60,897 nt of DNA from Myxococcaceae bacterium (GCA_044223505.1 JBGALX010000012.1:218174-279070); one strand, 5' to 3'. Positions 1 through 60,897 are shown, counted from the first letter of the stretch. The notes: generated from the sequence alone by a model not told the origin. Made by a program: numbers and translations.

Positions 1-133
1 GGAACAGCACCAGCGGAGCGCCCTGCAGCGTGAACGGCATCGGCTTGCCGGCCTTCAGGCTCTTCGCCTCGCACGCGATGAACCACGCGTCGGGCAGCTT
101 CACCACGCTCGTCTTGGGAGGAATCGCCGACAT
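1..133 (-). CDS. Partial CDS running off the left edge (N-terminal 44 aa only). MSAIPPKTSVVKLPDAWFIACEAKSLKAGKPMPFTLQGAPLVLF resembles the start of a Rieske [2Fe-2S]-domain protein.
   Basis: ATG at 131-133 on the minus strand, open to the window edge. The ...GxPxxFxLxGxPLVLF pattern is typical of Rieske N-termini. It is not in the ORF track because it lacks a stop inside the window. Confidence 0.3.
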   Translation of the reverse strand, partial: MSAIPPKTSVVKLPDAWFIACEAKSLKAGKPMPFTLQGAPLVLF

Positions 134-206
134 GCCGCTCGGTCCTTATAGCGCGCACCCTGGCTGCCCCGCAGAAGACGGGGTGACTTTGCAGGCACGC
201 GCCGGC

Positions 207-2066
<1,860 letters not shown>

Positions 2067-2383
2067 GACCGCACATTCCACGCGGCCGCGGGGTCTGCAA
2101 GGCGCTCGAGCCGCGCGCGCAGTCGTGCCGCGACCACCCCGTCGCGGTACCGCAAACCGTCGTTTGCTTCGGACACGCTCGAGATCCTGCTGCAGCCGTA
2201 CGAGCGCGAGGGCCGGCCGGGCGCGGCCTGCGTGTTCGTCGAGCCCGGAGCCGAGGCGAAGTCGGGCCGCGTCTTCCTGCAGATGGAGCCGGCTCGAGCC
2301 TGACGTCGGCTTCAGCCGCGACGACTGGGGCATCTGCTTCGACTTCGGTCACATCTTCTGAGCGCGCAGCGCGAGCAGGAGGC

Positions 2384-3826
2384 TCAGTGCCACTGGAAGT
2401 TCCAGGTGACGCGGGAAGGCGTGACGTAGCCGCCGACCGCGACAGTGTAACGGCCGGCCGGCAGCGTCTGGCGGACGAGCTCGTGGAAGTCGTTCTTCTG
2501 CACGTTGTCGTCGATGCTGGAGGCGACGAGGTTGTTCGAGGCGTCGAAGATGAAGAGGTCGAGGTCGGCGTCGAGGTGGGCCTCGAACGAGAGCTCGGCG
2601 CTCATCGCTCCGCCGGCGTGGTTCACGGTGAAGAAGTCGTGCAGCCGCGCGTTCGTGTAGCCGAGGCTGGCGAGCGTGGTGACGGTCGCGGCGTCGGAGC
2701 TGTGGACGTCGCCGACGAGCACCTGGCCGCTGCCCGAAAAGTCGCGCGCCGAGGCGCGGGTGTCGTTCGGCTCGACCTCGCGCTGGGGCGTGAAGGCGTA
2801 GTGGGTGAGCGACGAGCCGAGCAGGCCGACGTCGTACTTGTGGAAGTGCATCGTGCAGTAGCCGCCTCCGCAGCTGGAGAGGAAGCTCTGCGCGAAGTAG
2901 CCGAGCGGGCCGACGCCCTCGCGGAAGAAGTCCTTCTCGGTGGCGCTGGAGTCGACGTCGCCGCCGCAGATCGTGCCGACGCCGCTGAAGTACTCGCACT
3001 GGCTGGTGCTCGACGACGTCGAGGCCGACAGGGCCGACCCCTTCACGAACACGCTGTCGATGGAGTCGGCGCGCGCCGAGATCAGGCGGTCGTTGCGGAA
3101 CTCGGCGAAGAAGCCGCCGCCCGACCACGCGCCGCGCTGCGCGTCGAACACGACCTCGGTGCCGACCCCGTCCTTCGAGCCGAGGAGCTGGCTGCCGTGG
3201 AGCGCGAGGTACTTCCACCGCGGCGCGAACTTCTGCTCGGTGTAGCGGCCCATCGCCGCCGAGCGGCCGTAGAGCTCGACGGCGTTCATCGCCACGCCGC
3301 CGATGGTGCGCGGCGCGCCGAGCCGCACGTAGAACATGCCGCGGTCGGTCACCGTGACGTCGTTCACCTTCTCGAAGAGCTCCCACCCGAAGGCCCAGAA
3401 GTCGCCCTGCTCGAGCGGGAAGTCGAACCCGGCGAGGCGCGGCGGCGGCGCGTTGGTGGTGGCGCACGCGGAGTCGCTGCGGGCCGACTCGTTGCCCGCG
3501 GCGTCGGCGGCGACGACCTGGTAGCAGTACCGCGTCTGGCCGGCGAGGCCGGTGTCGCCGAGCTGGGTCTCGGAGGTCGAGCCGATCGGCAGGCCGTCGC
3601 GGAGCACGTGGTAGCGCGACGCCTCGGGGGAGGCGCTCCACGACAGGCCGATGGTCGAGTCGGACAGCGCCATCGCGACGACGCCCGCCGGGGAGGCGGG
3701 CGCGGTGGTGTCGGCGGGCGGCGGCGGAGGAGAAACCCCGGTGCCCGGCCCTTCCGACAGGTCGAGCCCGCAGCCTGCGAGCAGGAGCCCGAGACAAACC
3801 AGAATGCTCTTCAGGGGAGTGGTCAT
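2384..3826 (-). CDS. Secreted lipoprotein with a fibronectin type III domain (480 aa).
   Basis: Internal ATG at 3826 gives MTTPLKSILVCLGLLLAGCG (signal peptide plus lipobox LAGC). A PPPP linker is followed by an FN3-like segment (SDSTIGLSWSASPEASRYHV...CYQVVAADAAGNES). GC3 is high across the ORF. Confidence 0.7.
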   Translation of the reverse strand: MTTPLKSILVCLGLLLAGCGLDLSEGPGTGVSPPPPPADTTAPASPAGVVAMALSDSTIGLSWSASPEASRYHVLRDGLPIGSTSETQLGDTGLAGQTRYCYQVVAADAAGNESARSDSACATTNAPPPRLAGFDFPLEQGDFWAFGWELFEKVNDVTVTDRGMFYVRLGAPRTIGGVAMNAVELYGRSAAMGRYTEQKFAPRWKYLALHGSQLLGSKDGVGTEVVFDAQRGAWSGGGFFAEFRNDRLISARADSIDSVFVKGSALSASTSSSTSQCEYFSGVGTICGGDVDSSATEKDFFREGVGPLGYFAQSFLSSCGGGYCTMHFHKYDVGLLGSSLTHYAFTPQREVEPNDTRASARDFSGSGQVLVGDVHSSDAATVTTLASLGYTNARLHDFFTVNHAGGAMSAELSFEAHLDADLDLFIFDASNNLVASSIDDNVQKNDFHELVRQTLPAGRYTVAVGGYVTPSRVTWNFQWH

Positions 3827-3909
3827 GGCCGCCTGAAGAGCAGGCCGCGTGCCCCGGGCCTGGCCCGTGCCGGCGGGCGCTTGCGGGCCGGCGGAATCGG
3901 CTGAACAGT

Positions 3910-4164
3910 TCATCGACCGTCCTGCGAGCGGCGGTTCCACTCGTCCAGATCCTGGAGGCGCACTTCCCGGCACGTGGGCCCCCAGCCCAGCTCCGGGTTG
4001 GGCCTGCTGTAGCAGTCGTAGATGAGGTCGGTCGCGCCGGGGCGCGAGCGGATGATCACGTAGTGGCTCTTGTCGGTCTCCGCCCCGTGGAGCTGAAAGC
4101 TGTACGAGGCGCAGGAGCTCGACAGTGCGGCGAACACGGCGAGCAGAACGATTCGTGCGTTCAT
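3910..4164 (-). CDS. Small secreted protein, 84 aa, four Cys.
   Basis: ATG at 4162-4164 is preceded by GGAGG. N-terminus MNARIVLLAVFAALSSSCAS is a signal peptide. Only the last 84 codons of track ORF 3910..5235 look protein-like; the rest is an Arg-rich artefact. Confidence 0.5.
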   Translation of the reverse strand: MNARIVLLAVFAALSSSCASYSFQLHGAETDKSHYVIIRSRPGATDLIYDCYSRPNPELGWGPTCREVRLQDLDEWNRRSQDGR

Positions 4165-4178
4165 GGTTTCGCCTCCGT

Positions 4179-6320
4179 TCACGGGCTGATGGTGAGGCGG
4201 ATGTAGTTGACGTCGAGGCTGTCGACGAACGTGGTGCCGCCGCCGTGTGGTGCGACGGCGATCTCGTTCACGCCGCCCGAGTAGCTGAACGCCGCGGTCG
4301 AGGGCATCACCAGCGAGCTCGCGAGCCAGCTGGCGCTGCTGATCGTCTGGTAGCTCGCGTGCAGGTTCGCCATGGGGCTGAGCGCGGCGCGGAACAGGTC
4401 CGTCGGGCCGGCCGCCGGAAGACCGCGCAGCCTGACGCGATACCCGAGCGTCACCGAGCGCTGGCCGGTGAACTGGTCCAGCTTGAACTGGAAGCCCGCG
4501 TAGCCCTGGCCGCCGTTGTGCGGGACGGTCCAGTAATACGGCCAGGTGTTCGTCGCGTCGCGGCTCACCGGAGCGAGGGTCGTGCCGCCGGTGATCGCGA
4601 ACCCGGTCGCCTGCGTCGGGTAGCTCAAGAGCTGCGTGTTGTTCGTGAAGTAGAGGAGGCTGCCGTTCACGCCGTCGCCGTTCGGCATCACGCACATCGT
4701 CGGCGACGTGGGGATGACGGTGATGCCGCAGACGGCCCGGCACGCTCCGTCGGTGCACATCTGGAAGGCGTTGCACGACGACGTCGTCCACGCACCGTTG
4801 GAGCACGTCTGAACCTGGGTCGGAGAGCCGGCGACGCAGCGCGTGGGCATCGGGCACGGGGTGGTCGTGACGGTGATGCAGCGCACGACGCTCCAGGGGT
4901 CGCCGGCCGAGGCGGTGCCGTTGCGGCTGCGGTAGCAGTAGGTGCCTGCGGGCCTGCCGGTGAAGCTGAACACGGCGGGCGAGCCGCTGTTCTGCGACTG
5001 CGCGACCGGCGACGTGAAGGACATGTTGTCGTCCTCCTCGAGCACGTTGAAGGTCGAGCAGATGGAAGCGGTGCAGGTGACGGTCACGCTGTAGCTGCCG
5101 GTCGTGGAGCCCGTCGGGACCGAGACGGTCGTCGCCGGCGGGCGCGGCTCCAGCGCGATGTTGACGGTGCGCGCCTGCGTCATGCTCACGGTGCAGCTCG
5201 TCTGAGTCGGGCTGACGGCGGCGCAGCCGGACCATGAGGCCACCTGCGAGCCGGCGTCGGGGGCCACGGTGATCGTGACCATCGCGCCGCTCGGGTATGC
5301 CTCGGAGCAGTCGGTGCCGCAGTTGATCCCGGTCGCGGTGACGACGCCTGTGCCCGCGCCCGCCTTCACGATCGTGAGCAGGAAGGTCGGAGCCGTGATC
5401 GTGGCGCTGGCGGTATTCGAGTACGCCGAGTCACCCACCGCGTTCGTCGCGCGCACGCGGAAGGCGTACGCACCCGCGCCGACCGACGGCGCCGTGTGCA
5501 TCGTCGCGCCCGCCGCGGGCTGCGCGATCTCGACGAACGCGCCGCCCGCGAAGCTCTGCTCGAGCTTGAAGCCGAGCTCGTTGTTCGAGTTGTCGCTCCA
5601 GCTCAGCGTGATGCTGGTCGTACCCGCGCTCGCCACGAGGTTGCTCGGCGGTGCGGGCGGCTGCGGCGCGGCCGGCACCGTGACGGAGGCGACGTTGCTG
5701 TACGCCGAAACGCCGGTGCCCGAGACCGCGCGGACGCGGTACCAGTAGCTGGTGGCGGGCAGCACGCTGGTGTCGGCCTCGTTCGAGATGCCGGCCACCG
5801 GGCTCGACACGAGCGCGAACGGGCCGGTCGCCGCGGTTGCGCGCTCGAGCTCGAAGCCGGTCTCGTCGTTCGACGGGTGAGACCAGCTGAGCAGCACGAC
5901 GGTGCTCGTCATGGCGGTCGCCGTCAGCTGCGTCGGCGCGGCCGGGCCGGTCATGGCGCTGCCGCCTGCGGTCGCCATTCCGCCTGCGGTCGCCATTCCG
6001 CCTGCGGTCGCCGTTCCGCCCGCGGTCGCCATTCCGCCTGCGGTCGCCGTTCCGCCTGCGGTCGCCGTTCCGCCTGCGGTCGCCATTCCGCCTGCGGTCG
6101 CGATTCCGCCCGCGCTCGCCATTCCGCCCGCCGCTCCGTTGCCGCCTCCGGCGCCGCTCGGCTTGTGCTCCTCGCACATGCCGCCGCGGCAGGTCAGCCC
6201 CTGGTCGCAGCTCAGACCCTGCGTGCAGGCACAGCCCTCACTTCCGACGGGGCACGGCGTGCCACACGACGTGGCGACCAACAGCGAGGCGGCGAGCACG
6301 GCAAGATGACGGGCAGTCAT
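4179..6320 (-). CDS. Large secreted multidomain protein (714 aa): signal peptide, Cys-rich module, Gly/Ala/Thr heptad-repeat linker, two FN3 domains, an InlB-B-repeat-like beta-sandwich domain and a Cys-containing C-terminal domain.
   Basis: Internal ATG at 6320 gives MTARHLAVLAASLLVATSCG. The linker (GGMATAGGTATAGG)n is encoded by a 21-nt tandem repeat. FN3 motifs LSWSHPSNDETGFELER and LSWSDNSNNELGFKLEQ are present, as is a GINCGTDCSEAY...WSGC motif typical of Listeria-Bacteroides / InlB-B-type repeats. Confidence 0.75.
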   Translation of the reverse strand: MTARHLAVLAASLLVATSCGTPCPVGSEGCACTQGLSCDQGLTCRGGMCEEHKPSGAGGGNGAAGGMASAGGIATAGGMATAGGTATAGGTATAGGMATAGGTATAGGMATAGGMATAGGSAMTGPAAPTQLTATAMTSTVVLLSWSHPSNDETGFELERATAATGPFALVSSPVAGISNEADTSVLPATSYWYRVRAVSGTGVSAYSNVASVTVPAAPQPPAPPSNLVASAGTTSITLSWSDNSNNELGFKLEQSFAGGAFVEIAQPAAGATMHTAPSVGAGAYAFRVRATNAVGDSAYSNTASATITAPTFLLTIVKAGAGTGVVTATGINCGTDCSEAYPSGAMVTITVAPDAGSQVASWSGCAAVSPTQTSCTVSMTQARTVNIALEPRPPATTVSVPTGSTTGSYSVTVTCTASICSTFNVLEEDDNMSFTSPVAQSQNSGSPAVFSFTGRPAGTYCYRSRNGTASAGDPWSVVRCITVTTTPCPMPTRCVAGSPTQVQTCSNGAWTTSSCNAFQMCTDGACRAVCGITVIPTSPTMCVMPNGDGVNGSLLYFTNNTQLLSYPTQATGFAITGGTTLAPVSRDATNTWPYYWTVPHNGGQGYAGFQFKLDQFTGQRSVTLGYRVRLRGLPAAGPTDLFRAALSPMANLHASYQTISSASWLASSLVMPSTAAFSYSGGVNEIAVAPHGGGTTFVDSLDVNYIRLTISP
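5961..6135. repeat. In-frame 21-nt tandem repeat (about 8 copies) encoding the heptad (A)GG(M/T)ATA linker of the FN3 protein.
   Basis: Directly visible: ccgcctgcggtcgccattccg repeated head-to-tail with single-base variants (att/gtt). Confidence 0.85.
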
Positions 6321-6346
6321 TGTGGTTCTCCTGCGGGGTTGGGGTT

Positions 6347-7117
6347 TCAGAACGAAGCGGCGAGGCCGACGGACCCGCCGTTGCCGCTGACCGAAACGAC
6401 GGGCGCGATACGAAGACGGCTCTGCTCGCGCGCGTCGTGCACCTCGGCGGCGCTGTCGGCCTGCGCGGCGGCGACGAAGCCGTCGATCGCGAAGAACGCC
6501 ATCGACATCGACGACAGGCCCTGCGTCATGAACGGGCCGTACGGGAGGCGCAGGCCGAACGCGCCGAGCACGAGCTGGCTGGTGCCCGACACGAGCGAGA
6601 GCACGTAGGTGAGCCAGCCGAGCGCCCGGCTGCCGCCGCTGCCGGTGATGTTGTTGGCGTCGCGCGCCGAGCCCGCGCCGCCCGCGACGATGGGCGCCAT
6701 GATCACGCCCGTGCCGTGCAGCGCGAGCCGGAGCGGCAGCTGCACCGACGTCTCGTCGAGGAACAGCTCGTTGAACGCCGTCGCGCCGGCCAGGGTGCCC
6801 GCGAACACGAGGCCCATCACCGCGGCGCCGCGCGCCCAGCCGGCGGTCGGCCGCGGCTCGCTGCGCTCGAGCTCGATCACCGGCACCTGCACGATCGGCG
6901 CGACCGCAGCGACCGGCGAGACGAGCGGAGCGGCCGGCAGGCACTCGCCGTTCGCCGTGCAGGTCTCGCCTGCGGCGCACAGCGGGTTGCACGCCGACAC
7001 GCACTGGGCCGCGATGCACACGAAGCCGCTGCGGCAGCCCGGGAAGCACGCGTCGGCCTGGGCGGCGGCGGCGACCGGGAGGATGAAGGCGACGAGACCG
7101 GCGGAGAGCTTGATCAT
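6347..7117 (-). CDS. Secreted protein with a Cys-rich N-terminal module and a Gly/Ala-rich C-terminal region ending in Phe (putative outer-membrane beta-barrel), 256 aa.
   Basis: Internal ATG at 7117 gives MIKLSAGLVAFILPVAAAAQA (signal peptide). It has 10 Cys in the first 60 mature residues, alternating hydrophobic/Gly stretches and a C-terminal ...LAASF (aromatic terminal residue typical of OMPs). Confidence 0.55.
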   Translation of the reverse strand: MIKLSAGLVAFILPVAAAAQADACFPGCRSGFVCIAAQCVSACNPLCAAGETCTANGECLPAAPLVSPVAAVAPIVQVPVIELERSEPRPTAGWARGAAVMGLVFAGTLAGATAFNELFLDETSVQLPLRLALHGTGVIMAPIVAGGAGSARDANNITGSGGSRALGWLTYVLSLVSGTSQLVLGAFGLRLPYGPFMTQGLSSMSMAFFAIDGFVAAAQADSAAEVHDAREQSRLRIAPVVSVSGNGGSVGLAASF

Positions 7118-7249
7118 GGCGGCCGACAGAGCAGCCGCTGTGCCCCGCGTTTGATTCGCCGGGTCGCGCACTTGGCGCGCGCGGCGTGGGACCGGAAGCG
7201 TCCATGAACTGTTCAGCCCCGGGTGTGCGGCGCTGTACTATTCGCCTCG

Positions 7250-8548
7250 ATGACCCGTTGCCCGCATTGCCACGCGCCGGTCGGGGACACCGACACCTCG
7301 TGCGCCGCGTGCAAGGGCGCGCTGGTGTCGGGACCAGGTCCGGCCGACCCCGAGCTGCTGGCCGGCAACTTCCGCCGCATCCGGCTGATCGGCTCGGGCG
7401 GCATGGGCGCGGTCTGGCTCGCCGAAGACGTCGGGCTCCAGCGCCAGGTGGCCGTGAAGCTCCTCGCAGAGAAGCTGTGCCACGACCCCGAGCTCGTCGA
7501 GCGTTTCCTGCGCGAGGCGCGGCTCATGGCGAAGGTCGACCACCCCAACGTGGTGCCCGTGCACTTCGTCGGACGGTGGAACCACGTGCCGTTCATCGTG
7601 ATGAAGCTGCTGTCGGGGGATCCGCTCTCGGAGTACGCCCGCGCCCGGCCGCTCACGCTCACCGACATCGCCGGCATCGCGCGGCAGGTTTGCAGCGGGC
7701 TGACCGCGCTCCACGCGCAGGGCATCATTCACCGCGACATCAAGCCCGCGAACATCTTCATCTGCGACGACGGCCGCGTGTTGCTGCTCGACCTCGGCGT
7801 CGCGAGAGAGAGCGACAGCAGCCTCACCCATACGGGCGCCCTGATCGGCACTCCACGCTACATGCCGCCCGAGCAGGTGCAGGGCCGCGAGGTCGATGCC
7901 TCCTGCGACGTCTACTCGCTCGGCGTCGTGCTCTACGAGCTGTTCGCCGGCCGCCGCATGTTCGAAGTCGACAGCAACGACTCGGTCTTGAGGGCGCACG
8001 TCTACGCGCGCCCCGAGCCGCTGACGCGCGTGAGCGAGCCGGTGTGGAGGGTGCTCGAGAAGGCGCTCGAGAAGGAGCCGGCCCAGCGCTACCGCACCGC
8101 GGCCGAGTTCAGCCAGGCGCTCGACGGCGCGGTCGGCGCGCCCAGCGACGTGCTCGCCGAGACGTACGTGGGCCCGTGGAAGAAGAAGGCGACCCCGCTG
8201 TCGCAGGTCGGGTTCGACGCGACGGTGCCCTCCGCGGTGCGCAAGCGGCGCGTGGCGCTGGTCACGGTGATGGGCGTGTCCGCCGTGATCGGTGCGGGCG
8301 GGGCGCTGTGGGCGCTGCGACCTGGGGCGTCCGAGGCGCCGCCGCTGCCGGCCCCGCTCCAGGCGCCGCCGAAGGTCGTGGTCGCCGAGCCTCCCAGAGA
8401 AGAGCCGGCGCCGGTCGAACCGGTCGACGCCGGGGTGAAGCTCACGGCCGCGACGCCCGCGCCTTCGCCCCGGCCCGCGGGCGGCCGCGGGGTGACGAAG
8501 CCGCCTCCTCCGCGCGAGGAAGCGCCGCCGCCGCTGCTGCCGCGCTGA
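7250..8548 (+). CDS. Serine/threonine protein kinase with an N-terminal zinc-ribbon, one TM helix and a Pro-rich C-terminus.
   Basis: Motifs GSGGMGAVW...AVK (ATP binding), HRDIKPANI (catalytic loop), DLG and GTPRYMPPE (activation segment). N-terminal CPHC...CAAC. The track ORF begins with GTG at 7223; the first ATG is at 7250. Confidence 0.85.
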   Translation: MTRCPHCHAPVGDTDTSCAACKGALVSGPGPADPELLAGNFRRIRLIGSGGMGAVWLAEDVGLQRQVAVKLLAEKLCHDPELVERFLREARLMAKVDHPNVVPVHFVGRWNHVPFIVMKLLSGDPLSEYARARPLTLTDIAGIARQVCSGLTALHAQGIIHRDIKPANIFICDDGRVLLLDLGVARESDSSLTHTGALIGTPRYMPPEQVQGREVDASCDVYSLGVVLYELFAGRRMFEVDSNDSVLRAHVYARPEPLTRVSEPVWRVLEKALEKEPAQRYRTAAEFSQALDGAVGAPSDVLAETYVGPWKKKATPLSQVGFDATVPSAVRKRRVALVTVMGVSAVIGAGGALWALRPGASEAPPLPAPLQAPPKVVVAEPPREEPAPVEPVDAGVKLTAATPAPSPRPAGGRGVTKPPPPREEAPPPLLPR

Positions 8549-8608
8549 GCACGACAAGTTCGCGCGTTGACAGCCTCGAGCCTGCGCGGCAGGTTGCTGC
8601 GCCGCGCG

Positions 8609-9871
8609 ATGAAACCTCTGGCTCGACTGTGCGGGGCAGTCGTCGTGACCGGCGTGTGCATGACGGCCGCCACGGCCCGCGCCGACCCGGCGAGCGAGGC
8701 CGAGCTGCAGTACCTGCTCGGCACCGAGCTGTACAAGCAGCGCAAGTTCCAGGAGGCGCTCCAGCACTTCATCGCATCGAACCGGCTGGTGCCCAACGCG
8801 AACGTCGTCTTCAACATCGCGCTGACCTATGGGCTGCTCAACCGCCCTGCCGACGCGTTCAACTGGTACGAGACGTTTCTGAGGTTCCCGAACGTCGACG
8901 AGGCCGCGCGGTCGAGGGCCCGGGCGGAGCTCGCGGCGCTGGCGCAGCGCGTGGCGGTGATCGCGGTGACGACCTCGCCGCCCGAAGCCGAGCTGTTCGT
9001 CGATCGCGTCGATCTCGGCTCGCTGGGCAGTTCGCCCCGGAAGCTCGCCGTCGCGCCCGGGGCGCACAAGGTCATCGCGCGCCTCTCGGGTCACCACGAC
9101 GCCGAGGCCGAGGTCGTCGCGAACCTGGGTGCGACCGCGGCGCTCGAGCTGAGCTTGAGCGCGCTGGTCGGAACGCTGGCGGTCGAGACCAACGTGCCCG
9201 CGGCGGTGCGCCGCGAAGACACGAACGAGGCCCTGGGCGAGACGCCGCTGCGCCTCACGCTGCCCGCCGGCGAGTACCGGCTGATCATCTCGGCCGAGGG
9301 CTACGTCGATCAGCAGAGGGTCGCGGTGCTGCGCGCCGACGCCGAGACGCGGGTGCAGGTGAAGCTCGAGCAGGCGGCGAGCCGCGTGGCGGCGCTGACG
9401 GTGACCGGCACTCCTCAGGGCGCGCGGGTGCTGCTCGCGGGTCGCGACCTCGGGCCGGTGCCGCTCACCACGAATGGCCTCACGCCCGGCGTCTTCGAGC
9501 TCGAGGTGGTCTCGCCCGGCCACGAGGCGTTCCGGCACACGCTGGTGCTCGAGGCGGGGGGCGCGACGCGCGTCGCGGTGCGGCTCGTCGGCCCGAACGA
9601 CCTGCGCTGGCGGTGGCTCAAGTGGGTGGGCTACGGAGCGGGAGCCGTGGGTTTCGGCGCCGGCCTGGTGGTGGGGGGCGTCGCGATCTCGAAGCGCAAC
9701 GGCTTCTGGGAGGCCCCCAACCGGCGCGCTGCCGATCTGGTGTGGGCCCTGAATCCGGTCGCCGATGCGCTGTGGATCTCGGGCCTCGTCGTCGCGGCGG
9801 CGACGGCGCTGCTCGACCTGGTCATCGTGCCCACGCCCCACACGGCCGGCACCGTCGAGGTGGTGCGGTGA
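8609..9871 (+). CDS. PEGA-domain protein with a signal peptide, a TPR-like N-terminal region and a C-terminal TM segment.
   Basis: ATG at 8609 gives MKPLARLCGAVVVTGVCMTAATARA. Two PEGA-type motifs (PLRLTLPAGEYRLIISAEGY; GPVPLTTNGLTPGVFELEVVSPGHE). Position downstream of an STPK is a common myxobacterial arrangement. Confidence 0.75.
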   Translation: MKPLARLCGAVVVTGVCMTAATARADPASEAELQYLLGTELYKQRKFQEALQHFIASNRLVPNANVVFNIALTYGLLNRPADAFNWYETFLRFPNVDEAARSRARAELAALAQRVAVIAVTTSPPEAELFVDRVDLGSLGSSPRKLAVAPGAHKVIARLSGHHDAEAEVVANLGATAALELSLSALVGTLAVETNVPAAVRREDTNEALGETPLRLTLPAGEYRLIISAEGYVDQQRVAVLRADAETRVQVKLEQAASRVAALTVTGTPQGARVLLAGRDLGPVPLTTNGLTPGVFELEVVSPGHEAFRHTLVLEAGGATRVAVRLVGPNDLRWRWLKWVGYGAGAVGFGAGLVVGGVAISKRNGFWEAPNRRAADLVWALNPVADALWISGLVVAAATALLDLVIVPTPHTAGTVEVVR

Positions 9872-11295
9872 TCGGCCTGCGCGTCGCGGCGCCGGGGGTG
9901 GTGGGAGCGCTGCTCAGCGGCTGCCTCCTCGCCAACAAGATTGAAGTGTGCGAGCGGCGCGTGCCCGAGGGTCAAGAGCTCAACGCCCTGACCGACGGCC
10001 CACAGCGGGTGAGCTCGCCGAGGGCGGTGGCGGCCGTGCCGACGGGCGAGGCCCTCGTCGTCTTCCGCTCGGGTGTGTTCGGCGCCGTCGACGACGAGCG
10101 CAGCGTCTTGCGAACCGTGCTCGTCGACGCGGCGGGCACACCGCTGCCGACCTGCAACGCCACTTCGGAGTACACGCTCGTCGACGTCGGCCCCTCCGAC
10201 CGCATCTTCCACACGAACGCAGAAGTCACGCTGCCGGCCGACCTCGGGGACATCGGGCTCGTGTCGTTCGTCCGCTATGACCGGACGAAGCTCTCGATGG
10301 AGGTCATGGGCCAGCTGGTGAGCCCGCAGGGCTGCGGCATCGGCAGCACCACGCCGTTCGAGATCAGCGACGAGCCCGACGGCTCACCGTGCGAATTGGG
10401 CCCGGCTTTTCACTGCGTCGCCACGCCCGCGACCGTGCAGGTCAAGCCGAACCGCTTCGCGGTGTTCTGGCTGTCGGGTCACGACGTCTCGATGCTCCAG
10501 GGCGACTTCGGCATCTTCGGGCGGGTCTTCGACGCGGACTATCAGGGCCACCGGCCCCTGCCGACGAGCCTGGCCTCCAACGGTAAGCCGGCGCGGCTCA
10601 GCGAGCCGGGCAGCGGGCCGAGCTCGCTCGCCGCGCTGGGGCTCGGGCAAGACCGGATCGCGCTCGCGTGGCAGGAACGCTCGACCGGCCGGCCGCTGCG
10701 CACGGTGATCCGGGTCATCAACGATCGTTTCGACCGGCTCTCGAGCGAGATCGAGCTCTCCGCCAGCACCGCCGAGACCCCCGAGCTGACGAGCGTGGCG
10801 CTGGCGCTGGCTGGCAATCGGCTGCTGGTCATGTGGGTGCAACGCAACCGCACGGGCGTCGACGCGGTGTTCACCCGCATCCTGGAGCTCGGAGCGGACG
10901 GTTCGCTCACGCCCGTCAGCGTCGAGCGGGAGGTCGACGCCCCGGCGCGAGGCCGTCAAGATCGGCCCTCCGCGGTCGTGGTCACCGGGCCGAAGGGGCC
11001 TCTGTTCCTGGTGGTGTGGACGGAGGACGCCGGCGACGGCGACGGGCGCGGCGTTCGCGCGGTGCTGCTCGACGTCGACGGGAACCCCGTGTTCAACAAC
11101 ACGTCATGCGCTGACACTCCGTTCGTGCTGACCTCGGTCCGGTCTGGCGATCAGCGCGAACCGGCAGCGGCGGTGCTGGAGAACGGCACAGTGTTCGTGG
11201 TCTGGTCCGACGAGGGACGATCGATGCACGACCGCAGTGGATCGGCCGTATTGGGGGCTACCTATGAACCGCGCACGCTGCTGCCCTTTCCGTAG
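9868..11295 (+). CDS. Lipoprotein with repeated beta-strand motifs (possible beta-propeller), 475 aa.
   Basis: GTG at 9868 overlaps the TGA of the PEGA gene (GTGA). N-terminus VIGLRVAAPGVVGALLSGCLLA has lipobox LSGC. Repeated ...LLVMWVQ / LFLVVWTED / VFVVWSDEG blocks. The rest of track ORF 7186..11295 upstream is an artefact. Confidence 0.55.
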   Translation: MIGLRVAAPGVVGALLSGCLLANKIEVCERRVPEGQELNALTDGPQRVSSPRAVAAVPTGEALVVFRSGVFGAVDDERSVLRTVLVDAAGTPLPTCNATSEYTLVDVGPSDRIFHTNAEVTLPADLGDIGLVSFVRYDRTKLSMEVMGQLVSPQGCGIGSTTPFEISDEPDGSPCELGPAFHCVATPATVQVKPNRFAVFWLSGHDVSMLQGDFGIFGRVFDADYQGHRPLPTSLASNGKPARLSEPGSGPSSLAALGLGQDRIALAWQERSTGRPLRTVIRVINDRFDRLSSEIELSASTAETPELTSVALALAGNRLLVMWVQRNRTGVDAVFTRILELGADGSLTPVSVEREVDAPARGRQDRPSAVVVTGPKGPLFLVVWTEDAGDGDGRGVRAVLLDVDGNPVFNNTSCADTPFVLTSVRSGDQREPAAAVLENGTVFVVWSDEGRSMHDRSGSAVLGATYEPRTLLPFP

Positions 11296-12655
11296 CTGGC
11301 TGCTGCTCTTGGGGGTCGGTGCGCTCACGTGCACTCCGGTTCCTCCGGATCTGGTGCCGAACTTCGTACCGATCCTGGGGACGAGCAGCCCCGACCCCTG
11401 CGGCGCCACTGACTCGGTCGAGCTCAACGGCGCGTGCACCTGCACGTCCGAGTGCAACGGCGAGCTGATCTGCATTCCCGAAGCCGACGGTCCGCCGCGG
11501 GGCGCATGCACGAAGCGGTGCCTGGTGACGCCTCCCGACGGCGGTGAGCAGTGCCCCGGCGGCTCGGTCTGCCGTCAGACGGGGGCAGACCTCACGCTCG
11601 GCATCTGCCGCAAGAGCTGCCTGACCTCGGCCGAGTGTCGCGCGGGCCAGTACTGCGACGGGACGGCGTGCCAATACGCCTGCACGAGCGACGATCAGTG
11701 CAGCTCGGGGAGCTGCAACGCGTACTCCGGCACGTGCGTCACTCAGTCCGTGACCGGGAAGGGCCTCTTCGAGCCTTGCTTGCGCCACGAGGACTGCCGG
11801 TCGGGCTTCTGCCACGGCGAGCGGTGCTTCACCTTCTGTGGCGCCGACATCAACCGCTGCCCTGCGGGTGGGCACTGCGTACCGGCCGACCCGCGCCTCC
11901 CCCAGGTCGGCATCTGCCTGGCGTCCTGCCAGGCGACCGCCGATTGCCAGGGCCTCGACTGCGTCCAGGTCCCGAAGCCGTACAACGCCCGCGTGTGCTT
12001 CCTCAAGCCCGTCGGCCCGACGTGCAAGGGACGAACGACGGTGATCACCGAGCTGGCGCCATGCGGGTGCGCCGAAGACTGCTCGTTCGGGGCAGCGTGC
12101 ATCAGCGAGGCCTCCAGCCAGAGCCCGGGAGGACTCTGCGTGCGCCGGTGCCCGATTCCGGGCACGGCGGAGGCAGCCCCGGGAGAGATGGCCTGCGGCG
12201 GAGACGGCTACGTGTGCGCGTACACCATCGGGGTCCCCGGCGGCGCGTGCGCCGCGAAGTGCACCAGCTCCGCCGAGTGCCCGCCGTTCCGGGTCTGCTC
12301 CTCCGTGAGGGGCTGCGTGCCGCTCTGCCAGGCCGACTCGGACTGCATGGTCCCCCCGTGCAACCCGTACCGCGGCTGGTGCGACTCCGTGCCCAACATG
12401 GCGCGGCTGCCGATCGGCTCGGCGTGCAGCGGCGCGCAGCAGTGCCGGGGCCCCTGCCGACGGGGGCTCTGCACAGCCGAGTGCTCGCGGGTGCGAAACG
12501 GGTGCCCCGAGAACGGCGTCTGTTTCGACGACGGCGACGGCGACGACCTCGGGTTGTGCGGCCAGCGGTGCACCGTGCCGGCCGATTGCCGGGCACCGGG
12601 CGCGGAGTGCGAGCCGACTCCCCAGCCTCACTGCGTGCTTCGTGACGGGGGTTGA
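11264..12655 (+). CDS. Cys-rich repeat lipoprotein (463 aa, about 13% Cys).
   Basis: ATG at 11264 gives MNRARCCPFRSWLLLLGVGALTCTP (lipobox ALTC). Many C-x-x-x-C / CxxGxC repeats resembling myxobacterial Cys-rich repeat proteins. It overlaps the upstream gene by 32 nt. Confidence 0.7.
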   Translation: MNRARCCPFRSWLLLLGVGALTCTPVPPDLVPNFVPILGTSSPDPCGATDSVELNGACTCTSECNGELICIPEADGPPRGACTKRCLVTPPDGGEQCPGGSVCRQTGADLTLGICRKSCLTSAECRAGQYCDGTACQYACTSDDQCSSGSCNAYSGTCVTQSVTGKGLFEPCLRHEDCRSGFCHGERCFTFCGADINRCPAGGHCVPADPRLPQVGICLASCQATADCQGLDCVQVPKPYNARVCFLKPVGPTCKGRTTVITELAPCGCAEDCSFGAACISEASSQSPGGLCVRRCPIPGTAEAAPGEMACGGDGYVCAYTIGVPGGACAAKCTSSAECPPFRVCSSVRGCVPLCQADSDCMVPPCNPYRGWCDSVPNMARLPIGSACSGAQQCRGPCRRGLCTAECSRVRNGCPENGVCFDDGDGDDLGLCGQRCTVPADCRAPGAECEPTPQPHCVLRDGG

Positions 12656-12683
12656 GCGCGCGGAGGTCTATACTCGCCGCGCA

Positions 12684-14252
12684 ATGGAGGGCGGCTCAGA
12701 CACGACGCTGCAGCCCGCCGCGGCGCGGCCCACGCGCGCGCTGCTCAAGATCCCTGCGCTCACCGTGCTTCACCACGTCGACCGGTCGCGCGTCGGCGAA
12801 GTGGCGCGGCTGAGCGAGCTCGCTGGTGGCCGCGAGGCGAGCCTCTCGCGCTCGGCGCTGCAGTTCGTGCCCGTGACGGGCGGTCAGGCCCGGCCGCTGC
12901 TCGACCCGTACCTGAGCGACAAGCGCCCGCTGCAGATCAAGCGCGCCAGCGACGGTGGCGTCGCGCTCGAAGCGCCCGGCGCGGGCCTCACCGTGCAGGG
13001 TCACGCCGTCGAAGGCACGGTGACGATCACGGGCGCGCAGCTCGACGCCGGCGTCGTGCTGACCCTGGCCGGCCGCGTGGCGCTGCTGCTGCACCGGCTC
13101 GGGCCGCCCGTGAAGGCCGCCGAGGGGCTCGGCATGATCGGCGCCAGCGAGCGGCTCGCCGAGCTGAGGGCCGACGTGCTGCGCGTGGCCGATCTCGACG
13201 TCCCGCTGCTGGTGCGTGGCGAGACCGGCTCCGGCAAGGAGCTCGTCGCGCGCGCCGTTCATCAGCACAGCCCGCGGAGGCCGCGGCCGTTCGTCGCGGT
13301 GAACATGGCGGCGATCCCCGCCTCGACCGCGGCCTCCGAGCTGTTCGGGCACCAGGCGGGCGCCTTCACCGGGGCCGCGCGCGCGCGCGACGGCTATTTC
13401 CTCGAGGCCCACGAGGGCACGCTGTTCCTCGACGAGATCGCCGAGGTGCCGGGCGAGGTGCAGGCCATGCTCCTGCGCGCGCTCGAGACGCGCGAGGTGC
13501 AGGCTCTGGGCTCGAACCGCGCGCAGAAAGTCGACGTTCGCCTCGTGGCCGCGACCGACGCCGAGCTCGAGGAGCTGATCGCGACCGGCGCCTTTCGCGA
13601 GCCGCTGTTCCACCGCATCGCGGGCTACCAGCTGCACGTGCCCCCGCTGCGCGAGCGCCGCGACGACATCGGCCGGCTGCTCCACCACTTCCTCGCTGAA
13701 GAGATGACGGCGATCGGAGAGGTGCAGAAGCTCGATCGGCCGCTCACGACCGACGCGCCGTGGCTGACCGCCGACGTGGCGGCCCGGCTCGCGATGCACG
13801 ACTGGCCGGGCAACGTGCGGCAGCTGCGCAACGTGGTGCGCCAGCTGGTCATCTCGAGCCGCGGGCTCGACCAGGCGCGCGTCGACGCGACGCTCTCGAG
13901 GCTGATCGACGAGCTCCCGCCGCGGCCGGTCGAGACCCATGACGCGTCGCCGCCCGCCGCTGCGCCCGCCACGCCGGTGCAGGAGCTCGGCGACGATCGG
14001 CTCCTCGAGGTGCTGCGCAAGAACGGGTGGAAGACGTCGGCGACGGCGCAGGAGCTCGGCATCTCGCGCACGACGCTGTATGCGCTCATCGATCGCTCCA
14101 AGCGGATCCGAAAAGCGCGCGACGTGCCGCGGGACGAGATCGTGGCCGCGCTCGCGGGGTGCGGCGGCGACGTGACGGCGGCGGCTGCGAAGCTCGAGGT
14201 GTCGAAGCGCGGGCTGCAGCTGCGGATCACCGAAGACGGCATCGGCTCCTGA
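12684..14252 (+). CDS. Sigma-54-dependent transcriptional activator (bEBP) with an FHA-like N-terminal domain and a C-terminal HTH.
   Basis: AAA+ sigma-54 interaction motifs GETGSGKE, the GAFTGA-type loop (FGHQAGAFTGA) and the arginine finger region. The C-terminal HTH is ELGISRTTLYALI. The first ATG is at 12684, after the upstream stop at 12653-12655. Confidence 0.85.
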   Translation: MEGGSDTTLQPAAARPTRALLKIPALTVLHHVDRSRVGEVARLSELAGGREASLSRSALQFVPVTGGQARPLLDPYLSDKRPLQIKRASDGGVALEAPGAGLTVQGHAVEGTVTITGAQLDAGVVLTLAGRVALLLHRLGPPVKAAEGLGMIGASERLAELRADVLRVADLDVPLLVRGETGSGKELVARAVHQHSPRRPRPFVAVNMAAIPASTAASELFGHQAGAFTGAARARDGYFLEAHEGTLFLDEIAEVPGEVQAMLLRALETREVQALGSNRAQKVDVRLVAATDAELEELIATGAFREPLFHRIAGYQLHVPPLRERRDDIGRLLHHFLAEEMTAIGEVQKLDRPLTTDAPWLTADVAARLAMHDWPGNVRQLRNVVRQLVISSRGLDQARVDATLSRLIDELPPRPVETHDASPPAAAPATPVQELGDDRLLEVLRKNGWKTSATAQELGISRTTLYALIDRSKRIRKARDVPRDEIVAALAGCGGDVTAAAAKLEVSKRGLQLRITEDGIGS

Positions 14253-14439
14253 ACCGTTCAGCGAACTGTTCCGCGGGCGCTCGACTGCCGCGTGCTGTCA
14301 GACGACGGCAGGCTCGTCTGCGTCGCTCCGTCGACCGATGGCGGGCTGCACCTGGTGCTGCTCGAGCCGGTGCCTTGACAGCGCTCAGTGCTCGCCCGAG
14401 CGCGTGATTCGCGCGGCGGCCGCGCCCTGAGCGCGCCCG

Positions 14440-15294
14440 TCACTGAACCTGGGCGACGCCCCCCAGTGGTTCGAGGCTCGCGCGCAGGTGGACCTGATAG
14501 CCGCCGACCGTGAACTCGGTCTCGGTGGAGTTCCACACCGCGAAGTACGCTCGGCTGCGGACGTTCAGCGCCCGCAGCGCAGCTGGCGGAATGAAGAGCG
14601 AGCCGCCCGCTGCCGCCGCAGCACAGACGAGAAAGCTGTCGTTGTCTGCGCCGTCACTGCTCCACAGGATGGCCTCGACGAGGCCACCATCGGCGCTCCC
14701 ATTCCACGCGACCCGCGTGCCCGCATCGCGAGAGAAAGGGCCACAATCGAGCGGGCACGATGGAGATGTGACCGCGATCGCCCCCGGCATGCGCAGCGTC
14801 TTGCCGGTGAAGGGCGGAAGGCTGCCGCCGCCCGCAGAGAACGTGATGAGGTCATCTGCGCCGCTGGGGGTGAGCGGCACGAGGTAGCCGTTCTGGCCCC
14901 ACCGGTACTCGAGCCGGCGTTCCTCACCCGTGCTCGCGAACGACATCGTGATGGTGCCGGCGTCACCGGGTGACCCGGCGTCGACGCGCAGAGCCTTACC
15001 GGTGCAATCGAAGAGCTCGCAGGCTCCGAAGCTCTGGCGCGCGCACGCGCGATGGTCTCCGTAGACGAAGGCCGCCCCCTGCGGCACGGCCGGCACGAAC
15101 ACCGCATCGGCGGAGAACGTGGTTCTCGCCTGCTTGACCCAGATTGACCCGAAGCCTTGCACCACCGCACCGCCACCCGCGCCACCTGCGCCACCCGCAT
15201 TGCTGGCTCCGCCCGTGCCCCCGCCCATTCCACCCGCGCCGCCCCCGCCGCTGCAGGCGCCCAGCACGAACGCCGCAATGAAGACGGACCTCAT
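14440..15294 (-). CDS. Lipoprotein with a Gly-rich linker (284 aa), hypothetical.
   Basis: MRSVFIAAFVLGACSGGGGAGG... has lipobox LGAC followed by a poly-Gly/Ala linker. It is convergent with the bEBP gene. Confidence 0.6.
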   Translation of the reverse strand: MRSVFIAAFVLGACSGGGGAGGMGGGTGGASNAGGAGGAGGGAVVQGFGSIWVKQARTTFSADAVFVPAVPQGAAFVYGDHRACARQSFGACELFDCTGKALRVDAGSPGDAGTITMSFASTGEERRLEYRWGQNGYLVPLTPSGADDLITFSAGGGSLPPFTGKTLRMPGAIAVTSPSCPLDCGPFSRDAGTRVAWNGSADGGLVEAILWSSDGADNDSFLVCAAAAAGGSLFIPPAALRALNVRSRAYFAVWNSTETEFTVGGYQVHLRASLEPLGGVAQVQ

Positions 15295-15560
15295 TGACGG
15301 CCGCCAGGCACAGCAACGCGCTCAGCCCACACGTCGTCTTCGAGTGACATGACTCGCTTGGTGAACATGCGGTCGCGCAGGATGCCACAGCCGAAGCAGG
15401 TGTCGGGTCGGATCCCGGTTCGCGATGCACGCTCGACCTGCGCGAGCGTCAGCGTCATGGCTCACCCAGAGCCCAGTCACGCCATCCAAAACTCGCGCGC
15501 GGTGCCGCTCGCCGCGCTCGCTTTCTGAAATTCGGAATCACTTTCGCGTACGGTGTGGCC

Positions 15561-16307
15561 ATGACCAGTCCCGTCATCTGGTTCGATCACAGCGATCCCG
15601 CGATGGGACTCGCGGGAGAGCAGGCGCGCGCGACGTTTCGCTACTTCATGCGCGAGCTGAGCTGGGAGCGTCGCCGCATCATCAAGGCGTTCGATCTCGC
15701 CGCCGTGAAGGCCGCGTTCACCGACGGCACCCACACCGAGCACATGTGGCTCGCCGACATCGAGTTCGACGGGACCACACTGCACGGCACGCTCCTCAAC
15801 CGGCCGAACCAGGTGGACAGCGTCGACGAGGGCGACCGCGTCGAGGTGAGCTTCGCCGAGCGCGTCGGCGACTGGATGTTGTGCATGCAGGATCGCGTGT
15901 ACGGCGCCTACACGGTCCACCTCATGCGCTCGCGCATGTCCGCGCGCGAGCGCAAGGACCACGACGGTGCGTGGGGGCTACCGTTCGGTCCGCCGGACGC
16001 CCCCCTCCTCCCGAACGCCAGGAGCCCCGACGACGAGACCGATCACCCGATGGCCGTGAACATGAAGGCCTCGCTGCAGCAGGCGCTCGCCAAGAACGCG
16101 GCGGCGTTCCTCGCGCCCGACGAGCGCGGCTGGACGATGCTCCACGACGAGGCGCTGTGCGGCAACCCGATCGTCGTCGAGGGCCTGTTGCAGCACGGCG
16201 GGAACGCGAACGCGCGCACCCGCGCCGGCGTCACACCGCTCGCGCTCGCGACCGCCTGGAAGTGGACGCGGGTCGCAGAGCTGCTGCGCCGCGCCGGTGC
16301 GACGTGA
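15561..16307 (+). CDS. DUF2314-like domain fused to ankyrin repeats (249 aa).
   Basis: The N-terminal half matches the DUF2314 family pattern (FRYFMRELSWERRRII...HMWLADIEFDG). The C-terminal TMLHDEALCGNPIVVEGLLQHGGNANARTRAGVTPLALA is ankyrin-repeat-like. Confidence 0.6.
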   Translation: MTSPVIWFDHSDPAMGLAGEQARATFRYFMRELSWERRRIIKAFDLAAVKAAFTDGTHTEHMWLADIEFDGTTLHGTLLNRPNQVDSVDEGDRVEVSFAERVGDWMLCMQDRVYGAYTVHLMRSRMSARERKDHDGAWGLPFGPPDAPLLPNARSPDDETDHPMAVNMKASLQQALAKNAAAFLAPDERGWTMLHDEALCGNPIVVEGLLQHGGNANARTRAGVTPLALATAWKWTRVAELLRRAGAT

Positions 16308-16606
16308 GCCTGGCGTTCCCGGCCGTCTACAACATGGCGAGCGATGAGCGAACAGCAGATCGTGAATCGCGCCATCGACGACGCGACGGACGAAAGGCCG
16401 GACGACGGCACGGTCCTCCTCCGTGAGGCGCCCGAGGTCTGCCTGCAGCTGTCTGACGGCAGGGGCCTTCCAGTGGCCCTTCATCGTGAGCTCTGCCGAG
16501 TCGAATGCCGTGTCCCGCCGCTCCATGACGAAGCGACCGAAGTCGCCCAGCGCCTTGCCCCATCCCGACAGGGTACTCGCTATGGACTCAACGTAGGCAC
16601 CCGGCC

Positions 16607-17074
16607 CTACAGCTTGTGCTCGTCGATGAACGCCCGCACCGCGCGGCGCGAGAGAATCACGCCGAGGTCGTCGCTCGCCTGCGAGCCCATCGGCCGCTCG
16701 GGCCCGCGCTCCTGCAGCTCGTACTGCCCCACGACCTTCTCGGTGCCGCTCGCGTCTTCGACGAGGCGAAGGGTCACCTTCAAGGTCTGCACCTTGCGCA
16801 CCTGCATCGGCATGGCCTGGGGCTGCGGGCTCGCCGACGGCGGCCGAAACACGGGCTCGTCGAAGCTCGTCGTCGACGCCTCGACGTGCAGGTGCAGCTC
16901 GGCCTTCTCGGGGTCGAGCTCGAAGCGCTCGGCGATGGCCTCTTTCATCATCGACTGAGCGTCGGCCGAGCCGCTCACCTCGCCGAGCCCCACGCGCTTG
17001 CCGAGCACCGTCGGCTTCGGCGTCACGTGCGTGCACGCGACGAGCAGCAGGCCCGTCGCCAGGGCCCTCGTCAC
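16607..17074 (-). CDS. Small lipoprotein (155 aa), last gene of the PTS/kinase operon.
   Basis: GTG at 17072-17074 overlaps the TGA of the upstream kinase gene (GTGA). N-terminus VTRALATGLLLVACTHV has lipobox LVAC. Only the C-terminal 155 codons of track ORF 16607..18823 look protein-like. Confidence 0.55.
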   Translation of the reverse strand: MTRALATGLLLVACTHVTPKPTVLGKRVGLGEVSGSADAQSMMKEAIAERFELDPEKAELHLHVEASTTSFDEPVFRPPSASPQPQAMPMQVRKVQTLKVTLRLVEDASGTEKVVGQYELQERGPERPMGSQASDDLGVILSRRAVRAFIDEHKL

Positions 17075-18888
17075 GCGCGGCTCCTCAAGAGGCGCGCCAC
17101 CTGCTCGCAGACGTCGAACGGCTTCTGCAGCCACTCGTTCGGCACCGAGTCGAGAAAGCGCCGCGCCCGGTCGGTGAACGCGCCGCCCGTCATGAACACG
17201 AGCGCGCGCTCGGCTCCGGGCCGCTTCACCTTGAGCTCTTCGTAGACGTCCATGCCCGAGACGTCGCGCATCATCAGGTCGCAGAACACCAGGTCGAAGT
17301 GCTCGCCGCTCGTGAGCCGCTCGACCGCCTCGCGCCCCGACTGCACCACCACCACGTGGTGCTTCGCGAGCTCGAGCGCGCTCGCCATCACCCGCCCCAG
17401 GTTCACGTTGTCGTCGATGAGCAGCACGCGCGCCCCCTCGGGCCGCGTCGCGGGCGCCTCGGCGGGCAGCCGCACCCGGAACACCGCACCGCCCTCGCGC
17501 CGGTTCTCGACCTCGATGCGCCCCTTGAGCTCGCTCACCAGGTTGCGGCACACGAAGAGCCCCAGGCCCGTGCCTTCGCCGACGGCCTTCGTCGTCACGA
17601 AGGGCTCGAAGATGCGCTCGAGCAGCTCGGGCTTCACGCCCGCGCCCGTGTCGGCGACCTCGACCACCGCGTCGTGCGGCTCGGCGCGCGTCGCGACCCG
17701 AACCACGTGACCGCCCGGCCGCTCGACGTCGCGCACCGCGTGCACGGCGTTGAGCAGCAGGTTCATGAACACCTGCACCAGCCGCCGCTCGCTCGCCCTC
17801 ACGTGAACGCCGCTCGCGAGGTCGAGCGACAGCCGCGCCACCGGGTCGAGCTGGCTGCGCAGCATCTGCACCGCCGTTCGCACCGCGGACGAGACGTCGA
17901 CGCTCTGCATCGGCTCGTCGTCGCGCCGCGTGAACGTCTGCAGGTCCGACGTGATGACCCGCACGCGCTCGGCGCCCTCTTTCACGTCGGCGAGCAGCTG
18001 CCGCACCTCGGGCGTCGCGCCGCCCCCGAGCTCGCGCTCGATGCTGCGCAGGCCCTCGAGCACGTACGCGAGCGGGTTGTTGATCTCGTGTGCGACGCTG
18101 GCCGCGAGCGTGCCCATCGCCGCCATGCGCTCGGAGCGGAAGACCGCCGACTGCGCCGCGTGCCGCTCGGTGACGTCGGTCGTCACACCGATGATGCCCG
18201 TCACGCGCCCCGCGGCGTCGCGGAGCGGGCCCATCCACCCCTCGAGCACGGCGCCGTCGATGTGCGTCAGCGACGTGAACGACTCGCCGTCGAGCGCCCG
18301 CCGCATGTTCGAGATGACCCCGGCGTTGCTCGCGTACACCTCGAACACCGACTTGCCGATGAGCTCGCCCGGGCTGCGCCCCAGCGCCTTGAGGCCCGCG
18401 CCCTCCGAGAGCGTCACCACGCCGCGCGAGTCGGTCGTGAAGATGATGATGGGCGCGTGGTGCACCGCGAGGTCGAGCTGCATCTCGGCCGTGCGCTCGG
18501 CCGTGATGTCGAAGAACGACACCATCACCGCCTCGACGACGCCGCTCGCGCCGAAGAGCGGCTTGCCGTAGGCGCGCACGTGCACGCGCCGGCCGTCGCC
18601 GCGGTGCACGACGATGTCGTCGACCATCACGACGCTGCGCGCCTGCAGCGCCTGCACGAACGGCAGGCGCTCTTCGGGGTACGGCTGGCCGTCGCGCGTG
18701 AAGAGCCCGTACGGCTCGGAGTAGGCGCCCGCCGCCGCCCCGGTCACCGGGCCCATGCCCATGATCTCGTCGAACGCCTCGTTCGAGTACAGGTGCTCGC
18801 CGCCCGGAGCCCGCGCCACCCACACTCCGACGGGGAGCCCGCGCAGAATCGCGCTCGAGGTCTCGTGAGTCAGCGCGTTCAAAGTCAC
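17071..18888 (-). CDS. Hybrid sensor histidine kinase / response regulator with PAS domains (PAS-PAS-HisKA-HATPase_c-REC), cytoplasmic, 605 aa.
   Basis: H-box HEINNPLAYV, G-box DTGAGV...GTGLGL, and a receiver domain with LLIDDN...DLVFCDLMM. The start is placed at GTG 18886-18888, overlapping the TGA of ptsI. The upstream in-frame codons are Arg-rich antisense of ptsI. Confidence 0.8.
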   Translation of the reverse strand: MTLNALTHETSSAILRGLPVGVWVARAPGGEHLYSNEAFDEIMGMGPVTGAAAGAYSEPYGLFTRDGQPYPEERLPFVQALQARSVVMVDDIVVHRGDGRRVHVRAYGKPLFGASGVVEAVMVSFFDITAERTAEMQLDLAVHHAPIIIFTTDSRGVVTLSEGAGLKALGRSPGELIGKSVFEVYASNAGVISNMRRALDGESFTSLTHIDGAVLEGWMGPLRDAAGRVTGIIGVTTDVTERHAAQSAVFRSERMAAMGTLAASVAHEINNPLAYVLEGLRSIERELGGGATPEVRQLLADVKEGAERVRVITSDLQTFTRRDDEPMQSVDVSSAVRTAVQMLRSQLDPVARLSLDLASGVHVRASERRLVQVFMNLLLNAVHAVRDVERPGGHVVRVATRAEPHDAVVEVADTGAGVKPELLERIFEPFVTTKAVGEGTGLGLFVCRNLVSELKGRIEVENRREGGAVFRVRLPAEAPATRPEGARVLLIDDNVNLGRVMASALELAKHHVVVVQSGREAVERLTSGEHFDLVFCDLMMRDVSGMDVYEELKVKRPGAERALVFMTGGAFTDRARRFLDSVPNEWLQKPFDVCEQVARLLRSRA

Positions 18889-20642
18889 TCCGCTCCGCTG
18901 AAGCGCTTCTCCATCTCCATGCGCACGAAGCGTTCGATCTCTTCCGCCGTCGAGAACTCCATCGCGCGCTCGAGCAGCGACTGCGCCTCGGTGCGGCTCG
19001 TCTGTCGCACGATGCGCTTCACCGCCGCGAGCTGGCCTGCCGTCATCGAGAGCTCCTCGAAGCCGAGCGCCAGCAGCACGAGCGTGTACGTCGGGTCGCC
19101 CGCCATCTCGCCGCACATCGCGACGGGGATGCCGGCGTTCTTCGCCGCGCGCACGATGTTCTGCAGGCTGCGCAGCACGGCGAGGTGCAGCGGGCGATAG
19201 AGGTACGCGACGTCGCGGTTCTGCCGGTCGATCGCGAGCGAGTACTGGATCAGGTCGTTCGTGCCGATGCTGAAGAAGTCGGCCTCCTGGGCGAGCCGGT
19301 CGGCGATCCACGCGGCGCTCGGCGTCTCGACCATGATGCCCACCGGGAAGCGCTTGCCCACCGGCACGCCCGCGCGGCCCAGCTCGCTCTTGCAGTGCTC
19401 GAGCTCGCTGCGCGCCTCGCGCAGCTCCGACAGGCCGCTGATCAGCGGGAACATGATGCGAATGTTGCCGTGCGCCGATGCCCGCAGCATCGCGCGCAGC
19501 TGCACGCGGAACAGCTCGCGGTGGTGAAGGCAGTAGCGAATCGCCCGCAGGCCGAGCGCCGGGTTCGCCTCGCGCTCGGGCTTGCGGCCCGGCACCTTGT
19601 CGCCGCCCAGGTCGAGCGTGCGAATCGTGACGGGCCGGCCGCCCATCGCCTCGAGCACCTCGCGGTAGACCTTGTAGTGCTCCTCTTCGCTCGGAGCCTC
19701 GGTGCGGTTCAGGAACATGAACTCGGTGCGGTACAGGCCGATGCCTTCGGCGCCGTGCGCGAGCAGCGAGGGGATCTCTTCGGGGAACTCGATGTTCCCG
19801 TTCAGGTGAATCTGGTGGCCGTCGAGCGACACCGCGCGCAGCTCGGCCGTCTGCAGCGCCGTGGCCTCGGAGGCCTGGTGCCGCCGCATCGTCTCGCGGA
19901 ACAGCGCGAGCTGGGCGTCGGTCGGGTTGACCAGCACGAGGCCCTGGTTGCCGTCGACCGCGATGAGGTCACCCGGCCGAATCGAGTCGCTCGCGCGCCC
20001 CGCGCCGACCACGGCCGGCACCTCGCGCGCGCGCGCGACGATGGCGGTGTGGCTCGTCTGGCCGCCGAGGTCGGTGACGAACGCGGCGACCTTGCCGGTG
20101 CGCACCAGCAACGCGGCGTCGGCGGGCGAGACGTCGTGCGCGACGACGACCGAGTCGCTCGGCAGCTCGACCTCTTCGTCCATCGCGTGGCCGAGCAGGT
20201 TGCGCACGACGCGATCGGCGACGAAGTCGACGTCGGCCCGGCGCTCGCGAAAGTACTCGTCCTCCATGTTGTCGAACTGGTGCTTGATGCGGCGCGCGAC
20301 CCGGCGCACGGCCCACTCGGCGTTGATCGCCTCTTCCTGGATCAGCCGGTTCACCTCGACGATGAACATCGGGTCCTGCAGCATCAGCTTGTGCGCCTCG
20401 AGAATGAGGCCGTGGTCCTTGCTGCCGTCTTGCGAGTCGGTCTGCAGCTTCTCTTTGAGGTCGTCGAGCTGGCTCGACGAGAGCTCGACCGCCGTCTTGA
20501 AGCGCAGCGCCTCGGGGTCGATCTCACCGTCTTGCAGCTTCACCTTCGGAGTGCGGACGCGCCGGTTGTCGAGCACGTACGCGTGGCCGACCGCGACCCC
20601 CGGCGACGCTCCGATGCCCTTGAACGATTGCGTCGCGCTCAC
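18885..20642 (-). CDS. ptsI: Phosphoenolpyruvate-protein phosphotransferase, PTS Enzyme I.
   Basis: Full-length EI with the phospho-His region GGQTSHTAIVAR and a PEP-utilizing C-terminal domain (GIGLYRTEF..., MCGEMAGD). Confidence 0.92.
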   Translation of the reverse strand: MSATQSFKGIGASPGVAVGHAYVLDNRRVRTPKVKLQDGEIDPEALRFKTAVELSSSQLDDLKEKLQTDSQDGSKDHGLILEAHKLMLQDPMFIVEVNRLIQEEAINAEWAVRRVARRIKHQFDNMEDEYFRERRADVDFVADRVVRNLLGHAMDEEVELPSDSVVVAHDVSPADAALLVRTGKVAAFVTDLGGQTSHTAIVARAREVPAVVGAGRASDSIRPGDLIAVDGNQGLVLVNPTDAQLALFRETMRRHQASEATALQTAELRAVSLDGHQIHLNGNIEFPEEIPSLLAHGAEGIGLYRTEFMFLNRTEAPSEEEHYKVYREVLEAMGGRPVTIRTLDLGGDKVPGRKPEREANPALGLRAIRYCLHHRELFRVQLRAMLRASAHGNIRIMFPLISGLSELREARSELEHCKSELGRAGVPVGKRFPVGIMVETPSAAWIADRLAQEADFFSIGTNDLIQYSLAIDRQNRDVAYLYRPLHLAVLRSLQNIVRAAKNAGIPVAMCGEMAGDPTYTLVLLALGFEELSMTAGQLAAVKRIVRQTSRTEAQSLLERAMEFSTAEEIERFVRMEMEKRFSGAE

Positions 20643-20646
20643 GGCG

Positions 20647-20925
20647 TCACGATGGCTCCCCGAACCGGTTCTTCACCAGCACACCAATCTCGTCGACGCA
20701 CTGCTTCGCGCCTTCGCCCTCGCACTTCAGCGTCACCGTCATGCCCTGCGCCGCCGCGAGCATCAGCACGCCCATGATGCTCTTCGCGTTCACCGTCTGG
20801 CCCTCGCAGGTCAGCGAGACGTCGCACTTGTACCGGTTCGCGATCTTGACGAGCTGCGCCGCAGCGCGGGCGTGGAGCCCGAGCGCGTTGATGATCTCAA
20901 GATCGATGCTTGCGACGTCCATCAT
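20647..20925 (-). CDS. ptsH: Phosphocarrier protein HPr.
   Basis: MMDVASIDLEIINALGLHARAA carries the His-15 active-site context (GLHARA). It is about 92 aa and lies 4 nt upstream of ptsI. Confidence 0.85.
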   Translation of the reverse strand: MMDVASIDLEIINALGLHARAAAQLVKIANRYKCDVSLTCEGQTVNAKSIMGVLMLAAAQGMTVTLKCEGEGAKQCVDEIGVLVKNRFGEPS

Positions 20926-20953
20926 CCCCTCGGTGAGTCGGCGGCGGAGCGTC

Positions 20954-21709
20954 TCATTGAAGCGCCCCCGCCACAATGGCCAGCAGCGCCGAACCGTAGA
21001 GCGCCGCCCACCGCGAGCCCCGCGTCTCCGAGACGGCGAACGACAGCACCGCGATGAGCAGACATCCTCCGGTCAATAACGGCACCGACAGCCCGCTGCG
21101 GTGCGCGAACACCACGCTCAAGTACGCCGCCAGCGCTCCCGCCGCCGCCGCCGCCACCGCCCGCAGCCGCTCGCCCCAGCGCGGGATGTTGAGCTGCCCG
21201 AGCTTCGCCACCAGCCCGTCGCCGTGCAGGTAGCCGAGGCGGAAGAAGCGCGCCCGCGCCGTGAGGTGCACCGCGTTGAAGAGAAAGAGGAACAGCACCG
21301 CGCACCACACGCCGAGCAGCGGGTACAGGGCCGCGCTGACGGCCCCGCACGCCGGCCGCAAGCTGAACCAGAAGAAGCCGTCGCCGAGCGCCGCGAGCGG
21401 CCCCATCAGCGAGGCCTTGAAGTGCTCGGCCGACGAGGCCGGCGCCTCGCTGCGCGCCATGCGCTCCTCGTGGTGGAGGATGCCGCCCACGATCGCCGCC
21501 GCCACGTACGGGTGCGTGTTGAACGTCGTCGACAGGTGCCGCTGCACCGCCGCCGCCTCGGCCTGCGGCTCGGGGTACAGCGCCTTCAGCGCCGGCAAGA
21601 GCGCGTACGTGAGCCCGAGCGACTGCTGGCCCCGCGGGTTGTAGCCCGCCTGAATGAAGAGGCTGCGCCAGAACACGCGCGCGCGCACCGTGCGAGTCAG
21701 CGTCTTCAC
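20954..21709 (-). CDS. PTS mannose/fructose/sorbose-family EIID component.
   Basis: VKTLTRTVRARVFWRSLFIQAGYNPRGQQSLGLTYALLP... is the conserved IID N-terminus. GTG at 21707-21709 overlaps the TGA of the IIC gene. The upstream 313 codons of the track ORF are an Arg-rich artefact. Confidence 0.75.
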   Translation of the reverse strand: MKTLTRTVRARVFWRSLFIQAGYNPRGQQSLGLTYALLPALKALYPEPQAEAAAVQRHLSTTFNTHPYVAAAIVGGILHHEERMARSEAPASSAEHFKASLMGPLAALGDGFFWFSLRPACGAVSAALYPLLGVWCAVLFLFLFNAVHLTARARFFRLGYLHGDGLVAKLGQLNIPRWGERLRAVAAAAAGALAAYLSVVFAHRSGLSVPLLTGGCLLIAVLSFAVSETRGSRWAALYGSALLAIVAGALQ

Positions 21710-22410
21710 CCGCGGAACCTCCCGGTGAGGCCGAGCGCGAAGAGCATGGCGAGGGCGGCGGCGCCGGCGAGCGCCGCGGCCTTCTTCGAGTGGCTGCCCC
21801 GCACCGCGAGGCCCGCCGCGACCGAGGCCATCACCGGGTAGGCCCAGCTCAGCCCGCGCAAGAGCGGTGAGGGCAGAGCGCGCTCGAGCGGCTCGGCCGC
21901 GAACCCGAGCGCGGCGGCCGCAGCCGAGAGCAGCCCGAACGCGACGAAGTGCGGCCACATGCCCCAGAGGTTCTGGCGCGCGACGCGGTGGAAGTCTTCG
22001 CCCGAGGCGCTCGTCATGGCCTCGCCGAGGTAGCGCACGGCGCGGGCGTCGAACGCGTTCTCGATGGCGCGGCCGGCGGGGCCGAGCGGCGCGAAGAGAA
22101 TGATGCTGAGGCTCCAGATGGCGGTGGTGCCGGGCGAGTGGGCGGCGGCCGAGAGCGTCGAGGCGAAGGCGGCGGCGCAGACCGAGGGCAGGGTCTCGTG
22201 GTCCGAGTGCACTCCGCCGAGCGAGGCGGCGCCGAGCCAGTAGAGCTCGAACACGAGCCCGACGAAGAGGCCGGACTCGGCGTCTTCGAGCAACAGGCCC
22301 GTGCCGGTCGCGGCCACCAGCGGCCGGCTGAACATGGCCTGCAAGAACGCGCGCCGCTCGAGGGCCAGGAGGCCGCCCCAGAGGCCGGCCACGGTGAGGT
22401 GCAGCACCAT
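21706..22410 (-). CDS. PTS mannose-family EIIC component (234 aa, polytopic membrane protein).
   Basis: Hydrophobic multi-TM protein immediately upstream of and start-stop coupled to IID. The sequence pattern is consistent with IIC(Man) (e.g. ...LEDAESGLFVGLVFELYWLG...). Confidence 0.7.
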   Translation of the reverse strand: MVLHLTVAGLWGGLLALERRAFLQAMFSRPLVAATGTGLLLEDAESGLFVGLVFELYWLGAASLGGVHSDHETLPSVCAAAFASTLSAAAHSPGTTAIWSLSIILFAPLGPAGRAIENAFDARAVRYLGEAMTSASGEDFHRVARQNLWGMWPHFVAFGLLSAAAAALGFAAEPLERALPSPLLRGLSWAYPVMASVAAGLAVRGSHSKKAAALAGAAALAMLFALGLTGRFRG

Positions 22411-22449
22411 CGACGGACCTCTTAACTGATGGGCCCCTCGATGTGACGA

Positions 22450-22785
22450 TTACTCCTGCAGGCAGTAGTGCAGCGCCCCGGCGTCGCAGCTGCGGCCCGA
22501 GAAGCTCCACCAGGAGGGCGAGATCGAGCGCGGGTCGCCGACGCGCGCAGAGTTGGCGGGCGACGACCACGACGAGCACGTGTTCCCGAGGCCGCCCGTC
22601 CACACGGGCAGGCCGCTGTCGGGCACGTCCGAGAGGCTCGTCAGCCACGGCGCGGGCAGCACGGCGTTCGCCAGGTCGGCGAGGTCGCCGGGCGAGGTGA
22701 ACGCCGGGTAGCCGTCGAGGCGGTACCAGTTGCCGCCGTCGAGCCGGAACCGCACGTAGGCGTCGAGACCGCCGTCGACGCTCAC
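22450..22785 (-). CDS. Small ORF (about 111 aa from a GTG) whose sequence resembles the C-terminal half of a C-type lectin-like fold; possibly a frameshifted C-terminal extension of the upstream gene.
   Basis: WLTSLSD...GLPVWTGG...CSSWSS...WWSFSGRSCDAGALHYCLQE. The protein-like part begins within a few nt of the stop of the upstream 365-aa gene in the +1 frame. There is no ATG and no signal peptide. Confidence 0.3.
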   Translation of the reverse strand: MSVDGGLDAYVRFRLDGGNWYRLDGYPAFTSPGDLADLANAVLPAPWLTSLSDVPDSGLPVWTGGLGNTCSSWSSPANSARVGDPRSISPSWWSFSGRSCDAGALHYCLQE

Positions 22786-22808
22786 GAGCGCGCGAGCGTG
22801 AGACGCCG

Positions 22809-23903
22809 TCAGCCGTCCCAGCTCAGCGTGCGCACGGCAGCGTCGAGCTCGGCGTCGGCCTCGGCGGGCTCCTGCCACGGCGGCCGCGAGAGCGTGACGG
22901 CGAGAGCGGCCTCGCCGCGCCTCAGCCACCGCGCGTGCGACGACACCTGCATGCTGCCGGCCCGGCCGGTGAAGGCGACGGTGACGAGCTCTTCGGCGCC
23001 GCCGGCCCGCGGTGCGGGCGCGACCTCGAGCCGCTCGGTGGCGACGCCCTGCTTTTCCCACGAGGCGTAGAAGGCGCGCAGCTGCTGCTCGAGCGTGCCC
23101 TGCAGCGGCAGCGCGACGACCTCGAACAGCTGCGGGTCGGCGCGCAGCGAGTGGAACACGCGCGTGAACGTGTAGTGGCCCTTCGGCGAGGGCATCACGC
23201 CGTCGGGCACCCGGCCGAACCGCGGCGGCGCCGCGACCGTGACGCCGGCGAGCTCGAGGCGCTCTCTCGCGGGCGGCGGCGCGGCCGGTGCGACGACCTC
23301 GAGCCGGCCCGCGAGCGTGCGCAGCGTCTTTCGGGCGCGGCTCAGGCAGTGGGCGGGGAACTTCGCGTCGAGCGCTTCGTCGTCGACGCGCGCGAAGAAG
23401 TCGGGGCCGCGCTGCTTGCCCGCGCTCAGGTAGACGACCGACTCGCGGCCGCCGGTGGTGGTGTCGGTGGCCGAGACCGAGAGCTCGGCGCAGCCGCCGG
23501 CGAGCGGCACGAGCAGCCGCGCGACCACGAGCTCGCCCGACGGCCGGTAGTCGCGCCGGTAGACGAGCCGCACGCCTTCGCCGCCCTTCAGGGGCACGCG
23601 CTCGAACGCGGTGAGCGCGTTGAAGCCCGGCTGCTGGGTGGCGGCGGGCTCCTTCGGCGCGGGGAGGCTCGCCCAGAGCTGCTCGAGCTCCCAGCGGGTC
23701 GAGCGCTCGACGGCGGCGCGGTGAGCGGCGGCGGGCTCGAGCACGAGCCGCCACGGCAGGCGAATCACCTCGACGACGCACGAGGGGTCTTCTGCCTCGA
23801 GCACGAGCTGGCCGACGGTGTTCGAGCGCACGGGCCAGGAGTCGGGGAGCGAGAGCTTCAGCCCGGCGCTGCCGTCGCCGAGGTCGCTCTTGAGCGAACG
23901 CAT
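22809..23903 (-). CDS. Hypothetical protein (365 aa) embedded in the PTS operon.
   Basis: Internal ATG at 23903 (MRSLKSDLGDG...). Non-repetitive, protein-like composition with high GC3. No recognisable family. Confidence 0.5.
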   Translation of the reverse strand: MRSLKSDLGDGSAGLKLSLPDSWPVRSNTVGQLVLEAEDPSCVVEVIRLPWRLVLEPAAAHRAAVERSTRWELEQLWASLPAPKEPAATQQPGFNALTAFERVPLKGGEGVRLVYRRDYRPSGELVVARLLVPLAGGCAELSVSATDTTTGGRESVVYLSAGKQRGPDFFARVDDEALDAKFPAHCLSRARKTLRTLAGRLEVVAPAAPPPARERLELAGVTVAAPPRFGRVPDGVMPSPKGHYTFTRVFHSLRADPQLFEVVALPLQGTLEQQLRAFYASWEKQGVATERLEVAPAPRAGGAEELVTVAFTGRAGSMQVSSHARWLRRGEAALAVTLSRPPWQEPAEADAELDAAVRTLSWDG

Positions 23904-23977
23904 GGCGCGCACGTTACTCGCACGCGCGACGTTGAGCGCGGCTCTCGCACGTGCCTGTCGCCGGGTGGGCTCGCGGG

Positions 23978-24961
23978 TCAGCGCGGCACGAGCGGCCGCG
24001 CGACGCCGTCGAGCTCGCACCGCACGAGCCGGCGGGCCTCGGGGCCGACCGCAATCGACACCTGCAGCTCGCAGGGGCTCTCGAGCCGGGTGACGATGCC
24101 GAGCGTGGCGCCCGAGCACGCGCCGGTCTGCTCCCACTGCAGCCGCGCCTCGAGGTCGGCTCCTGGCGCGAGCGCGGCGGTCGAAGCGCTGGCCGTGACG
24201 CCGACGGCGAGCTCGCGGCCCGGGTCATCGAGCGCGAGCAGGGTCGACGTGAAGCGGGTGGCCCGAACGACGGTCACCGTCACCGCTCGCGCCGAGTCGC
24301 CGCGGTTCGTCACGCGCACGGCGTCGGCGCTGCACGCGAGCTCGAGGGGGCGCCACTGGGTGTCCTCGGCCCGGCGCTCGTACGCGTGGAGCAGCGGGGC
24401 GGCTCCGGCGATGACGGCGGCCGTGAGCACCCAGGCGAGGCCCGCGGCGAGCTGCCGGGCGCCGCCGTGCAGCACGCCGCGGTTGTAGGCGCCGACGGCG
24501 CGCACGCCGCCCACGAGGTCGGCGACGATGAGCAGGACCCACAGCCCGTAGCCGAAGCTCGAGGTCGAGCTGCCTCCGGCGGCGGCGACGAGCGAGCAGA
24601 GCCAGGCGGCGAGCAGCACCGCGCCGGTCCACGGGCGGCGCGCGTAGAAGTGGCCGCCCGCGGGAATGAGAAACGGCAGGCCGGCCGCGAGGCGCCGGCG
24701 GAGCGTGCGCCGCGGCGGAGGCTCGGGCTCCTCGTGCGGCTCGGGTGCGTGCTTCAGCGCCTCGAGCACCTCGTTCGCGCGAGCGACGTCGGCGGTGGGC
24801 ACCTGGAGCGCGAGGGGCAGAATCTCGGGCGAGACGCCGAGCAGGGCGGCGTCGGCGAAGCCCTCGATGCGGGCAGGGACGCCCTCACCCTCGAGCGCAG
24901 AGAGCCACAGCTCGGCCTCGACGCGGTCGGTGGTGTTGCGAATCGTCTCGAAGGCGCCCAT
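23978..24961 (-). CDS. Membrane protein with a DUF2007-like N-terminal domain, then Pro/Glu linker, TM region and C-terminal domain (327 aa).
   Basis: N-terminus MGAFETIRNTTDRVEAELWLSALEGEGVPARIEG resembles the putative signal-transducing DUF2007 fold. Two hydrophobic helices follow. Confidence 0.5.
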   Translation of the reverse strand: MGAFETIRNTTDRVEAELWLSALEGEGVPARIEGFADAALLGVSPEILPLALQVPTADVARANEVLEALKHAPEPHEEPEPPPRRTLRRRLAAGLPFLIPAGGHFYARRPWTGAVLLAAWLCSLVAAAGGSSTSSFGYGLWVLLIVADLVGGVRAVGAYNRGVLHGGARQLAAGLAWVLTAAVIAGAAPLLHAYERRAEDTQWRPLELACSADAVRVTNRGDSARAVTVTVVRATRFTSTLLALDDPGRELAVGVTASASTAALAPGADLEARLQWEQTGACSGATLGIVTRLESPCELQVSIAVGPEARRLVRCELDGVARPLVPR

Positions 24962-25038
24962 CGGGCGGGATGACCCCGAAGGAAGAGGTCGAGGGCAGCA
25001 AACCCGAACGGCGCCGCGGGTGCGGCGAGGCGCCTGGC

Positions 25039-25473
25039 TCAGGGACCCGAGCGTGAGCCACCGAGATCCGGTGAGCGGTTGAAGCGCTCGTCGGTGATGA
25101 GCTGCCTCGCTTCGTCGATGGGGTACTCCTCTGCTTCGAGCACCAGGTCCCTGCGCTCGGACGCCACGACGATGCGGAAGGCGCGTGCCTCACCGGGCCT
25201 GAGCATCACGTCTTCTCGCGCTGGCTCGTGACCGCTCGCCGAGAAGCGCAAGAGATGGTCTCCAGGCGAGACCTCGACCTGGACAAAGTCGCCGATGGAG
25301 ACCTCGAAGCGGTGCCCGTCGAGCTGCATCTCGTAGCTCTGCATGACCGGCGGCCCGCGCGTCACGCACACGACGGCCATGGTCGAGGTCGAAGGCCGGC
25401 ACAGCTCGGCGCTTGGCTTCACTGCGCGTACGCACCCCGCCAGCAGCATCACCAACGCGATCGACCATCGCAT
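25039..25473 (-). CDS. Small lipoprotein (144 aa), hypothetical.
   Basis: MRWSIALVMLLAGCVRA has lipobox LAGC. Confidence 0.55.
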   Translation of the reverse strand: MRWSIALVMLLAGCVRAVKPSAELCRPSTSTMAVVCVTRGPPVMQSYEMQLDGHRFEVSIGDFVQVEVSPGDHLLRFSASGHEPAREDVMLRPGEARAFRIVVASERRDLVLEAEEYPIDEARQLITDERFNRSPDLGGSRSGP

Positions 25474-25519
25474 GGGTCCAAGCTAGACCAGCAGCGAGTC
25501 GCCCCGCAGCCTCGACGCT

Positions 25520-25972
25520 TCAGCGCAGCGCTTGCGCGGGCTCGTTGGGCACGGCCTGAATGTTGACGGCGAGCCCGTCGCGGCTCAGGTCGAGCAGCTG
25601 GCGCTTCTCGTTCTCGGTGAGGAAGACGCTGCGGCTGACGGCGAGGCGCTCGGGGCCGGCGTGCACGTTGCCGAGGTTGAGGGGGCCGGTGAGGCCGAGC
25701 GCGTAGGCGCGAACGGCGGCCGGCACGTCGCGCAAGAGCACGAGGGTGCGGGGCGCGTCGTTGAGCAGCTTCTTGAACGGCACGTCGTCGACGCGGGCGA
25801 CGAGCACGTCGACGTCAGGCGGCACGGCGAGGCTCATCGCGGCGCGGGCGAGCGGGTCGGCGACCGTGACGTCGTCGGCCACGACGATGCGCTGAATCTT
25901 CAGGTGAGGCAGCCAGGTCTCGATCACCTGCCCGTGAATGAGGCGGCTGTCGACGCGGATGAGCGAGATCAC
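25520..25972 (-). CDS. PTS mannose/sorbose-family EIIB component.
   Basis: MISLIRVDSRLIHGQV contains the conserved IIB(Man) phospho-His motif (RIDDRLIHGQV-type). Confidence 0.8.
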   Translation of the reverse strand: MISLIRVDSRLIHGQVIETWLPHLKIQRIVVADDVTVADPLARAAMSLAVPPDVDVLVARVDDVPFKKLLNDAPRTLVLLRDVPAAVRAYALGLTGPLNLGNVHAGPERLAVSRSVFLTENEKRQLLDLSRDGLAVNIQAVPNEPAQALR

Positions 25973-26050
25973 AGCGGAGGAAACACTCCTGTACGACGGT
26001 CCGGTTCCGGCTCTAGCGCCGTCGCTCGGGCATGTCGAGCGTGCGGGCGC

Positions 26051-26473
26051 TCAGTGCGCCGGAACCCGCAGCGCGTCGCGCAAGAGCTGCGACGCCAGCG
26101 TGATGTTCCGCTGCCCGTACTGCACGAGCGCGTGCGCCAGCGCGTTCACCGTGAGGCCCTCGTGGCGCATCGACGCCGCCTTGATCACCATCGGCAGGTT
26201 CACGCCGCAGACGACCTCGAGGTTCGCCTTCGCGCACAGCGCCATCGACTCGCGGCACGGCGACCCACCGAACAGGTCGGCCAGCACCAGCACGCCGTCG
26301 CCTTGATCGACGCGCTGCACGGCCTCTTGAATGCGCTCGCGCAGCTGCTCGGCCGACGACCCCGGCTCGACCGAGCACCACGTCACCTGCGCGAGCACAC
26401 CGACGATCTGCTCGGCTGTCGAGAGCATCTCTTGCGCGAGCCTGCCGTGAGTGGCGACGACGAGACCGACCAT
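26051..26473 (-). CDS. PTS mannose-family EIIA component (140 aa).
   Basis: Internal ATG at 26473 gives MVGLVVATHGRLAQEMLSTAEQIVG (IIA-Man phospho-His region ...THG...). Confidence 0.8.
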   Translation of the reverse strand: MVGLVVATHGRLAQEMLSTAEQIVGVLAQVTWCSVEPGSSAEQLRERIQEAVQRVDQGDGVLVLADLFGGSPCRESMALCAKANLEVVCGVNLPMVIKAASMRHEGLTVNALAHALVQYGQRNITLASQLLRDALRVPAH

Positions 26474-26495
26474 CTCGAACCCAAGTATCGCTGAG

Positions 26496-26510
26496 GGCCC
26501 TCGCGTGCAA
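26496..26510 (-). promoter_or_regulatory. Candidate sigma-54 (-24/-12) promoter upstream of the PTS operon.
   Basis: The minus-strand sequence GGTGCACCTGTTGCA has GG-N10-GC spacing with a perfect TTGCA -12 element. It lies about 25 nt upstream of the IIA start. Confidence 0.35.
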
Positions 26511-26549
26511 CAGGTGCACCGCCGACCCCGGCGCGTTAAACACACATTC

Positions 26550-27194
26550 ATGGCTCTGCTCCTGCGCGCCTGGGCCGACTACGTCTGACCCTGGTGCTAC
26601 GTCGGCCAGGTCGTGGCCGAGCGATTCTCGAAGGACTACTCGTTCGACGGAAAGCCTGTGCCCGTCGACTGGCAGCCGTTCCTCTTGCGCCCCGACGCCC
26701 CCCTCGAGGGCTGGGCGCTGCCCGAGCGCATCAAGGCGATGAAGAACCGCCCCGACAACCCGCTGCACCTGCGGGCGAAGCAGCTCGGGCTGCCGCTCGT
26801 CGAGCGCGACTGGATTCCGAATTCGCGCCGCGCCCTCGCCGCCAACGAGTACGTGCGCGAGCTCGGCGGCCTCGAGAAGCTGCACGCGTACCACTCTGCC
26901 GTCAACGCGCGGTACTGGGGCCAGGGCGAAGACCTCTCGAAGCTCGACGTGCTCGAGGCCGCCGCCCGCGACGCCGGCATCGACCCGGCCGGCGTGCGCG
27001 AGGCCGTCGAGAGCGGCACGTACGACCAGCGCATCGACGACGGCATCGCGAAGGCGAACGCGATGGGCATTCACGCGGTGCCGACGTACGTCTTCTTCGA
27101 CGGCGAGCGGCCGATCGGCGCGATTCAGGGCGCGCAGGAGTACGCCGTCTTCGAGCGCGCCGCCGCCCAGCTCGGGCTCACGCCTCAGCGGTAG
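26550..27194 (+). CDS. DsbA/FrnE-like thioredoxin-fold oxidoreductase with an in-frame TGA at the first Cys position of the CxxC motif (candidate selenoprotein, U-P-W-C).
   Basis: ATG 26550 gives MALLLRAWADYV, then TGA (26586-26588), then PWCYVGQVVAERF... continuing as track ORF 26613..27194. A 7-bp stem-loop UCGGCCA-GGUCG-UGGCCGA (26602-26620) starts 13 nt after the UGA. If the TGA is a true stop, the remaining ORF lacks the catalytic motif. Confidence 0.55.
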
Positions 27195-27547
27195 GCGGCG
27201 AGCGCCGCGGTGAACGTCTTCTCCTGCTCGGCGGCGGGCAGCTTCTGAAACGCTTCGCTCTTGAGCTTGCCCATCAGGGCGACCATCGCGCTCGGCTCCG
27301 AGAGCTTCGGCAGCGCGCGCTCGAACGCGGCGCGGGCCGCTGCGGGCAGCTTCTTGTACAGCGGCGAGTGCATCAGCTTGCGACCCAGGTCCTGCGTGGT
27401 GAGTCGCTTCACCTGGCCTTCGTGCCCGGTCGGCTCGAAGCCGTCGGCGTAGTTCGCTTGTACGCGCCGCTGGAGCGGCGTCGCCCCCGGCCGCGCGGCG
27501 TCGCTGCGCGAGACCGAGACGTCGGAGCCCACCGGCCGAACGGACAT
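27185..27547 (-). CDS. Small hypothetical protein (about 120 aa).
   Basis: Internal ATG at 27547 (MSVRPVGSDVSV...). Lys/Ala-rich helical C-terminus. It is convergent with the DsbA-like gene and overlaps it by 10 nt. Confidence 0.4.
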   Translation of the reverse strand: MSVRPVGSDVSVSRSDAARPGATPLQRRVQANYADGFEPTGHEGQVKRLTTQDLGRKLMHSPLYKKLPAAARAAFERALPKLSEPSAMVALMGKLKSEAFQKLPAAEQEKTFTAALAAYR

Positions 27548-27722
27548 GCGGCGGATCAGTGCAACGGCGGGACCAGCCGGCGGGCGCCTCCCCACGCGGG
27601 CTTACGCTGCGACGCGGGCGGTGCTCGCCCATGACAGGCTGTGCGCGCCTGCGCTCAAAACACTTCGGCCGCCGAACCCGAGAGGGCGCGGCGGCCGAAC
27701 GTCCCCACTTTGATGTCGAGCG

Positions 27723-28517
27723 TTACTTCGACAGCTGGCTCGAGAGCAGCTCGACGCAGCCGGTGACCGCGCGCTGCGCGTTCGACTTCGACGCGTAGGT
27801 CTCGCTGCGGGCGATGATGGCGCCGTTCGCGGCCTTCAGGTGGAAGTAGTACTGGCCGTCGGCCGCCGCGAGCACCGTGTAGCGGGCCGCGATGGCGCCG
27901 TTCGTGTTCACCGAGATGGCGCCGTTCGTCGCCGACGTCTTCGACGCGTACGACTGCGACTGCAGCACGATCTCGCCGTTCAGCGCGCGCACGTGGAAGT
28001 AGTACTTCGAGTCGAGACCCTTGAAGACCTCGAACTTCGCGTCGCCCGTGATGGCCAGGCCCTGCGCCACCGTCTGCTTCACCACCGTCGCCACCGACGT
28101 CATCGCGCGCGTCGCGTTCGACTGGCTCACGTACATCTCGCTCGCCGCCAGAATGTCGCCGTTCGCCGCCGACGCGACCACGAAGTACCAGCTGCCGTCG
28201 CTCGCCTCGCGGAGCAGGTACTTGCTCGCATCCTGGCCGTTCGCCTTCAGCGACTCGATGCCCGACAGCGCGCTCGCCTGCGTCGCGTAGCCCTGCGACT
28301 GCAGCACCTTCTCGCCGTTGCCCGCGAGCAGGTGGAAGTACGTCTTCCCGTCCTTGCCCACGAACGTCTCGAACTTGCCCTTCGCGCTCAGCGCCTCGTC
28401 GTTCACCTGGTACTCGTCGGCAGGCGACCCGACCTCGGTCGTGTCTTCGGCCCCGACGCCGCAGGCAGTGAAGGAGAGCGCGAACAGCGAAACGAGGATT
28501 TTGAAGTTGGAGTTCAT
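27723..28517 (-). CDS. Lipoprotein made of four tandem YegP/DUF1508-like repeats (264 aa).
   Basis: MNSNFKILVSLFALSFTACG has lipobox FTAC. The block KFE(T/V)F(V/K)G.DGK.YFHL.A.NGE.(V/I)L.SQ.Y recurs four times. The K/N/S/Y-rich composition is atypical for this genome. Confidence 0.75.
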   Translation of the reverse strand: MNSNFKILVSLFALSFTACGVGAEDTTEVGSPADEYQVNDEALSAKGKFETFVGKDGKTYFHLLAGNGEKVLQSQGYATQASALSGIESLKANGQDASKYLLREASDGSWYFVVASAANGDILAASEMYVSQSNATRAMTSVATVVKQTVAQGLAITGDAKFEVFKGLDSKYYFHVRALNGEIVLQSQSYASKTSATNGAISVNTNGAIAARYTVLAAADGQYYFHLKAANGAIIARSETYASKSNAQRAVTGCVELLSSQLSK

Positions 28518-28530
28518 GCCGCGGCCTTAC

Positions 28531-28546
28531 AGCAGCCCGCGTGCCA
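28531..28546 (-). promoter_or_regulatory. Candidate sigma-54 promoter immediately upstream of the YegP-repeat lipoprotein gene.
   Basis: The minus-strand TGGCACGCGGGCTGCT matches TGGCAC-N5-(T)TGC with GG-N10-GC spacing. The predicted TSS is only about 3 nt before the ATG, so the transcript would be leaderless. A sigma-54 activator gene lies divergently about 100 bp away. Confidence 0.4.
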
Positions 28547-28627
28547 CCTCTGCCCACACCCGTTTCCAGCCGGTTACGTCACGATGAGTTGCACGCGGCG
28601 CAACAACGAATGTAGAAGCTGCAACGA

Positions 28628-30124
28628 ATGTCGAACACGCTTGAAGAGGAGCTCCACGCCGCGACCGGCATGGAGGGCGTCGCGCGCCGGCTGGTCGAGG
28701 TCGCTTGCGAGCGAACGGGGTCGCGGCACGGCGCGGTGTTTCTGTGGGACGCGAAGCTGAAGGCGCTGACGGTCGACTTCCACGTGGTCGAGGGCGTCAT
28801 CGTGGCGCTGCCCGGGACGGGGGCGGTCTTGCGGCCGCGGCGCGACGGGCGGCCGAGCGGCATCGCGGTGAGCTGCTTCGAGAGCGGGCAGCCGTACGTC
28901 TGCAACGACACCGAGCGCGACCCGAACTACGCGCGCTACTTCCTCGAGGTGGGGTCGGTGCTGGCGGTGCCGATTCCGTACCAGGGCAAGCCGCTGGGCG
29001 TGCTGACGGTGAGCGCGTCGAAGAAGCACGCGTTCGACTCGACGCACGTGGCGGCGCTCGAAGAGGTCGCCGAGGCGAGCGCGAAGTTTCTGCGGCGCGC
29101 GGCGCTCGCGCGCACGGCGAGGGCCGACGGCCGGCCGTTCGTCATCAAGGGGCTGTCGCCGCAGTGGCTCGAGGTCGAGAAGCGGCTCGAGAAGGTGGCG
29201 TCGACCGACGCTCCGGTGCTGGTGACCGGCGAGAGCGGCACCGGCAAGGACCTCGTGTCGCGGGCGATTCACTTCAACAGCCGGCGCGCGGGCAAGCCGT
29301 TCGTGACGGTGAACTGCGCGGCCATCCCCGAGACGCTGCTCGAGAGCGTGCTGTTCGGGCACGTGAAGGGCGCGTTCACCGGCGCGACGTTCAACAAGGT
29401 GGGCGAGTTTCAGAAGGCCCACGAGGGCACGCTGTTCCTCGACGAGCTCGGCGAGCTGCCGCTGATGCTGCAGGCGAAGGTGCTGCGCGCGATCGAGCAG
29501 GGCGAGGTGACTCCGCTCGGGAGCAACGAGGCGCCCGAGCACGTCGACGTGCGGCTCATCTGCGCGACGAACCGCAACCTCGCGCAGATGGCGCACGAGG
29601 GGCGGTTTCGCGAAGACCTCTACTACCGGGTCGGCGTCGTGACCGTCGAGCTGCCGCCGCTGCGCAGCTACAAGGACAACCTCGAGATTCTCTCGCAGGT
29701 GTTCCTGCAGCAGGCGGCGCAGCGGCACGGGCGCAAGGTGTCGCGCATCGCGCGCGAGGCCGTCGACGCGCTGAACGCGTACGACTTTCCCGGGAACGTG
29801 CGCGAGCTGAAGAACGCGCTCGAGCACGCGGTCATCATGTCGGCCGGCGACGAGGTGCGCGCCGAAGACCTGCCTGCCGTGATGCGGGGCGGAGCCGCCG
29901 CCAAGGTCGCTGCGGCGCCGGCTCCCAAGCCGAGCGCTCCGCGGACGCTGGCGCAGCTGCGCGACGAGTGGCTGGCTCCGCACGAGAAGGCGTACGTGCA
30001 GCAGCTGCTCGAGGCGAGCGCCGGCAAGGTCGACGACGCCGCGAAGCGCGCGGGGGTGAACCGCGTGACCTTCTACCGGCTGATGACCAAGCACGGCATC
30101 AAGCTGCGCAAGACGGCGGCCTGA
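28628..30124 (+). CDS. Sigma-54-dependent transcriptional activator with an N-terminal GAF domain (GAF-AAA+-HTH).
   Basis: Motifs GESGTGKD, GAFTGA, and the C-terminal HTH AGVNRVTFYRLM. The N-terminal 160 aa are GAF-like. Confidence 0.85.
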   Translation: MSNTLEEELHAATGMEGVARRLVEVACERTGSRHGAVFLWDAKLKALTVDFHVVEGVIVALPGTGAVLRPRRDGRPSGIAVSCFESGQPYVCNDTERDPNYARYFLEVGSVLAVPIPYQGKPLGVLTVSASKKHAFDSTHVAALEEVAEASAKFLRRAALARTARADGRPFVIKGLSPQWLEVEKRLEKVASTDAPVLVTGESGTGKDLVSRAIHFNSRRAGKPFVTVNCAAIPETLLESVLFGHVKGAFTGATFNKVGEFQKAHEGTLFLDELGELPLMLQAKVLRAIEQGEVTPLGSNEAPEHVDVRLICATNRNLAQMAHEGRFREDLYYRVGVVTVELPPLRSYKDNLEILSQVFLQQAAQRHGRKVSRIAREAVDALNAYDFPGNVRELKNALEHAVIMSAGDEVRAEDLPAVMRGGAAAKVAAAPAPKPSAPRTLAQLRDEWLAPHEKAYVQQLLEASAGKVDDAAKRAGVNRVTFYRLMTKHGIKLRKTAA

Positions 30125-30207
30125 CCTCGGCGGTCGGTTGCGGGCACCGTCCGGCGAATCAGCGCGTCACGTAGAAGTAGACGAGGCACATCTCGTCGCT
30201 CGTCTTC

Positions 30208-30453
30208 TCACCCCACGTCACGCGTCAGCGTCGCTCCGGCCATCGCGCCCGCGTTGCGCTGCGCCTGCTCGTAGGTGTCGAGCGCGAACGGAGCGATGCC
30301 GCCCTCCGTGTGGCAGCCCTGGCAGCTCCTCGCGACCAGCGGCTGCACGTCTTGCCGGTACGTCATGCCGGCGGCGGTCGGCGCTCCTTCGGTCGGAGCG
30401 TTCTCCGTCGGAAAACAGGCGGCGAAGACGAAGATGAGGTTGGCGTGTCGCAT
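30208..30453 (-). CDS. Small secreted protein (81 aa) with a single CxxCH haem-binding motif (PSCyt1-like N-terminal cytochrome-c motif).
   Basis: ATG at 30451-30453. MRHANLIFVFAACFPTENA is a signal peptide, followed by QDVQPLVARSCQGCH. Only the C-terminal 81 codons of track ORF 30208..31167 are protein-like. Confidence 0.45.
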   Translation of the reverse strand: MRHANLIFVFAACFPTENAPTEGAPTAAGMTYRQDVQPLVARSCQGCHTEGGIAPFALDTYEQAQRNAGAMAGATLTRDVG

Positions 30454-30550
30454 GCGGCGCCGTGGAGCAAGCGGTACGCCTCGCGGGGAGCGAAGCTGAT
30501 CCGCGCGCTTGGCTCGGAGGTCGCTACGGCGGTAGCGCGACCGGGGTCGT

Positions 30551-32608
30551 TTGTCCCCCGAGTCTGGTTCGTGCATACGGTCCCGGCGCGTGCTCCGTCT
30601 CCTCGTCGTTGCTGCGCTGTTCTTCGCCGGGTGCCGGGCGAACCCGCTCGTCGAAGCGAAGACCGTGCTGTCGGTGAAGCCTTCGAGCCTCGCGTTCCCC
30701 GACACCGCCATGGGCACCAGCGCCGCCCTCGAGGTCGAGCTGACGAATACGGGCACCGTCGACCGCCAGGTGACCGCGACCGCGGGCGAGCCGTTCTCGG
30801 TGACCGCGTCGCTCATCGACCTGCCGGCGAGCTCCAGCGCTCCGCTGCTGATCCGCTTCAGCCCCGCCGCGGCCGGCCCCTTCGACGGAGCGCTGCGGCT
30901 CGAGAGCGAGGGCGAGGTGCTCGAGGTGCAGCTCACCGGGCTCGGCGTCGCGCCCCTCGTCTGCCCCGCGCCGAAGGCGCAGTGCCGCGTGAGCACCGTC
31001 GGCTCGTCGGGCTGCGCCGAGGTGAACGCCCCCGATGGCACCGCGTGCCAGAGTCGGTGCCTCGAGCAGGCGAGCTGCGTCTCGGGGGTCTGCGTCGGGG
31101 TCGCGCGCGGCTGCGACGACGGCGACCGCTGCACCGTCGACGCCTGCGACCCCGCGCTCGGCTGCACGCATACGGCGCTCAGCTGCGCCGACCCGGCCGA
31201 CCCCTGTCACGTCGGTCAGTGCGACGCCGTGAGCGGCTGCGTCGCGAGCCCCGCGCCCGACGGCACGCCCTGCGGCCCGAACGACTGCACGTCGGCGAAG
31301 GTCTGCATCTCGGGAGCGTGCCTGGCGCGCCAGCCTCCCGAGGGCTCGCGCTGCGGAGAGCCCACGCCGTGCCAGCCGGCTCCCGTCTGCCAGGCGGGGC
31401 AGTGCGTCGCGGGGCCGGTGACGCCGCTGCAGCCGGCGTGGACGGTGAGCGTCGCGGGCACGTCGACGCTCATCTTCCCGGGCGTGTTCGACGCCTCGGG
31501 CAACGTGTACTGGGTCGAGCAGGGCGCAGCGACGACCGACCTCGTCAGCGTCGACCGCGGCGGCGCGCAGCGGTTTCGCGTGACGATGGCGGGGCAGCTG
31601 GCGCGCTTCTTCGGCTACCCCGTCGAAGACCCGTCGGTGCTGCTCGTGTCGGAAGACCGCATTCTCGTCGTGATGCAGGACTCGGCGAACGCGGCCGACA
31701 CGCGGCGCGCCGAGGTGCGGTCGACGCTCGACGGCTCGCTGTCGTGGAGGGCAGGGCGCGCAGAGCTCGCTCCCGCGGTGGCGCTCGCGGCGGGCCTCCC
31801 GCTGTGGATCGTGTCGGTCGCGGCGGTGCCGTCCTCCGAGCGCGTCGTGCTGAACCTGCGCACGAACGCCGGCGGCTCGGCCTGGTCGTCGTGGATCGCC
31901 TCGCTCGACGGCGCGACCGGCGCGGTGCAGTGGACCTGGCGCAGCACGTACCTGAGCGCGACCCTCGTCGACGAGCAGGGCACGGTGTTCACCTACGAGG
32001 ACCTCTTCGTGCACAGCCTCTCGGCGCTGTCGCCCACGGGCCTCGAGCGCTGGCGGGTCTCGCAGACGAACTGGTCGGCGATTCCCTCGGCGACGCACCA
32101 GGGCGACCTCTACACGGCGTACCCCTCGCGCGTGTTCTCTGCCGGCGACGGCGGGGTCTTGAGCGAGCCGACGTTCTACTGGGGCCGAGACCCGCTCGTG
32201 GGCTTCGGGCACCTCGTGTCCGACGACGGCAACAGCCTCTGCGCGCGCGCGATGTTCTCGGTGAGCCTCGGGAGCCCGGCGCAGATCGCCGGCACGTGGG
32301 TCGCATCGCCCGCAGCCTGCGTGCACGACCCGATGCTGACGTCGCGCGCGACCGTGGTGGTCTCGAGCACCGGCATGAACGGCACTCCGCCCGGCCGGCT
32401 GTACGAGCTCTCGCTCGACGGGGGCCAGCTCTTCTCGTGCCCGCTGCCCACGGCGCCCGGCGACCACGCCGCGCTCATCGACGACGGCTATGTGACGGGC
32501 AGCGGCACGAGCGTCTCGATGTACCCGCTGCCGGGCGCGAAGCTCGCACCGCACGGCTGGGTCGCTCAGAGCGGAGGCCGCGCGCGCTCGAGGTCGCCGC
32601 AGCCGTGA
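30551..32608 (+). CDS. Large Cys-rich lipoprotein (685 aa).
   Basis: RVLRLLVVAALFFAGC has lipobox FAGC. A central region of repeated Cys modules (CxDGDRCTVDACDP..., CxxGxC), then a Ser/Thr/Trp-rich C-terminal half. Confidence 0.7.
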   Translation: MSPESGSCIRSRRVLRLLVVAALFFAGCRANPLVEAKTVLSVKPSSLAFPDTAMGTSAALEVELTNTGTVDRQVTATAGEPFSVTASLIDLPASSSAPLLIRFSPAAAGPFDGALRLESEGEVLEVQLTGLGVAPLVCPAPKAQCRVSTVGSSGCAEVNAPDGTACQSRCLEQASCVSGVCVGVARGCDDGDRCTVDACDPALGCTHTALSCADPADPCHVGQCDAVSGCVASPAPDGTPCGPNDCTSAKVCISGACLARQPPEGSRCGEPTPCQPAPVCQAGQCVAGPVTPLQPAWTVSVAGTSTLIFPGVFDASGNVYWVEQGAATTDLVSVDRGGAQRFRVTMAGQLARFFGYPVEDPSVLLVSEDRILVVMQDSANAADTRRAEVRSTLDGSLSWRAGRAELAPAVALAAGLPLWIVSVAAVPSSERVVLNLRTNAGGSAWSSWIASLDGATGAVQWTWRSTYLSATLVDEQGTVFTYEDLFVHSLSALSPTGLERWRVSQTNWSAIPSATHQGDLYTAYPSRVFSAGDGGVLSEPTFYWGRDPLVGFGHLVSDDGNSLCARAMFSVSLGSPAQIAGTWVASPAACVHDPMLTSRATVVVSSTGMNGTPPGRLYELSLDGGQLFSCPLPTAPGDHAALIDDGYVTGSGTSVSMYPLPGAKLAPHGWVAQSGGRARSRSPQP

Positions 32609-32612
32609 GCGC

Positions 32613-33146
32613 TCACTGCTGCGGGCAGTGGTTGGCGCAGTCGTAGTACGTCTGCATGCAGCGCGTGCTGCAGTCGGCGCAGGCGACGAAGCCGGCGTCG
32701 GGGCACAGGTCAGGGCAGCTGCGCCCGGCGCGGAAGCAGTCGTCGCACGCCTTGCCTCCGGTGCACTTGTCGTCGCACGTGGTGCGATCGGCGAAGCAAC
32801 CCTGCTCGCAGCGCTTCTCGGGCACTCGCCTCGACATCCAGCACGTCTCGGCGACGGTAATGAAGGTCCGGTAGCCGCCGTCGGCGCACTGATCGGCCTT
32901 GTCGACCAGACACTGGGCGACGGGCCCCATTCCCTGGATGTTGCAAGCCTGCGCGCAGTACTCGAACAGCAGGTTGTGGTCGGGCAGCTTGTTCGTGGTG
33001 AGGCAGCGCGTCGAGTACGAGTCGAACTCGATGCGGCATTCGTCGATGAGCCGCTTGCAGTTCTCGACGCTGCACCGCGGGTCGTTGCCCGTGCACGAGC
33101 AGCCGGCCGCCCAGAGCAGTGGCACCGCAATCAACGCTGTTCGCAT
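32613..33146 (-). CDS. Cys-rich lipoprotein (177 aa, 30 Cys).
   Basis: Internal ATG at 33146 gives MRTALIAVPLLWAAGCSC (lipobox AAGC). The upstream part of the track ORF is an artefact. Confidence 0.65.
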   Translation of the reverse strand: MRTALIAVPLLWAAGCSCTGNDPRCSVENCKRLIDECRIEFDSYSTRCLTTNKLPDHNLLFEYCAQACNIQGMGPVAQCLVDKADQCADGGYRTFITVAETCWMSRRVPEKRCEQGCFADRTTCDDKCTGGKACDDCFRAGRSCPDLCPDAGFVACADCSTRCMQTYYDCANHCPQQ

Positions 33147-33439
33147 GCGCTCTCCAGAAGTCGCTTCAGGTCGCCGACCGGGGCCTTCTGAAGCTGTATG
33201 AGAATTGCCGGGTGGCCATCGACGTGCGGAGTCGTGAAGCAGTACTTCGGCTCCGTTCGCAGCAGCAGCTCCTCCGCCTCGACCGGCCCGCGCACGCCGA
33301 GCACCACGCCTTTCGGCGCCGAGTCCCTCGGTGCCTCGAAGCCCGACTTGACCAGCGGGCGCTCCCAGGCCGCGAGCTTCATCTCTACGCGCCCCTTGCG
33401 CCGACCCTTCTCGCGCTCGGCCTCGCGGATGCCGTTCAT
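33131..33439 (-). CDS. Small hypothetical protein (about 102 aa).
   Basis: MNGIREAEREKGRRKGRVEMKLAAWERPLVKSGF... has protein-like composition with high GC3. It overlaps the start of the downstream lipoprotein gene by 16 nt. Confidence 0.35.
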   Translation of the reverse strand: MNGIREAEREKGRRKGRVEMKLAAWERPLVKSGFEAPRDSAPKGVVLGVRGPVEAEELLLRTEPKYCFTTPHVDGHPAILIQLQKAPVGDLKRLLESACEQR

Positions 33440-33480
33440 GATGGGCGTGAAGTGGGACCCGTTTGGCCACTTTTTCGAAG

Positions 33481-34266
33481 TCACTTCTTCTTCTTCTCGT
33501 CGAACGGCACCGTCGTGACCTGTGCCGAGCGGATCTCGATCGCGACGGTCTTCGCCTTGCCCTTCTTCGGCTCGAGCTTGAGCTGGTACTTGCCCGGCGC
33601 GAGCGGCATGTTGCGCAGCGGAGTGACGCCGAGCTCCTTGCCGTCTTTGCCGACGGTGCTCACCTTCGTGCCGGGGTCGGCGGTGATGTTGAGGAAGCCG
33701 GACTCGGGCGCCGGAGGCAGCTCTTTCAGCGTGACCTGCAGCGACTTCGCGTCGAGCAGCACGGTGACGACGCGGTCTTCCCAGCTGCACATCAGCGTGA
33801 CGGTGAGCTTCACCTTCGACTTCGGAGTCGCCGGCCCGACGAGCGCGACGAGCTCGGCGCCGTCGGTCTTCACCTCTTCGGTGCCGCCCTCTTCGACCGA
33901 GCGCACCTTGCGGTACTCGATCTTCGGCCCGTTCGCCTTCGCGCCGAGCTTCAGCTCGATGCGCTGCTTCTTCTTGTCCTTCACCGCCCTCGCCTTGCCG
34001 GTGAGCACGGTCGAGACGTCGGCCGGGCACTTGGGCTTCTCGGGCTCGGGCGCGGGCGGCGCGGCGGCGGGCTCCGGTGCCGGTGCGGGTGCCGGCGCGG
34101 TCGGCGCGGCGTTCTTCGGCTTCGGAGGCCCCGGCGGCTCGGGCGGCCCGCCGGTGTAGCCCTCGGGCGGGCGAATCGGCTTGTCGGGCTGCGGCCCGAC
34201 GGGATCGTCACACGACGCCAGCGCGAGCGCGGCTGCCGCGATGCCGAGAACCGAGAGGCGCCCCAT
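33481..34266 (-). CDS. PEGA-domain lipoprotein with a Pro-rich linker and Lys-rich C-terminus (261 aa).
   Basis: MGRLSVLGIAAAALALASCDD has lipobox LASC. A PEPPGPPKPK...APAPAPAPEP linker. PEGA-type motif GVTPLRNMPLAPGKYQLKLEP. Confidence 0.7.
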   Translation of the reverse strand: MGRLSVLGIAAAALALASCDDPVGPQPDKPIRPPEGYTGGPPEPPGPPKPKNAAPTAPAPAPAPEPAAAPPAPEPEKPKCPADVSTVLTGKARAVKDKKKQRIELKLGAKANGPKIEYRKVRSVEEGGTEEVKTDGAELVALVGPATPKSKVKLTVTLMCSWEDRVVTVLLDAKSLQVTLKELPPAPESGFLNITADPGTKVSTVGKDGKELGVTPLRNMPLAPGKYQLKLEPKKGKAKTVAIEIRSAQVTTVPFDEKKKK

Positions 34267-34293
34267 CGGGCCGGAGCGTAGAGCGGTGCACCG

Positions 34294-34779
34294 TCACGCG
34301 CTACGTTTTGCAGGCGCCAGGGCGTCGGCCACGAACCGCTCGATGTGGCTCACGGCGCCGTCGGCCTCGAGGGTCGGGTCGTGCTCGACGAGCCACGCGA
34401 CCGCCTCGTCGACCGAGCGGAAGGCCCGGTGCGGGCTCGACGGCATCATGAGGCTCAGCCCCGCGAAGAACGTGCGCGCCAGCATCGCCTTCACCCCCGA
34501 CGTCGCGATGACGAGCGCCGTGCCGCGCACGTGCGCCTGAAAGCGCTTCATCGCCATGATCGAGGCCTGCCGCAGCTCTTCGCTCGGCACTCCCGTCGAT
34601 TGGCCCGTGAGCACGCCGATGGCCGTGATGCGCCCGTGCTGCGCGATCACCTTCGCCTGCACTTCGTTCACGTGCTCGAGCAGCTGCGGCGTGATGGTGC
34701 CCCGCCACACGCTGATCAACACGTTGCCGTACCGCCCGACCTTGAGGCCAGGCCACTCTCCCAACACCTCGACCATCAC
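34294..34779 (-). CDS. Hypothetical cytoplasmic protein (161 aa), possibly STAS/SpoIIAA-like.
   Basis: MMVEVLGEWPGLKVGRYGNVLISVWRG... The start has GTG then ATG. GGGAGGG lies 5 nt upstream. No firm family assignment. Confidence 0.5.
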   Translation of the reverse strand: MMVEVLGEWPGLKVGRYGNVLISVWRGTITPQLLEHVNEVQAKVIAQHGRITAIGVLTGQSTGVPSEELRQASIMAMKRFQAHVRGTALVIATSGVKAMLARTFFAGLSLMMPSSPHRAFRSVDEAVAWLVEHDPTLEADGAVSHIERFVADALAPAKRSA

Positions 34780-34789
34780 GCCCTCCCGT

Positions 34790-34963
34790 CTTTCTTGGTC
34801 GGGCTGCGCTGCTCGTCAGGACCTCAGACGGTGCTGCTGTCCGAGGTCCACACTCGCGGTCGCGCATCCCTCCCGGCTTTCTTGGTCGGGCTGCGCTGCT
34901 CGTCAGGACCTCAGACGGTGCTGCTGTCCGAGGTCCACACTCGCGGTCGCGCATCCCTCCCGG
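34790..34963. repeat. Perfect 2 x 87-bp tandem duplication in the 5' leader of gene 34294..34779. Each copy contains an SD-like GGGAGGG, an ATG and a 7-bp inverted repeat GGACCTC...GAGGTCC.
   Basis: Copies at 34790-34876 and 34877-34963 are identical. A partial third junction (ccctcccg) precedes copy 1. Confidence 0.9.
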
Positions 34964-34972
34964 TGACTGCGG

Positions 34973-37033
34973 CTACGCCGCCTGAATCAGCCGCAGCGGC
35001 CGGAACTTCGCGTGCCGCCGCTGGCGCACCACATCGATCAGCATCCTCCCTGCCCAGCGATACACGTTGAACTCCTTCACCTGCGAGCGCATCGCGCGCA
35101 TGCGCGCCTTCTGCTCGCTCCGCTTCATCTCGATCGCCGTCCGCATCGCGTCGGCTGCCTCGTCGAGGTCGTACGGGTTCACCACCAGCGCCTCCGTCAG
35201 CTCGCGCGCCGCGCCCGTGAACGACGACAGCACCAGCACCCCCTGCTCGTCGTCACGCGCCGCGACGAACTCCTTCGCGACCAGGTTCATGCCGTCGTGC
35301 AGGCTCGACACGTAGCAGAGGTCTGCCGCCCGGTAGCACTTGAACACCGTCGGCGGCTCGTGGTGCGCGCGCAGCAGCTTCACCGGCGGCACCTTCGCTC
35401 CGGCGAAGCGCTCGTTCACGCGCGCCACCTGCGCCTCGACGCGGTCCTGCAGGTCTTTGTACTGGGGGATGACCGTTCGGCTCGGCGCCGCCAGCTGCAC
35501 GAAGCAGAACTTGCCCACGAGGCTCGGCGTGCGTTCGAGCAGGCGCTCGACGGCGAGCACGCGCTCCTCGAAGCCCTTCGTGTAGTCGAGGCGATCGACG
35601 CCGACGCCCAGCAGCGTGTCTTCGGGCAGCCCGAGCTCGGCGCGCACCTGCTTGCGGCACACGTCGACCGGAGGCGACTGCTGCACCCACCGGTTCGGCC
35701 ACTCGACGCTGATGGGGTAAGGCCGCACGAGCGTCTGCCGCCCGCGGCGCACCACCGCGTTGCTCTCGCGATCGAGCCGGGCCTCGAGGAAGCGGTCGCA
35801 CGCCTCGAGGAAGTTGTTGCAGTGCTGCTGCGTGTGGAAGCCGACGATGCTCGCGCCGAGCGTGCCCTCGAGCAGCTCGTCGCGCCACGGGCAGATGCCG
35901 AAGCGCTCGGCCGACGGCCAGGGAATGTGCCAGAACGCCACCACCGTCGCGCCCGGCAGCCGGTCGGTGATCATCTTCGGCAGCAGCGCGAAGTGGTAGT
36001 CCTGCACCAGCACCACCGGGTCCTTCACCCGCACCTCTTCGAGCAGCGCGTCGGCGAACCGCTCGTTCACCTCGCGGTACTTCTGAAAGTCCTGCGCGCG
36101 GAAGTCGGGGCGCGTGTGCACGAGGTGGCACAGCGGCCAGAGGCCCTCATTCGAGAAGCCGTAGTAGTAGCCGGCCTCTTCTTCGGGAGTCAGCCACACG
36201 CGGCGCAAGAGATAGGCGTCTTCGCCCGGAGGCACGCGCAGACGGCCTCGCGCGTCTGCGGTCTCGCGGTCGGCCGAGCCCGACGCCTGCGCGATCCACG
36301 TGCCGCCGCACGCGCGCATCACCGGCTCGAGCGCCGTGACGACGCCGCTCGCCGGGTGCAGCACCTTGATCTCGCCGTTCTGGCTCGAGCGCGTGTGAAT
36401 GTACGGCTCGCGGTTCGACACGACCGTCACGCTGCTGCCCTTGAGCTGCGCGCCGACGAGCTGCCGCAGGCGGCCCTCCGTCCACTGGCCGTCGAGGGCG
36501 AGCTCCTCGCGCTCGGCGCGCAGATCGTCGAGCAGCCTTCTCTCGGTGAGGCGCTCGATGACGAGCGTCGCGCCGGCGATCAAGAGCGCGCCCAGGCCGA
36601 ACAGCACCCACAGCCAGCGGCCGACCGCGGCACGGCGGGCCTCGATGGCGCTCGTCTCGCGCACCAGCACCAGCGTGGCGTCAGAGACGTCGACGGTGAC
36701 CGCCTCTTTCGGCAGCGCGTCGGTCGCGCAGTTGAACACCTCGGGCAGGTCGCCCGCGGCGGCGCGCAGCGTGCCGTCGTGCCCGCAGATGGCGGCCGCG
36801 AGGATGTTCTCTTTCCGCGCGAGCTCGGTGAGCGACTCCTGCAGCTCAGCGGTGCTGACGGCGTTCGCGATCGTCGGGGCGAACGCACGGCCGCGCGCCC
36901 GGAGGTCGTCTCCGTCCCACGCCCAGAGGCGCCCGGCGAGCACCTGGCTCGCGACGAACGTCAGCGCGAACGACACGAGAACGATGACGAGCGGAGCGGC
37001 CAGCGCACGTCTCAACGTGGGCGAGATCTGCAC
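34973..37033 (-). CDS. otsA: Trehalose-6-phosphate synthase (GT20, OtsA-like) with an about 200-aa N-terminal extension containing two TM helices flanking a periplasmic-like domain.
   Basis: The C-terminal 480 aa carry GT20 hallmarks (FWHIPWP, LWPLCH, VQDYHF, GVDRLDYTKG, YYRAADLCYVSSLHDGMNL). N-terminus MQISPTLRRALAAPLVIVLVSFALTFVA plus a second helix WLWVLFGLGALLIAGATLVI. Confidence 0.8.
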   Translation of the reverse strand: MQISPTLRRALAAPLVIVLVSFALTFVASQVLAGRLWAWDGDDLRARGRAFAPTIANAVSTAELQESLTELARKENILAAAICGHDGTLRAAAGDLPEVFNCATDALPKEAVTVDVSDATLVLVRETSAIEARRAAVGRWLWVLFGLGALLIAGATLVIERLTERRLLDDLRAEREELALDGQWTEGRLRQLVGAQLKGSSVTVVSNREPYIHTRSSQNGEIKVLHPASGVVTALEPVMRACGGTWIAQASGSADRETADARGRLRVPPGEDAYLLRRVWLTPEEEAGYYYGFSNEGLWPLCHLVHTRPDFRAQDFQKYREVNERFADALLEEVRVKDPVVLVQDYHFALLPKMITDRLPGATVVAFWHIPWPSAERFGICPWRDELLEGTLGASIVGFHTQQHCNNFLEACDRFLEARLDRESNAVVRRGRQTLVRPYPISVEWPNRWVQQSPPVDVCRKQVRAELGLPEDTLLGVGVDRLDYTKGFEERVLAVERLLERTPSLVGKFCFVQLAAPSRTVIPQYKDLQDRVEAQVARVNERFAGAKVPPVKLLRAHHEPPTVFKCYRAADLCYVSSLHDGMNLVAKEFVAARDDEQGVLVLSSFTGAARELTEALVVNPYDLDEAADAMRTAIEMKRSEQKARMRAMRSQVKEFNVYRWAGRMLIDVVRQRRHAKFRPLRLIQAA

Positions 37034-37131
37034 GGGCGATGCGATAACGACGTCACATTTTCGCGTGCAGCGGCGTTACCGGGCCGACACCCTTCCCGTG
37101 GTAGCCTGCGTGTCGCGTCGGGGCCGGTGAA

Positions 37132-38775
37132 GTGGAGCCAAGCGTGAGCTGGGTAGCCCTCGTCGGACCCGAGATCGAAGAGAACCTGTCGCTGCGCTAC
37201 CTCGCGAGCGCGCTGAAGCGGGCGGGCTACGACTGCGAGCTCCTCGCGTACAACGGCGGCCCCGCGCTGCCGGGCATCGTGCAGCGCATCGTCTCGACCG
37301 ACTCGCCGCCGCTGCTCGTCGGCATCTCGATGGCGTTTCAGTGGCGCGCCCCCGACATGCTCGCGCTCGCCGTCGCGCTCAAAGAGGCGGGCTACCGCGG
37401 CCACGTCACCGCGGGCGGCCACTTCGCGACGTTCGCCGCGAAGGACATGCTGAACGACTTCCCCGAGCTCGACTCCATCTGCCGGCAGGAGGCCGAAGAG
37501 ACGCTCGTCGAGCTGTGCCGCACCATCGAGGCGGGCCGCGACTGGTCGGCGCTCGCCGGCCTCGCGGTGCACACGAGCGAGGGCCCGCGCATCAACGCGA
37601 TGCGCTCGGCGCCCGAGCTGTCGGGGCTCGCGTGGCCCGACCGGCGCGGGGCTCCGGCCGAGTGCTTCGGGCACCGCATCGCTCCGTTGGTGTCGACGCG
37701 AGGCTGCTACGCGAACTGCAGCTTCTGCTGCATCGCCGCGTGGCACGAGATGGCGCTGCCCGGGAAGCGGTACCGCGAGCGGCCGCTCGAAGACGTCGCC
37801 GACGAGATGGCGGCCGAGCACTTCGGGCGCGGCATCGAGATCTTCGTCTTCCACGACGACAACTTCTTCCTGCCCTCGGGCGTGAAGAACGCCGAGCGGC
37901 TGAACCGGCTCGCCGACCTGCTCGAGGCGCGCGGCGTGAAGCGCTTCGCGACCGTCGTGAAGGCGAGGCCGACCGACGTGCAGCCGAAGGCCTTCGAGAC
38001 GCTCGTGAAGCGGCTGCACTGCATTCGCTGCTACGTCGGCATCGAGACCGACGCCGACCAGGGGCTGCAGACGCTCAACCGCTGGGCCCGCTCGAAGCAC
38101 AACTGGGAGGCCATGGAGCGCATCGACGCCCTCGACCTCTACACCTGCTTCAACATGCTGCTGTTCGACCCCGACACCACGCTCGAGAGCGTCGAAGACA
38201 ACCTCGACTTCATGGAGGCGCACGCCCACTGCCCGTTCAACTTCGGGCGCACCGAGCTGTACGCGGGCACTCCGCTCTTGCACCGCATGCAGGCCGAGGG
38301 GCGCGCGCGCGGCGACTGGCTGCAGTGGGACTACAGCCTGAAGGACTCGGGCATCGAGCGCGTGTTCCAGATGGCCGCGAGCGCGTTCTACGAGCGCAAC
38401 TTCGCCGTCGATGGCCTCGCGAACACGATGATGTCGACGCGCTTCGACATCGAGGTGGTGAAGCGCTTCCACGCCGAGCAGCTGCGGCCCGAGTGGCCGG
38501 CCGCCGCGAAGGAGCTGTCGAGGAAGCTCGGTCGTGACAGCGTCGCCGGCATGCGCCGGCTGCTCGCGCACGTGCGGGCTCGCGAAGACGGCGACGCCGA
38601 GCTCGCGCAGGAGCTCGCGCTCGGGCTGCGCGAGACCGAGCAGCGGCTGAAGGGTGAGGCCCGCGCGCTCGCGCGCGAGGTGGCCGGCGTGGTCGGAGGA
38701 GCTCCGCTCACGGACGTGGGCGACAAGGTGGCGACGCCGCTGCAGCGCGCGCGCTTCGAGGAGGCACGGTCATGA
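37132..38775 (+). CDS. B12-binding domain radical SAM protein (class B rSAM), 547 aa.
   Basis: N-terminal cobalamin-binding Rossmann pattern (VALVGPEIEENLSLRYLASALKRAGYDCELL) and the radical SAM cluster motif CYANCSFC (CxxxCxxC). Confidence 0.85.
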   Translation: MEPSVSWVALVGPEIEENLSLRYLASALKRAGYDCELLAYNGGPALPGIVQRIVSTDSPPLLVGISMAFQWRAPDMLALAVALKEAGYRGHVTAGGHFATFAAKDMLNDFPELDSICRQEAEETLVELCRTIEAGRDWSALAGLAVHTSEGPRINAMRSAPELSGLAWPDRRGAPAECFGHRIAPLVSTRGCYANCSFCCIAAWHEMALPGKRYRERPLEDVADEMAAEHFGRGIEIFVFHDDNFFLPSGVKNAERLNRLADLLEARGVKRFATVVKARPTDVQPKAFETLVKRLHCIRCYVGIETDADQGLQTLNRWARSKHNWEAMERIDALDLYTCFNMLLFDPDTTLESVEDNLDFMEAHAHCPFNFGRTELYAGTPLLHRMQAEGRARGDWLQWDYSLKDSGIERVFQMAASAFYERNFAVDGLANTMMSTRFDIEVVKRFHAEQLRPEWPAAAKELSRKLGRDSVAGMRRLLAHVRAREDGDAELAQELALGLRETEQRLKGEARALAREVAGVVGGAPLTDVGDKVATPLQRARFEEARS

Positions 38776-39269
38776 GCGACAAGAAGCTGATGAACGAGCA
38801 GCTGCCGGCGCCGCAGAAGAGCGAGCCCGCCGCGAGCGCGCGCGAGCGCGTGCTCTCGCACATGAAGAGCCTCGTGAAGGTCGGGGCGGCGTCGGTGGTG
38901 GTGAGCGCGTGCACTCCGTTCGCGGTGGTCGACCCCCTGCCGCCTCCGGCGCGGTGCAAGACGAACAACGACGTGCTGAGCGAGCTGAGCGCGGTCGCGA
39001 CGCGCGCCGACGGCGGCGCGGTCATCACGCTCGCCATCAACGCGAAGATCGATGAAGAGAGCGGCGTCTTGTTGATCTCGGCACCGATCAACGACGGCGG
39101 CACGTCGATGGACGTCGTGGAGCTGAACGGCAAGCGGCTGGTCGCGAACATCACGTCGTCGGCGCCGACGGTGTTTCTCACCCTGCACCTGACCTGCGAC
39201 GGCGCCAACCGCAACGTGAGCGTGCTCATCGACACCGCGACGCTGAACGTCACGCTCAGCAAGCCGTAG
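38772..39269 (+). CDS. Hypothetical protein (165 aa; alternative start at 38862 would give a 135-aa lipoprotein), start-stop coupled (ATGA) to the B12-rSAM gene.
   Basis: Its ATG overlaps the rSAM TGA. An internal signal-anchor/lipobox-like segment MKSLVKVGAASVVVSACTPF is present. No family recognised. Confidence 0.45.
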   Translation: MSDKKLMNEQLPAPQKSEPAASARERVLSHMKSLVKVGAASVVVSACTPFAVVDPLPPPARCKTNNDVLSELSAVATRADGGAVITLAINAKIDEESGVLLISAPINDGGTSMDVVELNGKRLVANITSSAPTVFLTLHLTCDGANRNVSVLIDTATLNVTLSKP

Positions 39270-39277
39270 CAGGCGGC

Positions 39278-41800
39278 TCAGGCGCGCAGGTGGCGCGCGA
39301 TGCCGAGCGTCGTCTCGAGATCGACGGGCTTCACGAGGTGATGCTGGAACCCCGCGGCGGCGGTGCGAGCCTTGTCCGACGCCTGGCCGTAGCCGGTGAC
39401 GGCGACGAGCACCACGCGCTGGTCGAGCTCGCGCAGCCGCGCCGCGACCTCGTAGCCGTCCATCGCGGGCAGGCCGAGGTCGAGAAACGCGATCTCGGGC
39501 TTGAGCCCCTCGGCGAGGTCGATCGCGTGAGGCCCGTCGTTCGCGACCCTCACGTCGTGCCCATCGGCGCGCAGCCCCTCGGCGAGCAGCTCGGCGGCGT
39601 CGACGTTGTCGTCCACCACCAGCACGCGGCGCCGCTGATCATCGGTGCGCGGCGGCCTCGGCGCCGAAGGCCGCGGCTGCAGCTGCGCTCCGGTCGCGAG
39701 CGGCAGCTCGAGGGTGAACGTCGAGCCCTGCTTCAGCCCCGCGCTCTCGGCCTTCGCCGTGCCCTGGTGCATCTCGGCGAAGCGCTTCACCAGCGCGAGG
39801 CCGAGCCCGAGGCCGCCCGCGCTGCTGCGCTGCTCGGTGGGCGCCTGCGCGAACGCCTCGAACAGCCGCGGCAGCTGCTCGGGCGCGATGCCGTCGCCGT
39901 CGTCTTTCACCGTGAGCACCACGCGGCCGTCGTGCGCCGCCGCGCGGACCTCGACGTGCCCGCCGTCGTCGGTGTAGCGCGCCGCGTTCGTGAGCAGGTT
40001 CGACACGGCCTGCGTGAGCCGGTGCTCGTCGCCGAACAGCACGAGGCCGCGCTCGGGGACGTCGATGAGCAGCTGGTGCCGCTTCTGCTCGAACAGCGGC
40101 GACGCCATCTCGACGGCCTTCGTCACGATGCCGTGCAGCTCGACGCGTGTGCGGTTGAGCTCGATCTTCCCCCGCGCGATGCGCGACACGTCGAGCAGGT
40201 CGTCGACCATGCGCATCAGGTGCTTCACCTGGCGGTAGATGATCTTCCGCTCGCGCAGCAGCGCGGGCTCCTTCTTGCGGTCGAGCACCTCGAGCGCGAT
40301 GACGATCGGCGCGAGCGGGTTGCGCAGCTCGTGCCCCAGCATCGCCAGGAACTCGTCTTTCGTCTGGTTCGCAGCCACCGCCGCCTCCTGCGCGGCCCGC
40401 AGCTCGGCCATGTTCGACTCGGCCGCCTCGCGCAGCTTCCGCTCGGAGTCGAGCAGCAGCGCCCGCTCGAGCGCCTGCGCGCAGTGCCACGCGAGCACCG
40501 AGAGCTGCTCGAGCTCCTGGCCCGAGAGGCGCCGCGGCTCGCTGAAGCTCACGCCCAGCACACCGAGCGGCCCGTCGCGCCCGAGCATCGGCAGCGCGGC
40601 GAGCGCCGAATGGCGAACGTGCTCGGGCGAGACCGTCGGGTACCTCTGAAACAGCTGCTCCCGCGACTCGAGCACCACCGGCTGGCGCGTACGCCAGGCG
40701 TCGGCGGCCGGCGTCGCCGCGTCGGAGCGCATGCGCTGATAGTGCGCCACCGTCGGAGCCGAGTGACCCATCGAGCCACGCACGTCGAGCGACGTGCCGT
40801 CGGGGCTCGGCAGGAAGACGTTCGCGGCCGACGCGCCGACCGCCTCGGCCCCCTCGTGCACCACCGCGCGCAGCACCTCGTCGACGCCGCTCGCCCGGGC
40901 CAGCGCCGCGTTCAGCCGTGCGACCGCCTCGAGGCGCTGCTCGCTCGCGCGCCGCATCGCGTCTGCGACCGACACCGAGCGCGCGAGCATCACGGCCATC
41001 GCCGCGCTCACCACCGTGAGGCAGACGACGAGCAGCGCAGTGCCCGTGGGCGTGTCGACGACTCCGAGCGACTGGAGGCCGAGGCGCAGGTACCCGACCG
41101 CGACGGGCAGGCCGAGCACCATCGGAATCGCGCGGCGCAGCATGTAGCCGCCCGCGTCGCGCCGCGTGAACGCCTGACCGAGGCCGAGCTCGGGGCGCTG
41201 GAAGAGGGCGGCGACTCCGATGGCCGTCGCGAGCATCGCCGTGAGCCCCGCCATGCGAATGTACGAGGTCGGCTGGTAGAGCAGGGTCGCGTCGTAGAGG
41301 TAGCCGACGATGGCGCTGAAGCCGGTCAAGAAGACGCCGATCGAGAAGGCCTGGCTGAGCAGCACGGCGGTGCGACCACGGCGCGAGGCGAAGATCGACA
41401 GGCCCGCCAAGGTCAGCGCGAGCGCGGTGTTCGGCGCCATGCGGTTCGGGTGCAGCACCGCCTCGGCGAGCGCGCTGTGCTCGCGCTGCACGAGCTCGTC
41501 GATGCCGAGGTCGACGGCCGTGGCGTACTCGAGCAGCGTGAGCGCTCCGATGCCCGCAGCCAGCGCGGCGAGCACGTCGGCGAGCCGCGGCACGCGACGG
41601 CCGAGCCGCAGCACGAGCGCCGCCCCGATGAGCGTGAACGCCAGCGCCGTGTTCGCCTTCATGCGGTCGGCGACCACCTCTGCTCCGGTGCCGCCCGAGA
41701 GCCAGCAGCTCAGCACGAAGGTCCCGATGACGGCGCAGAAGACACCGATGACGGCCGCTGCCGTGCGTATGCCTTCGTTCGACTCTTCCGGGGGAGACAT
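39278..41800 (-). CDS. Membrane hybrid sensor histidine kinase / response regulator (multi-TM sensor domain - GAF - HisKA - HATPase_c - REC), 840 aa.
   Basis: About 8 predicted TM helices at the N-terminus, a GAF-like region, H-box HELRNPLAPIV, G-box DDGDGI...GGLGLGL, and a receiver with VLVVDDN...IAFLDLGLPAMDG. Internal ATG at 41800 (MSPPEESNEG). Confidence 0.8.
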   Translation of the reverse strand: MSPPEESNEGIRTAAAVIGVFCAVIGTFVLSCWLSGGTGAEVVADRMKANTALAFTLIGAALVLRLGRRVPRLADVLAALAAGIGALTLLEYATAVDLGIDELVQREHSALAEAVLHPNRMAPNTALALTLAGLSIFASRRGRTAVLLSQAFSIGVFLTGFSAIVGYLYDATLLYQPTSYIRMAGLTAMLATAIGVAALFQRPELGLGQAFTRRDAGGYMLRRAIPMVLGLPVAVGYLRLGLQSLGVVDTPTGTALLVVCLTVVSAAMAVMLARSVSVADAMRRASEQRLEAVARLNAALARASGVDEVLRAVVHEGAEAVGASAANVFLPSPDGTSLDVRGSMGHSAPTVAHYQRMRSDAATPAADAWRTRQPVVLESREQLFQRYPTVSPEHVRHSALAALPMLGRDGPLGVLGVSFSEPRRLSGQELEQLSVLAWHCAQALERALLLDSERKLREAAESNMAELRAAQEAAVAANQTKDEFLAMLGHELRNPLAPIVIALEVLDRKKEPALLRERKIIYRQVKHLMRMVDDLLDVSRIARGKIELNRTRVELHGIVTKAVEMASPLFEQKRHQLLIDVPERGLVLFGDEHRLTQAVSNLLTNAARYTDDGGHVEVRAAAHDGRVVLTVKDDGDGIAPEQLPRLFEAFAQAPTEQRSSAGGLGLGLALVKRFAEMHQGTAKAESAGLKQGSTFTLELPLATGAQLQPRPSAPRPPRTDDQRRRVLVVDDNVDAAELLAEGLRADGHDVRVANDGPHAIDLAEGLKPEIAFLDLGLPAMDGYEVAARLRELDQRVVLVAVTGYGQASDKARTAAAGFQHHLVKPVDLETTLGIARHLRA

Positions 41801-41874
41801 CGTCGGGCTTCGTCCGTACGTAGGGACGCTTGGGCTCCGCACGCAACGGGGCGCGCGGGCGTTACCGGTTGGTA

Positions 41875-42591
41875 ATGGAGGCACCCCGCGCAATGCTCGC
41901 GGCGGGAATGCGCCGGCTCGTGCTCTGCGTGCTGTGGGCGTGCGTCTCGACCGGGCCGCAGCAGGTGACGGTCGCGGCCGGGCCGTGGCGCGCCACGTAC
42001 CGCGACTGGAGCGGCGTCGACGTGTGCGAGACCGAGCCCTCGTGGCTGCGCGAGGAGCTCGACGAGGCGAACGACGTGCTCGAGCGCTTCACGGCGCACG
42101 GCGGCGCGTGGCGCGACGACGAGCTGCCCGTGCTCGAAGAGGCTTCGCGCGCGCTGCCGCCGCTGGTCGAGGCGCACGCCAAGAACCTCGAGGCGCTGCA
42201 GCACTGCCCCGGCGAGCCGCACGCGACGGCGGTCGAGCGCGGGCTCAAGCTCGTGGCCGCGGCGCGCGACGGGCTCGACGGCGCGTCGAAGCTGCTCCGC
42301 TTCTCGAGCCACCGGCGGGGCATCGAGGCGTGGCGCAAGTCACTCGAGACCGAGAGAGACGAGGCGCGCGAGCGCTGCGCCGCCGACGCGGGCGCGCTGC
42401 CTGTCATCTACTTCGCGTTCGGCGACGAGCTCGCCGGCACGACGTGGCTGTTCTGCGATGGCGCCGTCGTGAACGCGCCGCTGACCGGCGGCCTGAGGCT
42501 CGAGGGCGGCGACGCCAGCGTGCAGGCGCGGTACTTCGAGCAGTCGCGCGTGCACCCGCCGGGCCTCGTGAAGCGCCCGCCCGTCAGGTGA
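41875..42591 (+). CDS. Secreted hypothetical protein (about 238 aa).
   Basis: MEAPRAMLAAGMRRLVLCVLWACVSTGPQ is a signal peptide, and there are several conserved-looking Cys. The exact start is uncertain (ATGs at 41875, 41893 and 41908). Confidence 0.45.
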   Translation: MEAPRAMLAAGMRRLVLCVLWACVSTGPQQVTVAAGPWRATYRDWSGVDVCETEPSWLREELDEANDVLERFTAHGGAWRDDELPVLEEASRALPPLVEAHAKNLEALQHCPGEPHATAVERGLKLVAAARDGLDGASKLLRFSSHRRGIEAWRKSLETERDEARERCAADAGALPVIYFAFGDELAGTTWLFCDGAVVNAPLTGGLRLEGGDASVQARYFEQSRVHPPGLVKRPPVR

Positions 42592-43063
42592 TGACGACCG
42601 AGAGGATGACGAGCGCGACCGCGAGAATCGCGAGGCCGAGCACGCCCAGGCGGCGCACGTCGATGGGCAGCCGGCGCACCGGCAGAAACGCCGGCCGCAC
42701 GTCGACCTTCAGGCGGCCGGCGTGCAGCACGAGCGAGTCGCCGCTCTCGAGGAAGAGCTCGAGCCCGTCGGCGGTCTCTCTCGCGCGGCCGCGAGCGGTC
42801 AGCGCGTTGAGCGCCACCGCGTAGTCGCCCTTCAGCGAGGCGCGGCCCGTGAAGCCGCTCGACAGCGAGACCTCGAGGCCCAGCGGCGTCCACTTGAGCT
42901 TCGCGGTGGCGTCGATGCCGAGCTCGACGTCGGCGCCCTCGCCGCGGCCGAGCGTGAGCGACGTGCGCCCCTCGGCGTCGAGCGCCTCGGCGTGCAGGCG
43001 GCGGTCGCCCCAGCGGACCTGAACCATCCACGTGGTGACCGAGGGAGGAACCGCCGCCGCCAT
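42584..43063 (-). CDS. Hypothetical protein with a possible FHA-like N-terminal region and a C-terminal TM anchor (about 159 aa).
   Basis: ...TSLTLGRGEGADVEL... is FHA-like. C-terminal LGVLGLAILAVALVILSVVIT is a TM helix. Start chosen at internal ATG 43063. Confidence 0.4.
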   Translation of the reverse strand: MAAAVPPSVTTWMVQVRWGDRRLHAEALDAEGRTSLTLGRGEGADVELGIDATAKLKWTPLGLEVSLSSGFTGRASLKGDYAVALNALTARGRARETADGLELFLESGDSLVLHAGRLKVDVRPAFLPVRRLPIDVRRLGVLGLAILAVALVILSVVIT

Positions 43064-43224
43064 GGCGCCGCACCATACTCTGCCGCCCGGTCGGGCTGCA
43101 CCGGCCGCAGACAGAGAGCCTGATGCGACGACCGCCGAGCTCGCGGCCCTGAGCGACCGCACGCGAGAGACGACCCGGCCTTCCGTCGCGGTCGCCGAGC
43201 TCGGGGCCGAGAGGGGTTGAGGGT

Positions 43225-43256
43225 ATGTTTAACATTAGGTTGGCTTTGCTAAACAT
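43225..43256. promoter_or_regulatory. AT-rich island containing an inverted repeat ATGTTTA-N18-TAAACAT (and internal near-palindrome ATGTTTAACAT); putative operator/promoter element.
   Basis: It is about 35% GC over 40 nt in an otherwise above-70% GC intergenic region. It lies about 165 nt upstream of the gene starting at 43063 (minus) and downstream of the 7TM gene. Confidence 0.35.
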
Positions 43257-43541
43257 GGGCTCACGGGTCGCCCGGGCCGAGCTCAGGCGCCCGGCGGGGG
43301 GCGCTACCCAGGTCGCGCGCAAGCGACTCCGGCCGTGTGGCCGCCGCAGCCAACGCCGCGAGAGCACGAGCGCGCGCCGCGGCTCGGCTCTTGCGTTCGC
43401 GCCAGCCCATGCGCCTCCTTCTTCTGGCTGCTCTCACCACGCTCTGCGCGTGCGGCACCGTCTGCGACGCCGCGCGCGGGCTGCCAGCTGCAGCCAGCCG
43501 GCCGCATCTCGGCCAGCTGCGCGGCCGCCATCTTCTGACGG

Positions 43542-44324
43542 TCAACGCGCCGGCGCTGCGGCGAGGTGCGCGAAGTTCTCTCGCGCGTGCAGCCAGAACA
43601 TCGCGACGGCGGCGGCCGACGTCACGTGCCAGAGCGCGTGACCCTGCCACGGCGACTCGGGCGCGCAGAGCGGCATGCCGTCGATGGCCGAGAAGTGCCA
43701 CACGACGACCCCGAGCCCGAACACGAGCACTCCGCTGCGGAACCAGCGCTTCGGCAGACGCGGGTCGCGCCGGTGCAGCCAGACCTCGCTGCCCATCACC
43801 GAGACGACGACGACCATGACGAGGTTGCCGGTGAGCGTGGGCGCCACGAGGCCGAGCCCGGCGCCGCCCACCAGGAACGCGAGCCAGAGCGGCACGAGGC
43901 CGCGCTCGCCGAGCCGGCCCATGCGGAAGAGGTTCACCCCGGCGAGCATGCCGACGACCGCGAACATGCTCGTCGCGTCGACCGCGCCGGACCAGGCCGT
44001 GAGCGAGGCGTGGAAGAACATCGAGCCCAGGCCCTGGAACACGAGCGTCAGCGCGAAGACGAGCCCGAGCGCGCGCGGCAGCCGTGCCGCTGCGGGCCGC
44101 CCGGCGTCGCGCGCGACCGCGATCGCCGCCAGCAGCGGAGCCAGGTTCGACCACGTGTTCACCGGCTGCCGCCACAAGCCCTGCGCGGGGGCCTCGCAGT
44201 AACAGAGCACGCTGGTGCAGTCGATCGGCTCGCCCGGCCAGCCGAGCAGCGCGAAGCCCGCGAGCGTGCCAAGGCCGGCGGCGATGGCCGCGAGGGTCCA
44301 CCCGAGGGTCGCACGGCCGCTCAC
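43542..44324 (-). CDS. 7-TM membrane hydrolase of the alkaline-ceramidase-like (CREST) superfamily (260 aa).
   Basis: Seven hydrophobic helices. Conserved His positions in helices (FFHASL, WLHRRD, GHALWHV with HxxxH) fit the ceramidase/PAQR-type metal site. Confidence 0.55.
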   Translation of the reverse strand: MSGRATLGWTLAAIAAGLGTLAGFALLGWPGEPIDCTSVLCYCEAPAQGLWRQPVNTWSNLAPLLAAIAVARDAGRPAAARLPRALGLVFALTLVFQGLGSMFFHASLTAWSGAVDATSMFAVVGMLAGVNLFRMGRLGERGLVPLWLAFLVGGAGLGLVAPTLTGNLVMVVVVSVMGSEVWLHRRDPRLPKRWFRSGVLVFGLGVVVWHFSAIDGMPLCAPESPWQGHALWHVTSAAAVAMFWLHARENFAHLAAAPAR

Positions 44325-44357
44325 GCAGGCCCGATGTAGCGCGGCTCGGTGAGCCGG

Positions 44358-45599
44358 TCAGCGCCCGGCGGTCTTCTTCACCAGCTCCCGCGGCGTCGGA
44401 GGCCTCGGGTCGGGCGCGTCGAACGGCTCCTCGCGGAGCTCGAAGCGGCCGTTGTCGAACGGCAGGCCCGGCGCGGCCTCGCGCAGCACGAGCCGCTCGC
44501 GCAGCCCGCGGGCCTTCAGCGCCCGGGCGCGGTGGTGGCAGTAGGGGTTGTTGCCCGGCCGCCCGAACATCGCGTGCGCGGTGAACGTGCAGCCGCCCAT
44601 GCAGGTCTCTGCGTACGCGCACGTCCGGCAGTAGCCCCAGAGGTCTTCGACGGTGCGGCGCCGCGCGAACGCGAGCTCGGGCGCGTGCTCCCAGAGGTCT
44701 TTCAAGGGGCGCTCGCGCAGGTTGCCTCCGACGTACTCGGCGGTCTGCAGCGACGGGCAGCCCTTCACGGCGCCGTCGGACTCGATGCCCAGCACCTGTC
44801 TTCCCGCGCGGCAGCCGTGGAAGTGCTCGGTGAGGCCGGGAGGCGAGCGGAGCACGGCCTCCTCGGGGCCGAAGTAGCCCAGGTTGTTGCCGGGCACGAT
44901 GAGCAGCCGCGCCTCGGCCCACGCGCGCTTCTTCAGCGCGGCGATGCGAGGCACGAGCTCGACGAGGTCCCACGGCTGCAGCAGCATCGCGGGGCGATCT
45001 GCCGCGCGCCCGAGCGGAGCCGTCAGCTGCACCTGCCACGCCGTGACGCCGAGCTCCTTCAGCACCTCGTAGAGCGGCTCGAGGTCGGCGTGGTTGAGGC
45101 GGTTCAGGTTGATGTTCGAGCCGGTCGCGATGCCGGCGGCCTTCGCGTGCCGCAGCGCCGCCGTCGCCGCGTCGAAGCCGCCGCGCGTCGCCCGCATCAG
45201 GTCGTGCGTGGCCTGCAGCCCGTCGATGCTGACCGACACGGTGTGCAGCCCGGCCTCGGCCATCGCCGCCGCGAGCTCGGGCGTGAGGCCGCGGCCGCCG
45301 GTCGTCATCGAGGGCCGAATGCCGTGGGCCTTCAGCGCGCGAATGACGTCGAGGAAGCCCGGGTGCAGGTAGGCCTCGCCGCCGATGAGCACCACCTCGA
45401 ACGTGCCCATCGCCGCGAGCTGCTCGACGACGCCGAGCGCCTGCTCGGTCGAGAGCTCGACGTCGCGGGCCTCTTGCGCGCGCGAGCCGCAGTGCGTGCA
45501 GCGCTGATCACACGCGAGCGTGAGCTCCCAGACGACGTACAGCGGCGTCGGCGGCTCGCGCACGTCGAAGCGACGCAAGAGGTCGTCGCGGCTCGCCAT
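44358..45599 (-). CDS. Radical SAM / SPASM-domain protein (AslB/PqqE-like peptide-modifying maturase family), 413 aa.
   Basis: Internal ATG at 45599 (MASRDDLLRR...). The rSAM motif is CDQRCTHC (CxxxCxxC). A C-terminal SPASM Cys cluster follows (GCRAG...GCPSL...CRTCAYAETCMGGC...YCHH). Confidence 0.85.
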   Translation of the reverse strand: MASRDDLLRRFDVREPPTPLYVVWELTLACDQRCTHCGSRAQEARDVELSTEQALGVVEQLAAMGTFEVVLIGGEAYLHPGFLDVIRALKAHGIRPSMTTGGRGLTPELAAAMAEAGLHTVSVSIDGLQATHDLMRATRGGFDAATAALRHAKAAGIATGSNINLNRLNHADLEPLYEVLKELGVTAWQVQLTAPLGRAADRPAMLLQPWDLVELVPRIAALKKRAWAEARLLIVPGNNLGYFGPEEAVLRSPPGLTEHFHGCRAGRQVLGIESDGAVKGCPSLQTAEYVGGNLRERPLKDLWEHAPELAFARRRTVEDLWGYCRTCAYAETCMGGCTFTAHAMFGRPGNNPYCHHRARALKARGLRERLVLREAAPGLPFDNGRFELREEPFDAPDPRPPTPRELVKKTAGR

Positions 45600-45604
45600 C
45601 GTGG

Positions 45605-45937
45605 CTACTCGCCGCCGTCGGTCTTGCCGCCGTCGGTGGCGCCGGCCTTGCAGCCCACGGCGTACTCGGGGTCGTTCGCCTTGATGCCGCCGTCGGGCAG
45701 CACGTGGTTGCAGACGTCGGAGCTGCACTCGTCGATGCCGCCGTCGCCGAGCGCCGCGCTCGTGCAGGGCGCTCCGTAGATGGCGACGATGCACGCCTGA
45801 AACGCGCTCGCTCCGAGCAGCCCGAGCGGAGCGAGCCACCAGCCGCGCTTCGAGCTCGGCGACGGTGAGAACGCGCAGTTCGGGCAGCGGTGGTCGGGGT
45901 TGGGGACGAAGCTTCGGCACTCGGGGCAGCGCAGCAT
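45605..45937 (-). CDS. Small membrane-anchored protein (110 aa): N-terminal zinc-ribbon (CPEC...CPNC), one TM helix, and a Cys/Gly/Asp-rich C-terminal tail. Candidate substrate/precursor of the adjacent rSAM/SPASM enzyme.
   Basis: Internal ATG at 45937 (MLRCPECRSFVPNPDHRCPNC...). TM is WWLAPLGLLGASAFQACIVAIYGA. The tail PCTSAALGDGGIDECSSDVCNHVLPDGGIKANDPEYAVGCKAGATDGGKTDGGE has 5 Cys and DGG repeats. The gene ends 5 nt before the rSAM start. Confidence 0.55.
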   Translation of the reverse strand: MLRCPECRSFVPNPDHRCPNCAFSPSPSSKRGWWLAPLGLLGASAFQACIVAIYGAPCTSAALGDGGIDECSSDVCNHVLPDGGIKANDPEYAVGCKAGATDGGKTDGGE

Positions 45938-46197
45938 CAGTTTTTCCTCGGGGTGGCTCGGCCGGCCCGGGCTCTGTGCAAGGGCTGATCCGGCGCGGAA
46001 CTCACGCGGAATCGCCGCGGTGCATGCATGCTCCACTGCCCCTGAGGGTGGAGCGCGACGCGCAAGTCGCCGTGAGCTCGCGGTCGGCCGCGCTCGAAGG
46101 CGCGCTGACACGTCAGGCAGGGGTCGAGCTTCGCGCTGTCGGCGCCGCTACTCGTGTGGGCGATCGAGCTGTCGCGCGCGCTCACGCAGCCGTCACA

Positions 46198-46983
46198 TCA
46201 CGGCACGACGGTCGTCGACTGAAGCTCGAGCTGCAGGCAGACGCTCACGGCGTCGCAGCCGAGGTCGCCGCCGCACGGCAGCGGCCGCCCGTCGACCATC
46301 GCGGTGTCAGCGCCGCCCATCAGGCCGACGACCGCGTCGAGCGCCTTCTCGGGCATGCCATCGGTCTCTCGCTCGATGATGCCGCAGATGTTCTTCGCCT
46401 TGCCCGCCGCGCACTGCGCGAGCACCTGCTCGACGAGCCCGCGCAGCTCGGCCTCGCTGTAGTAGCCGGTGAGCGTGAGCGGCACGCCGGTGATCGAGCC
46501 GTCGACCAGCCGGCCCTCGATGCGCGCCGCCTGCAGGCGGCTCTTCAGCATCAGCTCGTCGAGCACCGGCACCGGCAGCCGGAAGCCCGACGCCTCGGTC
46601 GAGAACCAGCCGTCGCGCTCGCCCGCGATGGCGCCGAACACGCCGTCGCCCTCGTCGTCGCCGGTCACGCGGAACTGCTCGGGGCTCGCCGCCTGCCGGC
46701 CGCTCTGAAAGTCGAGGCCCGCAAGCCCACCGCGCACGCGCGAGACCTCGGCCAAGAGCGCGATGCGCACGAAGCCCTCTTTCGGCTCGACGTACTGCTG
46801 GAGCCCGCCGGTGAAGAGCACGAGGTCCGACAGGCCGCCGCCCGCGTTGCGGCCCACCGTCGAGCAGCCGGCCTCGCGCGGGCTCGCCGGCACCGACAGC
46901 TTCGTGACGCGCAGCCACTCGGGCTCGGGCGCCGGCTGACCGCACGCCGCGGCCGCGAGCACGAGCAGCAGCGCCGCCCTCAC
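46198..46983 (-). CDS. Lipoprotein (261 aa), third gene of the DUF1592-DUF1552 operon.
   Basis: GTG at 46981-46983 overlaps the TGA of the DUF1552 gene. VRAALLLVLAAAACGQP has lipobox AAAC. The upstream part of track ORF 46198..48120 is an artefact. Confidence 0.6.
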   Translation of the reverse strand: MRAALLLVLAAAACGQPAPEPEWLRVTKLSVPASPREAGCSTVGRNAGGGLSDLVLFTGGLQQYVEPKEGFVRIALLAEVSRVRGGLAGLDFQSGRQAASPEQFRVTGDDEGDGVFGAIAGERDGWFSTEASGFRLPVPVLDELMLKSRLQAARIEGRLVDGSITGVPLTLTGYYSEAELRGLVEQVLAQCAAGKAKNICGIIERETDGMPEKALDAVVGLMGGADTAMVDGRPLPCGGDLGCDAVSVCLQLELQSTTVVP

Positions 46984-48260
46984 GACCAGACTCCCGGCAG
47001 CACGCGCGTCGAGTCGCCGAACCGGTCGACCCCGGCGCCCATCGCCCCCATGAACGCGAGGTAGAGGTTCGCGAGCGGCTCGGCCTGCGCGAGCCGCACG
47101 TGCTGGCCTGCGACGCTGCCGCCGCGGCCGGCGACGAGCACCGGCAGGTTCGTGTGCGCGTGCGAGTTGCCGTCTTCGACGTCGCTCGAGAAGTACGCGA
47201 CGGTGTGGTCGAGCAGCGTGCCGTTGCCCTCGGGCACGGCCTTCAGCGCCTCGAGGAGGTAGCCGAACTGGGCGACCTCCCACGTGGCGATGACGTCGAG
47301 CTTCTCGAGCTTCTCGGGGTCGTTCTGGTGGTGCGACAGCTCGTGGTGGGCGCCGCGAGCTCCGAGGAAGTCGTAGCTGCGGTTCGAGATGCCGTTCGCG
47401 AGCATGAAGCTCACCACGCGCGTGAGGTCGCAGCGCAGCGCCGTCACGATGAGGTCGATCATCTGCTTCGACTTCACGGGAATGTCGCCCTCGACTGGAG
47501 CCGTTGCGCTGCACGTGCCCGCCTCGACGCCGAGCCGCACCTCGAGCTCGCGCACGCCCGTCAGGTACTCGTCGAGCTTCGCGCGGTCTCTCGTCGACAG
47601 CCGCGACGACAGCGAGGTCGCCTCGCCGCGCACGTAGTCGAGCACGCTCGCGCGCGTGACGCGGCGGCGCTGCAGCTGCTGCTGGCTCGCCGACGCGTCT
47701 GCTCCGGCGAAGAGGCGCTCGAAGACGACGCGCGGCTCGACGAGCTTCGGCATCGGGCTCTTCGGGCCGGCCCACGAGATGTTCCGCGTGTACGCGCACG
47801 AGTAGCCGTTGTCGCAGCTGCCCTGCGACTCGCCGCCCTCGAGGCCGAGCTGCAGCGAGCGGAAGCGCGTCGCCGGGTTCAGCCGCTGCACCATCAGCTG
47901 ATCCACCGAGGTGCCGTTGGTGATGTCGGCCGCCTCGGACTTCACGACCGCCTCGCACGTGAGAAACGAGCCCGTGCCGCGCGCGTGATCGCCCGGCAGC
48001 GGGGAAGCGGCCGGCGCGTTCGACAGGCCCGTGATGACCGTCACGTGCGGCTTCACCGGAGCGAGCGGCAGCAAGAGTCGCTTGGGCTGCCACTGAGGGC
48101 CCTCGGCGTCGGGCGTCCACCCGCTCATGTTGATGCCGTTCGGCGCGAAGACCGCGACGAAGCGCATCGGCGGCGCGGTCTGCGCCAGCGACTCGAACGC
48201 CGGCAGCGCGACGAGGGCGCCGGCGCCTCCGAGAAAGGCCCTGCGGCCGAGGCGAATCAC
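46980..48260 (-). CDS. DUF1552-family protein with a Tat-type signal (426 aa).
   Basis: VIRLGRRAFLGGAGALVALPAFESLAQ (twin-arginine RRAFL). The body matches the DUF1552 pattern (...FMLANGISNRSYDFLG...HHELSHH...). GTG at 48258-48260 overlaps the TGA of the upstream DUF1592 gene. Confidence 0.78.
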   Translation of the reverse strand: MIRLGRRAFLGGAGALVALPAFESLAQTAPPMRFVAVFAPNGINMSGWTPDAEGPQWQPKRLLLPLAPVKPHVTVITGLSNAPAASPLPGDHARGTGSFLTCEAVVKSEAADITNGTSVDQLMVQRLNPATRFRSLQLGLEGGESQGSCDNGYSCAYTRNISWAGPKSPMPKLVEPRVVFERLFAGADASASQQQLQRRRVTRASVLDYVRGEATSLSSRLSTRDRAKLDEYLTGVRELEVRLGVEAGTCSATAPVEGDIPVKSKQMIDLIVTALRCDLTRVVSFMLANGISNRSYDFLGARGAHHELSHHQNDPEKLEKLDVIATWEVAQFGYLLEALKAVPEGNGTLLDHTVAYFSSDVEDGNSHAHTNLPVLVAGRGGSVAGQHVRLAQAEPLANLYLAFMGAMGAGVDRFGDSTRVLPGVWS

Positions 48261-50155
48261 GGGGCGGCTCCTCTCGCGCGGAAGACCGGCGCGTGCACGA
48301 GGGCGTCGACGAGGCCCGGCAGCGTGTGCGCTTCGGCGAGCGACTCGAGCACCGACTGCTCTTCGCCGCCCGGCGGCCGGCCCAGCGCGTAGGTGAAGAG
48401 GTGCTGCGCGATGCACAGCTCGAGGTTCGGGTCGCTCGCGACGAGCTGCGAGAGCTGCGCCGGCCCGTCGAACGAGCGCCCGTCGGGCAGCTTGCCGGTC
48501 GCGTCGATGGCGTAGCCGAGGTCGCGCTCGCGCGCCGCGCCGATGCCGTCGAAGCCCTCGAGCCCGAAGCCGATGGGGTCCATCTGCTTGTGGCACGACG
48601 CGCAGACCGGCTTGCTCACGTGCGCCTCGAGCCGCTGCCGCACGCTGCCCATCACCTGGGTCGCCGTCGGCAGCCCCTCGACGCCCGGAGGAGGAGGCGG
48701 CGGCGACTGACACAGCAGCTGGCTCAGCACCCACTTGCCGCGCTGCACCGGCGACGTGCGCGTCGGGTAGGAGGTGAACGTGAGGAAGGCGCCCTGCGTG
48801 AGCAGCCCGCGCCGCTGAGAGCCCTCGTCGAGCGTCACGCGCTGAAAGTCGTCGCCGGGCGCAGGCAGCCCGTAGTGCGCGGCGAGCGGAGCGTTCACGA
48901 ACGTGAAGTCGGCGGTGAGCAGCTCGCGCGTGGGGCGCTCGCCCGCGACGAACGCGGCGAAGAAGCGCTGCGACTGCTCGCGCATCGCGTCGCGTAAGCC
49001 TGGGCTCCACGCGGGGAACGCGTCGGGGTCGGTCTCGTGGGCCGCGAGCGCGCGCGTCGCGAGCCACTGGCCGCCGAAGTCTTCGATGAACGCCTGCGCC
49101 TTCGGGCTCTCGAGCATGCGCTTGACCTCGGCCGACAGCACCGCGGCGTCGTGCAGCCGCCCCTCGTCGGCGCGAGCCCGCAGCGGCTCGTCGGGCATGC
49201 TCGACCACAAGAGATACGAGAGCCGCGTCGCGAGCTCGTGGTCGGTCAGCCAGCGCGGGCGGCCCTCGCCGTCGGCCTCGACGCGGAAGAGGAAGTGTGG
49301 AGAGACGAGCGCGGCCTCGAGCGCCACAGCGACCGCCGCGTCGAACGGAGCGCCCGCCTCGAGCTCGGGCTCGACGAGCGCCAGCAGCGCGTCGACCTCG
49401 GCGCGCGACACCGGGCGGCGAAACGCCCGCGCCGCGAAGCCCTCGACGATGTGCCGCGCGTCCGCCGAAGCGAAGACCTGTGCGTACGCCTCGGACGGCG
49501 CCTCGAGCGGGCCCTCGAGCCGCAGCCAGTCGACGCGCGCGGCCTTCAGCGGCCCGGCCATCGGCGCGCCCGTCAGCTCGAGCGTGAGCGCGGCGGCGCC
49601 TGCTTGCGGGGCGTCGACCTCGACCGAGTAGACCTTGGGGAAGGTGTCGGCGAGCTCGAGCGTCTCGGTCGCAGCGCCGAGCGAGAGGCGCGCGGGCAGC
49701 GGCCCGCTCTCGGCGGCGGCGCGCACCGAGAGCCGGTAGCGCCCGGCGGCGGGCAGGCTCAGCTCGGCGCGGAGCTGGCCGCTCCACAGGCGCCACCAGG
49801 TGTCGCGCCAGCGGTGGCCCTCTTGCGGCTGCAGGTCTTCGGCCTGGAAGACGGCGAAGGTGCGGCTGCCGACGAGCTCGTCGACGAGCGTCTCGGCGGC
49901 CTGCGCGTAGAGCTCGGCCTGCAGCGGCGAGAGGCTGAGCGCGTCGGGGTTGTTGTCGAAGCCGTACGCGTGGTCGTCGACGGGAAAGTCGCGTGACGGG
50001 TCGAGCGTGGTGCCGAGCAGGTCTTGCACGGTGCGGCGGTACTCGGTGCGATTGAGCCGGCGCAGCGTGATGAGGCCCGGGTCGTAGGGCACGGCCGGCT
50101 CGGCGCAGGCGCTGATCAACGCCACCACAGAAAGGGCTGACCAGGCCGCTCGCAC
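48257..50155 (-). CDS. DUF1592/DUF1595/DUF1587/DUF1588/DUF1585-family lipoprotein (partner of DUF1552), about 632 aa, containing a CxxCH motif.
   Basis: Start placed at GTG 50155 (VRAAWSALSVVALISACAEP, lipobox ISAC), downstream of an intrinsic terminator. Contains the CASCHKQMDPIGFGLEGFDGIG motif characteristic of this family. Confidence 0.75.
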   Translation of the reverse strand: MRAAWSALSVVALISACAEPAVPYDPGLITLRRLNRTEYRRTVQDLLGTTLDPSRDFPVDDHAYGFDNNPDALSLSPLQAELYAQAAETLVDELVGSRTFAVFQAEDLQPQEGHRWRDTWWRLWSGQLRAELSLPAAGRYRLSVRAAAESGPLPARLSLGAATETLELADTFPKVYSVEVDAPQAGAAALTLELTGAPMAGPLKAARVDWLRLEGPLEAPSEAYAQVFASADARHIVEGFAARAFRRPVSRAEVDALLALVEPELEAGAPFDAAVAVALEAALVSPHFLFRVEADGEGRPRWLTDHELATRLSYLLWSSMPDEPLRARADEGRLHDAAVLSAEVKRMLESPKAQAFIEDFGGQWLATRALAAHETDPDAFPAWSPGLRDAMREQSQRFFAAFVAGERPTRELLTADFTFVNAPLAAHYGLPAPGDDFQRVTLDEGSQRRGLLTQGAFLTFTSYPTRTSPVQRGKWVLSQLLCQSPPPPPPGVEGLPTATQVMGSVRQRLEAHVSKPVCASCHKQMDPIGFGLEGFDGIGAARERDLGYAIDATGKLPDGRSFDGPAQLSQLVASDPNLELCIAQHLFTYALGRPPGGEEQSVLESLAEAHTLPGLVDALVHAPVFRARGAAP

Positions 50156-50234
50156 GGCGCGAGCAGTACCACAGGGTGACGAGCACCGTTCGCGCCGGGT
50201 TGGCGTGAATTGTCTGCCGTCAGTCGCCGCCCGC

Positions 50235-50286
50235 AAAAAGAAAAACCCCGGGTGTGCCGCTCCAAAGGGGCGGCCCGGCCCGGGGG
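50235..50286 (-). terminator. Rho-independent terminator on the minus strand: two-level GC hairpin followed by TTTTTCTTTTT.
   Basis: The minus strand reads CCCCGGG-[GCCGC..GCGGC inner stem]-CCCGGGG TTTTTCTTTTT. On the plus strand this appears as aaaaagaaaaa followed by the stem. Confidence 0.6.
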
Positions 50287-50516
50287 CGCTACTCACTGAA
50301 GAGGAGGCAAGGGTGGACGTTGCTGCCGACTGACGCGGCGTGCGGTGCGGGTCCGTTCAAACACCCGCGCTCCGGGGTCTCCCTTCCTTCTGCCTTCGCT
50401 CCAGCGAGGGCGAACAGGTGCAGCGCATGTGCCGCGGCGTAACCCAGCGAACCCCCGCGCTCGGCGCGGCGCGTGCGCGCAAGCGTTTCGTTTTCGGGGC
50501 GCTCGGGGCGCAACAC

Positions 50517-51164
50517 TCACGCGCGCGGCGACAAGATGAAGCCGATGGCGCGCACGAGCTCGCGAAGGCGGCGGCGCTTCCACGCCTCGGTGGTGCTCTT
50601 GCCCGTCCAGCTGTGGGGGAGCAGCGCGAAGTTCGTGATGACGAGCATGCCGACCTGCAGCACGGCGACCTCGGGGTCGAGCTCGGGCCGCACGTCGCCC
50701 GCGCGCTGGGCGCTCTTCAAGGCGTCTTCGAGGAAGCCGAACCAGGGGCGCGCGCCGGTGCGAATGCGCTCGACGGCGGCGGGGTCGTCGTCGAGCAGGA
50801 AGCGCAGGAAGACGGCGGCGGCGTGAGGCTCGGCCTCGAGGAAGTCGTTGATGTGCGAGAGAATCGTGTCGAGGCGGTCACCGCTCGAGCGCGGCAGCTC
50901 GCCCAGCAGCGTCGAGAGGCTCTGGTTCGCGCGCTCGAGCAGGTGGTCGACGATGGCGAGCTTGAGCGCCTCTTTGCTCTCGAAGTGGTACAGCACCGAC
51001 TGCTTCGCGACGCCGACCTCGGTCGCGACGTCTTGCAGCGAGATGCCGGCGAAGCCGCTCGCCGCCGTGAGCTCGGTGGCCTTCTCGAGCACCGCGGCTC
51101 GCACGTCTTGCTTCGGGCTCGTCTTCGGGCGCGTCTTCGAGGGGGCGGCGGTGCGGCGCGGCAC
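50517..51164 (-). CDS. TetR-family transcriptional regulator.
   Basis: N-terminal HTH AASGFAGISLQDVATEVGVAKQSVLYHFESKEAL is the TetR signature. Confidence 0.85.
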   Translation of the reverse strand: MPRRTAAPSKTRPKTSPKQDVRAAVLEKATELTAASGFAGISLQDVATEVGVAKQSVLYHFESKEALKLAIVDHLLERANQSLSTLLGELPRSSGDRLDTILSHINDFLEAEPHAAAVFLRFLLDDDPAAVERIRTGARPWFGFLEDALKSAQRAGDVRPELDPEVAVLQVGMLVITNFALLPHSWTGKSTTEAWKRRRLRELVRAIGFILSPRA

Positions 51165-51173
51165 CGGTCGACC

Positions 51174-52040
51174 CTACGCGAAGAACGCGCGTCTGCGGGC
51201 GACTTCCGGCAGCGACTCGAGCGTGAAGGTGCCGAAGGCGTCGAGGTCGGCGCGGCTCCAGCCGAGCGCCAGGAGCTCGCGCAGGTGGCCCGAGGTGGCG
51301 TGGGCGACCTCGGGCGCGAGCCTTCGGCCCACGGCCAGGCCGAGGGGGCCGACGGCGACGCGGTTGAACGCGACGTGACCGATCTCGTCGATGATGATCT
51401 CGATGAGCCGCGCCTCGAGGCCGTCGCGCAGCTCGGGCTGATCGGCGTAGACCTTCGCGACCCGCTCGAGCAGCCAGTTGAACGTGAACAGCCCGCCGAC
51501 CTCGGCCGCCAGCAGCACCGGGTGAAAGAACGGCGACGGCGCGTGCACGAGCGCTCCGATGAGCAGCTTCACGCCGAGCGGCGGGCGGTACGCGGCCTTC
51601 GGCGGAGCGAGCCCGAACTGGTGCGCGGCGCCGAGCAGAATGCGCGTGTGGTACTCCTCTTCCTTGATGAGCAGGCGCTCGACGCGGTCGAGCGTGTCGC
51701 CCGTCTCGGGCCGCTGGTGTCTGGCGCGCCCCACCGCCTCGACGCCGTACGCCTCGCCGGCGTTGATCTTGACGAACGCCAGCAGCGCCCTCAGCTCGGG
51801 CGAGCTGACCTCGCTCGCGTCGAAGCGGCCGAAGCCCCGCTCGAACTGCCCCTGATCGACCGCGCCCGCGTAGCGCACCGGTGAGGCGTCTGCCGCGGCC
51901 AGCCACGCCTCGCGCGGAGGGAACGCGGCCTGCGGCGCCGTGACTCCGTCGCGGCGGGCGAGGAACTGCAGGTACTCGGCCATCGCGGCGTCGCGGGGCG
52001 GCACGGGACCAAAGAACGAGGTCTGACGGGTGGTGAGCAT
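51174..52040 (-). CDS. Ferritin-like superfamily protein with two E-x-x-H motifs (putative di-iron enzyme), 288 aa.
   Basis: LIKEEEYHTRIL and IIIDEIGHVAF are spaced about 90 aa apart, as in di-iron carboxylate proteins. The stop is 9 nt from the TetR start. Confidence 0.55.
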   Translation of the reverse strand: MLTTRQTSFFGPVPPRDAAMAEYLQFLARRDGVTAPQAAFPPREAWLAAADASPVRYAGAVDQGQFERGFGRFDASEVSSPELRALLAFVKINAGEAYGVEAVGRARHQRPETGDTLDRVERLLIKEEEYHTRILLGAAHQFGLAPPKAAYRPPLGVKLLIGALVHAPSPFFHPVLLAAEVGGLFTFNWLLERVAKVYADQPELRDGLEARLIEIIIDEIGHVAFNRVAVGPLGLAVGRRLAPEVAHATSGHLRELLALGWSRADLDAFGTFTLESLPEVARRRAFFA

Positions 52041-52076
52041 GTGTCTACCAAATGGTAAACACGTGACTGACGAACG

Positions 52077-52430
52077 TCAACGCGCGGTCGAGCTCGGCCG
52101 CCAGGCCTGCGACCAGCGGGCGAGGGGCTGCAGCGCCTCGAGCAGGCGCTCGCCCTGCCGGGTGAGCCGGTAGCCGGGCTCGTGGCGGCTCTCGGCGAGC
52201 CCGGCGATGTCGGCCTGGCGCAGCTCGCGCAGACGCGTGTTGAGCGAGCTCGGTGAGAGGTCGCCGCAGCGGGCGCCCAGCTCGCGGAAGGTGAGGGGGC
52301 CGTCGCGCAGCTCCCAGATGATGCGCAGGGCGTAGCGCCGGCCGAGCAGGTCGAGGGCGGCCATGATCGGCCGCCCGGTGCTCGAGCCTCGAACGCGCCG
52401 GCCCGGCAGCGGCGTGCGCGCGGCGCTCAC
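52077..52430 (-). CDS. HxlR-family (MarR-like wHTH) transcriptional regulator, 117 aa.
   Basis: RPIMAALDLLGRRYALRIIWELRDGPLTFRELGARCGDLSPSSLNTRLRELRQADI matches the HxlR core. GTG at 52428-52430 overlaps the TGA of the upstream CMD gene. Confidence 0.75.
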   Translation of the reverse strand: MSAARTPLPGRRVRGSSTGRPIMAALDLLGRRYALRIIWELRDGPLTFRELGARCGDLSPSSLNTRLRELRQADIAGLAESRHEPGYRLTRQGERLLEALQPLARWSQAWRPSSTAR

Positions 52431-52969
52431 GGGAACCTCGCGGCCCACGGCTCGAGCGGCAGCTGCGCCGCGTTCATCACGCCCGACAGCAGCCGGTAGA
52501 AGCCCGCGAGCGCGAGCAGCTCGAGCACCTGGGCCTCGGTGAAGCGCTCGCGCAGCGCGGCCCAGGTGGCGTCGCCGACCGAGCTCGTCGCGTGCAGCTC
52601 GTCGGCGAAGCGCAGCAGCAGGGCGTCGCCGGCGCCGGCCTCGGGGCGCTCGCGCGTCGTCTGCAGCACGGCCTGCGCGTCGAGCTCGGCCAGCGCGGCG
52701 AACGCGGTGACGTGCACGCCCCACTCGTACTCGGCGCCGCAGCGCCAGCACGTGCGCAAGATGACCAGCTCGCGCTCGCGCAGCGAGACCGACGGGCGGC
52801 CGAGGAAGAGGGCTCCGAGGCCGCGCAGCCGCTCGGCCAGCGCTTCATGCCGCTGCAGCGTTCGGAACAGCACGAGCGGCTCGACGGGCGAGCCCGGCGG
52901 CATCCACTTCTTCAGCGAGGCCTCGACGGCCTCGGAGTACGGCGGCGTCAGGGGTTCGATTCGGTTCAT
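52427..52969 (-). CDS. Carboxymuconolactone decarboxylase-family (AhpD-like) protein, 180 aa.
   Basis: Internal ATG at 52969 (MNRIEPLTPPYSEAVEASLKK...). The CMD-family Cys pair is in LRTCWRCGAEYEWGVH. The upstream half of the track ORF is an artefact. Confidence 0.75.
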   Translation of the reverse strand: MNRIEPLTPPYSEAVEASLKKWMPPGSPVEPLVLFRTLQRHEALAERLRGLGALFLGRPSVSLRERELVILRTCWRCGAEYEWGVHVTAFAALAELDAQAVLQTTRERPEAGAGDALLLRFADELHATSSVGDATWAALRERFTEAQVLELLALAGFYRLLSGVMNAAQLPLEPWAARFP

Positions 52970-53216
52970 GCTACAGATGTCGTAGCGCGCTACGTTATTC
53001 GTAGCAAGTCTGACCGCTGCCTCAGGGCAGCCCGAGGCAGGCCCCTGGCTTGGCGAGGCTCGCGGCGTCGGGGTTGACGCTCGGCACGACGCACGCCTGC
53101 AGCAGGTGCGGGTCGGACGGTGCACGACGAGCGGCTCATCGATCGCTTCAGTTCGTGTCATGGGCAGAGGCGCCAACTCTCGAGCCCCGCTGCTACGGTT
53201 GCGTGCCGAGGGACCC

Positions 53217-53825
53217 ATGCTCGTGCTCACTGCGCAGGTCGCCGTCATCGCAGCGTTTCTCGTGGCCACGGTCGCGCTCGGCGTCGCCATACGCAAGAAC
53301 CCGACGAGCGAGGCCGCGTGCCGCCTGAGCCGCATCAGCCACGCCTTCTTCTGGCTGAGCCTCGTGCCGCTCTACGCGGGCGTGGTCTACCCGGGGCTCA
53401 ACCACTTCGACGAGCTTTCGGGCGCGCCGCCGCTGCCCTGGCCCGTTGCGCGCTGGCTCGTCGGCGTGCCGATGATTCTCGCGGGCCTGTACTACTCGGT
53501 CACCTCGATGCGGGCGCTGAAGAACATCGGCTCGGGGGCGATGGCGTTCAAGCTGACGAAGTCGGTCGTCGCGACCGACGTCTACACGCGCGTGCGCAAC
53601 CCGATGTCACTGGGCCTGTACCTGCAGTTCGTCGCCGTGCCACTGCTGGTCGGCTCGACCACGCTGCTGTTCGTGTGCGTGTTCCTCTACATTCCCGTGC
53701 ACGCGTTCAACCTGTGGTTCTTCGAGGAGCGCGAGCTGAGCGCGCGCCTCGGCGCCGAGTACGACGCGTATCGCGCGCGGGTGCCGTTCGTGATTCCGCG
53801 CTTCGGTGCCCTCACGCCCCGATAG
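53217..53825 (+). CDS. Isoprenylcysteine carboxyl methyltransferase (ICMT/PEMT)-family membrane methyltransferase, about 202 aa.
   Basis: Multi-TM protein with the C-terminal family motif ...VYTRVRNPMSLG...EERELSARLGAEYDAYRARVPFVIP. Internal ATG at 53217. Confidence 0.7.
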   Translation: MLVLTAQVAVIAAFLVATVALGVAIRKNPTSEAACRLSRISHAFFWLSLVPLYAGVVYPGLNHFDELSGAPPLPWPVARWLVGVPMILAGLYYSVTSMRALKNIGSGAMAFKLTKSVVATDVYTRVRNPMSLGLYLQFVAVPLLVGSTTLLFVCVFLYIPVHAFNLWFFEERELSARLGAEYDAYRARVPFVIPRFGALTPR

Positions 53826-53839
53826 CTCGCAGACGTGCT

Positions 53840-54289
53840 TCATCGCGTGAGCTTCCCGGTGATGGTCCACGCCGGGGCGGTGGCGCTCGCCTCTTCGCGC
53901 AGCTCGACGGCGCCGCTCGCCGCGTCGAAGGTCAGCGCGGGGTCGGCGCACGCGACGCGGTCCTTCTGGGCGCACAGCGCGCTCAGCGTCGCGAGAGCGG
54001 CCTTGCGGTCGACCGGGCCGCCGACGCCGCGCAGCTGAAGCCGCGCGAAATGCTCACAGAGCACGTTGCGGTACTCGGTCTTCGGGTCGGCGCAGCTCGC
54101 CGCGAGCGACGCGCGCGCCTGCTGGGGAAAGACCGCCGTGCAGCCCGAGAAGGACCACGAGGTCTTCACGCAGCGGTCGATGGTGACCGAGCGGTCTTTC
54201 GTCTGAAACCCGGTCACCGCCGGCGAGGGCGCCTCGGCAAGCGCGACGGTGGCACTACAGAACAGCCAGCACACGAGCACGCGGATCAT
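53840..54289 (-). CDS. Small secreted protein (149 aa) with six Cys.
   Basis: Internal ATG at 54289 gives MIRVLVCWLFCSATVALAEA (signal peptide). The rest of track ORF 53840..54979 is an artefact. Confidence 0.5.
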   Translation of the reverse strand: MIRVLVCWLFCSATVALAEAPSPAVTGFQTKDRSVTIDRCVKTSWSFSGCTAVFPQQARASLAASCADPKTEYRNVLCEHFARLQLRGVGGPVDRKAALATLSALCAQKDRVACADPALTFDAASGAVELREEASATAPAWTITGKLTR

Positions 54290-54351
54290 TCCCGCAAGAC
54301 CCTCGGTGTCGGCGTCACGTGCAGGCATTCGCGCTCGCAGCACGAGGCGAG

Positions 54352-55161
54352 CTACGGCCCGCACCGAAAGCCGCCGTCGTCGGCGGGGCCGCAGCCGGCG
54401 TCGCAGCGGCTCGGGCATGCCACCGTGCAGCTCGACGAGGCGCCTCGTACGCGGCACGCGCTCGACGCCCTGCAGTCGACCGTCGTGTTCACGCAGTTCG
54501 GCGGGAGGAAGACGTCGCAGGTGCCGGCACTGCATACGATGGGTCGGCCTCCGCACGCGTTGACGCCGTTGCACGAGATGTTGCACGCGCCCGCGTCGCA
54601 GACGATCGGCGCCAGGGTGAACGTGCACGCGTTGGCGAGCGGGCCGCAGCTGAGGTCGCAGCGTGCTCCGCTGCAGCCGACCGGGCCGTTGCACCCGTCT
54701 TGGCTGCAGTGCAGGTCGCAGCTCGACGCTCTGCCGCAGTCGACGGTGGAGCAGCCGAAGGCACAGCCGAGGCGGCAGGCTCCGCGGCTGCACAAGACCG
54801 TGGAGCACGCGAAGGCTCCGTCGCAGAGAATCTCGCAGTCGGTCGCGGGCCCGCAGTCGACGTCGCGCCGCGAGCCACCGAAGACGAAGACGCTGCACGG
54901 CATGCCCGCGGCGCACGCGCAGCCTCCGTCCGCGCCGCACACCACCGAGCACGCGCCGCCGACGCAGCCGTTGTTGCACTCGGCTGGGCAGAAGCCCGCG
55001 TCGTAGCCGCCGTCGTAGTCGCTGCCGCCGTCGTGACCGCCGTCATCGCCGCCGTCGCGCCCCGCATCGGCGCCGGAGTCGGCGCCGCCGCCGACGCCTC
55101 CATCCGGCACCGGGCCTGGCGTACACGCCACCGACAGCAGCAGCGCGTAGAAGCCCCGCAT
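54352..55161 (-). CDS. Cys-rich lipoprotein (269 aa, about 45 Cys) with an Asp/Gly-rich linker, start-stop coupled (TGATG) to isocitrate lyase.
   Basis: [16 protein letters not shown] has lipobox SVAC. A DGG/DAG-rich linker is followed by repeated CxxxC modules. Confidence 0.65.
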   Translation of the reverse strand: MRGFYALLLSVACTPGPVPDGGVGGGADSGADAGRDGGDDGGHDGGSDYDGGYDAGFCPAECNNGCVGGACSVVCGADGGCACAAGMPCSVFVFGGSRRDVDCGPATDCEILCDGAFACSTVLCSRGACRLGCAFGCSTVDCGRASSCDLHCSQDGCNGPVGCSGARCDLSCGPLANACTFTLAPIVCDAGACNISCNGVNACGGRPIVCSAGTCDVFLPPNCVNTTVDCRASSACRVRGASSSCTVACPSRCDAGCGPADDGGFRCGP

Positions 55162-57410
55162 CACTCGGCGATGAGGGCCTCGAGCGCCTTGCGGCTGGGG
55201 TCGACGAGCTCCTTCACGCGGTCTTTCGAGACCTCGGCGACGATGATCTCGCCGACCTCGTCGGTGACCGAGCTGAACAGACCGCGCTTCTGCATCTTCT
55301 CGGTCTGCCGGTGGTTGTCGTCGGTCGGCGTCAGGTAGTGCACCGAGTCGACCTTGTACCGGTGAATGAGGAACAGCTGCGCGAGCAGCATGAGGCGCTT
55401 CTTGCGCAGCTTCGTGTCGAACGTGTTCTGGTCGCGAACGCTCAAGATGCTGCGGCCCTGCCGGTCGTGAATCGGCTCGAACACGACGTTCGCCGTCTTC
55501 TGGCCCGCCGACATGAGGCTCAGCTCGAGCACGTGCGAGCCCGCGCTGTGCGGGCGCAGGCTGACGGTGAGCTCGGCCGCGACGTCGTGCCGCTTGCGCC
55601 ACACGTCGAGCCAGTCTTTGAGCACCTTCGGCGGCAGCTCGGTCTGCAGGTGGTGCTGGAACTGCGTCGAGCCCTTGCCCATCGCCTTCGTGGTGGCGGT
55701 GCGGCCCGAGAGCGACATCAGCGCGGCGTCGGCGCGAGGCCCGCCGACCAGCGTCTGCGGCGTGCGGTACGGCGACTCGAGCAGGCGGAACTTTCGCTGC
55801 AGGCGCGCGAGCGCGAGCATGCCGTCTTGGCGGAGCGCGGTCGCGAACTCCTCGCCCGCGAGGCCGTCGATCTGGTGGCCGCCGTAGGTGATGAAGTTGA
55901 ACACGAAGCCGAGCTTGCCGAGCTCTTCGGGGAAGCGGCGCATCTGGTCGTCGGTCATGCCCGTCGTGTCCCAGTTGAACGAGGGCGACAGGTTGTAGGC
56001 GAGCATGCGGTCGGGGAAGGCCGCGTGAATCGCGTCGGCGAACACCTTCGCGTCGTGCAGATCGGCGGTCTTCGTCTCCATCCACAGCACGTCGGCGTAC
56101 GGCGCGACCGCGAGCGACTTCGCGATGGCGTAGTCCATGCCGCCGCGCACCTGGTAGTAGCCGTCGGGCGTCTTCGCGTGCTCGCAGTCCCACGTCACCG
56201 TGAGGCCGAGCGCCTTGCACTTCGCCGCGATCTGCACGAACGAGGCGGTCTTCGCGAACGCCGTCCACTCCGCCTCGGTCATCGCGAGCTTCTCGCCTTC
56301 GGCCAGCCGGAAGCGCAGCACCTCGGCCACGGCCTCACCGTAGGTCGTGACGTTCGCCTCGGCCTGCCAGACGTCGACGAACTTGTCGAAGACCTTGTCG
56401 AGCGCGGCGTCGGCGTTCGTGCGCCCGGACTTCTCGTACAGCGCCACCGCGGCGTCGTAGCCCGCAGCCAGGCCCGACTTCTGAAGCCACGCGTCGGCGG
56501 CGGCGAGCTCGGCGTCGCTGACGGCGTACAGCTGGTGCCCGGTGAGCTCGAGCAGGCCGCGGCCGTGCAGCGCGCGCAAGATGGCGAGGAACGCGACGCG
56601 GAAGGTCGGCACCTCGACGTTCGTCGCGCCGAGGATGAACGGCTGGTCGCGCTCGTCGCTGCGCCCGTCGAGCAGCGTCGCCGACTCGGCGTCGGTGCGC
56701 GCGACGATGATGCCCGGCACCTGCATGATGTCGAGCTGGAAGCGGGCCGCGCTGAGGCGACGAATCTGCTCGTCCTCGGCGACCAGCACCTTGCCGCCCT
56801 GGTGCCCGCACTTCTTCACGCCCGGCTTCTGATCTTCGATGTGGTACCCGGGCACGCCGGCCTCGACGAAGCGGCGAACCAGGTTGCGCACGTGGGCGTC
56901 GCCGCCGTGACCGGTGTCGGCGTCGGCGATGATGAACGGGCGGAAGTCGACCGCCGGGCTCGCCTGCCGCTGCTCCTCGGTCATGCGCGAGCGCGTGTGA
57001 AACTCGTTGCGGTCGGCGGCGAGCAGCGCGCGCACGATCGAGTGCGCCTCGTCGGGCACGCGGCTCAGCGGGTAGCTCGCGAGGTCCGGTCCTGGATCCT
57101 CATCGGCCGAGCCCTTCGCGCTCGTCGCCCAGCCGCCGACGTAGATGCCCTCGATGCCCATGCGCTTCATCGCGACGGCCTCGCCCGGCGAGTACGGGCC
57201 GAACGACGTCATGCACTTCTTCGTCAGGAACAGCTCGCGCAGCCGCGCGTGAAAGCCCACCGCCGCGTCACGCGCGACCGTGTGCTCGTGAGCGATGGTG
57301 CCGCGCTGCTCGACGACCTCACGCGGCGTGTAGAGCCGCCGTATTCCCTTGAAGCGCTCGGACTCGAACCACCGGCGCATCTGCGCGACCTGCTCTTCGA
57401 AGCTGGGCAT
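55161..57410 (-). CDS. aceA: Isocitrate lyase, long (about 750 aa, eukaryote/mycobacterial Icl2-like) form.
   Basis: ICL signature KKCGHQGGK. Full-length alignment-like architecture with an inserted domain, 749 aa. Confidence 0.9.
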
Positions 57411-57470
57411 GGCGGCGCATGGTAGCGAAAGCGCCCCCGTCGCGTTCGTCAGAATGCACGCGCAAAAATT

Positions 57471-60400
57471 TCAGCTCCGCGCGTTCTTCCGGCGCTGCCA
57501 GACCTTCCACCGCCAGGGCTCGGCGACGACGGCGAAGCCGATGAGCACCAGCACCAACGGCAGCAAGCCCTCGACGAAGACCTTCACGCTGAGCTGCGCG
57601 CCCGCGGCCCTCACCGCTTCGGTCAGCCACCCGTACTTGCCGTACTCAACGAACGCGACGCCGAGCCCGAGGCCGAAGCCGCCGATCAGCGCGGCGACCC
57701 AGCGCACCCACGACCGCTGAATGATGAGCAGGTACAACGTGAGCCAGGCCGCGGGCACGACCCAGAACGCGAGCGCCCAGCCCCACTTCACGGCCTCGCC
57801 CGGCGGCCAGATGAAGTCGCTCATCGGCACGCTCGCGACGAGAATCACCCCGCTCGCCAGCATCGCCGCGTTCATGACCGTTCTCGCCTTGCTCGTCGCC
57901 GCGAACGCGTAGACGAAGAACGTCGCCCAGCGCACCGCGGCGAAGACGGGCGACATCGCCTTCGCCATGCCCAGGGGCATCGCGCGGTCGGCCACCGGCG
58001 CCAGCACGTTCTGCATCACCAGCGCGGCGTGCGTCGCGAGCCGCAAGAGCACCACCGGAGGCACGTCTTTCGTGAGCGACTCCTCGCCGACCTTGTAGTC
58101 GGCGAAGCGAATCGGCACCGGCGTCAGCTGCGGCTGCTCGTCGCGCTCGAACGCGACGGCGAGCTGGCGAATCTGCGTCGCCGACCACGCGGCCACGTGC
58201 GCGTCGAGCCCGTCTTGCGCCGGAGGCACCGTGCCCCACTCGGCGCCCTGAACGACGGCGTCGTAGAGCACGTTGCGGAGCTCCTTCTCGATGATGTCGG
58301 CCTGCGCCAGCTTCGCGAGCGCCTCGTGCACCTTCGACTTCTTGTCGAGCAGCACCTCGCTCGCGGCCTTGCGGTCGGCGCCGAGCCGCTCGACCCACGC
58401 CTTCAGCGTCTGCACCTCGTCGGTCAGCGGGCTCTTGCCGTAGAGCTCGTCGACGAGCTTCAGCAGCTCGGTCTTGCTCGTGTGCGCGCGGCCGACGGCG
58501 TGGGCGCTCAGCAGCTCCTGAATGAGCAGCGTGGTCGAGTCGAGGCGGCCCCACATGATGTCGTTCGAGCGCCACGAGCGCTTCATGAACGCGCCGAAGT
58601 GGCCCAGCGCCTCGCCCGTCACCTTGTCGTAGGCGGCGCGCTTGCAGAAGCCGAGCTGCGCGTCCTGCGGGCTGATGCGCAGCGTGTCGATGGGGTCCTT
58701 CTGGTCGAGGCGGGCGAGCGTCTCGATGGGGTACGTCAGCTCGTCGAGCAGCTCGAACTGCTGGTAGCTCGGCTCGCCGCAGCTCACGTGCTGGTCGATC
58801 TGGTCGAGCAGCCCGGGCTTCCCCGCGGGCGGCGTCGAGCCTCTGTCGGCGTTCTGCTTCAACCGGCTCACGAGCAGCTTGTGGAGCTCGGAGGGACTGT
58901 CGAGCAGCTCCTTCGGGACCTCCGAGAAGAGAAACGAGAGCCGCTCGTAGTAGCGCTTCCACACGTCGGGGCCGTCGAGAAAGGCCTTGCCGAAGAGCTC
59001 GCGCCACTCGCTGTCCGTCCACCCGACGATCTTGAGCAGGTGGAGCTGCGCGTTCAGCTTCGGCAGCAGCGCACGAATCTGCGCCGCGCGCTCGGGGCTC
59101 GGCCGCGGCTCGCGCGTGTAGAGCTCGTCGTACAGCGCGTACACGGTGTGAAAGAGCCGCCGCTTCCGGAAGCCGACGTCGAAGTCGTGGAGGAACTGCT
59201 CGGTCACAGCAGTCTTCGTCGTATCGCGCACCTCCCTCGCGAGCGCCTCGAGCGTCGTGCGCTCGGCGTCGAGCGGCCTGCCGTCGGCGTCGCGGCGCGC
59301 GCGCGCGTAGCCCTGCCGCGCGCCGATGACCTCGGACAACAGCTCCTCCGAGTAGCCGATGGTGCGGGCGCGCAGGTAGAACTCGGTGCGGAACTTCGGC
59401 GACTGCTTCGGCAGGTCGAGCTTCGCGAGGTTGCGAACCAGCTCCTGGTAGCTCGCGACGCGGGCGTTGTGGTCGGCGAGGTTCTGCAGGTCGTCGGCGA
59501 TGGTCTCGTAGCCGGGCAGCGTGCTCAGGGCGGCGACGACGACCTCTCCGAAGTCGGGCACCTTGTTCACCACGGGCTCGAAGTTCTCGGGGTCGGGCTC
59601 GCAGAAGACGAGCTTGCGGTCGACCTCGCGCTCGGTGGTGCGCGCGTAGATGGCGTTGAGCGTGTGCGTGAAGGGCTTGTTGTCGATGACGCCGCCGTCG
59701 ACGAGCACGAAGTCGTGCGGGCTCTTCGAGGCCGACCAGTCGTGCAGGTAGTGGTGCCACGCCGTGCGCGTCGAGCTCGCCGCCCGCTCGTCGGCCGGCA
59801 CCAGCACCGGCTCGAACGCGCCCGGGAACGTCGCCGTCGCGCGGCACACGGTCGCGAGCGCCTTGCGCCACTCGGGGTCGTCCGGCTTGCCCGCGGGCGG
59901 CCTGAGGTCGCTGATGTCGCGGCCGCTGCGGAACTTCAGCTGGAACACGCGGCGGTGGTCTTTCACCTCGATGACGTCGGCGAGGTCGTCGAGCACGAAG
60001 CCGAGCTGCCCGTGAAAGTCGGTCGCGGTCACGAACAGGTCGATGGCGTCGACGGGGTCGCCCTTCGACTCTCTGTTCGGCTTCTCGAGCATCGCCTTCA
60101 GCGCCTCCTCGAGCCGCTTCTGGAAGTAGCCCTCACCGTCGAGCAGCGACGGAGGCTTCGCCTCGCCGATGCTGCGCATCAGCTTCTCGAGGTCGCCCTG
60201 CTCGCGCCACAGCTGCGCGAGGCCGTCGAGCTCGAGGTTGTTCGCGAGCGCGAACGCGAGCAGCACGCCGTTGATGCCGCCCGCCGACGTGCCCGAGATG
60301 ATGTCGACCTTCAGGTCCGACCCGATGAGCGCCCGCAGGAGCTTGTAGACCCCGCGGCCGTGCACCGCGTCGAACAGCTCGCGGACGACGCCTCCGATGT

Positions 60401-60488
60401 ACACGGCGAGCGAGACTCCGCCGTAGAGAACGACGCCCAGACGGACTTCGCGATCGAACCCCGGCGTCTCGTTTTGAGTGGCCCCCAT
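57471..60488 (-). CDS. Large patatin-like phospholipase (about 1005 aa) with a DUF3376-like middle region and C-terminal TM helices.
   Basis: Internal ATG at 60488. Oxyanion motif GGVSLAVYIGG, GxSxG lipase motif GTSAGG, catalytic Asp in VLVDGGVIDN. Three or four hydrophobic helices in the last 150 aa. Confidence 0.8.
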   Translation of the reverse strand: MGATQNETPGFDREVRLGVVLYGGVSLAVYIGGVVRELFDAVHGRGVYKLLRALIGSDLKVDIISGTSAGGINGVLLAFALANNLELDGLAQLWREQGDLEKLMRSIGEAKPPSLLDGEGYFQKRLEEALKAMLEKPNRESKGDPVDAIDLFVTATDFHGQLGFVLDDLADVIEVKDHRRVFQLKFRSGRDISDLRPPAGKPDDPEWRKALATVCRATATFPGAFEPVLVPADERAASSTRTAWHHYLHDWSASKSPHDFVLVDGGVIDNKPFTHTLNAIYARTTEREVDRKLVFCEPDPENFEPVVNKVPDFGEVVVAALSTLPGYETIADDLQNLADHNARVASYQELVRNLAKLDLPKQSPKFRTEFYLRARTIGYSEELLSEVIGARQGYARARRDADGRPLDAERTTLEALAREVRDTTKTAVTEQFLHDFDVGFRKRRLFHTVYALYDELYTREPRPSPERAAQIRALLPKLNAQLHLLKIVGWTDSEWRELFGKAFLDGPDVWKRYYERLSFLFSEVPKELLDSPSELHKLLVSRLKQNADRGSTPPAGKPGLLDQIDQHVSCGEPSYQQFELLDELTYPIETLARLDQKDPIDTLRISPQDAQLGFCKRAAYDKVTGEALGHFGAFMKRSWRSNDIMWGRLDSTTLLIQELLSAHAVGRAHTSKTELLKLVDELYGKSPLTDEVQTLKAWVERLGADRKAASEVLLDKKSKVHEALAKLAQADIIEKELRNVLYDAVVQGAEWGTVPPAQDGLDAHVAAWSATQIRQLAVAFERDEQPQLTPVPIRFADYKVGEESLTKDVPPVVLLRLATHAALVMQNVLAPVADRAMPLGMAKAMSPVFAAVRWATFFVYAFAATSKARTVMNAAMLASGVILVASVPMSDFIWPPGEAVKWGWALAFWVVPAAWLTLYLLIIQRSWVRWVAALIGGFGLGLGVAFVEYGKYGWLTEAVRAAGAQLSVKVFVEGLLPLVLVLIGFAVVAEPWRWKVWQRRKNARS

Positions 60489-60642
60489 GAGCGCGAGCGT
60501 AGCCACGCACTCCGTGACAGTCGTGAGAAATGAGATTGTCGCGACTGCGGCGCCGCGGTGGCGCTTGTCGCCAGCCACGGTGACCGATTTCGTCAGCGGA
60601 ACGAAATCTGCACACCGTGTACGCCGCGCGGGGTCAGGGGCG

Positions 60643-60897
60643 CATGCGCGCCCTCACGCTCGCGGCCCTCATTGCGGGCTGCACCGGTCCACGACCCGAA
60701 CCGAAGTCCGCTCCCGCGACCCTCGACCCCGCAGCCGTGAGGCGGCAGGTGCAGCGTGCGTTTCGCTCCACGGCGTCGGGCGCCGAGCTCGTTCAGCCGT
60801 CGTTTCGCGTCGCGGTCGACGCCCGCACCGGAGCGAAGACGCTGAGCGCCCACGCCGGCGCCGAGACCGCGCGCTGGCGCTGGGGCGCGCCCGAGCT
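60643..60897 (+). CDS. Partial CDS (N-terminal 85 aa) of a lipoprotein running off the right edge.
   Basis: ATG at 60643 preceded by AGGGG. MRALTLAALIAGCTGPRPEP has lipobox IAGC. It is open to the window end and absent from the ORF track because it lacks a stop. Confidence 0.4.

Follow-up and report, generated by a model that had tools for sequence, protein, structure and literature searches.

PlpX (IPR026482), a radical SAM enzyme with a SPASM domain that is found together with Nif11/NHLP precursors, excises tyramine at a Xaa-Tyr-Gly (XYG) motif, and the products of such tyramine spliceases are called spliceotides. Hundreds of spliceotide systems have been predicted in 189 genera, and 27 enzyme-substrate pairs have been validated. 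The residue X of the splice motif can vary, and the published splice tags include sequences such as PIRPLYGLPI, with which the XYG site described below is comparable. In the type I systems (PlpX/PlpY/PlpA and PcpXYA of Pleurocapsa), an enzyme without an N-terminal RRE domain adjoins a precursor with several splice sites, in which a hydrophobic residue, and in many cases Pro, comes after X-Y-G. Non-cyanobacterial types without the Y protein have also been described. In type II systems, the leader itself has been proposed to supply the activating helix, and two Cys of the core enclose its only LYG or MYG site in a disulfide. The precursors of this type, short RiPPs that are secreted, carry helical leaders and undergo processing of the Gly-Gly or PCAT type.

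In the present study, we compared with these systems a locus in a stretch of 60,897 nucleotides from a Myxococcaceae bacterium (GCA_044223505.1 JBGALX010000012.1:218174-279070), hereafter called the window. As judged from sequence comparison, the locus (positions 43542-45937) probably encodes a binary spliceotide-type system, composed of a tyramine-splicease homolog and a dedicated membrane substrate with a zinc ribbon.

The locus and its conserved gene pair

The features of the locus, numbered from the first letter of the window, are as follows.

45605..45937, minus strand: putative precursor or substrate protein of 110 aa (open reading frame and translation, with an RBS-like GAGGA upstream)
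45875..45928, minus strand: zinc-ribbon codons of the small protein, C4-P-E-C7 ... C18-P-N-C21 (the four Cys 100% conserved in a 77-sequence alignment)
45779..45841, minus strand: hydrophobic segment of the small protein, residues about 33-53, WWLAPLGLLGASAFQACIVAI, with the lipobox-like SAFQA-C49 (hydropathy)
45767..45781, minus strand: predicted splice site I53-Y54-G55-A56-P57 (X-Y-G-x-P; conservation)
45608..45766, minus strand: acidic Gly/Asp-rich tail with C58, C71, C76, C96 and DGG repeats, predicted to be extracytoplasmic
44358..45599, minus strand: radical SAM/SPASM enzyme of 413 aa, probably of the splicease (PlpX-like) clade (Pfam and NCBIfam profiles)
45489..45512, minus strand: radical SAM cluster motif C30-x3-C34-x2-C37 (invariant in a 20-homolog alignment)
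44538..44813, minus strand: SPASM auxiliary-cluster region C263, C281, C324-x2-C327-x5-C333-x3-C337, C354 (seven Cys invariant in 20 homologs)
43542..44324, minus strand: ceramidase/CREST-type multi-pass membrane hydrolase of 260 aa with a GTG start (Pfam PF05875)

The initial annotation of this DNA described three co-directional, closely packed genes and regarded them as one unit. The gene arrangement was confirmed: all three are open reading frames on the minus strand, with 5 nt between the genes of the small protein and the radical SAM enzyme and 33 nt between the latter and the ceramidase-like gene. Since GC3 is 0.95 in each of the three, as expected of genes in a genome with 71% GC, we consider the open reading frames to be real. 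The unit itself did not hold. No ceramidase homolog was found at any of the 85 related radical SAM loci, including that of the nearest relative (78% identity), and, in the reverse test, the 46 loci of ceramidase homologs contained no radical SAM gene of this kind, no small protein and no shared neighbours; the trio is not syntenic in related genomes. The conserved module consists of the radical SAM enzyme and the small protein, and the ceramidase-like gene, outside this module, is an independent neighbour in this single genome, which, adjoining the pair here, is possibly co-transcribed with it.

The description of the third protein as a His-rich hydrolase of the CREST type with seven transmembrane segments agrees with our results. 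Its match to Pfam Ceramidase (PF05875) is above the gathering score (42.3 bits, cut-off 32.5, E 7.6e-11), about 6-7 hydrophobic segments are present, and His residues are found at 105, 229 and 233 (FFHAS, HALWH; HxxxH), an arrangement that resembles the three-His zinc site of ACER3. No NCBIfam model matched this protein. The Pfam match and the His/HxxxH pattern are common to the alkaline ceramidases and the third protein. The gene has no genomic link to the radical SAM pair outside this genome, and its proposed function as a processing or lipid-remodelling partner of the pair is not supported by either set of loci.

A homolog of the small protein lies directly upstream of the radical SAM gene, in co-directional or divergent orientation, at 77 of 83 related loci as detected by jackhmmer, and three further loci with an adjacent precursor (L070, L084 and L085) were found beyond this count. 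At about 80 of the 84 informative loci, effectively all from Myxococcota, the small protein is directly beside the enzyme; an adjacent precursor is absent at the remaining four (L011, L017, L058 and L073). Only through these radical SAM loci did the family come to light; with the small protein as query, the word-index search for homologs returned no more than four matches. The pair occurs in 446 species-level genomes, the best 80 loci being nearly all from Myxococcota, and the genera that carry it include the culturable myxobacteria Corallococcus, Archangium and Sorangium. The flanking genes vary by locus, and no other family of open reading frames was conserved around the pair at the related radical SAM loci. 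Furthermore, no epimerase, protease or transporter gene was found in the window locus, and there is no PlpY-like open reading frame between or after the two genes. The pair is found throughout Myxococcota and is self-contained, without accessory genes.

In a neighbour-joining tree, the radical SAM enzymes are separated according to the precursor types [ILV]YG.PC, TLSACYG and TLMACYG, and among the longest terminal branches is that of L041, the one paralog with a precursor that has lost YG (SACSG). Because the two genes adjoin at most loci and diversify together, we regard the small protein as the very probable substrate of the radical SAM/SPASM enzyme. In this respect the initial annotation, which had proposed the small protein as the substrate and its Cys-rich tail as the target, is supported for the protein and contradicted for the tail, as described below.

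The radical SAM enzyme and its relatives

The enzyme matches the Pfam families Radical_SAM (E 3.9e-23) and SPASM (E 1.1e-7, residues 263-327), and the invariance of the corresponding Cys in 20 homologs corroborates the CxxxCxxC motif and the full SPASM Cys cluster noted previously. Because only 29 residues precede C30, there is no N-terminal RRE domain. The best NCBIfam match was TIGR04103 (nif11-class maturase 3; 441.9 bits, E 1.7e-132, profile positions 6-387 of 412), for which the cut-off is 725, and the second was TIGR03913 (414.1 bits, E 5.8e-124), for which it is 592; the next families (AhbD, NirJ, MftC and PqqE) reached about 145 bits or less. We take TIGR04103 to be equivalent to IPR026482, a mapping indirectly supported by a Nostoc control locus with a Nif11 precursor and YG sites. 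The enzyme appears to fall in the clade of the tyramine spliceases, in the PlpX group, below the curated cut-offs. Since it scores below the equivalog cut-offs of both TIGR04103 and TIGR03913, it would represent a sister clade, and its reaction could differ.

The enzyme is 49% identical over 384 aa to the "nif11-class peptide radical SAM maturase 3" of Nostoc edaphicum, and the two have in common a family-specific C-terminal extension, GLPFDNGxFEL. The Nostoc locus encodes a Nif11 precursor with three (L/M)YG sites (QPLYGVIY, QPMYGIVI and QPMYGVVIPE) and also a 54-aa PlpY-like open reading frame. Another related clade (L087) has, beside a C39-peptidase ABC transporter, a peptide of 61 aa with CPRPLYGVPTGVPM at its end. 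In fact, three separate clades of this radical SAM group all adjoin X-Y-G-x-(P) sites. As for TIGR03913, the window enzyme shares 45% identity with P0133, a member above its cut-off; however, the profile has 477 positions, with a C-terminal part that is missing from the window enzyme, and the neighbours described for Chromobacterium belong to DUF1842 and DUF1843 and are not zinc-ribbon proteins.

Compared with the type I spliceotide systems, the window pair has in common the absence of the RRE domain, the adjoining precursor with X-Y-G before a hydrophobic residue and often Pro, and probably the radical SAM/SPASM clade. However, it includes neither a PlpY-like gene nor a Nif11/NHLP leader, its enzyme is under the type I cut-off (TIGR04103), and its precursor has one splice site instead of several and instead carries a zinc ribbon and a signal-anchor with a lipobox-like sequence. 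Because the Y protein and the Nif11/NHLP leader are both absent, type I is excluded, whereas the family is not, since non-cyanobacterial types lack the Y protein. In composition the pair resembles the published descriptions of binary, Y-less systems such as type II of Rheinheimera (RhaX/RhaA, RasX/RasA and RcsX/RcsA), which likewise consist of enzyme and precursor. In contrast to type II precursors, the leader here would combine a zinc ribbon with a hydrophobic stretch, and membrane attachment of the product is predicted.

The precursor with a zinc ribbon and a signal-anchor does differ from the leaders in the available spliceotide papers, and a literature search found nothing relevant that joins spliceotides to lipoproteins, zinc ribbons, Sorangium or Stigmatella. 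The earlier view that this is not a described RiPP class is nevertheless not supported, given the apparent position of the enzyme in the tyramine splicease clade.

The small protein and its candidate modification site

The four ribbon Cys of the small protein (C4, C7, C18 and C21) had been identified correctly, but their spacing is CPEC-x10-CPNC, not CPEC-x12-CPNC. The window protein has no Pfam or NCBIfam match; its relatives P0002 and P0003 have a precomputed match to PF10571. As previously suggested, there is one predicted transmembrane helix, a single hydrophobic segment at residues 33-53 or so, with the hydropathy maximum (1.88) at residues 39-53, preceded by K/R residues and followed by the acidic D/E tail.

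The adjacent precursor has a conserved Xaa-Tyr-Gly (I53-Y54-G55), and YG is kept at the same position in 80 of 82 homologs. The residue before YG is Cys in 63, Val in 6, Leu in 5, Ile in 4 and Ala in 2, and Pro is found at YG+2 in 67 of 80. In the 77-sequence alignment, a conserved block of about 11 residues is centred on YG and contains the best-conserved columns apart from the ribbon Cys. The invariant features of the small protein are the four ribbon Cys, the lipobox-like hydrophobic segment and X-Y-G-x-P, and the XYG coincides with the predicted exported end of this signal-anchor segment. The conserved tail-proximal motif I53-Y54-G55-A56-P57 had been overlooked in the initial annotation. 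No report of Cys as the X of a splice site was found in the available spliceotide papers.

In most members, Cys flanks the motif on one or both sides (AC-YG-xP(P)C). One possible explanation is that a splicease-like enzyme carries out, instead of tyramine excision, a different Tyr-directed reaction on C/X-Y-G-x-P-C, for instance epimerisation or a crosslink that joins Cys to Tyr or is centred on Tyr. SPASM enzymes at such divergence can change chemistry, and the position of the enzyme in a distinct clade, below both equivalog cut-offs, would suit this explanation. Nevertheless, we consider it unlikely: the flanking Cys are not universal (ACYGGGPYD, ACYGAAYYE and ACYGGPPPP), and the sites adjoined by all three enzyme clades correspond to the published defining motif of splicing.

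The initial annotation placed the modification elsewhere: a three-gene system would introduce thioether crosslinks of the sactipeptide or ranthipeptide kind into the Cys-rich tail, and the 7TM hydrolase would be one of its partners. The tail from Y54 is 57 aa long (12 Gly, 7 Ala, 7 Asp and 4 Cys), thus with four Cys and many Asp, and PapB-type enzymes are reported to crosslink Cys to Asp; the tight spacing of the three genes is also in keeping with this model. However, all 78 homologs examined have an even count of Cys past YG (0, 2, 4, 6, 14 or 26), which fits disulfides, and three homologs have no tail Cys at all. The positions of the tail Cys and of DGG are poorly conserved compared with YG in the 77-sequence alignment; it is XYGxP that is invariant. 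The maturases SkfB, CteB and PapB, as well as anSME, resemble the window enzyme in their radical SAM and SPASM clusters and in the substrate encoded next door, but the likeness is generic: SkfB gave 68 bits in the PDB search, and the NCBIfam sactisynthase models StsB and SkfB gave 89 and 63 bits, respectively. Together with the absence of the RRE domain from the enzyme, the absence of the hydrolase from the 85 related loci and the negative reverse test, these results make the model, including a sactisynthase- or ranthipeptide-like maturase, highly improbable. Membership of the sacti- and ranthipeptide families was rejected on the missing RRE and on the tail Cys, variable, even and sometimes zero in number. 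An anSME was also rejected, as no such model is among the 25 best NCBIfam matches, and it is the small protein that is conserved next to the gene, near which no sulfatase was found. Since their number is always even, the tail Cys point to disulfides in an exported domain.

It is scarcely credible that the enzyme is a housekeeping cofactor enzyme of heme or tetrapyrrole metabolism (AhbD/NirJ-like) beside an unrelated conserved small gene: although the enzyme is unusually conserved (65-78% identity across Myxococcota), although its neighbours in Cystobacter fuscus are genes for nitrite reductase and siroheme, and although some clade members bear the database name "heme biosynthesis protein", the AhbD and NirJ models reach 115-144 bits against 442 for TIGR04103, the flanking genes change by locus with the small protein alone constant, and the radical SAM tree tracks the precursor motif.

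Proposed processing and its meaning

The signal peptide of a bacterial lipoprotein ends in a lipobox, [LVI][ASTVI][GAS]C, in which the Cys is +1 after SPase II cleavage. At the Cys upstream of YG, a PROSITE-type core pattern of the lipobox fits 71 of the 78 sequences of the family, among them the window protein (SAFQA-C49). Because some members of the window subgroup have poor lipoboxes, with N, Y or F at -1, lipoprotein processing is uncertain. The precursors of bacterial lipoproteins (Lgt/LspA/Lnt) have in common with the small protein a basic n-region, an h-region and an L-[S/M]-A-C lipobox, and the small-protein family likewise leaves an even number of downstream Cys for disulfides. However, the Cys is at 15-35 in bacterial lipoproteins and at 47-83 in the small-protein family, past the zinc ribbon of about 25-30 aa.

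If the pair is a binary spliceotide-type system, as we think probable, its splicing chemistry is suggested by homology (about 45-50% identity) and by the invariant XYGxP motif. The four-Cys zinc ribbon would fold in the cytoplasm and, together with the hydrophobic helix, would serve as the leader or recognition element. The enzyme would cleave SAM reductively and, by radical chemistry, take out the equivalent of a tyramine (C8H9NO, -135.07 Da) at Tyr54 of the I53-Y54-G55 motif; in most family members, the X would be the Cys of L-[S/M]-A-C-Y-G in place of I53 of the window protein. Fe-S radical SAM enzymes are cytoplasmic, and therefore splicing would occur before the N-in/C-out insertion of the hydrophobic segment. 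The acidic tail would then be exported, as the charge distribution suggests, and its four Cys would form two disulfides, consistent with the strictly even Cys count. Because the Cys upstream of YG is in a lipobox-like context, signal peptidase II might, more speculatively, remove the ribbon and the signal segment; the remaining peptide would be anchored by lipid and would expose an electrophilic ketoamide at the surface of the membrane. Ketoamides are warheads of Ser/Cys-protease inhibitors, and thus a membrane-proximal role in protease inhibition or regulation is plausible, if speculative.

A more far-reaching proposal, which we put forward tentatively and with considerable doubt, is that a housekeeping-like spliceotide occurs across the whole phylum Myxococcota and is, instead of a secreted antibiotic, a protein of the membrane or a lipoprotein. 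The ribbon and a lipoprotein-type signal would be its leader, and the splice site would be at the lipobox Cys or a few residues past it. Once exported and cleaved by signal peptidase II, a lipid-anchored, disulfide-stabilised mini-domain might then be displayed, with an electrophilic alpha-keto-beta-amino acid among its first residues at the membrane surface. It might serve the cell as an endogenous sensor of a Ser/Cys protease of the envelope, or inhibit such a protease in a covalent-reversible manner.

Tyramine splicing is among the few cellular routes to beta-amino acids and ketoamide warheads in ribosomal products. If the proposal is true, it would for the first time give a spliceotide a defined place in the cell and a native role, and it would reveal a new way of removing a RiPP leader. 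The known precursor architectures would be widened by a zinc-ribbon leader and possibly by a lipoprotein core. Furthermore, the pair, with no accessory genes and with a predicted membrane substrate, would offer a route to the purpose of splicing in vivo.

Conservation of the gene pair

Three closely spaced genes of the window are separated by gaps of 5 nt (small protein/radical SAM enzyme, rSAM) and 33 nt (rSAM/ceramidase-like protein). GC content is 69-74% throughout the window, and the three open reading frames (ORFs) look like real genes because GC3 is 0.95 in each of them.

Features in and around the three-gene region
39278-41800, minus strand: large hybrid sensor kinase with membrane segments, GAF, HisKA, HATPase_c and a receiver domain
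43409-43819, plus strand: ORF starting MRLLLLAALTTLCACGTVCDAARG..., signal-peptide-like with a lipobox, convergent with and antisense into the ceramidase-like gene
43542-44324, minus strand: ceramidase-like gene, ORF of 260 aa with a GTG start, Pfam Ceramidase
44358-45599, minus strand: rSAM gene, ORF of 413 aa, Pfam Radical_SAM (E 3.9e-23) and SPASM (E 1.1e-7)
45605-45937, minus strand: small protein gene, ORF of 110 aa
46198-46959, minus strand: ORF of 253 aa with a lipoprotein-like N-terminal signal (…LLLVLAAAAC-GQP…), between the DUF1552 and small protein genes
46980-50296, minus strand: DUF1552 (HXXSHH) protein (DUF1552 E 1e-91) and adjoining DUF1592/DUF1588/DUF1587/DUF1595/DUF1585 protein

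The rSAM has the motif C30-x3-C34-x2-C37 and a seven-Cys SPASM pattern. The ceramidase-like protein scores 42.3 bits with Pfam Ceramidase (cut-off 32.5), and has His at positions 105, 229 and 233 and about six to seven hydrophobic segments. The initial annotation thus described the three genes essentially correctly, except that it gave the zinc ribbon of the small protein as CPEC-x12-CPNC, where the sequence gives CPEC-x10-CPNC. The plus-strand ORF could be an artefact of high GC, or else a genuine short gene whose frame is at fault. A short way upstream of the small protein gene lies the DUF1552/DUF1592-type gene pair, of a Planctomycete/Myxococcota type, and the 253-aa ORF in between had no Pfam match.

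Twenty rSAM homologs were aligned and one genome per species was scanned; 446 genomes encode a relative of the enzyme. The 80 loci fetched are labelled nearly all as Myxococcota (Myxococcaceae, Archangiaceae, Polyangia, Sorangium, Nannocystis and Sandaracinaceae). By iterative HMM search over the stop-to-stop ORFs of these and three other loci, a small-protein homolog was found directly upstream of the rSAM gene in 77 of the 83, either co-directional and ending a few bases from the rSAM start, or divergent. Loci L070, L084 and L085 have further pairs, and in four loci no homolog was found near the rSAM.

The three genes had been proposed to form a unit, with the 7TM hydrolase as partner of the rSAM. 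This proposal is not sustained, since the ceramidase-like gene is not syntenic in related genomes: its homolog is absent from every rSAM locus searched, and in the closest relative (rSAM 78% identical) a Ser/Thr kinase gene lies downstream instead. All-against-all clustering of the flanking ORFs found no other family common to more than a few loci. Conversely, of 46 metagenomic loci that encode relatives of the ceramidase-like protein (four at 52-55% identity), none had the rSAM, the small protein or any other neighbour in common with the window. The ceramidase-like gene may be co-transcribed with the pair in this genome; no functional link between them is apparent.

Enzyme family and probable relation to tyramine splicing

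Among NCBIfam models, the rSAM matched TIGR04103 "nif11-class peptide radical SAM maturase 3" at 441.9 bits (E 1.7e-132), over profile positions 6-387 of 412. This match and that to TIGR03913 were far ahead of the next families (TIGR04133, AhbD, NirJ, MftC, PqqE and sactisynthases, 150 bits or less), although both were under the equivalog cut-offs; PDB sequence matches (SkfB, PqqE and BlsE) were only generic. With a threshold of E ≤ 1e-30, an exhaustive search of representatives recovered 611 clusters. The ten top representatives scanned all matched, at E ≤ 1e-60, only the TIGR04103/TIGR03913 models, and one of the ten, P0133, which is 45% identical to the window rSAM, passes TIGR03913. From the matches of the representatives to these two models, the window rSAM is assigned by sequence to a broad clade containing both families. 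In Cystobacter fuscus (CP022098; locus L003, 1-5372), the pair adjoins nitrite reductase, Rieske, HEM4 and TP_methylase (siroheme) genes, and some clade members are labelled "heme biosynthesis protein"; together, such neighbours and labels could lead annotation astray.

PlpX, a splicease that excises tyramine at X-Y-G, is a SPASM rSAM that occurs with precursors bearing Nif11/NHLP leaders; its subclass, IPR026482, was formerly uncharacterised. The products of this type of reaction are named spliceotides. MYG and LYG are among the splice sites characterised, and engineered splice tags read ...PIRP-L-YG-LPI. [quoted passage not shown]

As a control, a Nostoc edaphicum protein with the NCBI name nif11-class maturase 3 is 49% identical to the window rSAM over 384 residues, and the common region includes a distinctive C-terminal GLPFDNGxFEL extension. 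Its locus has a Nif11-type precursor with three sites (QPLYGVIY, QPMYGIVI and QPMYGVVIPE) and a 54-aa Y-like ORF. We take IPR026482 to be equivalent to TIGR04103, which the control loci support only indirectly. In a second control clade (L087, 3734-5341, on an 11-Mb metagenome-assembled contig), a 61-aa peptide ending CPRPLYGVPTGVPM adjoins the rSAM, and beside the peptide is a divergent C39-peptidase ABC exporter with a membrane-fusion protein. The L087 enzyme, whose relatives are labelled Myxococcota and Acidobacteriota, is closer to the cyanobacterial type and belongs to a second, different splicease-like system; a nearby protein has a faint "tSAM_targ_Cxxx_rpt" match. X-Y-G-x-(P) sites adjoin the enzyme in three separate clades, and I53-Y54-G55-A56-P57 of the window's small protein fits. 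By homology, the chemistry of the pair is probably tyramine splicing.

The small protein and its YG block

The small protein, which begins MLRCPECRSFVPNPDHRCPNC..., consists of the ribbon, a hydrophobic stretch at about residues 33-53 and a Gly/Ala/Asp-rich tail of 57 residues with four Cys. A word-index search with it found only four relatives, because the family is divergent, and the family architecture was read from 82 sequences recovered at rSAM loci. The ribbon has four invariant Cys in the context G-F-V-P ... C-P-x-C, and is followed by a basic linker, the hydrophobic segment and a conserved block some 11 residues long, which for most members reads T-L-[S/M]-A-C-Y-G-x-P-(P)-C and C-x(3-7)-[I/L/V]-Y-G-[A/V/I]-P-C-[T/V]-[S/T] in the window's subgroup. 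YG is at the conserved position in 80 of the 82 sequences, preceded by C (63), V (6), L (5), I (4) or A (2) and with Pro at YG+2 in 67 of the 80; only the columns of the ribbon Cys are more conserved than Y and G. The two members without YG are in L041 (4528-5001, SACSGPIC) and L057 (1745-2233, hydrophobic segment deleted), and the loss may represent decay or change of function. The L041 protein is a second copy in its own genome.

In a neighbour-joining tree, the rSAMs of these loci fall into three groups according to precursor: [I/L/V]YG.PC, which the window rSAM adjoins, TLSACYG, and TLMACYG, whose enzymes subdivide by gene orientation. The L041 rSAM is among the longest terminal branches. 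Several genomes have two pairs of unlike type, for example JASGKS (L020 and L032), and a single rSAM follows a tandem of two precursor genes in L008 (677-1694), L032 (4373-4995), L075 (3-1320), L078 (3873-4983) and L004 (4295-4998). The tandem precursors of L008 differ in motif (TLSACYG and TISALYG), which suggests that one enzyme can serve two substrates. Such co-diversification is what an enzyme with a dedicated substrate should show and, together with the adjacency, supports the proposal of the initial annotation that the small protein is the rSAM substrate. We consider it very likely that the two genes form an rSAM-substrate module acting on the YG block.

The Cys-rich tail, taken previously to be the substrate, does not fit this role, and its crosslinking by the rSAM is not supported. 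It varies from 26 to 302 residues, with 0 to 8 D-G-G and D-A-G repeats, and Cys after YG number 0, 2, 4, 6, 14 or 26, even in all 78 of 78 sequences; the YG block is conserved instead. Strict even parity is expected of disulfides in an exported domain, not of thioether donors. K/R residues are ahead of the hydrophobic segment and the acidic tail is behind it, and the Cys upstream of YG matches a lipobox core pattern of PROSITE style in 71 of 78 members, SAFQA-C49 of the window among them. These features suggest that the segment is an N-in/C-out signal-anchor, perhaps a lipoprotein signal peptide with an N-terminal zinc-ribbon extension.

In Polyangia (L062, L076, L080, L082 from Sorangium So ce56, L053, L065, L074 and L083), the tails are expanded, with Cys-rich and Asp-rich repeats (D-x-D-G-D-G... 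and D-C-D/N-D..-I-H-P..-D-G-I/V-D-Q-N-C-D-G), the longest having 302 aa and 26 Cys. The repeats resemble MopE-type metal-binding motifs.

Comparison with spliceotide systems and possible function

The system had been regarded as an undescribed class; however, the enzyme clade, motif and two-gene layout of the pair resemble those of Y-less (binary) spliceotide systems. In contrast to the types described in the accessible literature, which have Nif11/NHLP or short helical leaders, the window precursor has a zinc ribbon and a signal-anchor, with one site per protein, its locus is without a transporter or protease, and the pair is conserved phylum-wide (enzyme identity 65-78%). Such conservation looks more like that of a physiological function than of a variable antibiotic. 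In the accessible literature, no paper was found linking spliceotides to zinc-ribbon or lipoprotein precursors, Sorangium or Stigmatella; this precursor type may already be among the 939 systems predicted by Scott et al. (2022).

Gene adjacency, co-diversification, the enzyme family relationship, the XYGxP block and the even Cys parity are demonstrated. By homology, the residue affected at the splice site would in most relatives be the lipobox-like Cys. The topology suggests that the rSAM would act in the cytoplasm ahead of membrane insertion, with the ribbon and/or the hydrophobic helix taking the role of the leader helix of binary spliceases, and that the tail would be exported after modification and then form disulfides. 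More speculatively, the ribbon and signal "leader" might be cut off by signal peptidase II to leave a lipid-anchored ketoamide peptide, and the ketoamide might target a Ser/Cys protease of the envelope, a target proposed because the spliceotides assayed to date inhibit proteases. The pair represents no new class of enzyme; it is an unusual variant, associated with the membrane, of a rare modification, and is both widespread and amenable to experiment.
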